The position numbers were made by a program, and so were the translations under genes. This document shows positions 1-64,000 of a stretch of 64,000 nucleotides of DNA, piece by piece. Positions within the stretch are counted from its first letter, which is position 1, and the number at the start of each line of letters is the position of its first letter. The notes below the pieces were generated by a model. That model had not been told where the DNA came from and searched no databases. It worked only from the letters and a program-made list of their open reading frames with translations. Source of the DNA: an uncultured Methylomirabilota bacterium (lineage in GTDB: Bacteria > Methylomirabilota > Methylomirabilia > Methylomirabilales > 2-02-FULL-66-22); assembly GCA_963695995.1 (NCBI GenBank), contig CAVOIV010000006.1:23718-87717 (forward strand), in the 5' to 3' direction.

Positions 1-864
1 TAGGCGCCCACCGAGGCGAAGATCGCCATGATCGTCACCGACGTGGCCGCCGCCCGGGCAAAGATGCGCGGCAGCGCCGCGAAGTGGATCGTCCGGTAGG
101 CCAGCATCCCGACCAGCAGGACGTAGAGGACGGCCAGAAAGGCGACCTCCACGATGGTCACCACACCGAAGATGACGCCCGCCAGGATGATGACCGGGGC
201 CAGGAGCGCCAGGAAGGCCTGCCCGAGGAGCCGCAGGAACTCGCCGAGCCCCCGCTCGACCTCCGTCGCGGGGAGTGGGTGCCGCAGGGAATGCAGGTAG
301 ATCGTCACGGCCAGGAAGATCGCCCATGAGCAGACCCGGGACGACCCCGCCCAGGAACAGCCGGCCGATGGACAGGTCGCTGATGACCGCGATGAACACC
401 ATGGGGATGCTGGGCGGGATGATGGGGCCGATGATCGCCGCCGAGGCGTTGATGGCAGCGGCGAACCGCCGATCGTAGCCGTCTCGGGCCATGGCCGGCA
501 GCAGTACCGAGGAGACGGCGCTGGCGTCCGCCACCGCGGAACCGGAGACGCCCGCCATGATCACGTTCACGATCACCGTGACATAGGCGAGCCCGCCCCG
601 GATCCGGCCGACGAAGTACTGCGCGAACCGCACCAGCCGCTCCGTGATCCCCGACTCGTTCATCAGCTCGCCGGCCAGCATGAAGAAGGGGATCGCGACC
701 AGCGTCACGATGTCCACGCCCGCCACCATGCTCTGCGCCATGACATTCAGGGGAACATCGCCGCGGATCAGGAGGTAGAGGATCGCGCTCAGCCCCATGG
801 CGGCCCAGATCTCGAAGCCGAGGGCGCACAGCGTGAAGAGCAGCACGAACAGCAGGCTGATCAT
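1..864 (-). CDS. dctM: TRAP transporter large permease (runs off window edge)
   Basis: Manual reading of the minus strand gives MISLLFVLLF...AIPFFMLAGELMNESGIT...GSAVADA...GPIIPPSIPMV, which are DctM motifs; lies directly after dctP. Confidence 0.9.
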   Translation of the reverse strand, partial: MISLLFVLLFTLCALGFEIWAAMGLSAILYLLIRGDVPLNVMAQSMVAGVDIVTLVAIPFFMLAGELMNESGITERLVRFAQYFVGRIRGGLAYVTVIVNVIMAGVSGSAVADASAVSSVLLPAMARDGYDRRFAAAINASAAIIGPIIPPSIPMVFIAVISDLSIGRLFLGGVVPGLLMGDLPGRDDLPAFPAAPTPRDGGRAGARRVPAAPRAGLPGAPGPGHHPGGRHLRCGDHRGGRLSGRPLRPAGRDAGLPDDPLRGAAAHLCPGGGHVGDDHGDLRLGGRL

Positions 865-892
865 CCGATGGTCCTAGACGCGTCAATGTGCA

Positions 893-965
893 AATGCAAA
901 ACCGACAACCGGCCGAACGGAAACGCATTGACCGGTTTTTCATCGTCGGTTGTCGGTTTTGCATT
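893..965. repeat. 19-bp perfect inverted repeat between dctP and dctM
   Basis: aatgcaaaaccgacaaccg (893-911) pairs with cggttgtcggttttgcatt (947-965). Confidence 0.8.
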
Positions 966-981
966 GCCCCCGACGGTGGGC

Positions 982-1987
982 CTACTTGAACTCTCGCACT
1001 TGCTGCAGGAGCCCCTTCGGCCAGAGCTTCCCCTCGAACTGCTCCTCGTACACCCCCTCCAGGGCCTTGCGGATGGAGCCGAGATCCGGCTCCACGATCG
1101 TCATCTTGGTCGCCAGGAACTTGGTGGCCTCGTCCAGCTCTTGCCGGGTCAGCTCCGTCTCCAGGTTTCCCGGCCTCCTCGCCGGCGTCGCGGATGGCCT
1201 TCTGCTGGGCGGGCGTCAGAGACTCTTCCACTTCTCCGCGCCGATGTAGAAGGTCTCCACGTCGCGGATGTAGTGGGTGGGCATGAAGTACTTCTGGACC
1301 TCGTAGAAGGACATGTTCTTGATGGGGATGACGCCGTTCTCCTGGGCGTCCACCACGCCCTGCTTCAGCGCCATGTACAGATCCGCGAAGGGAATGACCT
1401 GCGGGTTGGCGCCCAGCTTCTGCATGGCGGCCCGAACCATGGCGCTCTCGGCGATCCGGATCTTCAATCCCTTGAAGTCCGCGGCGGTCCGGACCGGCTT
1501 GTCCCGCGTCGTCAGCTCGCGCGGCGCCGTGTCCCCGTTGATGGCGATGACCCTGACGCCGGTGGCCTTCTCCGCCGCCTCGAGATGCGGCTGGAAGATC
1601 GGCGAGTTCAGGACTTTCCGCATGTGGTCGTAGTCCCGATACAGAAACGGCACCGCCGTGATCTGGAAGACCTCGCCCCCCTTGATGAACCCGTAGGTAT
1701 TGATCCCCCCGTAGACCATCTCCAGGCTGCCCGCCTTCATCCCGGTGAACATGTCCAGGATGCCGCCGAGCTGGCTGTTGGGAAAGACCTTGATCTCCAC
1801 GTCGCCGTTCGTCTTCTGCGGCCACCAGCTCGGCGAACTTCACCGCCGCCTTGTGCGTCGGCGACGTGTCCGCCCGGATGTGGCCCAGCTTCATGCTGAC
1901 CTTGGCCGCCTCGACCGTCGGCGGCAGCGCCCAGACGCCAGGACGCAACGCAACCGCGAGCCCGAGTCCGATCTGACGTGTTCGCAT
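982..1987 (-). CDS. dctP: TRAP substrate-binding protein (frameshifted)
   Basis: Signal peptide, then KLGH, VFPNSQLG, DFKGLKIR and LYMALKQGVVDAQEN, split over ORFs 305..1987 and 1216..1800. Confidence 0.9.
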
Positions 1988-2030
1988 GGCATCCTCCTTG
2001 CACTGCGATGCCAGAGGTCGCCGCCTGTGC

Positions 2031-2784
2031 TCACAGGAACTTCACGCGTCGGAGATGCTTGTCGAAGTGCTTCCGATTCGCCTCGTCCCCGCCGGGCAGG
2101 TTGGCGCTCATCCAGACCGGGGGATCGATGCCCCGCCGGACCAACTCTTCCACGGTCGTGGCCACCAGGCAGTTCAAGACGAAGGCGGTGCCGAGCGACG
2201 AGGACGGCGCCACCTTCTGCGGGCAGCCGGGAACGTCGACCACCGCGTCGCCGTAGGGAAGGCAGGTATTCAGGAAGATGTCCACGATCTCGTGCAGGTT
2301 CTTGCCGCTCGGGTGGCGGGAGGGATGATCCGCGGGCGTCCGTGCGGCGAACTCCGTCGAGGTGACGCCGATGACCGTCGCCCCCAGGCGCTTGCCCTCC
2401 GTGGCCGCGTCGATGGTCGCCGCATTGAGCCCGTACGCATTGCAGACGATCAGGACATCCCCGTCTCCCGACGCCGTGGTACTTGAGGATCGGGATCACA
2501 TACCCGGGCGTCCGCTCGATCAGGTTCGAACGCCAGGCCCCCTGGGACAGGGACAGCCCCGGGTCCAGGATCGGGTAGATCGGCACCAGGCCGCCGGCCC
2601 GCCAGAACATCTCCTCGCTGGCGATGTACGAGTGGCCGCCGGTCCCGATCACGTACAGGTAGCGGTCCTCGGCGATGGCGTCGGCACACCGCCGCGCCGC
2701 CGTCCGGATGGCCTCCTTCTGGGTGTCCACGATCTTCTGGAGCATGGCCGTGATGGCCGCGTGGTACTGCGCGATGAGATCCAT
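2031..2784 (-). CDS. SIS-domain sugar isomerase-like protein (UPF0309-like, frameshifted)
   Basis: GTGGHSYIASEEMFWRAGGL near the N-terminus and PYGDAVV...PPVWMSANLPGGDEAN at the C-terminus. Confidence 0.8.
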
Positions 2785-2870
2785 GACGACGCCTCTCCTC
2801 GACAGCGGTATCCGACAGGGACAGCGGAAACCCCGCGCCCATGAGCCGGTGCTCGGCTCGCGACGGACGC

Positions 2871-4042
2871 TCAGCTTCGCTGGATACACCACCTCCCCTT
2901 CGACGATCGTCGCCACGACGGTGAGCGGCGGCCCCTCGCGCAAGCACCACCAGATTCGGCCCGCTCCACCGGCGACCATGCCCGCGCCCAGGTCGGGGAA
3001 GAGCGTCCGCGGTTGCCGGTTGGCCAGTCGCAGCGCATCCTCCAGCGAGAGACCAGCGAATCTGGCCGCGTTCTCGATGGCCCGATCCATGGTGAGCGCC
3101 GAACCGGCGAGATAGGGAGTGCCGGGGAGGCGAACGTAGCCGTCCGAACCGACCTCGGCCAGCACCTCGCCCAGCCGGTACTTCCCGGGCGGCGCGGCGG
3201 CGGCGGCCATGGCGTCCGTGATGAGGATGACGCGATCCACGCCCTTGCACCGGATCATGTTCTTCACGACGTAGGAGGGCAAGTGGTGTCCGTCGACGAT
3301 CAGGGAGGCCATCAGAGCGTCCGTCGGCGAGTTGCTTCTGGATGTAGTTCCGGTGGCGCGGCAACATGGCGTGCGCGCCGTTCCCCAGGTGGCAGGAAAT
3401 CTGAGCGCCGGCCTCCACGGCCTGATCGATGTCCGCTTCCTTGGCGTCGCTGTGGCCGATCCCGACCGCAATGCCGGCCTGGCGCAGCTGCCAGATCACG
3501 CCGATGGCCCCCGGGCGTTCCGGCGCGATCGTGACGAGCCGGATGAGACCGGCCGCGGCATCCTGGAATTGCCGGAAGAGCCCCCAGTCCGGGTCGCGGA
3601 TGGAATCGGCGGGATGGGCGCCCCGCGGACCGTCCTCGGGCGCCAGGAACGGGCCTTCGAGGTGAATGCCCGGGATGGCGCGGCGGAGGATCGGCTCCTG
3701 CTCGCGGGCCCGGGCGATGGCCCGGAGCGTCTCCAGCATGCTCTTCACGGGCGCCGTGACGACGGTGGGGAGAAATTGCGTGACCCCGGTTCGCCACATC
3801 GCCCGCGTCGCCCGCACGAGGTCCTCCACGGTCAGGTCGGGCCGGTTGAAATCCACCGCGGCAAACCCGTTCACCTGGATGTCCAGAAACCCCTCGGTCA
3901 CCAGGCAGTCGGCCCCGCCCACGGCGGATGCGCCGCCGGATCCGGCCGGCCGGATCGCGTCGATGCGCCCGCCCACAATCGCAATCTCGACAGGGGGCGC
4001 GCCTCGCTGCAGCCGGCCCTGCACCACCACAGACGCGCTCAT
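2871..4042 (-). CDS. nagA: N-acetylglucosamine-6-phosphate deacetylase (frameshifted, 3' end approximate)
   Basis: GFLDIQVNG, GIHLEGPFL, GAHP, TIAPE, GHS, HLGN, IVDGHH, LITDAM and LAGSAL motifs. Confidence 0.88.
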
Positions 4043-4362
4043 GCACGACCTCCTGCGACTGCAACCAGTCGCGAGGGACACCGAGGCACCGGTCCGGGCG
4101 ATTCCGGGCGGACCCCCACTGGTCCGCCCCCGTCCTTGGCTGGCGCCCGACGGCGAGACGCACGCCGTCCCGATCCGACGGGGCGGGTGGCCAGAGCCTA
4201 ACTCAAAGCGACAGGAGTTGCAACGGCGTCAGACATCGAGGCGGCCCAGGCCGGGAGACGACCGGCGCGTTGCGGTGGAAGGTGGAGGTGAAACAGGGGG
4301 TGCGATGAATGAGACACTCATCCCTTAGGAGTTTAGTGTAGAGGGCGAGACGGGATAGGGAG

Positions 4363-4781
4363 ATGAGTTCCTCAAATGGAGGGGCGATCACAGGGACCAG
4401 TGTCCGCGAGGTCGAGGTCATGGCGAAGCCCACCCGGCGACGGTTCTCGGCCGAGTACAAGCTCAAGATCCTGCGGGAAGCGGGGGCCTGCATCCAGCCG
4501 GGGGAGCTCGGGGCCTTGCTCCGCCGGGAGGGGCTGTACTTCTCGAACCTGCAGACCTGGCGGGCGCAGCGGGAGGCGGGGAACTCGGGGGCCTGACGCC
4601 CAAGAAGCGGGGACCGGCCCCGCAAGCGAAAAACCCGCTGGCGGGCAAGGTGGCGGCCCTGGAACGGGAGATGACGCGGCTCAAAGCCCGGGCCGAGCGG
4701 GCCGAGGCCCTGGTGGAGCTCCAAAAAAAAGTCTCCGAGATCCTGGGGATCGAGTTACAGCGGCCCGGCGAGAAGGCCTGA
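4363..4781 (+). pseudogene. IS3 OrfA (HTH transposase), frameshift near 4580
   Basis: RRRFSAEYKLKILREA...LLRREGLY, followed by a coiled coil ...LVELQKKVSEILG. Confidence 0.8.
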
Positions 4782-5785
4782 TGGCGATCGTCACCGACCA
4801 GACGGCCACCCTGGGCGTCGCCCCGGTCTGCCGGGCCTTGGCCGTCTCCCGGGCCAGTTACTACCGAGGGCACACGCCCAAAGCCCTCGGCCCCGCGCTG
4901 CCCCGGCCGGTGCCCCGGGCCTTGCCGCCGGCGGAACGCCAGCACGTCCTGGCCGTGCTCACCGACGAGCGGTTTGCCGACCTGCCGCCGGCCGAGGTGT
5001 ATGCCACGCTGTTGGACGAGGGGAAGTTCCTCTGTTCGATTCGCACGATGTATCGCGTGCTCCAGGAGCACGCGCAGGTCCAGGAACGGCGCCGGCAGCT
5101 GCGGCATCCCCGGTATGCGGCGCCGGAGCTGTTGGCCACCGCTCCCAACCAGCTCTGGTCGTGGGACATCACCAAGCTGAAGGGGCCGGTGACCTGGACC
5201 TACTTCTACCTGTACGTGATCCTGGATGTCTTCTCCCGGTACGTGGTCGGCTGGATGGTGGCGGTCCAGGAATCGGCCACCTTGGCCCAGCACTTGATCG
5301 CGGAGACCTGCGCCCGGCAAGGGATCGCGCAAGGCACCCTGACGATCCACGCCGACCGGGGCCCGTCGATGAGCTCCAAGCCGGTGGCGCTCTTGCTCGC
5401 CGATCTGGGGGTGACCAAGAGTCAGGGCCGGCCGCACGTCTCCAACGACAACCCGTACTCGGAGAGCCAGTTCAAGACGCTGAAATACAGCCCCGCGTTT
5501 CCGGACCGGTTCGGGTCCCTGCCCGACAGCCGGAGCTTCCTGCACGACTTTTTCTAGTGGTACAACACGATGCACCATCATAGCGGCCTGGGGTTGCTGA
5601 CCCCCTTCGATGTCCATTACGGGCTGGCCGGACAACGGCTCGCGGAGCGGGAGACAGGTCTTGCGGACTGCGTTCGAGATGACCCCGGAGCGGTTCGTCC
5701 GAGGCGTGCCGAAACCGCTGGCCCTCCCCCAGGCCGTGTGGATCAACAAACCGAAGGACGCGTCACGCGAGACGTTCGACACTAA
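4781..5785 (+). pseudogene. IS3 OrfB DDE transposase with in-frame TAG at 5555-5557 and a later frameshift
   Basis: PNQLWSWDITKL, ILDVFSRYVVGW, IHADRG and SNDNPYSESQFKTLKY; the frame continues WYNTMHHHSGL after the stop. Confidence 0.85.
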
Positions 5786-8700
5786 AGTCTGTCCATGTCT
5801 GGCTGCATCACGCCAGGCACAGGTTGTCCTGTTGCTACATCCCAGGTCGAAGCATTCGGTGCCGGATAAAAGCCAGTTGTGTTCGGTGAATTCACCCCGA
5901 TGCCTACATGACCGAACCCACTTGCTCCCGTATAGAGCGTAACTGTTGCATCAAGCCCGGTCGGATCAATGTAGCGAAGCGGGTTATTGAGAACATACGC
6001 AAAGAGATTGAGCCCGCCTGCCAGCCCAATCGGTATCCTCACTGACGAACCGACTCTGGACCGGATCGTAGTACCGCGCCCGGTAATAGTACAACCCCGT
6101 GTCCCGGTCCCACTCCCGCCCGGTAAAGCGGTACGGTTGGGGATCCTTCACGTGGTTCTGCGGGACCCCGAAGGCGTCGTAGCGGTAGCGGCGCTCCAGG
6201 GTGCCGGTGGCATCCGTAAGGGCAACGATGCTCGCGAGGACGTCCGCGTGGTGGAAGCGGATCCCGACGGGGCGGAGTTGGGCGAGCGGCTCGTCGATGC
6301 CGGGGCCATGGAAGTAGCGTGCTCGCTCGCGATCCCGGCGGTTGAAGGTGGCCAGAATGTCCTCCCCATCGTAGAGGTAGCCGGTGATACGTGGCGGGGG
6401 ACCCTCCGCTCCACCCTCTTCGCTTTCGCCCTCACCCCCACCGCTGTCCTGCGTCACGCTCCGCTCGATTCGGCGTCCCAGGGCGTCGTAGCGGAAGGTC
6501 ACCGATTGCGTGGGCGTCCCCACCCAGGTGAGGCGGTTCTCGGGATCGTAGTAGTAACTGGTCACCGCCCCATCCGTCAGGCGGACCTGCTGGAGGAGGT
6601 TTCCGTTGGCGTCATACGTGTACGTGGCGGTCCCGTCGCTCGTCAACCGGGAGGCGGCATCGTAACTGTAGGCTTGGGTCTCCGGCCCGGTGAGGCGATT
6701 GCCCGCCGGGTCATAGGTGTACGCCTCCTCGGTCCGCCAGCGGCCCTTTTGCGTCTCGCGCTGGACCTGCGCGAGTTGGTCAAGCGCGTCGTACGCGTAC
6801 CGACCGGTCTGGTCGTTCCGGGTGTCGCCCGCCCGGTTCCCGGCGGGATCGTAGCTATATGTGAGGCTCTCGAAGGCCCCGGCCGGCCCGGTGTGCGTGA
6901 CGGCCGTGAGACGGGAGGCGGGGTCGTAGGTCGTGCTGGTCCCCGTCCCGTTGGGCCGCCCGAGGGCGATGCGACGCCCCAGGGTATCGTAGGTGAAGGT
7001 GACGGCCCCGACGCGGGGATCACTGAGACTGGAAAGCAGATTCCGGGGGTCGTAGGCATACGTCGTGAGCACCCCGGTATCGTCCTGACGCCCCATGCGG
7101 TTTCCCGCCTCATCGTAGGTGTAGGTCAAGGTCCGGCCGTTCGCATCCGTCGTGGTCAGAACCCGTCCGAGGGCATCGTAGGTGAAGCTGACGGTCCCCT
7201 CGTAGTTCCCGGCGGTGAGGAGGCGCCCGACCGGGTCGTAGGTATAGGTGGAGCCGCTCATTGCCTTCCGGGTGAGGCGGTTGAGGGCATCGTAGGCGAA
7301 GGTCTGCGTGTCCCCGCGCCGGTCCGTGTGCGTGGTGAGGTTGCCGACGGTGTCGTACGTGAAGGTCTCGGCCACCCCAAGAGGATCGGTACGTTGGATA
7401 AGCCGGTTGTGGGCGTCATACGCAAAGGTCGTCGTACTTCCGCGGGGGTCCGTGACGGAGAGCAGGTTGTTCTCCGAGTCGTCCGCGTACCGCGTGACAC
7501 CCCCGGCGGGATCGGTGACCTGGACGAGGCGGTTGGCCGCATCGTAACCATAGACCGTCGTTTGTCCCGTGGCCTTGGTGACGCTGGTTCGGTTCCCCGC
7601 GGCGTCGTAGCTGAACGTTGTTACCGCCCCGGTGGGATCGGTGACGCGCACGAGGCGGCTGCGCCCGTCGTAAGTGTACCGCGTGATGCCACCGACGGCA
7701 TCCGTCTGCTGGCTGAGCCGATCTGCGGCGTCATAGGAGAAGGTCGTGGTTGCCCCACTGGGGTTGGTCAGCGTAGCCAGAACCCCAGACGGCGAGTACG
7801 TGAATTGCCTGTTGAACCCGCGCGGTTCCGTCACTGTGGCAGGAAGATTCCGCACGTCGGGTGTGATCGTGGTGGCGTAGCCCAGGGCATCGATCACCTG
7901 GCGGAGGACGCCGGTCGCCTCGTCGTAGGCGTACGTTGTGGTCGCTCCGCTGGCGTCGGTGGCCGTGAGGACGTGGCCAAAGGCGTCATAGGTGCGCGTG
8001 CTACTTTGCCCGAGCGCGTCGATGAGGGTCACCAGGTTCCCTGCGGCATCGTATTCGAACTGACTCGCGTGCCCCGCGGCGTCCACGTACAGCATCCGCC
8101 GGCCCTGGGCATCGTAGGCGACGGTCGCATCGGGCCGACCGCAGGGACAGGGGCCCTCGACGTTGGTGACCACGGGCCGCTCGCCGAACATGGCGAAGGT
8201 ATAGGTCGTTACCCGGCCCAGGCTGTCGGTCACGCGGGTGGTGCCGCTGTCCAGGTACTCCAGGGTGAGTGCCTTCACCCCGCCTGCCTGGGCGGTCCCG
8301 ATGACCCGCCCCGCAGCATGGTAGGCGTGCTGCTCCACGATGTTCCCGTTGCCGTCTTGAACACTGATGAGGTAGACCGGGGTTGTCGCCGTATAGCTAT
8401 ACGTCCAGCGGGTCCCGAGGCCATCCGCGACGCTCACCAACTGACCGGCGCATCATACCGGTACTCGGCGAAGAGCCCACCGGGGCCGTCCACGCGGGCG
8501 AGATGCCCATCGCCGAGGTAGCTGAAGGTGAGTGTCCGCCCGCCGGGACCGGTCACCGTCGCGAGACGCCCATCGGCATACGTAAGCGTCGTCGCCCACC
8601 CCGCGCGTGAGGCAATGGCCAGAAGGCGCCCGGCCTGATCGAAGTCCCGCCGGAGCCCGTCCTGCTCGGTCTCGGTATAGCCCTCCGCGTGCTTCACGAG

Positions 8701-9985
8701 CCGGCTGAGGTCGCGGGCGGGCGCCACCACCCGGTAGGTCGAGCCGCCGGCAATGGGCTCGTAGTAGCGGATGTTCCCCGCCCCGTTCCGCACCCGGATG
8801 ACCCCGGGTTGCACCTCCTGTACCTCATAATCATAGGTATGCGTCCACCCCAGGCCCAGCGACCCGGCGTAGGTCGACTGGCTGTTGTAGGTGCGGATCA
8901 ATGGGAAGCGCCCGAAGGCGGAGGGGTAGGCCACGTCCTCCTGCTGGGTGTACATGTTCCCGGTCGTCACGTTGATCGGCTGCCCCACATACTCCAGGGC
9001 ACACTCGTCTTGCCCCGGCGGCGGGGACGGCGGCCCCTGCGCGACATCCGTGCCGCGTTGGTCCGGCGCCGGCGGACCGAAGGTGATCTCCAGGTTGTGG
9101 CCTGAGGACCACATGATACACGAATGGGCGGTGGTGCCGCCGTCGGCATTCGGGACGGCAGGCGGCGGTCCCGGGACCAATTCGAGCTCGCCGCCGCCGC
9201 CAGCGGCCAGCCCGGCGGTCTCCGCCGTAAAATCCCACGCGACGCCAACCGCCGTTGAGCTGTACCCTTGGCTTAGGAGCCGTTACGAAATAACCTATAC
9301 ATCTCTTTCTATTTCGTTACGGCTCCTTATGCCGTTTCGGAATGTCTCCGCTCAACTTATTCTTTGACAACGGCTTAGACCGCCCCAGTCATCACACGTC
9401 AGGTAATTGGCGGGGCCAACCCCTCTGACACTGGCCGGTTTCCCATTAATGGGGCCGGCGCTCGCGCTCGTGGGGACGACGGCACGCAATTCCGCCCGCT
9501 GGACCACCTGGTTGGGTGGAGCCGGGGGAATCGAGAAGGTGACGCGGGATCGCAGGGTGAGCCTACCTCCCCCGCTGTCGGTTCGGTCCGTGTAGCCGAG
9601 CATCCAGACCATAGAGTAGCTGCCGGTGCAGCCCACCGTGGTCTCCTGCGACCAGACATTGAAGTCACCCGTGCACCAGATATGGGCGGGTGACGTGCCC
9701 GTTAGCGCCATCGCGCCCTGAATTTGAGCTTGTGTTGGCGACACGGTGGTGTTCCAGAGTTCCAAGCCAGTCATCAACGGGGGGATCTCTGCTGGCTGCG
9801 TCGACGCAATCTCTCGCGTCACCCAGTGGAAGTAGGGACTATCATACTTCTGATTCAGGACCTCCTTCCGCTCCGTGCCGTACGCGTTCGGTTCGGTCGC
9901 GGACTCGGTAAGCCCACCGCAAAGCATACTGAGGGTAACAAGGAGCGCGGGATACGCGGAGGCTTTCGAAAACGGGGAGCGCGAT
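5782..9985 (-). pseudogene. Rhs/YD-repeat polymorphic toxin precursor: signal-like N-terminus, DUF6531, YD repeats, Rhs core, truncated C-terminal tip (start approximate)
   Basis: VGQPINVTTGN...RTYNS...GLGWTH (DUF6531); many YD repeats; YRFTGREWD.TGLYYYRARYYDP; NLFAYVLNNPLRYIDPTGL. Split by frameshifts near 8440 and 6040 and by an insert at 9277-9378. Confidence 0.88.
9270..9378. mobile_element. MITE-like AT-rich mini-insertion flanked by GGCTTAG direct repeats
   Basis: GGCTTAG at 9270-9276 and 9372-9378 (102-bp offset); internal IR ggagccgttacgaaata / tatttcgttacggctcc; three in-frame stops. Confidence 0.75.
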
Positions 9986-10170
9986 CACGTCCGTTTTGGA
10001 GTTGCTTGGAGGAGTGGACAACGGGCGGCGCGCCGGGAAAGGCGACGGTGGCGGTATGACACTAACGCATGATTGGCGCCAACGCTGTCTGTGGCGTGGC
10101 GTGATCGAAAAGCAAGCAGATAGGTCTCAGAATTGCGCGATGATCCGATCCGCCACTCGTGGGGGTCCGG

Positions 10171-11238
10171 TTACGGCAGCCGCCGGCTGGGGGACGACGC
10201 TGCCGGGGCGGCCTGAGATGCGCCAAGCATCTCGCCTTCTTTCGCGAACACCTGGATGGATGATCGCGGAACGCAGACCGGCGACGTACTCCTTGCGCTT
10301 GACCTCGAACTTCTCCTGGAACAGCTGCTCCCGGATCGCTTCCCGGACCTCGGCCAAGGGGGCGACCGGCTCCGCTCTGACCTTTTCGACCTTGATCAGA
10401 TGAAAGCCCGCCGCGGTCCGGATCGGCTCACTGACGCCCCCGGGCGGCAGGCCGAAAGCGACCGCCTCGATCTCGGGGGCCAGCTCCCCGCGTCGGACCG
10501 TCAGCGAGATCGGCCCCCGATCCGGCGGGGTCATCCCCATATTGCTTCGCCGTCTCGACGAAGTCCGCGCCGGCCCGGATCTTCGCCAGCGCCTCCTCGA
10601 CACGCGCCCGAACCTGCGCCTCGTCCTGGTCGGGTCGCACGTCGAACAGGACGTGGTGGATCTCGGCTTCCGGGATCCGCTGGAACTTGCTGAGGTTCGC
10701 CTCGTAGTACTTGGCGATCTCGTCTTCGCTGAGAATGATGGAGGACCGGATCTGCCGGGCCAGCAGGCGGCCGATGGCCAGCCGCTCGCTGATGCTCCGA
10801 CGAATCTGCTCCAGCGTCAGCCCTTCGGCTTTGAGCAGGGCGCGGAACTGGGCCTCGTCGGTGGCGTTGTTGTTCCGCTTGAGCTCGTCGATGGCGCCCT
10901 GTACCTCGGCCGTGGACGGCAGCGATGCCCTCCTGTTTCGCCACCTGGTACAGCAGGCGCCGGTCGATGAGGTCGTTCAAGCAGGCGCTGCTCCGCCTCG
11001 CTCGACGCGCCGGTCCCGCTCCGTCCCGACGAAATCCTGGAAGATCTTCCGGATCACCGGCTGGCCTTCCTCCTGGATCTCGCTCAGCGTGAGCGCCTCG
11101 TCGTTCACCGAGGCCACCACGCGGTCCAGGACCATCCCCTTCGGCTCGTCCGCCTTCGGGGCGGTCTGCGCCAAGCGCCGGCGCGGCAACGAAGAGCAAC
11201 AGCAAGGCCGGCCAGAGGCCGGGCCTGCGTAGCCTCAT
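10171..11238 (-). CDS. SurA-like parvulin PPIase/chaperone (frameshifted)
   Basis: Signal peptide; LDRVVASVNDEALTLSE (SurA N-domain); GADFVETAKQY and VSEPIRTAAGFHLIKV. Confidence 0.8.
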
Positions 11239-12177
11239 GACTTGTCCCCTGCCTTCGGCTCCTCGGGCGCTCCGCCGGGCTGCGGCGGGCCCGCCGGGAC
11301 CGAACTTGCCGACCGGGAGGAGCGACTCGTCCCGGGTGATCTTGGCGCCGCCTTCCAGCTCCTTGATCCAGGCCTGGAACCGCTGCGACTGTCGCTCGTC
11401 CAGGAGGCGCCGCTGGAGCTGCGCCTTCACCTGGTCGAAGGTGAGCGGTTGGCCCTTCTTCCGATCCACCAGCTTGATGAGGTGAAGACCGAATGGCGTC
11501 TTGACCGGGTCGCTCACCTCGTTCGCCTTCAAGGCAAAGGCCGCACGGGCGAAGTCGGGGAGCATCTGCTCACGCCCCAGGTACCCCAGGTCGCCCCCCT
11601 TGGGCGCGCTGGCGGTGTCCCGGGAGAATTTCTTGGCCAGCTCTTCGAACGACTCGTTCTTGGCCAGCCGCGCCTGGATCTCCTTGGCCTCCCCCTCGGT
11701 CTGGACCAGGATGTGGCGCAGCCGGACCGTGTCCCCGGAGAATTCGTCGGGTGCGCCGCGAAGTACTCCTGGACGTCCTTCTCTTCCACCTTCACCTTGC
11801 CGCCGATCTCCTCCTGCACCAGGGCGCGGATCATCAACTCGCGGCGGAGGTTCGCGACCTGCTCCGCCACCTCGGCCTGGTCGCCCAGCTTTCGCTTCTC
11901 CGCCTCCTGCAGCAGCAGTTCCCGGCGGACCACCCGGTCCAGGAACTGCTTCTGCCCCTCCTTGCTGGCGAAGAACGGCTGCAGCTCGCGCGGGGCGCGG
12001 CGCAGTTCTTGGCCGATCTCTTTCTCCAGGTCGGCAGCCGTGTACGACCAGCTCGTTCACCTTGAGGACTGCCGGCCCCTGGGCCTTGCCATCGCCGCTC
12101 TCCTTACCGCAGCCCGACCAGGATGAGGGCGCAGCCGGCGGCCACGGCAGGGTCTTCCACGGGATCGCGTATCTCAC
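11235..12177 (-). CDS. Parvulin-type PPIase/foldase, probable lipoprotein (frameshifted)
   Basis: RLRHILVQTE...SFEELAKKFSRD..SAPKGGDLG...VSDPVKTPFGLHLIKL. Confidence 0.85.
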
Positions 12178-12286
12178 GGGACGCTCCTTGTCGAGGAATG
12201 GGATTGGGTTCGCGACTCGGACCGCGCGCCTTGGGCCGATGCGCGCGGGTCGACATCAACGCGGGACCGTAACATCCGCAGTGAGC

Positions 12287-15200
12287 CTATGCAAGAGTTT
12301 TCTGGCCGCCGCCAGGCGCGCCTCCGGCGTCGTCCCGTCGGTCCGATACTCCAGCGTGTCCTCCGGCAGATACTTGAGCCGGCCCCGTTCCGTGCGGAGC
12401 AGGGTCACGATCGTCTCCGGGCTGACCGGCGGCGTCCGGCCCGAAGCGCACCCGGATGGCTTCCCGCCGGGCGTCGATCTCTTGAATGCGGAGCGCCCGC
12501 GCCTGGATCTTGAGGTCCATCACCTGGAGCAGCCACTCCGCCTCGGGCGGGACCGGCCCGAAGCGATCCGCCAGCTCGTCGGCGAAATCGGTCAGCTGTC
12601 GGCGTCTCGCGGAGGGCGGCCAGCCGCTTGTACAGGTTCAGGCGCAGCGCGGGATCGGGGACGTAGGATTCGGGAATGAATCCCTCGGCGCGCAGGCGAA
12701 TGGTCGGCTCGACCTCGACCTCGGTGGGCTCTCCCTTCAGTTCGCGGACGGTCTCCTGGATGAGCTGGGTGTACAGGTCGAAGCCCACGGCGGCGATGTG
12801 ACCCGACTGCTCGGCCCCCAGCAGGTTCCCCGCTCCGCGGATCTCCAGGTCCCGCGCCGCGATCTTGAAGCCGGAGCCCAGCTCGGTGAGCTCGGCGATG
12901 ACCTGCAGGCGCTTCCGCGCCACCTCGCTCATGCCGCCGTCCGCCGGGACCAGCAGGTAGGCGAAGGCCCGGTACTTGTCCCGGCCGACCCGCCCCCGCA
13001 GCTGGTACAGCTGCGCCAAGCCCAGGGTGTCGGCGCGGTCGATGATGATGGTGTTGGCCGAGGGGACGTCCAGCCCCGATTCGATGATGGTGGTGCAGAG
13101 CAGGACGTCCACCTTCTTGAGGTAGAAGTCCACCATCACCTTCTCCAGCGCCGCCTCGCTCTGCTGGCCGTGCGCCACGCTGATCCGCGCCTCCGGGCAC
13201 GATCTGCTTCAGCCGCCGGGCCACGGCGTGGATGCTCTCCACCCGGTTGTGGACGAAGAAGACCTGGCCGCCGCGTGCCAGCTCCGCGCCGGATGGCCTC
13301 GCCGATGACGTCCGGGTCGTAGGGGGTGACGTAGGTCCGGATCGCCAGCCGCTCCTCGGGCGGCGTCTCGATGGTGCTGACGTCCCGCACGCCCAGCATG
13401 GTCATGTGCAGGGTGCGCGGGATGGGGGTGGCCGTCAGGGTGAGCACGTCCACCTCGCGCCGGAGCTGCTTCAGGGCCTCCTTGGCCGCCACGCCGAAGC
13501 GCTGCTCCTCGTCCACGACCAGCAGGCCCAGCGCCGAGAACTTCACGTCCTTCTGGAGCAGGCGATGGGTGCCGATGACGATGTCCACGCGTCGCCGTCG
13601 GCCAGCCCCCGCACGACCTGCTTCTGATCCGCCGTCGGGCCGGAACCGGCAGAGCATCTCCACCTGCACCGGGAAACCGGCGAAGCGGGCGCTGAAGGTC
13701 TGATGGTGCTGCATGGCGAGCACGGTGGTGGGCACCAGGACGGCCACCTGCTTGCCGTCCATGACCGCCTTGAAGGCGGCCCGCAGGGCCACCTCGGTCT
13801 TGCCGTAGCCCACGTCCCCGCAGACCAGGCGGTCCATGGGCTGGGGCCGCTCCATGTCCCGCTTCACGTCCCGGATGGCCTGGAGCTGGTCGGGCGTCTC
13901 GTCGTACGGGAACGCCGCCTCGAACTCCTTCTGCCAGGGCGAGTCGGCCGGGAAGGCGTGGCCCGTGAAGGACCTGCCGCGCGGCGTAGAGACGCAGGAG
14001 CTCCCCGGCCATCTCGCGGACGCTGGCCCGCACCCGCTCCTTGGCCTTGGCCCAGGTGGTGCCCCCCAGCCGGTCCAGGGCGGGGTGCGGCGCCGCCGAC
14101 TCCCCGGCCACGTACCGCTGGACCAGATGGAACTTCGAGACGGGGACGTAGAGCGTGTCGCTCCCGGCGTACTGGAGGTGCAGGAAGTCGCCCGTCCTGC
14201 CCGCCCACCGCGAGCTGCTCCAGGCCCCGGTACTGGGCGATGCCGTGGTCGACGTGCACCACGTAGTCGCCCACCTTGAGGTCTGCGAAGGAGGTGAACG
14301 GCAGGGCTTCCTTCGGCCGGGCGCGCCGCCGCAGCACCGCGTGGGCGCCGAAGATCTCTTGCTCGGTGATCAGGGTGAGCTGGAGCGGCGCGATCCGGAA
14401 CCCCGCCGTCAGCTCCCCGATCCAGAGGCCGATCCCCCCCGGCTCCGGCAGCTCCCGCCCCAGGCGAACCCCCAGGTCGTGGTCCCGCAGGATCTCGTGA
14501 GCCGCCGGCCCTGGGCCTCGCTCCGCGCGACCAGGACCACCCGCTCGCCTCTGCGTCGCCAGCGGTCCAGATCCTCCAGGAAGCCGGTGATGCGCCCGCG
14601 GTAGCCCTCGATGCCGATGGCCGGGATCTCACGCAGGAGGGGGGACGGCGGCGCTTCCCGGCGGTCGGCTCGCGCGGCGGGGGCGCGAACGACGTGAGTG
14701 CGATCCCGGCCCACGCCTGCGCCTCCCGGCGGAAATCGTCCCAGGCGACCCAGCGATCGGCCGGCGGCGGGAAGAGGGGTGCCACATCGGGTTCCCGGTC
14801 GGCCTCGGCCTCCGCGTCCCGGAGGAGCGCCGCCGCCCGCTCGGCCAGGGCAGAATCCTCGTCCCAGACGATCAGCGCCGTCCGCGGGCAGATAGGCAAG
14901 CACGGAGGCGGGGTCGGACACCAGGTCCGGCAGGAAGGCATCCCACTCGGGGATGGGCCGTCGCTGCTCCAGGGCCTCCAGCCAGGCCGGCGGAACCGCG
15001 ACGCCTTCCCGCCGAGCCGTGGCCCGGAGGCGCGCCTCCATCCGGCCGGCCGCGTCCTCGGTCATCAGGAACTCTTGCAGGGGAAGCAGGGTCGCCTGGG
15101 CGGCGGCGCCCAGCGAGCGCTGGGTTTCCGGGTCGAAGTGGCGGAGGGAGTGGACCTCGTCCCCGAAGAATTCGACGCGCACGGGATGCCGCATGGCAGG

Positions 15201-15720
15201 GGGAAAGCAATCCAGGATCCCGCCACGGATCGCGAACTCCCCCGGCTCCGTCACCTGGCCGACGCCGCGGTAGCCTCCGGCCGTCAGGGCGCGCAGCAGC
15301 TCCTCCCGAGACACGATCCGCTGCGGGTAGAGCGACACCACCGCGCCCTCCAGCGCAGCCGGAGGGATGGTGCGGGGTAGGGCCGCGGCCACCGATGCCA
15401 CCAGGACGGCAGCCTGGCCCGTCTGGAACCGGTGGAGCGCCTCCACGCGGCCCGCGCGGGCCTCCAGGTCGTCCTCCCGCTCCGGGAGCAACGCCACCGT
15501 CGTCGCCCAGGAAAAAGACCAGGTCCTGGGCCAGCGCCGCGGCGACCTCGTCGCTCCGGCAGAGAGCGAGGAGCGTCCGGCCCGTCCCGACCTGGCACGC
15601 AGCCAGGGCCAGGGCGCGGGCGGCACCGGTGAGACCGGCGAGGACGATTCCCGCGGGGGCCTGCAGGTCCTCGCAGAGATCGACGAGCCGGGTTTCGCGC
15701 CAGAGGTATTGTGGAAGCAT
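12287..15720 (-). CDS. mfd: Transcription-repair coupling factor (multiple frameshifts)
   Basis: [53 protein letters not shown] and [12 protein letters not shown]. Confidence 0.95.
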
Positions 15721-15733
15721 GATGAGAAAGCGA

Positions 15734-15764
15734 CCGTCAGCAGTCAGCCATCAGCCGTCAGCCG
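15734..15764. repeat. Heptamer tandem repeat, about 4 copies (ccgtcag/cagtcag/ccatcag/ccgtcag)
   Basis: Direct reading; lies just upstream of the mfd start. Confidence 0.7.
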
Positions 15765-15864
15765 CGAGATCGACGTGTCGCCGCGACTGGCCGCCGAGGG
15801 CGACAGCGTCATCCAGGGAATCCGAAGGCAGCGTGCATCCGTCCGGAGGATGACTGCAGCGCGA

Positions 15865-16365
15865 TCAACGACGCTTCGCGGCCCGCACCACGATCCGGCC
15901 GATCAGGTCCGACGTGGACGCCCCGTCCACGTACGGCAGGCTACGCACCGCCCCACCCCGGGATTGGACGAAGTCGGCGCCCACGATCTGGCTGATCGGC
16001 CAGTCCCCTCCCTTGACCAGCACGTCCGGTCGCACGGCACGGATCACGCGGGCCGGGTCCAGCTCGTCGAAGATCGACGACCAGGTCCACCGCTGCCAGG
16101 GCCGCCAGCACCTCGGCGCGCTGCTCCGCAGGAACCACGGGGCGGCTCGGCCCTTTGAGCGCGCGCACCGACGCGTCGCTGTTGATGGCCACGACCAGCA
16201 GATCTCCAAGCGCGCGCGCCTGCTCCAGGTATCGGGTGTGGCCGCGGTGCAGGAGGTCGAAGCAGCCGTTGGTGAAGACGACCCGCCGGCCCGCCGTCTG
16301 CGCCGCCCGCACCGCACGGACGACGCCGCCGAGGCGACTTGACCTTCGCGGCGCGCGCACGGCAC
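15865..16365 (-). CDS. rfaE2: D-glycero-beta-D-manno-heptose 1-phosphate adenylyltransferase (RfaE domain II, frameshifted)
   Basis: [15 protein letters not shown]...[15 protein letters not shown] and [11 protein letters not shown]...STS. Confidence 0.9.
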
Positions 16366-16423
16366 GCGTCGCCCGACAGGGCTTCCCGGCTCCCGGCTCG
16401 CGGCGCGCGCGCCCGCGACGCTT

Positions 16424-16449
16424 GGCTCGCGGCTCGCGGCTCGCGGCTC
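16424..16449. repeat. Heptamer tandem repeat (ggctcgc) x3+
   Basis: Direct reading; related degenerate copies at about 16385-16404. Confidence 0.65.
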
Positions 16450-17404
16450 TCACGCTTCCATCCCCTCGATCACCGCCGCCGCCAGGAGCGGCACCAGGAG
16501 CTCGTGGTGTCCGGTGAGCGCGTAGCCGCGCCCCCCGTTCGCCACCGGACGCCGCACCACGTTCTGCGTCGGCCGGTAGTGCTGGATGAAGTCCAGGTTC
16601 GCGGTGACGAAGTCCTGGACCCGGTGCCCGAGGTTCCGGCTCAGCGTCAGGGCCTTCAGGAACACCTCGGGCAGGAGCACGGCCGAGCCGACGTTGAGAT
16701 ACACCCCACCGTCGCCCAGATCGGCCACCACGGCCGCCAGCAGACGGAAGTCCCGATGCGTCGCCGCCCCGACCGCGGCCCCGTCGCAGCACGGGTGCAT
16801 GTGCACGATGTCGGTCCCCAGGGCGACGTGAACCGTGCAGGGGACGTCCAGCCGGGCGCAGGCGGCCAGCAGGCTGTGCGAGAGATAGGGCGGCTGCATC
16901 GCGAGGAGCCGCTCGCCCACCGCGCGGCCGAAGCCGGCGCCCCGCGCCACCCCCTCGATGACCGCCTCGTTCAGGACGCGGCCGGTCTCCTCGGCCATGC
17001 CGAACTCCCCCTCGGCAAGCTGGACCTCCACGTCCTCCGACGTGAAACCCGCCGTGGCCAGCTCGAAATCGTGGACCGCGCAGGCGCCGTTCAGCGCCAG
17101 CGCCGTCACCACGCCGCGCTCCAAGAGGTCGATCAGGACGGGCGACAGGCCCACCTTGATGACGTGCGCCCCCATCCCCAGCAGGACGGGCTTCCCCTTG
17201 CGACGCGCCGCCAGGATGGCCTGCACCACCTCGCGGAGAGTCCGCACCGCGAGCTGATTCGGCAGCGAGTCCAGGTACGCCTTCAGCGTGCCCCCAGCAC
17301 GCCAGGGGGCGGCGCCATCTTCCGCTCGGACCTTGCTCGGCCGCGCTGCCAGCGGGTAGGTCTTGATTCCCGCCGGATCCAGTGGCTCGTATCGCTTACG
17401 CCAT
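16450..17404 (-). CDS. Conserved protein of GSU2086 type, distantly deoxyhypusine-synthase-like
   Basis: [49 protein letters not shown] and [10 protein letters not shown]; the reading frame extends upstream to about 17404. Confidence 0.7.
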
Positions 17405-17934
17405 CATCGCCCCTCGCGGCGGAACCGCTGGAACTGCTCGGTCAGCGCCCGCACCTGGGTCTCGACCAGGACTTCCTCTTCGAGACGTCCGCGCGAGCGG
17501 CACTCTACGGTGCCGGATGCCGCGGACAGGCTGGCGCTCCGCGTGGTGCGGAACGCTGCGCGGACCCTCACTTCCGTCTGCCCCGGGCTCGGCGTTGCGA
17601 GGTGGACCGTCAGGCGGGCGTCCTTCCCGCGGTCTGCCTTCCCCAGGCCTGGCTTCCCGCAGTCGCTGTACCGGTCCTCGTTCTTCGTCACGAAGATGTT
17701 GGAGGTAAAATCGAGGTTGATCGCGAGCCACGCCGTCTCGATCGTCCCCGCGGTCCGGTCCTCCCTCTGGAGCTCGTATCGTCGCTCCGTCAGGACGCGG
17801 CGCACTGCCTCCCACGTGCGATCGAGGTCCGCCGCCACCCGGGAAACCTCGGGCACCGGATAGCTCCGCGGACTCCTCCCTCCGCAGCCGGCCAGCACGC
17901 CGAGGCACGCTACTGCCACTGCGAGTCGTCGCAT
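17404..17934 (-). CDS. Lipoprotein of unknown function
   Basis: MRRLAVAVACLGVLAGC lipobox; intact ORF with a Cys pair. Confidence 0.7.
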   Translation of the reverse strand: MRRLAVAVACLGVLAGCGGRSPRSYPVPEVSRVAADLDRTWEAVRRVLTERRYELQREDRTAGTIETAWLAINLDFTSNIFVTKNEDRYSDCGKPGLGKADRGKDARLTVHLATPSPGQTEVRVRAAFRTTRSASLSAASGTVECRSRGRLEEEVLVETQVRALTEQFQRFRREGR

Positions 17935-18062
17935 CGCCCCCATCCCGGTCAGGTCTGGAGCGTCCGCAGGACGCGAACGCACGGACTGTACCATAGGCCC
18001 CGGACGCAGTCAAAAGCGTGGCCGACGCGTGGCGGCGCGCCGTGACGGTGTCGGCAGGCAGG

Positions 18063-18094
18063 AAAAAAGGCCTCCGACGGGTCGCCCGGGGGCC
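18063..18094 (-). terminator. Intrinsic terminator after the MscS gene
   Basis: GC hairpin ggcccccg...cggaggcc followed by T6 on the minus strand. Confidence 0.65.
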
Positions 18095-18119
18095 GGATCC
18101 ACCGCAAGTCGCCCGCCGC

Positions 18120-18990
18120 TCACTCGGCGCGCGTGATGACGACGCGGTGCGGATACGGGAGGGCGATTTTTTCGCGGTCGAACCGGTTCTTGATTCGACG
18201 CCGCAACTCCCGGGCCACGTCCCACTGCTTCGACGGCAGAGTCTTGATCAGCAGCCGGAGCGTCACCTGGGACTCGCCCAGCGACTCCACGCCGAGGACC
18301 TGCGGAGGCTCCAGGACCATCGGACCGAAGGAGGCGTCTGCCGCCAACTCTCGGCCCACCTCGGCCAGGACGTGAAGGGTCCGGTCCAAGTCTTCTTGAT
18401 AGTCGATCCCGACCTCGAGGACGGCCCGAGACCACTCCTTGGTCAGGTTACTCGCAACCTTGATTTCGCCGTTGGGAATGAAATGGACGGTGCCCTGGAG
18501 ATCGCGCACGATTGTCGTCCGCAGGCTCATCCGCTCGACCTGGCCGCTCACCCCGGCCGCCTGAATGACGTCCCCCACGTGAAACTGATCCTCCATCAGA
18601 ATGAAAAATCCGGCGATGACGTCCTTGATCAAGCTCTGGGCGCCGAACCCAATGGCCAAGCCCGCCACCCCGGCGCCGGCCAGGAGGGGCGTGATGTCGA
18701 GGCCGATCTCGCGGAGCGCCATCAGGACCGCCACGACGATAGATGAATGCGGTGCCCACCGTCCGGAGCAGGCTGGCCATCGTGCGCGCCCGCTTCTCGG
18801 CCTCCGAAATGGTCGCCCCACTTCCGTTCGCCATCAAGTGGAGAATCCGGTTTACCAAGGAGGAAAGCAGGCGCACCAGAAGAACGCTCGCGGCGGCGAT
18901 CAGGAGCAGACGCACGCCGCTGGTCCGTAACCAGAGAAGGGTTTCATGAACCTCCGTTGGCATCGACAACTCCAGTTGTGACACACCCAT
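18120..18990 (-). CDS. MscS-family mechanosensitive channel (YbiO-like, frameshifted)
   Basis: AGAGVAGLAIGFGAQSLIKDVIAGFFILMEDQFHVGD...FIPNGEI. Confidence 0.9.
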
Positions 18991-19122
18991 GCGTACACTA
19001 CCTGCACGTTCCGCGCGTTGTCAAGCGGGAGGACTGCCCTGCACGCCCTGCGGGGCAGATCCCAGCTTGAGGTGGTCAGGCGCCCGTCGTTGTTCGCTCC
19101 CCTGGACCAAGGGATTTTCATC

Positions 19123-19151
19123 TTGACGGGGGGAGGCCCCTCGCATATGCT
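19123..19151 (+). promoter_or_regulatory. Sigma70-like promoter for the DUF465-moaC unit
   Basis: TTGACG-N17-TATGCT. Confidence 0.55.
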
Positions 19152-19344
19152 CAGTTTCCCTGACGGAGGCGGCTCGAAACGATATGGGACTCTCCTGCCT
19201 ACACATGGGGGCGAAAGCGGCCCTTCCATGCCGACTGGTCTTTTTCGATCGGGACAATAGAACCATACCAGCAGAACCCTCTTTCGGGCCCCTTCGCCCC
19301 GAGGTGGCGCGGAGCGGACCGATGCGGGGGGAGGGAGGTCGCGG

Positions 19345-19593
19345 ATGAGCGATACTGAAGCGCAGCTTTTTGCTCGGCTCAAGGAGGAGAACCCTGATTT
19401 CCGCCGCTTGGCCGAGAAACATCGGGAATTCGACATCAAGATCGGCGAATTCGATCGGATCTATTACCTGACCAGCGAGCAAGAGCGAAAACGTAAGGAG
19501 CTGCAGAAGTTGAAGCTCAAGATCAAGGACGAGATGTACGCCATCATGCGTCAGTTCCAGCATGCCGATCAAGAAGAGGTTGTCTCATCTTGA
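19345..19593 (+). CDS. DUF465/YdcH-family small protein
   Basis: FRRLAEKHREFD...ELQKLKLKIKDEM; strong RBS ggagg. Confidence 0.8.
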   Translation: MSDTEAQLFARLKEENPDFRRLAEKHREFDIKIGEFDRIYYLTSEQERKRKELQKLKLKIKDEMYAIMRQFQHADQEEVVSS

Positions 19594-20065
19594 CCGTCTC
19601 GGTCAGGCGCGCATGGTGGATGTCGGCGCCAAGCCCGAGACGGATCGTGAGGCCATCGCGCGCGGTTTTGTGACGCTCCAACCCGAGACGCTCGGCCTGA
19701 TTCAGGAGAGCGCCATTCCCAAGGGCGACGTCTACGCGGCTGCGCGGGTGGCTGGGATCATGGCAGCCAAACGGGTCCATGAACTCGTCCCATTGTGTCA
19801 CACCCTCCTGCTCTCGGCGGCGGACGTCAGCTTCCGCCCCAGCCGCCGGCCTTTCGGAGTCCATATCGAATCCCGAGTCAGGACCACCGGCCGGACCGGC
19901 GCCGAGATGGAAGCGTTGACGGCGGTCTCGGTGGCCGCGCTGACGATCTACGATATGTGCAAGGCCGTGGATAAATCCATGGTCATCGGCGACGTGCGTC
20001 TGGTCTTCAAGGCCGGAGGGCGAAGCGGCACGTATCGCCGCCCGGGCGAGGTGCCGCCGAGATAG
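19562..20065 (+). CDS. moaC: Cyclic pyranopterin monophosphate synthase
   Basis: LSHLD..GQARMVDV, KGDV...AGIMAAK, PLCH, TGAEMEAL and IYDMCKAVDK. Confidence 0.95.
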   Translation: MPIKKRLSHLDRLGQARMVDVGAKPETDREAIARGFVTLQPETLGLIQESAIPKGDVYAAARVAGIMAAKRVHELVPLCHTLLLSAADVSFRPSRRPFGVHIESRVRTTGRTGAEMEALTAVSVAALTIYDMCKAVDKSMVIGDVRLVFKAGGRSGTYRRPGEVPPR

Positions 20066-20268
20066 GCGCGCGGTGCCGAATCCGCCGCGCGACGAGGATT
20101 CGACGTGTCGTCGGGAGCCGGGGTCCGGTGTGCGCAGCGTACCGGATGTCCACAGCAGGGGCTGTGAGCCCGCGCCGTTACCCATCTCACAGGAGGATGC
20201 CAACCACACAACGGGGACGTGGATCGTAGGCGCAATTGGGGGTATCGTATACCGAGGGAGGAAGTCGC

Positions 20269-20580
20269 ATGTCGTTCCAAGACAAGACGTTGACGTGTGT
20301 GGATTGTGGCCAGACCTTCGTGTTCACCGCCGGCGAGCAGGAATTCTACGCGCAGAAGGGCTTCCAGAACGCCCCCAAGCGCTGCAAGTCCTGCAAGGCC
20401 ACCAAGCGCTCGAGCGGGCCCGGCGGGGGGATGGATGGGGGCGGGAGCCGTGAGTTGTTCGAGGTGGTCTGCTCGTCCTGCGGGCAGAAAACCACCGTCC
20501 CCTTCAAACCTACGTCCGACCGCCCCGTTTACTGCCGCACCTGTTTTCAGTCGCGGCGAGCGTCGGGACTGCGTCCATAG
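20269..20580 (+). CDS. Zinc-ribbon / CxxC-x17-CxxC domain protein
   Basis: DKTLTCVDCG..FVFTAGEQEFY..KGF.N.PKRCKSC and CSSCG...VPFKP..DRPVYCRTCF. Confidence 0.9.
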   Translation: MSFQDKTLTCVDCGQTFVFTAGEQEFYAQKGFQNAPKRCKSCKATKRSSGPGGGMDGGGSRELFEVVCSSCGQKTTVPFKPTSDRPVYCRTCFQSRRASGLRP

Positions 20581-20610
20581 CGTTCCCGTCCGCGCGGCTG
20601 TCACCACCTG

Positions 20611-20660
20611 CAGGCCGGGCGGGTCCCCAGGATGGGGGCCCGCCCGGCCTGGTTTGTTTT
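20611..20660 (+). terminator. Intrinsic terminator
   Basis: Stem caggccgggcgggtcccc / ggggcccgcccggcctg followed by tttgtttt. Confidence 0.75.
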
Positions 20661-20818
20661 CCTCTCCATCACATCACCCCGCCCCGAGGGGAAAGGCATT
20701 GAACGCGCCCCTGGCGTGTGTTACAAGGGGCCGTCAGATTTGACGCCAACCCCTTGGCGACGGGCCCCGCTGGCGCGGCCGGTGCTCGATAGCCGAGGCG
20801 TGAAGGCTGGAGAGTGGC

Positions 20819-22267
20819 ATGCCCAATTCGACCCCACCCGAGGTGGGTGCGATCTTGCGGCAGATCCCCTCGGTGGACGAGGTCCTGGGGACCGCCGGGA
20901 TCCAGCAACTCCTCGCGGGTTATCCGCGTTGGGCCGTATTGGAGGCAGTTCGCGAGGTGCTGGCGGCGTGCAGGAAGGGCGCCCTGGCCGGTGACCTCGC
21001 GCCGGCGACCGCCGGTGCGCTCTTGAGCCCGGTCTCTCTGCGGGCCGCCGTGGAGCGGGTGGCGACGCGAAAGGCCGGATCCTCGCTCCGGCCGGTCATC
21101 AACGCCACCGGGGTCGTCCTGCACACCAACCTGGGGCGGGCACCTCTGGCGCCGTCGGCCCTGGCCGCCGTCGAGACCGCGGCCAAGGGCTACAGCAACC
21201 TCGAATTCGACCTGGCGGAGGGCGTCCGCGGCAGCCGCCAGGTCCATGTCGAGCAGTTGCTCTGCACACTCACAGGGGCCGAGGCGGCTCTGGCGGTCAA
21301 CAACAACGCCGCCGCCGTCCTGCTGGGTGTGAACACCCTCGCCGAGGGCCGCGAAGTCGTGGTCTCCCGAGGCGAGCTGGTGGAGATCGGCGACGCCTTC
21401 CGTATCCCGGACGTGATGACGCGGGCGGGGGGGCGTCTCCGTGAAGTTGGCACGACCAACCGGACGCACCTCGCCGATTACGAGCAGGCCCTCGGACCCG
21501 AAACCGGTCTGATCCTGAAGGTTCACCGGAGTAACTTTCAGATCCTGGGCTTCACGGCCGAAGTCGCGGCGGCAGAGCTCGTGACCCTGGCGAAACGGCG
21601 GGGTATTCCGGTCATGGAGGATCTCGGCAGCGGCGCGCTTCTCGACCTGTCCGTCGTCGGCCTCCGGCGCGAACCGATGGCCACGGACGCAATCCGGGCC
21701 GGGGTAGACCTGGTGACGTTCAGCGGTGATAAGTTACTGGGTGGCCCGCAGGCCGGGCTGCTGGTGGGTGGCCGCGACCTCATCGCGCGGCTCCGGCGGA
21801 ATCCCCTGGCGCGGACGGTCCGGATCGACAAGCTGTGTTTGGCGGCCCTGGAGGCCACCTTGCTCCTCATCCGCGAGCCGGATCGGGCTCGGCGAGAGAT
21901 CCCTGTCCTCCGGATGTTGGGCGAGCCTGCGGATGCCGTCGGGGCCCGCGCCGAGGCCCTGGCCACCGCCCTGCGGACCGGTGTGCCAGCCCTGCGGTAC
22001 ACGGTCGAGGATGGGACATCGGAAGTGGGCGGTGGCGCGTTGCCGTTGCAGGTCCTCCCGACCCGGCTCCTGGCCCTCGATCCCGGAGGGCAGAGCGCCG
22101 GCACGGTGGAGGCTCGCCTGCGTACCGGGGCACCCCCCGTCCTGGTTCGCGTCCAGGAGAATCGGATCCTCCTCGATCTTCGGACCGTGGCACCGGCCGA
22201 GGAGGCGGCGCTCCTGACCGCGCTCCGGGCCGCCCTGGCCGCAGAACGGCGGGAAGACGCACCATGA
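20819..22267 (+). CDS. selA: L-seryl-tRNA(Sec) selenium transferase
   Basis: VINATGVVLHTNLGRA, VNNNAAAV, EVGTTNRT, DLGSG and FSGDKLLGGPQAG. Confidence 0.96.
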   Translation: MPNSTPPEVGAILRQIPSVDEVLGTAGIQQLLAGYPRWAVLEAVREVLAACRKGALAGDLAPATAGALLSPVSLRAAVERVATRKAGSSLRPVINATGVVLHTNLGRAPLAPSALAAVETAAKGYSNLEFDLAEGVRGSRQVHVEQLLCTLTGAEAALAVNNNAAAVLLGVNTLAEGREVVVSRGELVEIGDAFRIPDVMTRAGGRLREVGTTNRTHLADYEQALGPETGLILKVHRSNFQILGFTAEVAAAELVTLAKRRGIPVMEDLGSGALLDLSVVGLRREPMATDAIRAGVDLVTFSGDKLLGGPQAGLLVGGRDLIARLRRNPLARTVRIDKLCLAALEATLLLIREPDRARREIPVLRMLGEPADAVGARAEALATALRTGVPALRYTVEDGTSEVGGGALPLQVLPTRLLALDPGGQSAGTVEARLRTGAPPVLVRVQENRILLDLRTVAPAEEAALLTALRAALAAERREDAP

Positions 22268-23064
22268 GCGCCATTGCGGAGGACCGGTCGCCCACGGCCA
22301 ACGCCGACCGCCTGACGATCGCCCAGAGCCCCAAGATGCCGGCCGAGGCGCTCGAGCAGGTGTTGGCGCACCCCGACCTCGCGCCGGAGGAGGTGGTCGC
22401 GCTTCTCCGCCACCCCAACACGCCGGGCGCGGCCATGGCCGAGTTGGCGGCGCGGGCGAGCGGTGGGATCCTGGATGTCCTCTTGAGCTCCCTGGAGCGC
22501 CTCGGCCGCTGGGTGGACGCCCTGGAGGCCCTCCTCGGTAATCCCCGCGTGTCGTCGGTCAAGCACCCGACGATTCAGCAGGCGATCGAGGCGGCCAGGA
22601 AGCGGGAGGCGGACGGCACCCACAAGAAGAGCTTACTCCTGCGCGTAAAGGAGTTGCCGGTGGGCCAGAAGCTGGCCCTGGCCAAGAAGGGTAACAAGGA
22701 CGTGCGGATGATCCTGATCAAGGACAGCAACGAGATGGTTGCCCTGGAGACGGTGAGCTCTTCGCGGATCACCGACGGCGAGATCCTGGCCATCGCCATG
22801 ATGCGGGATGTCTCGGACAAGGTGCTGCGGCACATCGCCAACAATCGCCGGTATCGCCAGAACAAGCAGATCGTCCTCGCGTTGCTGAACAACCCCCGCA
22901 CGCCCGTCGGTGTGTCCTTGAGCCTGGGCATCAACGGCCTCTCGGATCGGGAGTTGGTCGATCTGTCCAAGAACCGGAACGTGCCCGGCGCGATCAGCCG
23001 CGCCGCCACGCAGATCCTGGATCGCCGCAAGGGGCCGGCGGCCTCCGCGGGCGGGGGACATTAA
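22264..23064 (+). CDS. Conserved helical-repeat hypothetical protein
   Basis: Coupled to selA (ATGA overlap); KLALAKKGNKDVRMILIKDSN and repeated NP.TP units. Confidence 0.7.
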   Translation: MSAIAEDRSPTANADRLTIAQSPKMPAEALEQVLAHPDLAPEEVVALLRHPNTPGAAMAELAARASGGILDVLLSSLERLGRWVDALEALLGNPRVSSVKHPTIQQAIEAARKREADGTHKKSLLLRVKELPVGQKLALAKKGNKDVRMILIKDSNEMVALETVSSSRITDGEILAIAMMRDVSDKVLRHIANNRRYRQNKQIVLALLNNPRTPVGVSLSLGINGLSDRELVDLSKNRNVPGAISRAATQILDRRKGPAASAGGGH

Positions 23065-23067
23065 TCC

Positions 23068-23742
23068 ATGGCTGGACTCTTCATTACCTTCGAAGGCGGA
23101 GAAGGATCGGGCAAGACCACCCAGCTCAAGGCGCTGCTCACCCACCTGCGGTCCCTGGACCGGGACGTGCTCGAGACGCGCGATCCCGGCGGGACGGCCA
23201 TCGGCAACCAGGTGCGCGGGCTGCTCCTGGACGGCGAGAACGCGCGGATGGCAGCCCTGGCCGAACTTTTTCTGTACGAGGCCAGCCGGGCCCAGTTGGT
23301 CCAAGAGGTGATCCGCCCGGCGTTGGCGGCAGGCCGGATCGTCCTCTGCGATCGATTCACGGACTCCACCGTCGCCTATCAGGGATACGGGCGCGGTCTG
23401 GACCGGGATCTCATCGGACGGCTGAACCATCTCGCCGCGAACGGACTCCGACCGGACCTCACGCTGCTGCTTGACCTGGACCCCGCGGTGGGGCTGGCGC
23501 GCGTCAGCAAGCGCCTGACCGACTCGCGCCTGCGCCGCGATCGACTCGAGGACGAGCGGTTGGAGTTTCACCAGCGGGTGCAGGCCGGCTACCGGACATT
23601 GGCCGCCGAGGAGCCGGGCCGGCTGATGGTCCTGGACGCCGCCCGGGGGATCTTGGAGATCGAGGGACAGATTCGCCGACAGGTCGAAGGGCTGCTCGCC
23701 GCAGAGGTCGGGCGCCCGACAGCTAGCCCGCGCGTCGGCTGA
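23068..23742 (+). CDS. tmk: Thymidylate kinase
   Basis: FITFEGGEGSGKTTQ and LCDRFTDSTVAYQGYGRG. Confidence 0.96.
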   Translation: MAGLFITFEGGEGSGKTTQLKALLTHLRSLDRDVLETRDPGGTAIGNQVRGLLLDGENARMAALAELFLYEASRAQLVQEVIRPALAAGRIVLCDRFTDSTVAYQGYGRGLDRDLIGRLNHLAANGLRPDLTLLLDLDPAVGLARVSKRLTDSRLRRDRLEDERLEFHQRVQAGYRTLAAEEPGRLMVLDAARGILEIEGQIRRQVEGLLAAEVGRPTASPRVG

Positions 23743-23749
23743 GGTCGCC

Positions 23750-24758
23750 ATGCCCTTCGGCGAGATTTGTGGACAGGAACGGCCGGTGGCCGCGCTCCGG
23801 CGTGCCTGGGCAGCCGGGCGGCTCGCGCAGGGCTACTGCTTCGCCGGCCCGCCGGGGGTGGGAAAACGTACCACGGCGCTGGCGCTGGCCCAGGCGGTCA
23901 ACTGCCTCTCCCCCCTGCGCGAAGGAGCGGGCGCGCCCGACGCATGCGGGAGGTGTCGTGCGTGTGTCCGGATCGCCGCGGGGCAGCATCCCGACGTGGC
24001 GGTCCTGACGCCGCCCGAGGACAAGACGGTCATCACCATCGAGCAGGTTCGCGACGTGGCGGCGCGGGCCGGGATGCGAGCCTACGAGGGATTCACCCAA
24101 GGTCTGGATCCTCGACCCCGCCGACCGCATGTCCGAGGAGGCGGCCAACGCCTTCCTCAAGACGCTGGAGGAGCCGACGGGCACCCGGTTGTTCATCCTG
24201 GTGACCGCGACCTTCAGCGCCCTGCTGCCCACGATTCGCTCCCGATGCCAGGAGGTGCGCTTCACCCCGCTCGACGAGACGCACCTTCGGGCCCTTCTCG
24301 AGCGGCGTGGGCGAGATCCCGACGAGGCCGCCGCCGCGGCGGCGGCGGCCGGCGGCAGCGCCGAGCGGGCCCTCGATCCGGACCTGGCTGACCTGCGGGC
24401 TGCCCAGGGGCGGCTCGTGGCCGAGGTCTGGCGGGCCCTCGATTCCGTGCCGGGCGTCCTGGACCAGGCCGAACGACTGGCGAAGGACAAGGTCGCCCTC
24501 GAACGCGCCCTGGAGGCGCTGCTGGCCTTCACGCGGGAGGTGGCGGTGGCGCGGGTCGCCGAGGCCGATCCGGCGCTCGTGTCGGCGGAGCGGCGAGTCG
24601 AGGTCGACGAGATCGCGGGCGGCATTTCCCTGAACGCCGTCCTGGAGATTCACGAGGCACAGCGCGAGGCGCAGCAGGCTCTGGCCTGGCGTGCCCAGCC
24701 GCGCTTGGCGGCCGAACGCATGCTGCTCAGGATGCGCCAGGCCGTCGGAAAACGCTGA
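23750..24758 (+). CDS. holB: DNA polymerase III delta' subunit (frameshifted)
   Basis: GPPGVGK, CGRCRAC...HPD, AANAFLKTLEEP and LLPTIRSRC. Confidence 0.92.
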
Positions 24759-27751
<2,993 letters not shown>

Positions 27752-27772
27752 TTCGGCGACCGAGGATTTGGG

Positions 27773-27852
27773 AACCACAGATTCACAGATTTCACAGAAT
27801 GGTTTCGTGGGATCTGGCCCGTGAATCTGTGAACTCTGTGAAATCTGTGGTT
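27773..27852. repeat. Inverted arrays of roughly 9-bp units (cacagat / atctgtg), REP-like
   Basis: aaccacagattcacagatttcacaga ... tctgtgaactctgtgaaatctgtggtt. Confidence 0.8.
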
Positions 27853-27872
27853 ATCGCGAAGGGAGTGTGGGT

Positions 27873-28958
27873 ATGAGTGAGGCGAGCTACTCGGGGACCG
27901 GCGTCAACACGATCAAGGAGGAGGCCGCGCTGGCCGGCCTGCTCCGCTGGGTGGGGCAGACCGTGGCCTTTGGTCGGTGCAAGCCGGTCCTGGACTTCGG
28001 CTACTTCGCCACCGTCCTGGATCTGGGGAACAACCTCGGCTTGGCCCTCTCCACGGACGGGGTCGGCACCAAGCTCCTCGTGGCGGAGATGCTGGACAAG
28101 TACGACACGGTCGGGATCGACTGCATCGCCATGAACGTCAACGACCTCCTCTGCGTGGGGGCCGAGCCCCTTGCCATGCTGGACTACATCGCGGTCCAGG
28201 AGGCCGATCCGGCGATGCTGGAAGCCGATCGGCAAGGGCCTCTACGAGGGCGCGCGGCAGGCCAACATCTCCATCCCCGGCGGCGAGATCGCCCAGGTCC
28301 GGGAATTGATCAAGGGGGTCCGGGAGGGACGGGGATTCGACCTGGCCGGCGCCTGCGTCGGCATGGTGCCCGTGGACAGGATCATCATCGGACAGGACAT
28401 CCGGCCGGGCGACGTGGTCATCGGCCTCCGCTCCAGCGGCATCCACAGCAACGGCCTGACGCTGGCCCGCGAGGTCTTCTTCAACCGGGCCAAACTCCGC
28501 CCGGAACAGCACATGCCCGAGTTCGGGCGGAGCGTCGGCGAGGAGCTCCTGGAACCGACGCGGATCTACGTCCGTGAAGTGCTGGACGTGCTCCGGTCGG
28601 GCGTGGAGGTCAAGGCCATGGCCCACATCACCAGCGACGGGCTCACGAACCTCTTGCGCGTGCAGTCGCCGGTCGGCTACGTCCTCGAGACGCTGCCCGA
28701 GCCCCAGCCGGTCTTCCGCCTGCTGCAGCGACTCGGCGGGGTCGCGCGACGAGGAGATGTTCCAGGTCTACAACATGGGCGTCGGCTTCTGCCTGGTGGT
28801 TGCGGCCGGCGGACGCCGATCGGGCGCTGGAGACGCTCCGTCGACAGGGAGCCGCACCCCTGGCTATCCTGGGTCACGCGGTCGCCGATCCGGACCGGAC
28901 CGTCCGCCTGCCCAACGGCTTGGTGGGCCAAGGCAACGACTTCCGGCGCAGCCGCTAG
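27873..28958 (+). CDS. purM: Phosphoribosylformylglycinamidine cyclo-ligase (frameshifted)
   Basis: [47 protein letters not shown] and YNMGVGF. Confidence 0.93.
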
Positions 28959-29015
28959 GAGCGGCCAAGTCCCCCGACGACACGCGCGAACCCGCGGAAA
29001 GGAGGTCGGATGGCT

Positions 29016-30444
29016 ATGGCCTATCGACGTCCTGCTGAAGGGCGGGACGGTCGGTCGATCCGCTCGCGGGCCCGCGTCGAGGCCGCCGACCTCGCCGTGG
29101 CCGGCGGGCAGATCGTCGAGATCGCCCCGGACCTGGATCCCACCCTGCGCGCGCGAGGTCTTCGATCTCCGCGGCCCGGTCGTGCTCCCCGGCATCGTCG
29201 ACATGCACATGCACGCCTCGGCCTGGCTGGGGGGGCGGCGCGGGCCACAAGATGATGGCCGAGGTCGGCGTGACGACGGCCCTGGACATGTCGGGCCCCA
29301 TCGACAGCGTCCTGGACATCGCCCGGGACCACGGGGTCGGCCTGAACATCGCCTGCATCGAGGCGGTCCGACCCGGCCAGACGGTGCAGGGCACCGATCC
29401 GGGCCCGGCGGAGCTCCAGGCACTCCTCGACGGAAGCCTGCGCAAGGGGGCCATCGGCTTCAAGCTGCTCGGCGGGCACTATCCGCTCACCCCCGAGGCC
29501 ACGGCCCGGACCATCGAGCTGGCGAATGCGCGCCAGCGCCTACGTCGCCTTCCATGCCGGCAGCCTCGACGCAGGGCTCCAACATCGAGGGCTTCCTCCA
29601 GGCCGTGGAACTGGCGCGGGCCACACGCCCTCCACATCGCCCACGTCAACAGCTACTGCCGGGGCGCCGTCCGCCCCTGGATGCAGGAGACGGAAGAGGC
29701 CATCGCGGCGCTCGTCGGCCCACCCCAACCTGCGCTCGGAAAGCTACCTGTCGCCCGCTGAACGGCACCAGCGCCAAGTGCTCGGGCGGGGCGCCGGAGA
29801 GCCGCGTCACCCAGCACTGTCTGACGGTCGGGGGCTTCCCCCCGACCGAGGCCGGCTTCGAGGCGGCCATCCTGGCGGGCTGGGCCGCAGATCAACGTCG
29901 AGGCGGGCGGCCGGCGTCCTCCTCGGGACAGGCCCGGCCGCCCGGGACTACTGGCGGCAGCGCGACACCGACGCCACGGTGAGCTTCGCCGTCAACCCGC
30001 CGGAGCCGCGGCTCCGCCTGGCCACCGCCAAGCGCCCGTCGGGCGAGTTCGTCGTGGACGCCATCAGCACGGACGGTGGCGGCATCCCGCGGAACGTCAT
30101 CGTCGAGATGGGCCTGGCCCTGGTCAAGCTCCAGGCGCTCACCCTGGTCGAGTTTGCCACCAAGGCCAGCCTGAATCCGGCCCGCATCCTGGGCCTCAAC
30201 ACTAAGGGCGCCCTGCGACGCCGGCGCCGATGCCGACATCACCGTGGTGAGCCTGGCGGACCAGCGGGCGATCCTGGGCATCGCCAACGGGCGCGTCATC
30301 ATGCACCGGGGTTACGCCTGCGGCAGCGGGAGCCGGATCGTCACCACGGCGGCGGGCGCCGCCGCGGTGCAGGCGCGGGGCCTCCGACCCATCGTGGTGG
30401 ACCTGGCGGAGAGCGCCTTCTATCGGGCGCGGCCCCTGGCCTGA
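29016..30444 (+). CDS. Metal-dependent amidohydrolase (heavily frameshifted)
   Basis: DVLLKGG, PGIVDMHMH, KLLGGHYP, AHVNSY, ISTDGGGIPRN, NPARILG and ADITVV. Confidence 0.8.
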
Positions 30445-30501
30445 CCCGCCAACGGGTGCGCCGCTGCACTTGTCCAGGAGGCCTTCGGGCCGGAAAGGAG
30501 C

Positions 30502-31818
30502 GTGACGATGCTCATGTACGTCATCGCCACAGCGGTCACGGTCCTGACCTTCGGCGCCATCGTCAAGAAGCTGGAGGTTCGTCTGGCCCTGCTCACCGGC
30601 GGGCTGATCATGGCCGTCATCGCCTGGAATCCGCAGGCCTGGTCCGACGCCTTCGCCCGGAACATGGTCGTGGCCGGGCTGCTCCAGGCCATTCCTCCCG
30701 TCATGGGTTTTGCCGCCGTCATGGAGCTGACCGGCTGCAACGCCCACCTCGTCAAGATGCTCACGGACCCCCTCGTCAAGGTTCGGCCTCTCCTCATACC
30801 CGGGGCCATGCTGGTGACCTTCTTCGTCAACATGGCCCTGCCCAGCGCGGCGGGCTGCACGGCGGCCGTGGGCGTGGTTTTGATTCCGGCCATGATGGCG
30901 GCCGGCATTCATCCCGCCATGGCGGCGGCGGCGGTCTTCGCCGGCACCTGGGGCTCCACCTGGAGCCCGGGCAACGCCCACAACGCCATGGTGGCCAAGA
31001 TCGCCAATGTCCCCGTGATGGAGGTCATCCAGGCGCACATGCCATACACCCTCTCCATCGCCGCACTCATCGCCATCGTCCTCTTCCTTGAGGGAAAGCT
31101 CTTCAAGCAGGACAAGGACTGGACCCCGGAGAAGGCCGGCTCCAACCTTGCCCAAATCGCCAAGACGGAGCGCGCCGACGCTGGAGCAGGTCAACTATCT
31201 CTGGGCGATCACCCCCATGGTGCCGCTGGCGCATCCTCATCGTCACCAATGTGCCGGCCATCACCGGAGCGCTCCCCTTCATTCCCAAGGGGGTCACGGT
31301 CCTGGTGGCCATGCTGATCGGAACGGCTCTGGGGATGCTGGTCACGTGGACCAGCCCGGTCACGATCTGCAACAAGTTCTTCGACGGGATGGGCCACGCC
31401 TACGGCTTCGTCTTCGGCATCATCATCGCCGCCGGCGCGTTCATCGCGCGGCCTGGAGGCGGCGGGCGTGATCAAGGATCTCATCGAGGCCCTGAAGAGC
31501 GCCAAGTCGCGTCGTGCCGTTCGCTCGGGACCTTCGGCCCCTTCCTCCTCGCGGTCCTGAGCGGCTCCGGGGACGCGGCCACGCTGGCCTTCAACAACGC
31601 GGTCACGCCCCACGCGGCCTCGTTCGGCATCAGCACCATCAATCTGGGGAACCTGGCCAACATCGGCGGGGCGCTGGGACGCAGCATGTCGCCGGTGGCC
31701 GCCGGCTTGCATCATCGCGTCGGCCTTCGCCGGCGTCAGTCCCTTCGAGGTCATGAAGCGAAACGCGGTCCCCATGCTGGTGGCGGCCGTGATGGGCATG
31801 CTCTTGCTGGCCCGCTGA
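30502..31818 (+). CDS. dcuC: DcuC/DcuD-family C4-dicarboxylate transporter (frameshifted)
   Basis: Hydrophobic; MGFAAVM, LPSAAG, SGSGDAATLAFN and GALGRSMSPVA. Confidence 0.8.
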
Positions 31819-31831
31819 CGGCGGTTTCCGG

Positions 31832-32785
31832 TCACCGGCCCCGGCCCCGACGCGGCTGTCGTCGTCGGGGCCGGGCGGCGGCCTCGGCCTGCAGCTGGAA
31901 CGACCGGGCCATCTCGACGAAGGCCTGCAGCGCGCGGGAGACCCAGCGGTCCTTGTGGCGGATCAGGTAGAAGTGATAGGCGATCTCCGCGTCCGCTGAA
32001 GCAGGACCCGGTGGAGCGACCCATCCTGCAGCTCCTTTCGCCACCACCTGTTGAGACAGAATGGCCATCCCGACCCCGTTCTCGACGAACCGCTTGATGG
32101 CCGTAGTGCTGGCCGACTCCATGACGACCGGCGGCGCCACCCCGTGGCGCTTGAGCATGTCGTCGACGATCCGCCGCGGCGAGGAGCCCTGTCTCGCGCA
32201 GGATCAGCGGTTGGTCCCGCCAGCTCCCGCACGGCGATGGTCCGGCGGCGCGCGAACGGGTGGGTCGGACCCGACCACCCCCACCAGCAGGTCCGTCAGG
32301 ATCTCGCCGCGCCTCCAGCTTGGGATGGGCGGGGTCGTGGGCGCAGATGCCGATGTCGTTCTGTCTGGGCCAGGGTGTTCTCGATGACCTGGCTGCTGTT
32401 CCCGATGCCGATCTGGAACACGATACCGGGATGCCGTCGGTGCAGCGCCTCCAGCAGGGCGGGCAGGTAGTAGTCGCCGCACGATGTAGGTCGCGTCGAT
32501 CCGCAGCGTCCCCAGCGGGAGGCCCCGCAGATCCGCCAGCGCCTCCTCGGTCTCCCGTGCTCAGGCGGAGGATCCGGCCGGCGAAGTCGAACAGGACCTT
32601 GCCCTCCTCGGTGAGCGACACCCGCTTCGCCGACGCGGTCCAGGAACTGCAGCGCCGTAGGCCTCCTCAAGCCGCTTCACCTGCCAGGTGACCGCCGGCT
32701 GGGTGAGGTGGAGCTTGGTCGGCGGCGGCGGTGAAGCTTCGGGCACTCGCCACCTCGTAGAACACGCGAACTGGTGCAGGTTCAT
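31832..32785 (-). CDS. LysR-family transcriptional regulator (frameshifted)
   Basis: MNLHQ...SFTAAA..LHLTQPAVTWQVKRLEE and STTAIKRFVENGVGMAILS. Confidence 0.88.
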
Positions 32786-32905
32786 GACGCGCCTCCGAAT
32801 AGTGTTTATGGATGACATTAGGATTATGAATTTGACTTATGATAGCCATGAGTGGGATGGTTAGCAATAGCGTCGAGTGCGCCGCCACGGCGCCAGGGAG
32901 GATCC

Positions 32906-34068
32906 ATGAGCGACATCCCGAAGCTGATGCAGGACCCCACCGATGGCCGCGGCCCTGGCCTGGGTGGACGCGCACGTGAGTCAAGTGGTCGAGGAAACCA
33001 TCCGTATCTGCGAGATCCCGGCCCCGACTTTCGAGGAGGGGGACCGCGCGGCCTACGTGAAGGAGCGGTTCGCCCAGTTGGGCCTCCAGGACGTGGTCAT
33101 TGACGGAGCGGGAAATGTCCGGGGCAGGCGGCCGGGCACTGGGAATGCCCCAGGGATAGCCGTCGGGGCCCACCTGGACACGGTGTTCCCCAAGGGGACC
33201 GACGTCCGGGTGAAACGCGAAGGGGCCCGGCTCCTGGCCCCGGGGATCGGGGACAACAGCGTGGCCGTGGCGTCTCTCCTGGCCATGGTGGAGGCCCTGG
33301 ACACCGGAGGCGTCCGGACCGCAGGCGATCTCTACCTGACCTGCAACACCGGCGAAGAGGGGCTCGGCGACCTCAAGGGCATGAAGGCCTTTGTGGCGGA
33401 CGTGAAGGACAAGGTGAAGGCCCTGGTCGCTCTCGAGGGGATGAAGATCAACCGCATCATTCACGTCGCGGTGGGAAGCCGACGCTACAAGGTCACCTTC
33501 ACCGCCCGGGGCGGCCACAGTTGGGGCCACTTTCCCGCGCCCAGCGCCATTCATATCCTGGGGCGAGCCATCGCCGACATCTCGCGCCTGGAGGTCCCCA
33601 CGGATCCCAAGACCACGTACAACGTCGGCGTAATCCACGGCGGCACCACGGTCAACACCATCGCCTCCGAGGCCGACATGCTGGTGGACATGCGTTCGGT
33701 GGACATCACGTCGCTGGCCGATCTGGAGCGGCGGGTTCTCGGCATCATCGAGCGAACCGCCAAGGAGGGCGACGGGCAGGCCAAGCTTGATCTCGTGGGG
33801 GACCGGCCGGCTGGCTCCATCCCCGCCACGCACCCCGTGGTCGAGACCTGCAAGGCCGTCCACCGCGCCCTGGGGTCTGCAGACGTTCACCGAGGCCTCC
33901 AGCACGGACGTCAATGCGGCCCTGGGGGTCGGACTCCCCGGCGTCTGCATCTCCATCACCGAGGGGGCCAACGAGCATCGGCTGGACGAATACATCGAGA
34001 TCGGCCCGATCCCCCTGGGAATCAAGAACATCCTGCTGGCAACGGTGGCGCTGGCCGGGCAGGCATGA
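32906..34068 (+). CDS. M20/M25/M40 metallo-hydrolase (frameshifted)
   Basis: AHLDTV, GIGDN, GEEGLGD, GGHS, YNVGVIHGGTTVN, STD.N and HRLDE. Confidence 0.88.
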
Positions 34069-34110
34069 CACGGAACCTGGCGAGCGGAGGGAACCGAGTG
34101 GAGTTGACCC

Positions 34111-35658
34111 ATGAGTGACTACCTGTCCACGTTACGCGAGCTTCGCGAGAAGGCCCTGAAGGGCGGCGGCCCCAAGCGGATCGAGCAGCAACACGAGCGC
34201 GGGAAGCTCACCGCGCGCGAGCGGCTGGCGTTCCTCCTGGACGAGGACTCCTTCCAGGAGTTCGGCGCCCTGGCAACCCACAACATCACCGACTTCGGCA
34301 TGGCGGATCAACGCTATCCGGGCGACGGGATCGTCACCGGTCTGGGGAAGATCAACGGGCGCCGGGTGGCGGTTTTCGCCCAGGACTTCACGGTGTTGGG
34401 CGGTTCGTTCTCCGAGGTCCAGTCGCACAAGATCTGCCGGATCCAGGATCTGGCCCTGGAAAGCGGCATCCCCCTCATCGGCCTGAACGATTCGGGCGGC
34501 GCTCGCATCCAGGAGGGCGTGCGGAGCCTGGCGGCGTACGGCGAGGTCTTCCAGCGCAACGTCCTTGCCTCGGGTGTGGTCCCGCAGATCTCGGTGATGC
34601 TCGGCCCCTGCGCGGGCGGCGCGGTCTATTCTCCGGCGCTCACCGATTTCGTCATCATGGCGCGCGACACCAGCTTCATGTTCCTGACCGGGCCCGAGGT
34701 GATCAAGGCGGTGACCGGCGAGGACGTGAGCGTCGCCAATCTGGGCGGCCCGCTGATCCACAACTGCCGGAGCGGCGTGGCCCACTTCCTCGCCGCGAAC
34801 GAGCAGGCCGCCATCTCCATGGCGAAACTGCTGCTGAGCTATCTGCCGCAGAACAACACCGAGGACCCACCCCAGGTGGCGCCCTACGATCCCGCCTGAC
34901 CGCATGGAGGAGTCGCTGAACAGCGTGGTGCCCGCCAGCGAGAAGCGAAGCCTACGACATGCACGTCGTGATCGACGCCGTCTTCGACCGCGACAGCTTT
35001 CTGGAGGTCCACTCCTGCTACGCCCCCAACGCGGTCGTCGGCTTCGCGCGCCTGGACGGCTATTCCGTGGGGATCGTGGCCAACCAGCCCGCCCACATGG
35101 CCGGCGCGCTCGACATCGACGCCAGCGACAAGATCTCGCGCTTCATCCGGATCTGCGATGCCTACAGCATCCCGCTGATCACCTTCGTGGACTGCCCCGG
35201 TTTCCTGCCCGGCGTGGACCAGGAGTACCACGGGGTCATCCGCCACGGCGCCAAGATCATCTACGCCTACACCGAGGCCACGGTGCCCAAGATCTCCATC
35301 GTCACCCGAAAGGCCATGGGCGGCTCCTACGTCGCCATGAGCTCCAAGCAGATGCGGAACGACCTGGCCTACGCCTGGCCCACGGCGCAGATCGCCGTCA
35401 TGGGCGCGGAAGGCGCCGTCCGCATCCTGTACCGGCAGGAGCTGTCCAAGGCGGACGATCCGGCGGCCGCTGGAGCGGAAGTACATCGAGGAGTACCGCG
35501 AGATGTTCTTCAACCCCTTCCGGGCGGCGGATCTCGGCCAGATCGACGAGGTGATCGAGCCGCGCGAGACCCGGCCGCGCCTGATCCGCGCGCTGGAGGT
35601 GTTGCGCACGAAGGTGCAGCAGAATCCGACCAAGAAGCACGGCCTGATGCCGGTGTAG
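34111..35658 (+). CDS. Acyl-CoA carboxyltransferase (methylmalonyl-CoA decarboxylase alpha-like, frameshifted)
   Basis: GKLTARER, QDFTVLGGS, DSGGARIQEG, GPCAGGAVYSPA, GFLPG..QE and KKHG..P. Confidence 0.92.
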
Positions 35659-35720
35659 CCGGCGGGCGGCCGGGGCGTTGCGTACCCACTCCGCGCCACT
35701 GCGCTCGCAAGGGGTGTACG

Positions 35721-36090
35721 ATGACACTGACAGAACGCCTGATGACCGGGCTCAACATCACCATCCTGGGAATGGGCCTGGTGTTCCTCCTCCTGGCCCT
35801 GCTGTGGGGCCTCCTGACCGTGCATGCTCCGCCTGGACCGCGAGCCGCCGCCGAGCGAGATCAAGGAGAGCGGGCGCACCGGTCGGCCCGGCGCCGCGAC
35901 TCCCCGCGGGATGGCGCCGGAGCTGCTCGCCGCGATCGGCGTCGCGGTGCTCACGCACCAGTCGGTGCTGAGAAAGCAGGCGGCCCCATCCATGCGAAGC
36001 CACTGGCCGGGGAGCATTCTCTTCGCCAGCCGCTGGGTCTCGGCGGGGCGCCATCAGCAGACGCAGAACTGGCACCCGGGCAAGCGCTGA
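35721..36090 (+). CDS. OadG/MmdD-family membrane anchor subunit (frameshifted)
   Basis: GLNITILGMGLVFLLL, ELLAAIGVAV and S.W..AGR. Confidence 0.8.
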
Positions 36091-36207
36091 GCGCGCGGAG
36101 GGACGGCGCGAATCCGGACAGCGAGCCGCGCCGGTAGCGCCCAGACCGGGCCGGATATTTCGTTCGCCGGATGCCGTCGTTCGCGCACGCCACAAGGGAG
36201 ATGAGTC

Positions 36208-36712
36208 ATGCGCCGGTACACGTTAGAGGTCGGCGGTAAACCCTATGTCATTGACGTGCAGGAGGTCACGGCGGACCGATTCACGGTCCAGGTGGGAGGA
36301 GAGGAGTATGAGGTGCGCCTCTCCAGCGACGAGGACCTGGCTGAGGCGCTGATCACCCCCGCGATGGTCCCCGCCCGCGCGAACCACACCTCGCGCGGCC
36401 GCCCCCGCGGTCCGGGTCGCCGCTCCGTCCCGCGTCGGAGCCGACGATCGCGCCGCCGCCCTTGACGCGCGCCTCGACCGATGGGCACGTCGTGGGCGCC
36501 CTGACCGCACCCATGCCCGGCAAGATTCTGTCCGTCGAGGTGCAGCCACGGTGATCGGGTCAGCCGAGGGCAGACCCTGGTCATTCTGGAAGCCATGAAA
36601 ATGAAGAACGCCATCAAGTCCCCCTACGACGGCGTGGTGCTGGAGATCACGGGTGCGGCCCGACCAGACGGTCGCCCATGGCGACCTGCTCGTCCAGTTG
36701 GGGGAGGAGTGA
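36208..36712 (+). CDS. Biotin carboxyl carrier subunit (frameshifted)
   Basis: APMPGKI...LEAMKMKN.I.SP.DG.V biotinyl motif after a Pro/Ala-rich linker. Confidence 0.88.
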
Positions 36713-36714
36713 GG

Positions 36715-37837
36715 ATGGACGCCACCGCCCTCGTCCGCCTCTCGCAGGGCATCCTCCACGTAACTCCCGGGCGCCCTCCTCATGATCGCCGTCGGTGGGG
36801 TGTTGCTTTACCTTGCCATCGAGAAGGACTACGAGCCGATGTTGCTCCTGCCCATCGGGGCGGGCTGCATCCTGGCCAATCTTCCCCTCTCGCCTCTCGT
36901 CGCCGAAGGCGGCCTGCTCACCCTCCTCGGGAAGTTTGGCGTGGACAACGAGCTGTATCCGCTCCTCATCTTCATCGGTATCGGCGCACTCACCGATTTC
37001 GGGCCGCTGCTGGAGAACCCACGGATGGTGCTCATCGGGGCGGCCGGTCAGTTCGGGATCTTCGGGACGCTGATGCTGGCCCTGTTCCTCGGATTCAACC
37101 TCAAAGAGGCGGCGTCCATCGGCATCATCGGGGCCATCGACGGGCCGACGTCCATCTACGTGAGTAACATCCTGGCCCCGCACCTGCTCGGCCCCATCAC
37201 TGTCTGCGCGTACAGCTACATGTCCCTGGTACCCATCATCCAGCCGCCCATCATGCGCTTGCTGACCTCCAAGAACGAGCGGCGGATCCGCATGCCCTAC
37301 AGCCAGCGGGCCATCAGTCGCCGGACCCGTATCTTGTTCCCTCTCGTCGTGACCCTGGTCGTCGGAATCCTGGTGCCCTTCGCGACGCCCCTCATCGGGA
37401 TGCTGATGCTGGGCAATCTGATGCGGGAGTCCGGCGCGGTTGAGCGGCTCACCAAGGCCTCCGCCCAGGAGATCGCCAACATCGTGACGCTGTTTCTGGG
37501 GTTGGCCATTGGCTCCACCATGCAAGCGCAGTTCTTTCTCAAGGTGGAGACCCTGAAGATCCTCGTCCTGGGAATCCTGGCGTTCGGGCTGGATACGGCG
37601 GCGGGATTGCTGTTCGCAAAGGGGTTGAATTGGGTCAGTCGCGGGGGACTCAATCCACTGATCGGCGCGGCGGGGATCAGCGCGTTCCCGATGGCAGCGC
37701 GGGTGGTGCAGCGGGTCGGACAGGAGGAGGACTTCGAGAACTTCCTCCTCATGCACGCCATGGGCGCCAACGCCGCCGGCCAGGTCGCCAGCGTGGTGGC
37801 GGGCGGCGTGATCCTGGCCCTCATGGGCGCGGGCTAG
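36715..37837 (+). CDS. Na+-translocating decarboxylase beta subunit (OadB/MmdB)
   Basis: EPMLLLPIG, GALTDFGPL, AAGQFGIF, GAIDGPT, YSYMSLVPIIQPP and LMHAMGAN. Confidence 0.95.
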
Positions 37838-37929
37838 GTCGGCTGCGTCCGCGTCACTCCGAAAAGGATCGAGCCCGGAGGTCGTGTCATCGTCCCCTCG
37901 GGGCTCTACGGTTTCCGCCGCGAACCGGG

Positions 37930-38991
37930 TCACGTGTCGGGCCGCCCGTACTCGCGGTCTACGGTCTCACGCGCTTCCGCACGGATCGAAAGCTCACCAG
38001 TTTCTGTCGCGTCCTCGTCCCAAAGGTTCATCCGCAGCGATTTGAGACTCCCGCGGATCGTCAGCGGCGTCACCGCCCGCATGGCCGGCAGATCGTCGTA
38101 GCATTGCTGCAGGTTGTAATTCGGAATGCGCGGGCGGATATGGTGGATGTGGTGCAGGCCGATGTTGCCCGTAGCCCACTGCAGAACCCTCGGCAGCTTG
38201 TAGTACGAGCTCCCCTCCAGCGCCGCCCGCATCGGGTCCCAGTCGGCATGGCGGGCCCAATACACCCCCTCGTACTGGTGCTGGACATAGAATAACCACA
38301 CCCCCATCGTCCCCGCGATCAGCGTGATGGGCAGCTGAACCAAGACAAACGTGCCAAGACCGATCGTCAGCGTGGCCAGTGCCAAGATCGCCAGGACCGC
38401 CACGTTCGTGAAGGTCACACTGTTGCGCTCACGCCTCCCGGCGCCGGGGTGAGGAAACCGCTGCTTGAGCAAGGACAGGCACGCCGGAACCAACCCCAAT
38501 AGGACGAAGCGATTCCGAATGAACCGGTAGGCCAACCGCGTGAGCTTCGGTGCCGCCAGATACTCCGTGACCGTCAGGGTCCATACGTCGCCCCTGCCCC
38601 GGCGGTCCAGGTCCCCCGCCGTGGCGTGATGCGCAGCGTGGACGTGACGCCAGTCCTCGTAGGGCGTGCAGGTCAGGATGCCCGTGATGTAGCCCACAAT
38701 CCGGTTCGCCCGACGGGACACAAAGAAGGAGCCGTGCCCACAATCGTGAAAGACGATGAAGATGCGGATCAGCAGCCCAGCCGCCACCACGGCCAGCGCC
38801 AGAGTAAGCCAATAGGAATGGCCGTTCCGGACGAGATGGGCCATCAGCGCCCAGAGCACGACGTACGGCACCAACGTATTGACGAGCTGCCAGGTTGCTT
38901 TCCGGAGATTCGGTCGCTCGTACTGCGAGAGCGCGCGAAGCAAGTTCGGGTCGGACGCCTGGGGCGTGACAGTAGCGGTATCGGCGGACAT
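37930..38991 (-). CDS. Membrane fatty acid desaturase (Bacillus Des-like)
   Basis: His boxes HDCGH, HAAHH and HHIHH; WLFYVQH; RIPNYNL. Confidence 0.92.
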   Translation of the reverse strand: MSADTATVTPQASDPNLLRALSQYERPNLRKATWQLVNTLVPYVVLWALMAHLVRNGHSYWLTLALAVVAAGLLIRIFIVFHDCGHGSFFVSRRANRIVGYITGILTCTPYEDWRHVHAAHHATAGDLDRRGRGDVWTLTVTEYLAAPKLTRLAYRFIRNRFVLLGLVPACLSLLKQRFPHPGAGRRERNSVTFTNVAVLAILALATLTIGLGTFVLVQLPITLIAGTMGVWLFYVQHQYEGVYWARHADWDPMRAALEGSSYYKLPRVLQWATGNIGLHHIHHIRPRIPNYNLQQCYDDLPAMRAVTPLTIRGSLKSLRMNLWDEDATETGELSIRAEARETVDREYGRPDT

Positions 38992-39219
38992 TCTCTTCCC
39001 CCTCAAACTTTAGTATAACCCATCAGTGCCTCTACGCAACCGCGTATGCGGCCTGCGCGGAGGCAGGCTTCGAGCTACCCGAGAACGCATGGTACAATGA
39101 TTCACCCGGGTCAGGGGACCGCGGCCTCCATGCGGCGCTGGATGGTCGCGGAACGACCCACCTGGGCGTGGAGTCGACCATTGACGGAGAGTCTGCGGAC
39201 AACCCAGGACCGTCCCCGG

Positions 39220-40629
39220 ATGGCCGAGGGTGGCTACCGGCAGATCCTGCTCATCGCGTTCCCGCTGATCCTGAGTACCGGCTCGTGGTCGCTCCAGCAT
39301 TTCGTGGATCGCATGTTTCTCGCCTGGTACTCCCCCGCGGCCCTTGCCGCCTCGACGCCGGCCGGCATCCTGAACTACACCCTGATGAGCCTGTTCATCG
39401 GGACCGCGGGCTACGTGAGCACCTTCGTCGCGCAGTACGTCGGGGCGGGGCGAGACGAGCGGATCGGTCCGACCGTCTGGCAAGGTCTCTACGTGTCGCT
39501 GGTCGGGGCCATCGTCATGGCATGCCTCATCCCGCTCGCCGACCCGGCCTTCCGCCTCATCGGACACGATCCCGCGATCCAGCGTGGGGAAGTCATCTAC
39601 TTCCGCGTCCTCTGCCTGGGAGCGTTTCCGGCCATCGCCGCCTCCGCGCTGAGCGGCTTCTTCTCCGGCCGCGGCGAGACGTGGCCGGTCATGTGGGCCA
39701 ACCTGATCGCCACCGCCGTCAACATCGTCCTCGATTATCTGCTGATCTTCGGCGTCGGCGGCTTTCCGGAGATGGGGATCGCCGGCGCCGCCATCGCCAC
39801 CAACGTCTCAATGGTCGCCGCCCTCCTGGTGTATGGCGGGCTCATGTTCCGCCAGAACCAGGATCGCCGTTTCCATGTCATTCGGGGCTGGCGATTCGAT
39901 CCGGCCCTGTTTTCCAGGATCATCCGCTTCGGCCTGCCCAGCGGCGTCCAATTCTTCGTAGATCTCGCTGGTTTCACCATCTTCCTCTTGATCGTCGGGC
40001 GTCTGGGCACGTCCGCCCTCGCCGCCACCAACATTGCGTTCAACATCAACACTCTGGCGTTCATGCCCATGATGGGCCTGGGTATGGCCATCACGATTCT
40101 CGTCGGACAGCACCTGGGTCGAGAAAACCCGCGCCTCGCAGAGCGATGCGTGACCTCCGGCCTGCGCATCACGGTGTTGTACATGGGGGTCGTCGCCCTC
40201 CTGTACGTGCTGGCGCCTGGCGTCTTCCTGGCGCCGTACGCCCTGTGGGCCGATCCCGGAAGCTTCGACGAGATCCGCAGCCTGGCGACGGTGCTCCTCC
40301 GGTTCGTCGCGCTATATTCGCTGTTCGACGTCCTGTCGATCGTCTACGCCGCCGCCCTCAAAGGCGCCGGTGATACCCGGTTTGTCATGTTGATGATGGC
40401 TGGACTCTCCGGCGGCGTGCTGATTCTGCCGACGTATCTCGCCATCGAGCGATTCGGCGGAGGCATCTTGACCGGCTGGACGATCGCTACGGCGTATGTC
40501 TCGCTCCTCGGCGTGGCGTTCTATCTCCGGTTCCGGGCGGGACAATGGAAGGAAATGCGGGTCATCGAACGCCATGAAGGACCGGCCTCGCCGCCCATGG
40601 CAGGAACTCCAGACTCAACCGGGGAGTAA
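39220..40629 (+). CDS. MATE-family efflux transporter
   Basis: Polytopic membrane protein with AQYVGA, FGVGGFPEMGIAGAAIAT and LKGAGDTR. Confidence 0.92.
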   Translation: MAEGGYRQILLIAFPLILSTGSWSLQHFVDRMFLAWYSPAALAASTPAGILNYTLMSLFIGTAGYVSTFVAQYVGAGRDERIGPTVWQGLYVSLVGAIVMACLIPLADPAFRLIGHDPAIQRGEVIYFRVLCLGAFPAIAASALSGFFSGRGETWPVMWANLIATAVNIVLDYLLIFGVGGFPEMGIAGAAIATNVSMVAALLVYGGLMFRQNQDRRFHVIRGWRFDPALFSRIIRFGLPSGVQFFVDLAGFTIFLLIVGRLGTSALAATNIAFNINTLAFMPMMGLGMAITILVGQHLGRENPRLAERCVTSGLRITVLYMGVVALLYVLAPGVFLAPYALWADPGSFDEIRSLATVLLRFVALYSLFDVLSIVYAAALKGAGDTRFVMLMMAGLSGGVLILPTYLAIERFGGGILTGWTIATAYVSLLGVAFYLRFRAGQWKEMRVIERHEGPASPPMAGTPDSTGE

Positions 40630-40789
40630 CCCTTGCGCCGTGCGCAGGGTCGGGGGCACGGATGCCTTCAGGCTGCCATGCTCATCGTCGGATGAGATCG
40701 CCTGAGCACTTCGCCGGGAAACGGATGCGCCGTCCGAGCGCACTCGAACGGGATAGCGGTCGCGCCCCGGCTCCACGCGGGTACGAGGC

Positions 40790-41221
40790 CTACAGCGCGT
40801 ACACCTCTTGCCCCTTCAGGACGCGAATTCCACCCTGCGTCAGCACCTGGATGGCTTTGTCCAATTCGTCAAAGCGAAAGATCAGGATAGCGTTGTCCCC
40901 CGAGCGCTGGACGAAGGCGTACATGTATTCCACGTTGATGGCGGCGGCGTCCAGCGTCCGCAGGATCTGCGCCAGGCCACCCGGCCGGTCGGGGACCTCC
41001 ACGGCGATGACCTCGGTCTTGCCGACCGTGAAGCCGCTCTCCTTCAGCGCCTGCTTGGCCCGGTCGTTCTGATCCACGATCAGACGCAGGATGCCGAAGT
41101 CGGTCGTGTCGGCCAGCGAGAGCGCGCGGATGTTGACTCCCGCGGCGGCCAGGACCCCCGCCACCTCGGCCAGGCGACCCGACTTGTTCTCCAGAAAGAT
41201 CGAGATCTGCTCCACTTTCAT
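40790..41221 (-). CDS. Tandem ACT-domain protein
   Basis: [13 protein letters not shown]...[16 protein letters not shown]...PDRPGGL...NVEYMYAF. Confidence 0.92.
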
Positions 41222-41330
41222 GGCGTCCCCTCCTTCCGGTCCACGACGCATGCCCCACCCTCGCCGGGGCCACACCCCGCGCGCCACGGCACCCGGAATG
41301 AGCCGCCGACGGTCGGCCAGCCGACATCGG

Positions 41331-42590
41331 TCAACGGTTGGGCCCCCGTCGTGACCGGTTGTCGGTTGTCCGTATCCGGGGGCGCAACAGGAACGATCCT
41401 CCGCCGCCCAGCACCAGCGCCACGCACCCGGCGGTCAGAAAGGCCGGCGCGAAAGAGCGCGCGGCGTCCGCGATGCGCCCCGCGAGATACGGGCCGCACA
41501 CTTGCCCCAGGCTCATGACGACCGTCATCAACCCGATGGCCGCCGGCGCCAGCCGTGCGCCGAACAGGTCGCCGGCCGATGCGGCCATCAGGGCGGGGAC
41601 ACTCCAGGCGGTGACGGCAAACAGGCCTGCCGACAGATAGACCGCTGCCACGGCGTGGGTTGCCCCAAACACTAGAAATGCGGCACCCTGCAGCGCGAAC
41701 ACGCCCATCAGGGCGACTCGCCGCCCCCAACGATCCGAGATGGCGCCCCAGATGAAGCCGCTGACGACCGACACCAAGCCGATCTCCAGCCAGAGCAGGC
41801 CGGCCTCCTGCGCCGAGAAACCCCCCTCGCCGACCAGGAATCGGATGAAGAACGTGGCGTAGATGACGTAGGAGAACCCGAATGCGAAGTAGATGGCCGC
41901 CAGATGCCACACCACACGGGACCGCCACACCGCCCCCCAGGCGAACGACGGCGTCCCGGTCCCCGCGCCGTCCTGAAGGCGATCCGATTCCGCCTCACCG
42001 ACCGCCGTCAGCCCTTGCTCTTCCGGACGATCGCGGAGCAGCCAGGCGCACAGCACGAACACGCCCAGCGCCATGGCCCCCAGGATGTGCCAGCACACGC
42101 GCCACCCGTCGGCACCGTACCGGGCCAGGATGAGCGGGACCAGCGGGCCGGTCACGATCAGCCCCAGGCTCGATCCGCTCACGGCGGCGCCCGCGGCGAT
42201 GCCCCGCCGCCTCGCGCCGAACCACGCCGAGACCAGCCCCATCCCGGGCACGTTTCCCCCGGCGCCGCCCACACCCGCCAGGAAACGTCCCACTCGTGCG
42301 CCCTCGAAGCTGGGCAGGAGCCCCGTCAGCATCATCCCCAACGCCGTCACGAACAGCGCCGTAGAGATCACCACGCGCGGGCCGTACCGCGCGGCGAGGA
42401 GGCCGGCGAACACCGCCGCGAGCATGTAGCCGGCCAGATTCCAGGATTGCAGCGCGCCCGTCTGGGTGTTGGTGAGCGCGAGGCTCGCCTGCATCGCCGG
42501 AAGGATGCTGGTGTAGCCGAACCGCCCCAGGCCGAGCGAACCGAAAACGGCCAGGATGATCAGCGCCAGCACGACGAATCCGTAGTGCAT
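41331..42590 (-). CDS. MFS transporter (YbfB/YjiJ-like)
   Basis: [19 protein letters not shown] and SDRWGRR. Confidence 0.88.
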
Positions 42591-42690
42591 GCGGGCGCCG
42601 GCTCATGCCACCCGCAAAGGAAAGCCGGTCCGGCGACGGGAGCAGGGAGTCCGGGGAAACCGCATCGTCATTCGTCCGCCAGCCGCGGGC

Positions 42691-43999
42691 TCAGGCTTTT
42701 CGATGATCGATCACCCGCTTCGCCTTGCCCTCGCTCCGCTGGATCGTCTTTGGCTCCACCAGCCGCACCTTGCAGGAGACGCCCAGCAGGTCCTTGATGT
42801 CCGTCCTCCACCCGCCGCGCCAGCCGCTCCAGGCCTTTGATCTCGTCGGTGAAGATCGACTCGTTGATCTCGACCTGCACCTCCAGGACGTCCAGGGTCC
42901 CCTCGCGCGTGACGATGAGCTGGTAGTGGGGCTCGACCCCCTCCACCTCCATCAGCACCGCCTCGATCTGGGAGGGGAAGACGTTGACGCCCCGGATGAT
43001 CAGCATGTCGTCGGTCCGGCCGGAGATGCGCTCCATCCGGAGCGAGCGTCCGCCCGCAGGCGCAGGGCGTCGGGATGAGCCGCGAGATGTCCCGCGTCCG
43101 GTAGCGCAGAACGGGAAAGGCCTCCTTGGTGAGGGTGGTGAACACCAGCTCGCCCGTCCTCGCCGTGCGGCAGCACCGTCCCGCGTCTCGGGATCGATGA
43201 TCTCGGGGATGAAGTGGTCCTCGAAGACGTGCAGCCCGTGCTTTTCCTCGATACACTCCGAGGCCACGCCCGGGCCCGATGACCTCGGACAGGCCGTAGA
43301 TGTCCAGGGCGCTGATCCTGAGCTTCCGCTCGATCTCCCGCGCGCATGCCCTCGGTCCAGGGCTCGGCCCCGAAGAGGCCGCACTTCAGCGCAGCGTGGC
43401 CGGGCTCACGCCCTCCTCGGCCATCACCTCGGCGATGTTCAGGGCGTAGGAGGGCGTGCAGAGGAGGATGGTGGAGCCGAAGTCCTTCATGATCAGGATC
43501 TGCCGCTTGGTGTTGCCGCCGGACATGGGGATGACGGCGGCCCCGATCTTCTCGGCGCCGTAGTGCGCCCCCAGCCCCCCGGTGAAGAGGCCGTACCCGT
43601 AGGCGTTGTGGACGATGTCGCCGGCTGGTGGTGCCGCCGCAGGAGAGCGTCCGGGCCATCAGCTCCGACCAGGTGTCGATGTCTCGCCGGGTGTAGCCCA
43701 CCACGGTGGGCTTGCCCGTCGTCCCGGAGGAGGCGTGGATCCGGACGACCCGCTCCATGGGCACGGCGAACAGGCCGAAGGGGTAGTTGTCTCGGAGGTC
43801 GTCCTTGGTGGTGAAGGGCAGGCGGGCAAGATCGTCCAGCTTCCGAATGTCCCCCGGCTTGTACCCGGCCTCCGTCAGCTTCTGCCGGTAGAACGGCACC
43901 CGTGGAATAGATCCGATCCACCAGGTCCCGCAGCCGCTTGAGCTGGAGCGCCTCCATCGCCTCGCGCGGCAGCGTCTCGAATTCGTCGTTCCAGATCAT
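42691..43999 (-). CDS. paaK: Phenylacetate--CoA ligase family (frameshifted)
   Basis: [31 protein letters not shown] and [20 protein letters not shown]. Confidence 0.93.
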
Positions 44000-44051
44000 C
44001 GGTTCCCCTCCCTGCGCAGGATACCCCATCCTCGACCTCGCCGGCTCGGCC

Positions 44052-44655
44052 TCACCCGCGCTCGTCGGGCGGACGCACCAGGGCGCGGCCGGCGCGGAAC
44101 GCCTGGGCGTTCACCTCCACCACTCGCGCCGGCAGGCGGCTCTTCAGCGCCTCCAGGTACGCCTCCTCCGGCAGCGGCAGGAAGTGCGAGGCGGCCCCGG
44201 TCATCACCATGTTCACCGCCCGGACCTCGTGGAGCGCCAGCGCCGCCGCCAAGTGCGTCCACCAGGTGGACGCGCGGCGTGACCTCGCGCAGGCGCTCCT
44301 CGATCCGCTCCGGGTACCGCTCCTGGCCGGAGCTCACCGGCGCCGGGGGAATCTCCTGCACGTTCACCACGGCGACGCCGTCCGGCGCGAGATAATGGAT
44401 GAACCGCAGCGCCTCCATCTTCTCGAAGGCGATGAGCAGATCGGCCGTGCCCGGCTCGATCAGCGGCGAAAAGACCTTGGGCCCGAAGCGCAGGTGCGTC
44501 GTCACGGCGCCGCCCCGCTGGGCCATCCCGTGCACCTCGCTCTTCTTCACGTCGTAACCGCCGCGCAGGAAGGCCTCGCCGAGGATCTCCGAGGCCAGCA
44601 GGATCCCCTGCCCGCCCACACCGGCCAAGAAGATGTTGCCGCGGGCAGCGCTCAT
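44052..44655 (-). CDS. iorB: Indolepyruvate:ferredoxin oxidoreductase beta subunit
   Basis: [11 protein letters not shown]...[11 protein letters not shown] and NAQAF..G. Confidence 0.92.
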
Positions 44656-46467
44656 GACGCCGCCTCCACCATCGCGCGCATCTTGCAGACCGACGGGCAG
44701 AGATTGCACCCGTCGCACATGAGCCGGTTGATCCGGACGATCCCCTTCTGCGTCGGCTTCTTGCCCGCGGCGACCGCTTCCTCCGGCGTCAGCGGCAGCC
44801 ACTCGATGGCGGGGCACCCCAGCTTGCCGCAGGCCTTGCAGCCGTTGCAGAGCTCCGGCGATGACCTCGTAACTGGGCCGCTTCTCGGCGCGGTGCTCGG
44901 GGAGCAGGACGCAGGCGGCCCGGGCGATGATCACCGGAGGGCGCGTCGCGGTCCAGTTCCCGCCGGAGGACCGCCTCGGTCTCGGCCTGATCGTGCGGAT
45001 TCACCGTGTACACGTGCTCCACGCCGATGGCCCGGCAGAGCGCCGCCAGGTCCAGCCGGTGCGTCGGCTCGCCCTGCAGCGTCTTCCCCGTCCCGGGGTG
45101 ATCCTGGGCGCCGGTCATCGCCGTCGTCCCGTTGTCCAGGATGATCACCGTGGAGCAGCCCCGGTTGTACACGACGTTGATGAGCCCGGTGATCCCCGAG
45201 TGGACGAACGTGGAGTCGCCGATGACCGCCACCACCTTGCCGCGGGCGGCCGGGCCCAGCGCCTTCTCGATGCCCAGGGCGTTGCCGATGGAGGCGCCCA
45301 TGCACACGCAGGTGTCCATGCTCTTGAGCGGCGGCAGCGCGGACAGGGTGTAGCATCCGATGTCGCCCGTCACCGTCACCTGGCACTTGTTGAGCGCGAA
45401 GAAGAGGCTCCGGTGCGGGCAGCCCGCGCAGAGATTCGGCGGGCGGCTGGGCACCGCCGCGGGTTCCCGCAGCGGCGCCGCCTCGCCGCTGATCGCCTGC
45501 CGCACGATCCGCGGGTTGAGCTCCCCCAGGGTCGGCACCCGGTCCTTCCCTTCGACCCGGATCCCCATCGCCTTCACGTGGGTCTCGATGATCGGGTCCA
45601 GCTCTTCCACCACGACCAGCCGCGTCACCCCGCGGCGAACTCGCGGATGAGTCGTTCCGGCAGGGGGTGAGCCATCCCGAGCTTCAGGACCGAGGCGTGC
45701 GGGAACGCCTCCCGCACGTACTGGTACGCCACCCCGGCGGTGATGATGCCCAGGGACCGGTCGCCCCACTCGATCCGGTTGCCGTCGAAGCTCTCGGCGA
45801 ACTCGCGGAGCGCCCGCATGCGTTCCTCCACCACCGCGTGCCGCTTCCGGGCGTTGGCGGGAAGCATCACCCACTTCGCCGGCTCCTCCACGAACCCGAG
45901 GGGCACGGCGGACGGCTCCACCTCGCCCAGCGGCACGGGCCCCGTGGCGTGGGAGATCCGCGTGGTCGTCCGCAGGAACACCGGCGTGTCGAACCGCTCC
46001 GACAGCGCGAAGGCGAGCTTCGTGTAAGCCTTGGTCTCGGCCGAGTCCGCCGGCTCCAGCATCGGGATCTTGGCCGCGATGGCGTAGTGGCGATTGTCCT
46101 GCTCGTTCTGGGAGGAGTGCATCTCCGGATCGTCGGCGGTGACGATGACCAGACCGCCGCGCACTCCCGTGTAGGCAGCCGTGAAGATCGGGTCCGCCGC
46201 GACGTTGACCCCGACGTGCTTCATGGCCGCCAGGGCGCGCGCGCCGGCCATCGACGCCCCCAGCGCGACCTCGACCGCCACCTTCTCGTTGGGCGCCCAC
46301 TGGGCGTGGATGCCCTCGTATTCCGCCAGGTACTCCAGGATCTCGGTGCTGGGTGTCCCTGGATAGGCTGCGGCGACCTTCACCCCCGCCTCGAAGGCGC
46401 CCCGGGCGATGGCTTCGTTTCCGGAGAGCAAGCGAACGGTTTCGTGAACATGGACGGACACCGGCAT
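44652..46467 (-). CDS. iorA: Indolepyruvate:ferredoxin oxidoreductase alpha subunit (frameshifted)
   Basis: SGNEAIARG, YPGTPSTE, NEKVA, HSSQNEQD, CAGCPHR, GDIGCY, GDSTF.HSG and C-terminal ferredoxin cysteines. Confidence 0.94.
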
Positions 46468-46633
46468 CTCCCTCCTGTGCTGAAACGACGTGCGGGCCAG
46501 CACCCTAACACATCCGTCCGGGCCTTTCAAACCTCTCCCTGGGAAGGGTCGGTGATCGCGGGCACGGTCGGCAGGCTCGGCATCGTTGAGACCTGGCGGA
46601 CCGGTCCCGTGCCGCCGCCGCGCGCGTCTCAGG

Positions 46634-48008
46634 TCACGCGGCGGACATCCGAACGGTCTCGAGCGCCTGGCGTATATCGTCGCGGGTCGCGAGCACCCGC
46701 ACCTCGCCATCCTGGTGCAGCGCAGCGCCCAGGCATACGCGTAACACCGGCTTGCGGAGTGATGCGGCTCTCGCCGCGAAAAAGGCCGCGTGCTCCGCAT
46801 CGTCGTTGGTGGTGAGCAGAAAGAGCGCCCCCGTCGACGTCCGCAGAACCAGCTCCCACATGAAGGCGAAGCGTTTCTCTCCTCTCAGGCAGACGACATC
46901 GTAGACCCGTTCGACCGATCGTCACCCGCGAGGACTCCGATAGGCCGCTCCGCTTTGTCGGATGGTCCTCGGGATCGCCCATCAGCGATAGACATTTGGA
47001 CAGCATCCGGTCATCCGTAAAGGCAATCAGGATCTTGACCGGCTTCGCCGCCCGCGCGGCCTCCCGGTCGGTTTCCGCTGCCGGGATGACACCTCCCGTG
47101 GCGACGAATCCTCCCTCGACCAGCTTTCCTGACCGCGAGACCGAGCCTGACGGCGGACATCCGCAGCGCCCGCTGGACGGCGGCGAGATCGGTGCACCCC
47201 TCGGCGATCGCCTGGCTCACCCGGTGGGCGTCGGCGTCGTCCCCCTCGAACGGCTTCTTCGAGCGCAGGAGGGTCGTGGCGGAAGGGATGTGGTCCGCGA
47301 AGGCCGCCACCTCGTCCGTCAGCCGCGCCGTCTCCATGAGCATGAAGCTAATGGATTGGCCGATGTTGCTCGACGACACCTCTCCCGACTGAAAGCGGAA
47401 GTTGCCGTCCGTCAGCGCAAACATCTCGAGCACGGCATCCTCACCCTGAAGATCGTTCCAGGCGGCGTCCATCAGCGTGCCGTCGGCGAGCGCGATGGTT
47501 CCCTTTCCCCGTCGGCCGCGTCCACGTGGAGCACACCGCGTTTCCGCGTCAGCTCGAACAATTGCAGGATCTCGCACAGGCCGACCTCACGCAGGTTCCC
47601 TTCCAGGGTGCCCATCGAGCGTTTTCGCTGGATGCGGTCGTAGAGGATCTCCACTCGCGCGATGAGATCGCCCGTGTTGACGGGCTTGACCAGGTAATCG
47701 TCGGCCCCGGATCGCAGCCCTCGGATCTTCGCCTGCTCGCCGCCATGAACCGTCAGAAAGATGAAGGGAATGTCGGCGCAGTCGGGCCGCTGCCGCAGCT
47801 GCTCGCAGAACGCCAGGCCGTCCATCTCCGGCATGGAGATGTCGGAGACGATGATGTCCACGGCGTCCCGCGAGACGATCTCCAGCGCCTCCTTCCCGTT
47901 GCCGGCTTTCACGACGACGAAACCCGCCTGCCCCAGGTCGCGCTCGAGCAACTGCAGGACCATCTCGTCGTCATCGACGATAAGAATCGTCTTCCGATTG
48001 GCGGCCAT
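46634..48008 (-). CDS. Response regulator, REC-DUF4388, with extra C-terminal domain (frameshifted)
   Basis: ILIVDDD, SDISMPEMDG, GADDYLVKP, then LEGNLREVGLCEILQLFELTRKRGVL (DUF4388); fragments continue to 46634. Confidence 0.8.
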
Positions 48009-48238
48009 CTCGGATCCCCCGCGTGCTTCACGACGCCCTGACCGCCCGCGAGCATATGCTACTCCGGATCGACTCGGCAATTCCTTTGTGCGAACCGACC
48101 CAGGAGTGCGACTTTCCAGACCGCCGCGATCCCGGTCGGAGAGAATTTGCCCTCCCGGGTTCCCGATGGTATCGTGTCTTCTGCATCGTGGCCGCGATCT
48201 CCGCGGACGGCCCTCGAACCCGAACGTGCAGGGGCGTT

Positions 48239-49429
48239 ATGGCTGACGATTCCCTCGGACCGCCGCCGATCGCGGTCACGCCTCGCGTCTCCATTCAACG
48301 GCTCGCCACGTACGAGCCGGCGGCGGTGGACCGGGCCGTCCGGGCCGTGCTCGAGCCGCTGGGCGGCATCGGCGCCTTCGTCGCGCCCGGGGCGCGTGTC
48401 GTCCTCAAGCCCAACTTGCTCATGCCGAGCGCGCCCGAGCGGGCCGTCTGCACCCATCCGGAGATCTCCGCGCCGTCGCCAGGCTGGCGCGCGAGGCCGG
48501 GGCGGCGGTCGTCGAGGCCACGGACAGCCCGGGCGTGGGGATCCGCCCGGCGATGCGCCCGGCATCTGGGCCTCGGCGACGACGAACTCCTGACGCGTCC
48601 ACGACGCGGACGAGGGGATGGATGTGGCGCCCGCCGGCACCGCCTTTCACCGGCTCCGGCTGATCCGACGCCTCCTCGACGCGGACCTGGTGATCAACCT
48701 GCCCAAGGCCAAGACCCACGGGCAGATGGTCATGACGGCGGCGGTCAAGAACAGCTTCGGCGCCGTGGTCGGCATGGAAAAGGCGCAGTGGCACTTCCGC
48801 GCAGGGAAGAGCCCCGCGGACTTCGCGCGTCTCCTCTTGCACGTCCACGCCCTGATCGCGCCACGGCTCTCCATCCTGGACGCCGTCATCGGAATGGAGG
48901 GGAACGGCCCCAGCGCCGGCGACCCGCGGCCGCTCGGCCTCCTGATGGCCTCCGCGGACGCTCACGCTTTGGACGCGGTTCTGGCCCGGATCTGGGGCCT
49001 CGACCCGCACCAGGTCTTCACGCTGGCGCGTCGCCCGCGGTCTCCACCTGCTGCCGCCATTCGATCGAGATCGAGATCGTCGGCCCGCCGCCCGACGATC
49101 TGCGTCCGCGCCCGACCTGGCGTCTGGCGCGGCCCGCGCCGCTTCGCGGGTTCGGCGGGCCGGTGTGGCTCTCGGCGTTCCTGGAGCGCCTGATGACGGT
49201 CCGGCCCGAGATCGACCGCGGCGCGTGCGTGGCCTGCGGGGAATGCGCCCGCGTCTGCGCCGCCCACGCTATCGCGCTCAATCCCGACGGCGCCCCATCC
49301 GTGCCGCCGGTGATGATCGATCGCGATCAGTGCATCGCCTGTTTCTGTTGCCAGGAGATGTGCCCCGAGGGGGCCATCCGCGTGTCGGCGGGCCTCGCCG
49401 CTCGCCTGTTCGGCTGGGGAACACGATAG
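48239..49429 (+). CDS. DUF362 protein with C-terminal 2x[4Fe-4S] domain (frameshifted)
   Basis: VVLKPNLL, THP, INLPKAKTH, GMEGNGP, CVACGECARVC and CIACFCCQEMCP. Confidence 0.88.
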   Translation: MADDSLGPPPIAVTPRVSIQRLATYEPAAVDRAVRAVLEPLGGIGAFVAPGARVVLKPNLLMPSAPERAVCTHPEISAPSPGWRARPGRRSSRPRTARAWGSARRCARHLGLGDDELLTRPRRGRGDGCGARRHRLSPAPADPTPPRRGPGDQPAQGQDPRADGHDGGGQEQLRRRGRHGKGAVALPRREEPRGLRASPLARPRPDRATALHPGRRHRNGGERPQRRRPAAARPPDGLRGRSRFGRGSGPDLGPRPAPGLHAGASPAVSTCCRHSIEIEIVGPPPDDLRPRPTWRLARPAPLRGFGGPVWLSAFLERLMTVRPEIDRGACVACGECARVCAAHAIALNPDGAPSVPPVMIDRDQCIACFCCQEMCPEGAIRVSAGLAARLFGWGTR

Positions 49430-49653
49430 AACCGCGCCCTTGACGCGACGCGCCCAGGCCGCCTTTTCCGGGTCGTGTCTTCCGGATTTCTGCTTGACAC
49501 CGCGGGCGCCCTTGCGGCATCCTCGGACCGGATGCGGTTTCGCGAGAGCCGGTCGTGACGCGTTGGGATCGCGATCGCAGAGACCGGCGCGATCCCGTTC
49601 GCCTAGCCTGACCTGTCCCTGCACGGCACCAACCACGACAAGGAGATACCCAC

Positions 49654-50555
49654 ATGAGCAACGTCCCCGCTGCGGCCAAGCCGCTGGCCGATCTTCGGCC
49701 GCAACGCCCCTTCTTCGTCGGGATCGATTCGGACGGCTGTGCGTTCGACTCGATGGAGATCAAGCACAAGGAGTGCTTCTGCCCGAACATCATCAAGTGG
49801 TGGGACCTGCAGCCGGTGTCCAAGTACGCGCGCGAGGCGGCCGAGTTCGTCAACCTGTACAGCAAATGGCGCGGCATCAACCGCTGGCCCGCGCTGATCA
49901 TGGTCTTCGACCTGCTGCGGGAGCGCCCCGAGGTCATCGCGCGCGGCGCCCGGATCACCGAGGCAAAGAAGGTGCGCGAGTTCATGACGTCGGGACAGCC
50001 CCTCAGCGACGCCGGCCTCAAGGCGTACATGGCCGAGCATCCGGATCCCGAACTGGACAAGGCGCTGGGGCTGGACGCAAGGCGGTCAACGCCTCCATCG
50101 CCGACATGGTGCACGGCGTCCCCCCCTTCCCGTACATGCGCGAGAGCCTGCAGGCGCTGCAGAGTCAGGCCGACGTTGTCGTCGTGTCGCGCCACCCCCA
50201 CCGAGGCCCTCGTCCGCGAGTGGGAGGAGCACGACATCGCCAAGTATGCGCGCATCATCGCCGGTCAGGAGATGGGCAGCAAGAAGCAGCACCTGGCCCT
50301 GGCCGCCAAAGGCAAGTACGCGCCCGATCACATCCTGATGATGGGTGACGCGCCCGGCGACATGGAGGCGGCCAAGGCCAACGAGCGTGCTCTTCTTCCC
50401 CATCAATCCCGGCGCAGGAAGAGAAGTCGTGGGAGCGCTTTTTCAAGGAGGGTCTCGCGCGATTCACCGCCGGCACCTTCGCGGGGGAGTACGAGGCGTC
50501 GCTCATCGCCGAGTTCGAGACGCTCCTGCCCAGCACGCCGCCCTGGAAGAAGTAG
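49654..50555 (+). CDS. HAD-superfamily hydrolase (frameshifted)
   Basis: GIDSDGC motif I; GQEMGSK; MMGDAPGD. Confidence 0.85.
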
Positions 50556-50579
50556 CGCCGTACAGGAAAGGAAGACACC

Positions 50580-52052
50580 ATGAGCCACGCGGATATCGGA
50601 CTGATCGGCCTGGCCGTCATGGGCCAGAACCTGGTCCTGAACATGAACGACCACGGATTCACCGTGGCCGTCTACAACCGCACCGTGTCCAAGGTGGACG
50701 AGTTCCTGGCCAAGGAGGCCAAGGGCACCAAGATCATCGGCGCGCACTCCATCGAGGAGCTGGTCGCCGCCGCTGAAGCGGCCCCGCCGGGTCATGCTGA
50801 TGGTCAAGGCCGGCAAGCCGGTGGACGAGTTCATCGAGCAGCTCCTCCCCCACCTCGAGCCGGGCGACATCATCATCGACGGCGGCAACTCGAATTACAA
50901 CGACACCATCCGCCGCACCGCCTACGTCGAATCCAAGGGGCTGCTCTACATCGGCACCGGCGTGTCCGGGCGGCGAGGAGGGGGCGCGCCTCGGCCCCTC
51001 GATCATGCCCGGCGGGTCGCCGGCGGCCTGGCCGCACGTCAAGCCGATCTTCCAGGCCATCGCCGCCAAGGTGAAACGGCCGACGGCGGGGAGGTCCCTG
51101 CTGCGACTGGGTGGGCGAGAACGGCGCCGGGCACTACGTCAAGATGGTGCACAACGGCATCGAGTACGGCGACATGCAGCTGATCTGCGAGGCCTACCAC
51201 CTGATGCGCGACGGCCTGGGCATGAGCGCCGACGAGATGCACAAGGTCTTCGCCAAGTGGAACAAGGGCAAGCTCGACTCGTACCTGATCGAGATCACGC
51301 GCGACATCCTGGCCGTACAAGGACGCCGACGGCAAGCCGCTGGTGGACAAGATCCTGGACACCGCCGAGCAGAAGGGCACCGGCAAGTGGACCGGGCATC
51401 TCGGCGCTGGACATGGGCATCCCGCTGACCATGATCGTCGAGGCGGTGTTCGCGCGGGCGCTGTCGGCGCTGAAGGACGAGCGCGTGGCGGCCGTCCAAG
51501 GTGCTGTCGCGGCCCGACGTCCAAGTTCACCGGCGACAAGAAGGCGTTCGTGGACGACCTGCAGGAGGCGGTCTACGCCTCCAAGATCATCTCCTACACC
51601 CAGGGCTACATGCTGATGCGGGCCGCCGCCAAGGAGTACAAGCTGGAATCTCAACTACGGCGGCATCGCGCTCATGTGGCGCGGCGGCTGCATCATCCGC
51701 TCGGCCTTCCTGGGCAAGATCAAGGAGGCCTTCGACAAGAACCCGAACCTCACCAACCTGCTGCTCGACCCGTACTTCAAGCAGCAGATCGAGGCGGCGC
51801 AGGCCGCGCTGGCGGCGCGTGGTGGCCAAGGCCGTCCAGAAGGGCATCCCGGTCCCGGCCATGTCCAGCGCGCTGGCGTTTTTCGACGGCTACCGCCGCG
51901 AGCGGCTGCCCGCCAATCTGCTGCAGGCGCAGCGCGACTATTTCGGCGCGCACACCTACCAGCGCGTCGACAAGCCGCGCGGCGAGTACTTCCACACCAA
52001 CTGGACCGGGCGCGGCGGCAATGTGACCTCGACCGTGTGGAAGAAGGGCTAG
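50580..52052 (+). CDS. gnd: 6-phosphogluconate dehydrogenase, decarboxylating (frameshifted)
   Basis: [43 protein letters not shown] and [12 protein letters not shown]. Confidence 0.95.
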
Positions 52053-52137
52053 TCGGACGATTCCCCGCTCAGGGGCGCGGTAAATTGCCTCGCACCCGAC
52101 CCTGGGCTCGCCGCATCGCTATTCGCGGAGTGTCGGC

Positions 52138-53436
52138 ATGGCCAGGAACGTCATCGTCGCCCAATCCGGCGGGCCCACCGCCGTCATCAACAACACCTTG
52201 CGCGGCATCCTCGACATGTGCCAGGCGATGCCCGACCGATTCGGCACCGTCTACGCCGGCTACCACGGCATCGAAGGCGTCCTGAAGGAGGAGCTGCTCG
52301 ACCTGTCGGCGCAGCCCGCGGAGGAGATCGCGCTGCTGGCGGCGACCCCTGCCGCGGGCAGCATCGGCACCTGCCGCTACAAGCTCAAGGGCACACAGGA
52401 CGAGGATTTCGAGCGCGTCATCGAGGTCTTCCGGGCGCACGACATCGGCTATTTCTTCTACATCGGCGGCAACGATTCGATGGACACCGCCAACAAGGTC
52501 GCCAAGCTGGCGCACGAGCGCGGACTGGATGTCGTCGCGGTCGGCGTGCCCAAGACGATCGACAACGACGTCGGCGACGCCGAGTTCAAGCTGATCGACC
52601 ACACCCCCGGCTACGGCAGCGTGGCGCGCTACTGGGCGCTGAATGTCCAGGACGCGAACGAGGAGAATGCCGGCTCGTCTCCCGCCGATCCGGTGCTGGT
52701 GATCCAGGCGATGGGGCGCAAGATCGGCTTCATCCCGGCGGCGGCCCGGCTGGCCGATCCGGAGCGGGAGATGCCGCTGCAGATCTACCTGGCCGAGTCG
52801 GGGCTCACGCTGGAGGCGATGGCCGACCACGTGAACGACGAGCTGAAGCGCAGCGGGCGCTGCCTCGTCGTGGTGAGCGAGGGCTTCGACGTGGGCGATC
52901 TGGGCGAGCGAAAGGACAGCTTCGGCCACACCATGTTCTCCGCCTCGGAGATGACCGTCGCCCAGATTGTGGTCAACCACCTGAACAAAGTGGGCCTGAC
53001 GGCCCACGGCGCGGCACGCGCCAACGTCACGGGCACGGACCAGCGCACCGTGATGATGTATGCCTCGACGGTGGACCTGGAGGAGGCCTATCGGCTGGGG
53101 CAGCAGGCGGTTCTGGTCGCCGCGCGGGACGGCTCGGGCTACATGAGCACGATCCTGCGCGATCCGGGCCCGGTCTATATCGTGCGCTACGACAAGGTGC
53201 CGCTGGAGCAGGTGGCCAACTCCGAGCGGGCGTTCCCGCAGCGCTGGATCGCCCCGAGCCGCATCGACGTGACCGACGAGTTCGTCCGCTATGCCCGACC
53301 GCTCATCGGCGACGACTGGCCGGCGGTCCCGCTCGTGGACGGGCGCCAGCGGTTCGCGCGGCTCCGAAAGATCTTTGCCGCGCAGAAACTGCCAGGGTAT
53401 CTGCCGCAGGCGCACCGGCGCTGGGCGACGCCCTAG
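52138..53436 (+). CDS. pfp: PPi-dependent phosphofructokinase family
   Basis: [15 protein letters not shown] (Asp at the PPi-specificity position), PKTIDND and MGR. Confidence 0.88.
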
Positions 53437-53442
53437 CGGATA

Positions 53443-53490
53443 GGAACCAGAACGCCGACGGCGGTCGCGCGCCGTCGGCGTTCTGGTTCC
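53443..53490. terminator. Perfect 21-bp-stem hairpin between convergent genes
   Basis: ggaaccagaacgccgacggcg, 6-nt loop, cgccgtcggcgttctggttcc. Confidence 0.75.
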
Positions 53491-53508
53491 GGGACGTAGC
53501 GCGGGGCG

Positions 53509-54120
53509 CTACAGGAGCGCCGCGGATTTCAGGGCTTTGGCCAGACTCTCGGACAGTTCGCGGCTGAGCGTGGTAATATCGTCCGTCGGGAACGCGCTGC
53601 TCCGACCCCACCAGACCATCTTTTCCGTCCTGGCGTCGAAGACGGTGGTGTCCATTTGCGCCACTCGGTATTCCTCCCGAACGATCGTCTGGGACCCGAG
53701 CAGCGAGTCGTAACGGAACAGGTCGGTATCCTGTTGCCCCGCGGCCTGTCCCGTCGCCTGCCATGGCACCTGGGTCGTCCTGGTCTCGACGCCGATCAGC
53801 CGGGTAGCGATCATGCCGTCGGCGCCCGACGCTTTGACCGCCTCGACGATCTTGTCCCGCCTCACGTCGCTCTCACGAGGGATCAGCGTGTGGCTCGCCA
53901 CCGCGTCCACCCCGCGCCCCTTGAGCGCGCCGACGAGCGCGTCCTCGTAGACCCGGCGATTCGCCGCATCATCCGTGGCCCCCACCACTAGGAGCTTGGC
54001 GAACGGCCGTCCCCGGTAGGCGGGATCCCGCCAGGTCATGTCGAGGTTTGTCGCGGCACAGGCGGAGACGATCAGTATCATCGCCGCGATGAGCCATGCC
54101 ATCCGTGGGCTTGTCCTCAT
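53509..54120 (-). CDS. Lipoprotein of unknown function (DUF4136-like)
   Basis: VSAC lipobox, W.DP.Y motif, and a C-terminal FDART.KMVW.G. Confidence 0.7.
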   Translation of the reverse strand: MRTSPRMAWLIAAMILIVSACAATNLDMTWRDPAYRGRPFAKLLVVGATDDAANRRVYEDALVGALKGRGVDAVASHTLIPRESDVRRDKIVEAVKASGADGMIATRLIGVETRTTQVPWQATGQAAGQQDTDLFRYDSLLGSQTIVREEYRVAQMDTTVFDARTEKMVWWGRSSAFPTDDITTLSRELSESLAKALKSAALL

Positions 54121-54242
54121 CGGACCCTCCTAGTCACCCGCGAGGCGGGGCATGGCGTCCACCGCCTGCGTCCGACCCGGTCGCCGAGTTTACCACCGCG
54201 TGCCATGGACCTCCACTCGCAGTGGGTGTCCTTGCGCCGGCG

Positions 54243-55388
54243 TCACTGGGCGTACGACGGCACGTATTCCCGCGCGTGCCGGAACATCCCCAGAACGTTC
54301 TCGAGGGGCACATCCGGTTGAATGTTGTGGCAATTGGAGAAGACGTAGCCACCCCCCTCGCCCACGTCTTCGATCAACCGCTCGACCATCCGCTTCACGT
54401 CGGCCACGCTCCCGCGCGGGACGGTGCCCTGCGAGTCCGTCCCGCCCCAGAAGGCCATCCGGCCCCGGTACGTCTTCTTCAACTCGGCCGGATTCATCCC
54501 CGCCGCCTGCGGCTGGACGGGGTTCAGGCCGTCCACGCCCATCTCGATCAGGTCGTCAATGATCGAGGCCACCGCGCCGCAGGAATGAAATACGACTTTG
54601 GCGTCGGTCAGCTCCTTGATCTGCCGGAAGAACCGCTGCTGGCGCGGCTTGAGATACTTGAGGTAGTGCTCCCGGCTCACCAGGAAGGCGCCCTGAGAGC
54701 CCAGGTCATCCGAGGTGAGCACCACATCCACCTCTCGGCCGACCTCCAGGAGTTGTCGTCGGGCAATGGCCATCGTGACGTCCATGATGGCGTCGAACAG
54801 AACCTCCAGCCGCTTCGCGTCCACCACGAAATCGCAGAACCAGTCCTCGAAGCCCCGCAAGTACTGGCTGATATGGACGAACGCGGGGGGCAGGGCCAGC
54901 ACCGCGGCCGCATCCGTGTGGGATCGGATCCAGCGCACGCGGTCCTTGAGTCCGTCGGTGAAGCCGGGATCATCCGGATCGGGCCACGGGTACTTCAGGA
55001 TGTCGGCGATGGCGATGTCGCCGGCTAGCGGCGACCCCGCCAGGTCGTAGTAGAGGCTGCCCGCCGGCTGCGTCCGCTCGACTCCCCACATGTCCCGGTA
55101 GCGGTTGGGCCCCAGGTCGGCAGCCAGCCCCCGGGTCGGGCCGCCTGGGAACACGCCGCGCGTATCGATGGCGAGGGCCCTCAAGACCCCTTCGTCCGCC
55201 TCGACCACCCGCATCATCCGTTCGATGATCTTTGTCGGGGTCGCGATCCCGCAATGCGCCTTGAGTCGCTCGTAGCCCTCCACCACCATGGTGGAGTTCC
55301 TGGTGCCGCCCAGGTCCAGCGGAACGCGGTCCGGCTGCCGGTGCGAGAGGGCGGCCAGCAACCGTTCGCGAGATGTCATCCCTGCCAT
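54243..55388 (-). CDS. Uroporphyrinogen decarboxylase-family (URO-D/MtaA-like) protein
   Basis: MTSRER...PDRVPLDLGG, DMWG, SDDLG, FHSCG, NPVQ, FWGG and HNIQPDVP.EN. Confidence 0.88.
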   Translation of the reverse strand: MAGMTSRERLLAALSHRQPDRVPLDLGGTRNSTMVVEGYERLKAHCGIATPTKIIERMMRVVEADEGVLRALAIDTRGVFPGGPTRGLAADLGPNRYRDMWGVERTQPAGSLYYDLAGSPLAGDIAIADILKYPWPDPDDPGFTDGLKDRVRWIRSHTDAAAVLALPPAFVHISQYLRGFEDWFCDFVVDAKRLEVLFDAIMDVTMAIARRQLLEVGREVDVVLTSDDLGSQGAFLVSREHYLKYLKPRQQRFFRQIKELTDAKVVFHSCGAVASIIDDLIEMGVDGLNPVQPQAAGMNPAELKKTYRGRMAFWGGTDSQGTVPRGSVADVKRMVERLIEDVGEGGGYVFSNCHNIQPDVPLENVLGMFRHAREYVPSYAQ

Positions 55389-55506
55389 AGATTCCCTCCT
55401 CCGTTTCGGGTCGTCGTCAGGTGACTCCATCCGGACCGTTACGGATTGGCCCGGCAACTCGTCCGAGAGATACGGCATTACCTCATAGGATCGGCCGGCG
55501 ACCGGA

Positions 55507-56700
55507 TCATTCCACCGGTGTGGCGCCAAGCTCGGCCTTGACATCGGCGAAGGCCCGCAGGGCGCCGTCCAGGTCCTCGCGCGACAGGGCGGCACTCATC
55601 TGAACCCGGATCCGGGCTTTCCCCCTGGGGACCACCGGGTAGGAGAAACCGACCACGTAGATCCCCTTGTCGAGCAGGCGGGCCGCCATCCGGTGGGCGA
55701 GGGCCGCGTCGCCGATCATGATCGGGATGATCGGGTGGTCGCCCGGCGTGACCGTGAATCCCAGCGAGGCGATGCGCCCGCGGAAATACCGCGTGTTCTC
55801 CCACAGGCGCGCCCGGAGCGCGGGCTCGCGTTCGACCAGTTCCAGGGCCTTGAGCGCCCCGGCGAGGACGGCGGGCGGCACCGTGTTGGAGAAGAGGTAG
55901 GGGCGCGAGCGCTGCCGGAGGAATTCGATGATCTCCCGACGGCCGCTCGCGTACCCCCCGCTGGCGCCGCCCAACGCCTTGCCCAGCGTCCCGGTCAGCA
56001 CGTCCACGCGCCCCATCACACCCGCCTGCTCGTGGGTTCCGCGTCCGCGCGGGCCGACGAAACCGGTCGCGTGGGAATCGTCCACCAGCACGAGGGCCTC
56101 GTATCGCTCGGCCAGGGCGCAGATCCCGGCCAGCGGCGCCATAGCGCCATCCATGGAAAAGACGCCGTCGGTGGCGATGACGCGGAAGCGGGCATCGCGC
56201 GCCTCTAGCAGCCGCGCTTCCAGATCGGCGAGGTCTCCGTTTCGATACCGGAAACGCTGGGCCCGGCATAACCGCACGCCATCGATGATGCTGGCGTGAT
56301 TCAGTTCGTCGCTCACGATGGCGTCCTGCTCGGAGAGCAGGGCCTCGAAGAAGCCGCCGTTGGCATCGAAGCACGACGAGTAGAGAATCGTGTCCTCGGT
56401 TCCCAGGAACTCGCTGAGCTTTCGCTCCAGCTCCTTGTGGATCTCCTGCGTCCCGCAGATGAATCGGACGGACGAGAGCCCGTACCCCCACCGGTCCAGG
56501 CCCGCCTTGGCCGCGGCGACGACCTCCGGGTGATTGGCCAGGCCCAGGTAGTTGTTCGCGCAGAGATTCAGCACCTCCCGGCCCTGGACGGCGATCCGGG
56601 CCCCCTGGGCGCTCGCCAGGAGGCGCTCCCCCTTCCACAAGCCTTCGGCGCGGATGGTCTCCAGTTGGGACGTCAGATGCGCGCATAGCGACGAGAACAT
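55507..56700 (-). CDS. kbl: Glycine C-acetyltransferase
   Basis: [39 protein letters not shown] and ARIRVQMSA. Confidence 0.96.
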
Positions 56701-56703
56701 GGC

Positions 56704-57735
56704 CTACTCCTCACTCCAGGTCATTACCACCTTGCCGGCCTGCCCCGATCGGACTGCGGCAAACGCCTCCTCGTACCGATCCGCAGGAAAGCGGTGCGTG
56801 ATCACGGGTGTGATGTCGAGGCCGCTCTGGATCATCACCGTCATCTTGTACCAGGTCTCGTACATCTCGCGACCGTAGATTCCCTTGATCGTCAGCCCGT
56901 TGAAGATGATCAGGTTCCAGTTCACCGACATGGGCCGGTCGGGAATCCCCAGCAAGGCCACCCGCCCGCCGTGGCATAGATTCGTCAGCAGATCGCCGAA
57001 CGCGGCTTCGCTCCCGGACATCTCGAGGCCGACGTCGAAGCCCTCCTTCATCCGGAGTTGTTTCTGCACCTCGGCGAGCGGCGCGGCGCGCGGGTCGACC
57101 GCAACGGTCGCGCCCATCCGGCGCGCGAGTTCGAGTCGCCCCGGGTTCAGGTCGGTGACGACCACGTGGCGCGCGCCCGCGTGGCGCACCACGGCGGTGG
57201 CCATCAAGCCGATCGGACCGGCGCCGGTGATCAGCACGTCCTCGCCCAGGACGTCGAAGCTCAACGCCGTGTGCACGGCGTTGCCGAGGGGATCGAAGCA
57301 CGCCAGAACGTCCAGCGGGATCTGGCGACTCGCCCCCCAGACGTTGGTCATCGGGATACAGAGATAGTCTGCGAAGGCGCCCGGGCGGTTGACCCCCACA
57401 CCCTGGGTGTGCGGGCAGAGGTGGCGTCGGCCGGCCATGCAGTTCCGGCAGCGACCGCAGACGAGATGCCCCTCGCCGCTGACGAGATCCCCCGGTTGGA
57501 ATCCGGTGACGTTGCTCCCCACCCGCTCCACGCGCCCCACGAACTCGTGCCCCACGACCATCGGCACCGGGATCGTCTGCTGCGCCCAAGCATCCCAGAC
57601 ATAGATGTGGAGGTCGGTGCCGCAGATGCCCGTCTTGAGGATGCGGACCAGGACATCGTTGATCCCCGGCTCGGGGACGGGCACCTCCTCCATCCAGAGG
57701 CCAATCTCCGGCCGGCTCTTCACCAGGGCTCTCAT
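56704..57735 (-). CDS. tdh: L-threonine 3-dehydrogenase
   Basis: [30 protein letters not shown] and [14 protein letters not shown]. Confidence 0.96.
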
Positions 57736-58005
57736 CGTGCTGGCCACGGACACCTCCCCGCGGCGCTGCGCAGAGCGCGCCGACATGCGTTGCCACACCG
57801 CCCGGCTCGGCCGCTCGGAACGGATCGCGGCCGTGCGTTGGCTTGCGAAGCATCGCCCAGATCCGGGGCCGCGTCAAGCCAGAAGCCGCTCCTTGACCCT
57901 CCCTCGGCTGGTCTGCTACCCTCGGTGCGAGAAGGTCGTTGCGCTTCCTTCGCGAAGTCAGCCCCCCGTCTCGGTCGCTGTCGCATCGCCGACAAGGAGT
58001 CGTCC

Positions 58006-59121
58006 ATGATCGACACGGCTGTCCTGATTCCGAAGCTCAAGGACGCGCTCGACTTCGCCGGCCGCCAGGTACGGAACACCGTCGAGCGGCACCCTGACTT
58101 CTACCCCATGTACACGCGGGACGGAAAATGGAAGCATCAGGGCGAAGCCTGGACGCACTGGTGTGACGGCTTCTTCCCCGGCATGATGTGGCTGATCCAC
58201 ATCCGCACCGGGGACCCGTGGTTCCGCCAGCAGGCCGAGCGGTACTCCAGGCCGCTGGAGCCTCGACAGCACGACCGGGAGGTTCACGACCTCGGCTTTG
58301 TCTTCATGTCCACCTACCATCACTGGTACCGTCTGACCCGGGACCCGAAACTCCGCGACGTGATGATCCAGGCGGGGAAGACCATGGGGCTCCGCTTCAA
58401 GGAGCAGGGGCGATACCTCAGCTCCTTCATCGGACCCGAATCTTGCTTCATCGACATCATGATGAACGTGGGGATCATGTTCTATGCGGCCCGCGAGACC
58501 CAGGACGCCGATCTGCGACACCGCGTCATGGAACACTGCCTCACCACGCGCCGATACCTGGTGCGCGGGGACGGCTCCACGGCCCACGAGGGTATCTTCG
58601 ACCTGGAGACCGGGGAGTTCCTGCGCGAGAGCACGCACCAGGGCCTCCGCGGCGACTCCTCCTGGGCTCGGGGACTGGCGTGGTCGCTGTACGGTTTCGG
58701 GACCGCCTACCGGTACACCCGCGACCGCCGGTTCCTGGAGACGGCCGAACTGAACGCAGACTACTACATCGACAGCACACCGCTCCACGGCGTGCCGCCC
58801 AACGACTTCGACGCCACCGCGGGCCCGCACGGGCAGCCGGAGAGCAGCGCGGCGGCCATCGCCGCCTCGGGACTCCTGGATCTGGCGTCCTTCACACCCC
58901 TCCGGGCCAAGTCCCGGCTGTACCGCGACACGGCGCTGCAGATTCTCGACACGCTGACCGGCGACGAATATTTGGGTCGCAGCACGCCCGGCTGGGAGGG
59001 CGTGCTGAAACGCGGCGTCTACCACATCCGGAAGGGGCTCGGCGTCAACGAGTCGGTGATGTGGGGCGAGTATTTCTTCGTCGAGGCCCTGGTGAAGGCG
59101 CTGGATCTCCTCGGCGCGTAG
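58006..59121 (+). CDS. Glycoside hydrolase family 88 (unsaturated glucuronyl hydrolase-like)
   Basis: WCDGFFPG, HDLGF, IDIMMN, THQG...SSWARG.AW, SSAAAIAASG and WGEYFFVEAL. Confidence 0.9.
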   Translation: MIDTAVLIPKLKDALDFAGRQVRNTVERHPDFYPMYTRDGKWKHQGEAWTHWCDGFFPGMMWLIHIRTGDPWFRQQAERYSRPLEPRQHDREVHDLGFVFMSTYHHWYRLTRDPKLRDVMIQAGKTMGLRFKEQGRYLSSFIGPESCFIDIMMNVGIMFYAARETQDADLRHRVMEHCLTTRRYLVRGDGSTAHEGIFDLETGEFLRESTHQGLRGDSSWARGLAWSLYGFGTAYRYTRDRRFLETAELNADYYIDSTPLHGVPPNDFDATAGPHGQPESSAAAIAASGLLDLASFTPLRAKSRLYRDTALQILDTLTGDEYLGRSTPGWEGVLKRGVYHIRKGLGVNESVMWGEYFFVEALVKALDLLGA

Positions 59122-59185
59122 CCGGCGCATCGTCTGCGGTAGCCGGTGCCCGCTGCCGCTCCGTCGGAGTGTGCTGGAGAGGCGC

Positions 59186-60685
59186 ATGGGTAGCAACCAA
59201 TACGACGTGGTGATCCTGGGGGGCGGGCCGGCGGGCGAGCGGGCGGCCGTCCAGGCCGCCCGCATCGGAAAGCGGGTCGCCCTGATCGAACGCGAGCACG
59301 TGGTCGGCGGGACGTGCGTGAACTGGGGAACCATCCCCAGCAAGACCCTCCGCGAGAGCGCCGTGTTCGTCCTGGGCCTCACCACCCACAAGTTGGAGGG
59401 AATCCGCGTCGATATCACGGACAAGATCACCATGGTGGATTTCATGCACCACGAGCGGATCGTGGTGCAGCGCGAGCTGGAGTTGATCAATCAGACCCTC
59501 GAGCGGTACGCCATCGAGGTGATCGAAGGCCACGGGCGCTTCCTCGATTCCCACACCATCGCGGTGACGGGCCGGGATGGTCGGGAGCGCCTCCGCGTCC
59601 GGGGCGAGGTCATCGTCATCGGCACGGGCTCGCGGCCGAACCGGCCCCCGGACATCCGTTTCGATGGAGAGATCGTCTTCGACAGTGGCACCATCCTCCG
59701 CCTGACCCGCGTCCCCGAGTCGATGATCATACTCGGCGCCGGCGTCGTCGGCGTCGAGTATGCGACCATCTTCGCGTCCCTCGATATCCAGGTGACGCTG
59801 GTGGATACGCGGGACCGACTCCTGCCGTACCTCGACCGGGAGATGGCCGATCTCCTGATGCGCAGCCTGAAGAAGCTCAGGATCGTCATCATCCAGCAGG
59901 ACCGGTACCAGCGAATCGAGGGGATCCCGGGGCCGCGACCCTCGGTCCGGTGTCACACGCGGAACGGAAACGTCCTCGAGGCGGACATCCTGCTGTACTG
60001 CGTGGGGCGCGACGGCAACACGGGCGACCTCGGGCTGGAGCAGATCGGGATCAAGCCCAACGCGCGGGGGCTTCTGGAGGTCAACGAGTTCTTCCAGACG
60101 ACCCACCCCCATATCTACGCCGTCGGCGACGTGATCGGCTACCCCGCCCTCGCCAGCACGTCGGCAGAGCAAGGCCGGCAGGCCATCCGCCACGCCTTCA
60201 ATGTGCCGGGCCCCCGGGGCCGCACCGAGATGCTGCCGTTCGCGATCTACGCCATTCCCGAGGTGAGCTTCATCGGGGAGACGGAGGAGGAACTGCAACG
60301 CAAGGGCGTGGATTACGTGGCGGGCCACGGCTTGTACGAGATGAACCCCCGGGGGCAGATCCTCGGCGACACCGACGGCGTCCTGAAGCTGCTCTGCGAG
60401 ACCGACTCCCTCCGCCTGCGGGGCGTGCACGTGATCGGAACCGGCGCGAGCGAACTGGTGCACATCGGCCAGGCATATCTTCGGAATGAGGCGGACGCCT
60501 GGCAGATGGCCGAGACCATGTTCAACTATCCCACCCTGTCCGATCTGTACCGCCACGCGGCGCTGAAGGCCATCGCCGCCCGCCGGCGGAAGCAAGAGCC
60601 CAATGCCGCGGCGGATTCGCACCCCGGCGAGAGCGGCTCGGCCGGGCGACGTCGCACTCCGGAATCCGGCGATCCGGACCGTTGA
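59186..60685 (+). CDS. sthA: Soluble pyridine nucleotide transhydrogenase
   Basis: GGGPAG, GGTCVNWGTIPSKTLRE, GDVIGYPALASTS.EQGR and FNYPTL. Confidence 0.9.
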   Translation: MGSNQYDVVILGGGPAGERAAVQAARIGKRVALIEREHVVGGTCVNWGTIPSKTLRESAVFVLGLTTHKLEGIRVDITDKITMVDFMHHERIVVQRELELINQTLERYAIEVIEGHGRFLDSHTIAVTGRDGRERLRVRGEVIVIGTGSRPNRPPDIRFDGEIVFDSGTILRLTRVPESMIILGAGVVGVEYATIFASLDIQVTLVDTRDRLLPYLDREMADLLMRSLKKLRIVIIQQDRYQRIEGIPGPRPSVRCHTRNGNVLEADILLYCVGRDGNTGDLGLEQIGIKPNARGLLEVNEFFQTTHPHIYAVGDVIGYPALASTSAEQGRQAIRHAFNVPGPRGRTEMLPFAIYAIPEVSFIGETEEELQRKGVDYVAGHGLYEMNPRGQILGDTDGVLKLLCETDSLRLRGVHVIGTGASELVHIGQAYLRNEADAWQMAETMFNYPTLSDLYRHAALKAIAARRRKQEPNAAADSHPGESGSAGRRRTPESGDPDR

Positions 60686-60861
60686 GGCATCCCTCGCCGG
60701 CTCGGCGGAAAGGGCGGGGTCGCACACCCGGCGGACCTTCGCTGCCGCCTCGCCGCACTCGAGACCTCAAAAAGCCTCATCGCGTTCTTGCGGGGGCGGG
60801 ACGCCACGCGCCTCGACGCCTGACCGGCAGCCCGCGCGCCCGCCGCGCGTCCGGCGCGCGC

Positions 60862-62135
60862 TCAGTTTCCGGCGAGCGTCCCGCGCAGCTGCGAGAACAG
60901 CGCAGCGCTTGTTTGCGCGAACGCGGCGTGATTCGACGGCGAGATGGGTTGGCCGGGCAGGAAGGTTTGCTTCAGGGGATTCACGAAGCGGCCATCTTTC
61001 ATGACGCGGTAATCCAGGTGCGGTCCGGTGGACAATCCGGTCGAGCCGACGTAGCCGATTACCTGCCGCTGGCGGACCGTCGTGCCCGCGCGAATTCCCT
61101 TGGCGAAGTGCGACAGATGGTTGTACATGGTCTTGAAGTTGGCCCGATGTCGGAGGACGACGGTGTTGCCGCCGCCGCCGGACCAGCCGGCGGACTCGAT
61201 CGTCCCATCCGCCACGGCGAAGATCGGCGTCCCCAGCGGGGCGGCGTAGTCCACCGCCAGGTGGGGCCGGACGCCTCCCAAGATCGGGTGCCGCCGCGCC
61301 CGGCTGAAGGTTGAGCTGATCCGAGTGAACTCCAGCGGCGATTTCAGGAACGCCCGCCGGAGCGATTCACCCCTTGGGGTATAATAACCGCTCCCGTCCT
61401 TGTCCTTAAAGTACACGCCCGCGTGAACCTGCCCGTCGCTCTCGTACTCGGCCGCCAGGATGCGCCCGTACTTGACAAACTGGTCTCCAGTGAACACTTT
61501 CTCCACGAGCATCCGGAACCGGTCCCCAGGCTGGGAGTCGGCGGCAAAGTCGAAGTCCCAGGCGAAGATCTCGGCAAAATCCATGACGATTTGCGGCCGC
61601 TCTCCCGTTCTTTCCATGCTCTCGAATAGGTTGTCCTTGAGGACACCCGCGACCAGGACCACCCGCCGGTCCACGGGCATGTCGAGCCGGGCGCCTGTCC
61701 ACTGATCCCCTGCCCGCGTGGCCTCCACGATGTCGATGGGGCTCTGCCGGTACACCAGCTTGGTCAAATCTCCGGACGAATCGTGATGGAGTTCCAGCTG
61801 GTCCTCGGGTTTCAGTCGTCTGAAAGTCGATATGCGGGCGCAACGCCTGGACGATCTGGATGGCGCGGTCCTTGGCCACACCGAGGGCGTTCAGCACATT
61901 CTGGAACGTCCGCCCCTTGCCGAAGGTCCCGACGACCGGCGCCGGCGGCGCTGCGGGGGGAGCCGGAGGAGCCACAGCCGTCGGAGGCGGACACGGGACG
62001 AGAACCGACCCCCACGAACACGGCGGTGACGAGCAGCGCCAGACCGGCCACGCCAACCGCGATCCATATCCTCCGGTGGCGCCGTCGCCGCTGGACGGGC
62101 TGCGCCTTGCTGTCGGGAGCGCAATCGTGAACCAT
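60862..62135 (-). CDS. M23 metalloendopeptidase (MepM/OapA-like, frameshifted)
   Basis: N-terminal transmembrane segment; RRHPILG..RPHLAVDYAAP.GTP, YNHLS and GSTGLSTGPHLDY. Confidence 0.9.
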
Positions 62136-62237
62136 GAAACCTCTCGGACCAACCCCGCGCGCCATTCGAACCTGGCGCGTCCGTCATGCCGTCGCGGCTC
62201 GGTCGCGCGGGAATTCCTTGGCCTTATACCACCGCCC

Positions 62238-62696
62238 TCAGTCTCCTACCTGGACGATCATTTCAACCTCCACCGGGATGTCGAGCGGAAGCTGATTGGT
62301 CCCGATGGCCGACCGAGCGTGCTGCCCCTTGTCGCCGAAGAGTTTCACCAGCAACTCCGAGGCTCCGTTCATAACCCAAGGCTGACGGGTGAAGCCATCC
62401 ACCGACGCCACGAACCCCAGAATCTTCACCACTCGCTCGATCTTGTCCAGATCGCCGATGAGGCTCTTCACGCAGGCCAGACAATTCACGATACAGATCT
62501 GCGCCGCTTTGTACCCCTGCTCTTCCGTCAATTCCCGGCCCAGCTTCCCGGTGAACAGCGCCTTCCCGTCGATGTTCGGACCCTGGCCTGCGGTGAATAC
62601 CAGGTTGCCTGTCCGGACCGCGGGCACGTACGCCGCCAGTGGTTTCGGCGTCGGCAGAGCGAATCCCATCTTCTCCAGATCCTGTTCGATGCGCAT
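62238..62696 (-). CDS. Rid (YjgF/YER057c/UK114) family protein
   Basis: AYVPAVRTGNLVFTAGQ...NGASELL..LFGD.G.HARSAIG..LP....VEVE. Confidence 0.92.
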   Translation of the reverse strand: MRIEQDLEKMGFALPTPKPLAAYVPAVRTGNLVFTAGQGPNIDGKALFTGKLGRELTEEQGYKAAQICIVNCLACVKSLIGDLDKIERVVKILGFVASVDGFTRQPWVMNGASELLVKLFGDKGQHARSAIGTNQLPLDIPVEVEMIVQVGD

Positions 62697-62950
62697 GGCT
62701 CCTCCTCTTGCTGCAAGACGGCGGGGTGACGTGGTCCATCCAGCGTCAGATCCTGGAAGCCTCTCCACGTTATGGTTCACCTTACCACAGAGATCGCAAA
62801 GGGACCAAGCACCGATCTCCGATCAGTTCGTCGTTGGGTGGCCCAAGCCACGCCTCCGACGGAGACCTGCCTGACGTCGCCCGCTGACCACCGTAGCCCT
62901 TCGGGCAGACCCTCCGGTCCTGTGCCCGCACCGTCGAAGAGGAACCGCCA

Positions 62951-63004
62951 GACCTGGAGTTCCACCGGTGGAACTCCAGGTCATATATGGAACATATATG
63001 GAAC
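62951..63004. repeat. Perfect 32-bp palindrome plus two tandem 11-mers (catatatggaa)
   Basis: gacctggagttccacc|ggtggaactccaggtc at 62951-62982, followed by the tandem 11-mers. Confidence 0.85.
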
Positions 63005-63010
63005 ACAAGC

Positions 63011-63039
63011 TTGACACCCCCAAATGTCGATGGTAGCGT
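63011..63039 (+). promoter_or_regulatory. Possible sigma70 promoter
   Basis: TTGACA-N17-TAGCGT with a TG extension. Confidence 0.45.
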
Positions 63040-63298
63040 GATTTTCGGAGTCCGTTTTCGCCGCGCCCGGGTCGCTGTGTCGGCTTTGACGGAGCCATCT
63101 CATCAACTCGCTCCGCCTTGCGGCAACTGTGCCGGCCCCGGCCAACCCCTCGCTTTCTATGGTTGACAGCATGCAGCGGCCTTGGTGTATCAACGGTAAC
63201 ATTGCGGGATGGAAGCGGCGCCGCCCGATCGGCGGGCCGAGCGAGAAGCCCGCGAGTGTGCGGGCGTGGTCAACAACCACTCGACAGGAGGCATCGCC

Positions 63299-64000
63299 AT
63301 GAGAACCCGTCGTGAGTTCCTGGTGCAAACCGGCACGTTGGCAGTCGGGACCGCCCTGCTGGGCGCGCCCGCCCTGGCCCGCGCCCAGCAGAAGATGGTG
63401 ATGAAGGCGGCCGACGTCCACGCCCTCGGGTACCCGACAGTCGAGGCGATCGTCCGGATGGGCAAGAAGCTCGAGGCCGCCACCAACGGCCGTCTCTCGA
63501 TCCAGATGTTCCCCGCCATGCAACTCGGCGGCGAGAAGGAGATGATCGAGCAGGCGCAGGTCGGCGCGCTGCAGATCGCCCGCATCTCGACGGGCCCGAT
63601 GGGGCCGGTGGTCGACGAGCTGAACGTCTTCAACCTGCCCTTCATCTTCCGTGACGAGGCCCACATGCGGAAGGTGATCGACGGGCCGATCGGGCAGGAA
63701 CTGCTCGACAAGATCAGCAACAGCCCCGCCTCTCGCCTGATCGCCCTGGGCTGGATGGACTCCGGCACGCGGAGCCTGTACACCAAGAAACCCGTCCGCT
63801 CCCCCGCGGACCTCAAGGGCCAGAAGATCCGCATGATGGGCAATCCCGTCTTCGTGGACACCATGAACGCGATGGGCGGCAGCGGCGTCATGATGAGCTT
63901 CAGCGAGCTGTACAGCGCACTGCAGACCGGCGTCGTCGACGGGGCCGAGAACAACCCGCCCAGCCTGCTCACGCAGAACCACTACCAGGTCACCAAGTTC
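63299..64000 (+). CDS. dctP: TRAP substrate-binding protein with twin-arginine signal (runs off window edge)
   Basis: Manual reading: MRTRREFL...AADVHALGYPT...QLGGEKEMIEQAQVG...DLKGQKIRMM...LQTGVVDGAENN; RBS aggagg. Confidence 0.92.
   Translation, partial: MRTRREFLVQTGTLAVGTALLGAPALARAQQKMVMKAADVHALGYPTVEAIVRMGKKLEAATNGRLSIQMFPAMQLGGEKEMIEQAQVGALQIARISTGPMGPVVDELNVFNLPFIFRDEAHMRKVIDGPIGQELLDKISNSPASRLIALGWMDSGTRSLYTKKPVRSPADLKGQKIRMMGNPVFVDTMNAMGGSGVMMSFSELYSALQTGVVDGAENNPPSLLTQNHYQVTKF

Follow-up and report, generated by a model that had tools for sequence, protein, structure and literature searches.

Among bacterial MITEs, the Correia and RUP elements duplicate TA. The classical bacterial MITEs (Correia/NEMIS, RUP, ERIC, and Chunjie) are described in PMC10969869 as small, non-coding, hairpin-forming, multi-copy sequences that are mostly intergenic and occasionally disrupt a gene; the Chunjie elements measure 178–235 bp. 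The same source describes the Rickettsia palindromic elements (RPE), ~100–150-bp palindromic repeats that lie inside ORFs and whose length keeps the frame. Among insertion sequences, ISAzo13 pairs with Zator and the IS5 family with PIF/Harbinger, as stated in PMC5718144.

The window analyzed here is a 64,000-nucleotide stretch of DNA from an uncultured Methylomirabilota bacterium (genome G000), and at 9273–9377 it carries one copy of a dispersed repeat that is 105 bp long, contains two hairpins and is flanked by TTA. Like the classical MITEs, this repeat is small, non-coding, hairpin-forming, present in many copies and mostly intergenic, with an occasional gene disruption. The copy in the window lies in an Rhs gene, and in all likelihood it represents the recent insertion of a non-autonomous MITE derived from ISAzo13, that is, a plain knockout of the Rhs gene.

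Structure and Boundaries of the Element

Two copies of GGCTTAG were located at 9270–9276 and 9372–9378, the 102-bp spacing reported in the first-pass annotation, which had been made from the letters of the window and their translations. The nested 51-bp unit described there was also present, bounded by TTA at 9273–9275 and 9327–9329 and having 17-bp inverted ends: the arm GGAGCCGTTACGAAATA occupies 9276–9292 and recurs inverted at 9310–9326 with a single mismatch. The inverted arm gave two matches against 0.05 expected, and two were reached in 0 of 100 shuffles. The diverged third arm was placed at 9360–9374. The terminal inverted repeats are unequal, with a perfect left end, a diverged right end (9360–9374) without its outer 3 nt, and the perfect inverted copy in the interior of the element.

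The family consensus at the ends reads AACGGC before TTA and, at the opposite end, TTA before GGAGCC. Since the GGC of the right GGCTTAG copy and the final G of the left copy both fit the element consensus, the 7-bp length of this repeat is due to chance and the true duplication is TTA only.

On folding, the strand formed a 17-bp hairpin and a second, three-stem domain (z about −8). For the second domain the DNA fold was −24.2 kcal/mol (z −8.0), and an equally stable fold appeared in 0 of 200 shuffles. The G+C content of the patch was 42%, compared with 66% for the genome. The MITE carries at least one stop codon in each of the six frames, so an intragenic copy truncates translation. The Rfam search returned no credible family, the best match being a microRNA model whose 23 bits fell short of the cut-off of 93, and the promoter and terminator scan of 9000–10300 yielded no promoter-like site, with nothing inside the MITE. 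The coordinates of the element and of the remains of the Rhs gene are listed in Table 1.

Table 1. Features of the MITE copy and of the interrupted Rhs gene (window coordinates).
Feature	Position	Strand	Evidence or remark
MITE copy, both flanking TTA counted	9273..9377	+	Net addition 102 bp = 99-bp element + one TTA
Left TTA of target-site duplication	9273..9275	+	TTA in 96/104 copies
Hairpin unit 1: two ISAzo13-type terminal repeats back to back	9276..9326	+	9276-9292 and 9310-9326, 17-nt loop between
Second domain: 6-bp closing stem enclosing two small hairpins	9330..9374	+	Ends in degenerate right terminal repeat 9360-9374
Right TTA of target-site duplication	9375..9377	+	TTA in 69/104 copies
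Rhs N-terminal piece A, 183 codons, severed by MITE	9379..9927	-	Residues 2-167 vs P0001 18-210, E 3e-8
Rhs piece B: DUF6531 + first RHS repeat	8437..9270	-	PF20148 1.3e-17, PF05593; residues 10-273 vs P0001 223-488, E 5e-104
One-base frame change, piece B / RHS core	8440..8455	-	Possibly assembly error
RHS-repeat core, 818 codons	5987..8440	-	PF05593 2.9e-103, 14 stretches
Second frame change (near 6031-6035), core-end motif, first ~77 residues of C-terminal toxin domain	5785..6035	-	P0004 1248-1324 aligns to 6033-5797
IS3-family element cutting toxin domain, boundaries approximate	4305..5790	+	rve domain 5.3e-21; second partial copy C39:1-450

The MITE Family in the Genome

The first-pass annotation had proposed a transposase-less MITE and a genome search for further copies. 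BLAST of the patch against its own 5.94-Mb assembly returned 117 matches, of which 104 were full-length copies with sharp edges at window 9273 and 9377, spread over 46 of the 70 contigs; these copies, their TTA duplications and the empty sites described below bear that proposal out. The left flanking triplet was TTA in 96 of the 104 copies, the right in 69 and both in 64, and TAA occurred on neither side of any copy (0/104). The right-side variants included TCA (11 copies) and CTA (five copies). The right TTA is far less conserved than the left, and part of this difference is drift to other stop codons of the opposite strand (TCA, read as TGA, and CTA, read as TAG).

A young subfamily comprised 11 copies that were 97–100% identical, all 11 with TTA on both sides, and the remaining copies were 78–91% identical. 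The Rhs copy was 100% identical to five other copies in this genome and to four in the congener G005. Among 99 distinct copies the stems were nearly invariant, being kept in at least 93, and the variation was concentrated in the loop. Members of the young subfamily with 100% identity over 105 bp were observed in both G000 and G005, two different species, at non-orthologous sites with flanks only 85–92% identical. A MITE source that was active and either common to these two genomes or horizontally transferred between them is suggested. Outside the full copies, a search of the same genome for the arm (16-mer, up to three mismatches) found deletion derivatives, solo hairpin units and chance matches only, and no long IS.

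In 43 of the 104 copies, the right flank scored as coding in the frame in which the right TTA serves as the TAA stop of a gene that runs into the element. In another pattern, seen in 15 copies, the left TA together with the first G of the element formed a TAG stop. Stop codons were the main targets, since TTA is rare in GC-rich coding DNA. A codon-score test for intragenic position was passed by 0 of 104 copies and is insensitive in genes of atypical codon use, missing even the Rhs copy itself (0.05/−0.06). The Rhs copy is the one clear intragenic case, and none of the other 103 was called intragenic by this test.

Two further repeats were encountered. A second MITE-like family of ~155 bp, represented at G000:C39:120187-120344, had 177 BLAST matches genome-wide, TTA on both sides, and the ends AACAGGCTGCTGAAAA.../...TTTTTCAGCATCCTGTT; the 105-bp MITE adjoined an end of this family, with one TTA in common, in five copies (C27_18049, C27_74135, C32_153223, C32_154522, and C39_120342). 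On contig C45, a repeat of up to ~280 bp that occurs in about seven places (positions 71203, 90281, 95847, 116663, 123427, and 158705) contains the hairpin CCGAGATCTTGGAGCCGTTCCGAAATCTCGG, whose loop matches 15 of 16 bases of the MITE arm. It was rejected as an IS and looks like a common upstream region.

Distribution of the Element in Other Genomes

The MITE family was found in five of 66 genomes of the order, all of one genus (G000, G004, G005, G012, and G013), and hence in four of the 20 congeners of this genome. In species-representative genomes, the exact 19-mer TTAGGAGCCGTTACGAAAT, a query that included the left TTA, occurred in at least 98 stretches. By record title, the matches listed were MAGs of Desulfobacterota, Gammaproteobacteria, Methylomirabilota, Nitrospirota, Acidobacteriota, and Elusimicrobia, that is, at least six phyla. 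Most of the matches listed were the same two-part MITE, the right end likewise being followed by TTA. The MITE itself was seen in MAGs of Methylomirabilota, Desulfobacterota, Gammaproteobacteria, Nitrospirota, and Acidobacteriota, and an IS partner in an Elusimicrobia MAG. Viral contigs gave nine exact matches to the arm and the MITE structure in none.

The Interrupted Rhs Gene

The minus-strand ORFs 9927→9352 and 9180→8434 lie in one frame, and the patch puts three stops into it, TGA at 9352–9354, TAG at 9295–9297 and TAA at 9283–9285, the same three codons that the first-pass annotation had named. The translation contains DUF6531, RHS repeats and the core-end motif ...NPLRYIDPTGL, the last read directly from the translation, together with a truncated C-terminal domain, which identifies an Rhs/YD-repeat toxin protein. 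Piece B was 54–73% identical to 25 full-length Rhs proteins. Pieces A and B aligned to neighboring parts of an uninterrupted homologue of 1481 residues (P0001), and tblastn with this protein gave a single match, from residues 10–488 to window 9948–8452, in one frame and colinear through the patch. Homologues therefore have one gene here, not two. This alignment across the junction had been suggested beforehand as a check, and together with a natural allele that lacks exactly these 102 bp, it upholds the earlier claim that removing the insert rejoins the Rhs frame.

Piece A had no relative in the 20 congeners, and a word search of longer proteins likewise gave none; among 1.8 billion representatives it had one weak match, and its homology to P0001 and P0005 was visible only pairwise. 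A DNA search of relatives for an orthologous Rhs N-terminus returned only one match, of 77%, to part of piece B. Third-position G+C was 0.75 in the N-terminal region versus 0.82–0.84 in piece B and the RHS core. The homology to P0001 was observed to begin at 9948, whereas the first ATG/GTG/TTG lies downstream at 9927, and there is no start codon before the expected signal-peptide region; this state of 9927–9990 on the minus strand reflects an unusual start or else a further frame error.

At the other end of the gene, the truncated C-terminal toxin domain matched no Pfam family, and its last ~90 residues were nowhere in the assembly. Neither an immunity-gene candidate nor the remainder of the toxin domain was recognized between the IS3 element and the next ORF at 4081. 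The partial IS3 copy at the end of contig C39 was 95% identical.

The coding sequence of the housekeeping gene mfd (window 12405–15626, minus strand) is distributed over at least four frames, and segments of its profile are missing. The frame changes of the Rhs gene near 8450 and 6033 may therefore be assembly errors, since mfd is split in the same window. Single-base indel errors are probably numerous in this assembly and would also depress its completeness estimate of 77%. A TRAP-transporter-like gene at 1–864 (minus strand), named by its translation alone, also appeared to change frame.

Parent Element

The ends of the MITE had been called IS5/ISAzo13-like in the first-pass annotation. The ISAzo13 half of this assignment held, and the IS5 half did not: the left terminus TTAGGAGCCGTTACGAAATAAC agreed at all 24 of 24 nt with the inverted repeat of an ISAzo13-type element of ~1.2 kb, and the best IS5-type end agreed at 14 of 19 positions and belonged to an element whose distribution does not follow that of the MITE. 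The ISAzo13-type element, at positions 189–1397 of locus L100, was the only IS with such ends among the 80 loci examined. Its ends are of the MITE type (24/24 and 21/21 nt identical), and two matches of its ORFs to the ISAzo13 transposase family PF07592 scored 4.8e-80 and 6.3e-26. Its transposase is defective, being split and lacking profile positions 193–233.

Of seven complete ISAzo13 relatives, five had GG...AAATAA-type ends and 3-bp TNA direct repeats: TCA, TTA, TTA, and TAA in four from metagenomes, and TTA in the fifth, which came from a genome belonging to the order of G000. The other two (L100 and L273) had TTA/TAA in place of direct repeats. The identity of the terminus with the ends of an IS encoding PF07592, together with the 3-bp duplications of the relatives, indicated that the MITE derives from ISAzo13. 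It was also observed that the ISAzo13 relatives show both TTA and TAA, and the MITE flank is never TAA.

The cognate transposase that was to be sought in the genome did not turn up in intact form. An intact ISAzo13 transposase was absent from all five MITE-bearing genomes searched. G000 had only a broken ISAzo13 relic (C21:3428-4040), with stops and without matching ends, and G004, G005, G012, and G013 gave no ISAzo13 transposase match, G005 being 98% complete and holding many MITE copies at 99–100% identity.

Other transposases were present in the genus. IS4/IS5-type, Harbinger-type, and IS630-type transposases were considered and rejected; they do not track the MITE, and none was found in the near-complete G005. 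Copies of an IS5_3-type IS with the ends GAGCCTATCCGTGAATAAC were located at G012:C22:4-902 and G013:C261:8439-9337 and in G014 and G019 (L064–L067), and the three copies with both flanks were all bordered on each side by TTA, identically oriented. A ~335-residue Y1/HUH transposase-like family with a C-terminal extension, exemplified by G005:C3:53485-54492 (P0122), had 1–25 matches per genome in 21 of 21 genomes and scored below the NCBIfam RAYT cut-off.

Empty Sites

Public metagenome contigs were compared with window 8950–9700, and a joint from 9269 to 9372 that skips exactly 102 bp was recovered. The soil-metagenome run X2 supplied one 261-nt contig with the empty site, its shorter side being 85 nt and the two sides having 0 and 1 mismatches. 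The bog run X1, from another study, had the same joint, which is weak there with a shorter side of only 26 nt. This joint shows that the empty Rhs site occurs in nature, and thus the empty-site allele that the first-pass annotation had proposed to look for exists in samples other than the source. The filled MITE/Rhs junction was bridged by no contig among the matches listed. The highest share of sampled words in any metagenome run was 0.42, which places the source sample outside the runs compared; uncovered parts and runs with small shares were not counted as evidence. In these contigs of other samples, filled and empty alleles were never seen together in one sample.

Empty sites were also found in the reverse comparison. 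For MITE insertions of the congeners G005, G012, and G013, the orthologous site of G000 had no MITE, three of the four comparisons being clear. The empty Rhs allele is most simply taken as the ancestral, never-inserted state.

Origin and Consequence of the Insertion

Here, a course of events is proposed to account for the present state of the locus. The MITE entered at an out-of-frame TAA (TTA on the plus strand) in the N-terminal region of the Rhs gene, and the target TTA was duplicated upon transposition, adding 102 bp. An ISAzo13-type DDE transposase supplied in trans was presumably the mover. Translation from the native start would then stop after about 190 codons, leaving the DUF6531, RHS-core and toxin parts unmade, and the IS3 element has also deprived the same gene of its toxin end.

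The first-pass annotation had offered two readings, a plain knockout and an excisable ON/OFF switch for the toxin gene. In the latter, the MITE would be excised precisely with one TTA, the frame restored and the element re-inserted, so that the population toggles toxin production. An empty-site allele with precise ends in nature agrees with such a cycle, as does the geometry of the insertion, whose length is a multiple of three and whose 7-bp direct repeat around a strong hairpin favors both slippage and excision by a transposase. mPing, a MITE that duplicates TTA/TAA, was excised precisely in 109 of 110 events (PMC2836001); however, mPing belongs to a different transposase superfamily from ISAzo13 according to PMC5718144. 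The empty alleles were recovered in different samples and studies and are more simply never-inserted ancestors, no intact cognate transposase was found in the assembly, and among the 103 other copies no intragenic one was called. Moreover, the rejoined frame would not give a complete gene, because IS3 has truncated the toxin domain and the assembly lacks the rest of it. Reversible switching is thus very unlikely. Since no cognate enzyme was found, the same gene has a second lesion and empty alleles were confined to other samples, a recent insertion that simply knocked out the gene is by far the preferred explanation. It is scarcely credible, on the other hand, that the assembler misplaced the MITE into the Rhs gene, even in an assembly rich in indel errors (mfd over at least four frames) and with no public contig bridging the filled junction among the matches listed, since the insertion is full-length, identical to the consensus, and placed exactly at a TTA with the duplication typical of the family, features that indel errors do not create.

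The identity of the mover was weighed in the same way. A single-strand HUH/Y1 transposase of the REPIN-RAYT or IS200/IS605 type would insert the element 3′ of TTA with no true duplication and excise it seamlessly. The strict orientation to TTA on the left, without a single TAA, fits this mode, and the polarity of all copies is not predicted by a symmetric DDE reaction. The MITE also forms strong hairpins, RAYT-like genes are multi-copy, and Y1_Tnp was the only one of seven transposase families present in all five MITE-bearing genomes. However, the RAYT-like family extends to every genome of the genus (21/21) and the MITE to five; its member P0122, at 64.5 bits, stayed below the 80 bits that the RAYT model requires; and the MITE shares identical ends with a DDE element of ISAzo13. 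No arm adjoined a RAYT-like gene: the nearest MITE was >2 kb away in G000, and none lay within 1.5 kb at two G005 loci. RAYT genes flanked by the repeats and distributed with them, as in REPIN-RAYT systems, were thus not observed, and an HUH/Y1 mover appears improbable. An origin from the IS5 family (IS1031/IS427-type) drew on the congeners' 899-bp, two-ORF IS5_3-type IS, which has TTA on both sides and an end that agrees with that of the MITE at 14 of 19 positions in a hand alignment. Besides G012 and G013, that IS also occurred in four MITE-free genomes (G014, G018, G019, and G020); it was absent from G000 and reduced to a 150-bp relic in G005. PF01609, PF13359, PF13586, and NF033580 had no match in G005, BLAST found no IS4/IS5-type element with matching ends in G000, and the ISAzo13 element matches the MITE end exactly. 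Descent from IS5 is most improbable, and ISAzo13 is retained as the parent family.

Comparison with Known Systems

The event and the element appear to be of an ordinary kind, and the link to ISAzo13 and the spread across phyla appear undescribed in the literature searched. No description of an ISAzo13-derived MITE was found there, ISAzo13 and MITEs being mentioned there only separately, nor was the terminal 12-mer of the element. The odd AT-rich patch is explained as a dated, polymorphic transposon insertion, and the Rhs locus as decaying rather than regulated, and a widespread hairpin repeat is tied to a little-studied IS family. It is unlikely that the family as a whole amounts to a pan-phylum, ISAzo13-derived MITE that has an exact 19–24-nt terminus in at least six phyla, stays active without a recognizable cognate transposase and, inserting in one orientation to TTA only, lands on TAA/TAG stops and hardly ever damages a gene. 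The strict polarity and the targeting of stop codons bear on how MITEs reach high copy numbers in gene-dense, GC-rich genomes.

Compared with the ISAzo13 ISs (PF07592, DDE_Tnp_ISAZ013), the MITE has a terminal sequence identical to the inverted repeat of one of them and a like 3-bp TNA duplication. It differs from them in being only 105 bp long and without a transposase, in its right end, a degenerate repeat that lacks the outer three bases, in an extra, internal perfect repeat that forms a hairpin, and in its strict orientation to TTA. From the classical bacterial MITEs it differs in parent IS family and in target. mPing (Tourist, PIF/Harbinger) has a like 3-bp TTA/TAA duplication, and precise excision of the element plus one copy of the duplication is documented for it in PMC2836001, but mPing is eukaryotic and depends on another transposase superfamily. 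If excision of the present MITE were as precise as that of mPing, its rare intragenic copies would be reversible gene interrupters. The RPE, which likewise lie inside ORFs at a frame-keeping length (PMC10969869), are read through as protein, whereas this MITE has stops in all six frames.
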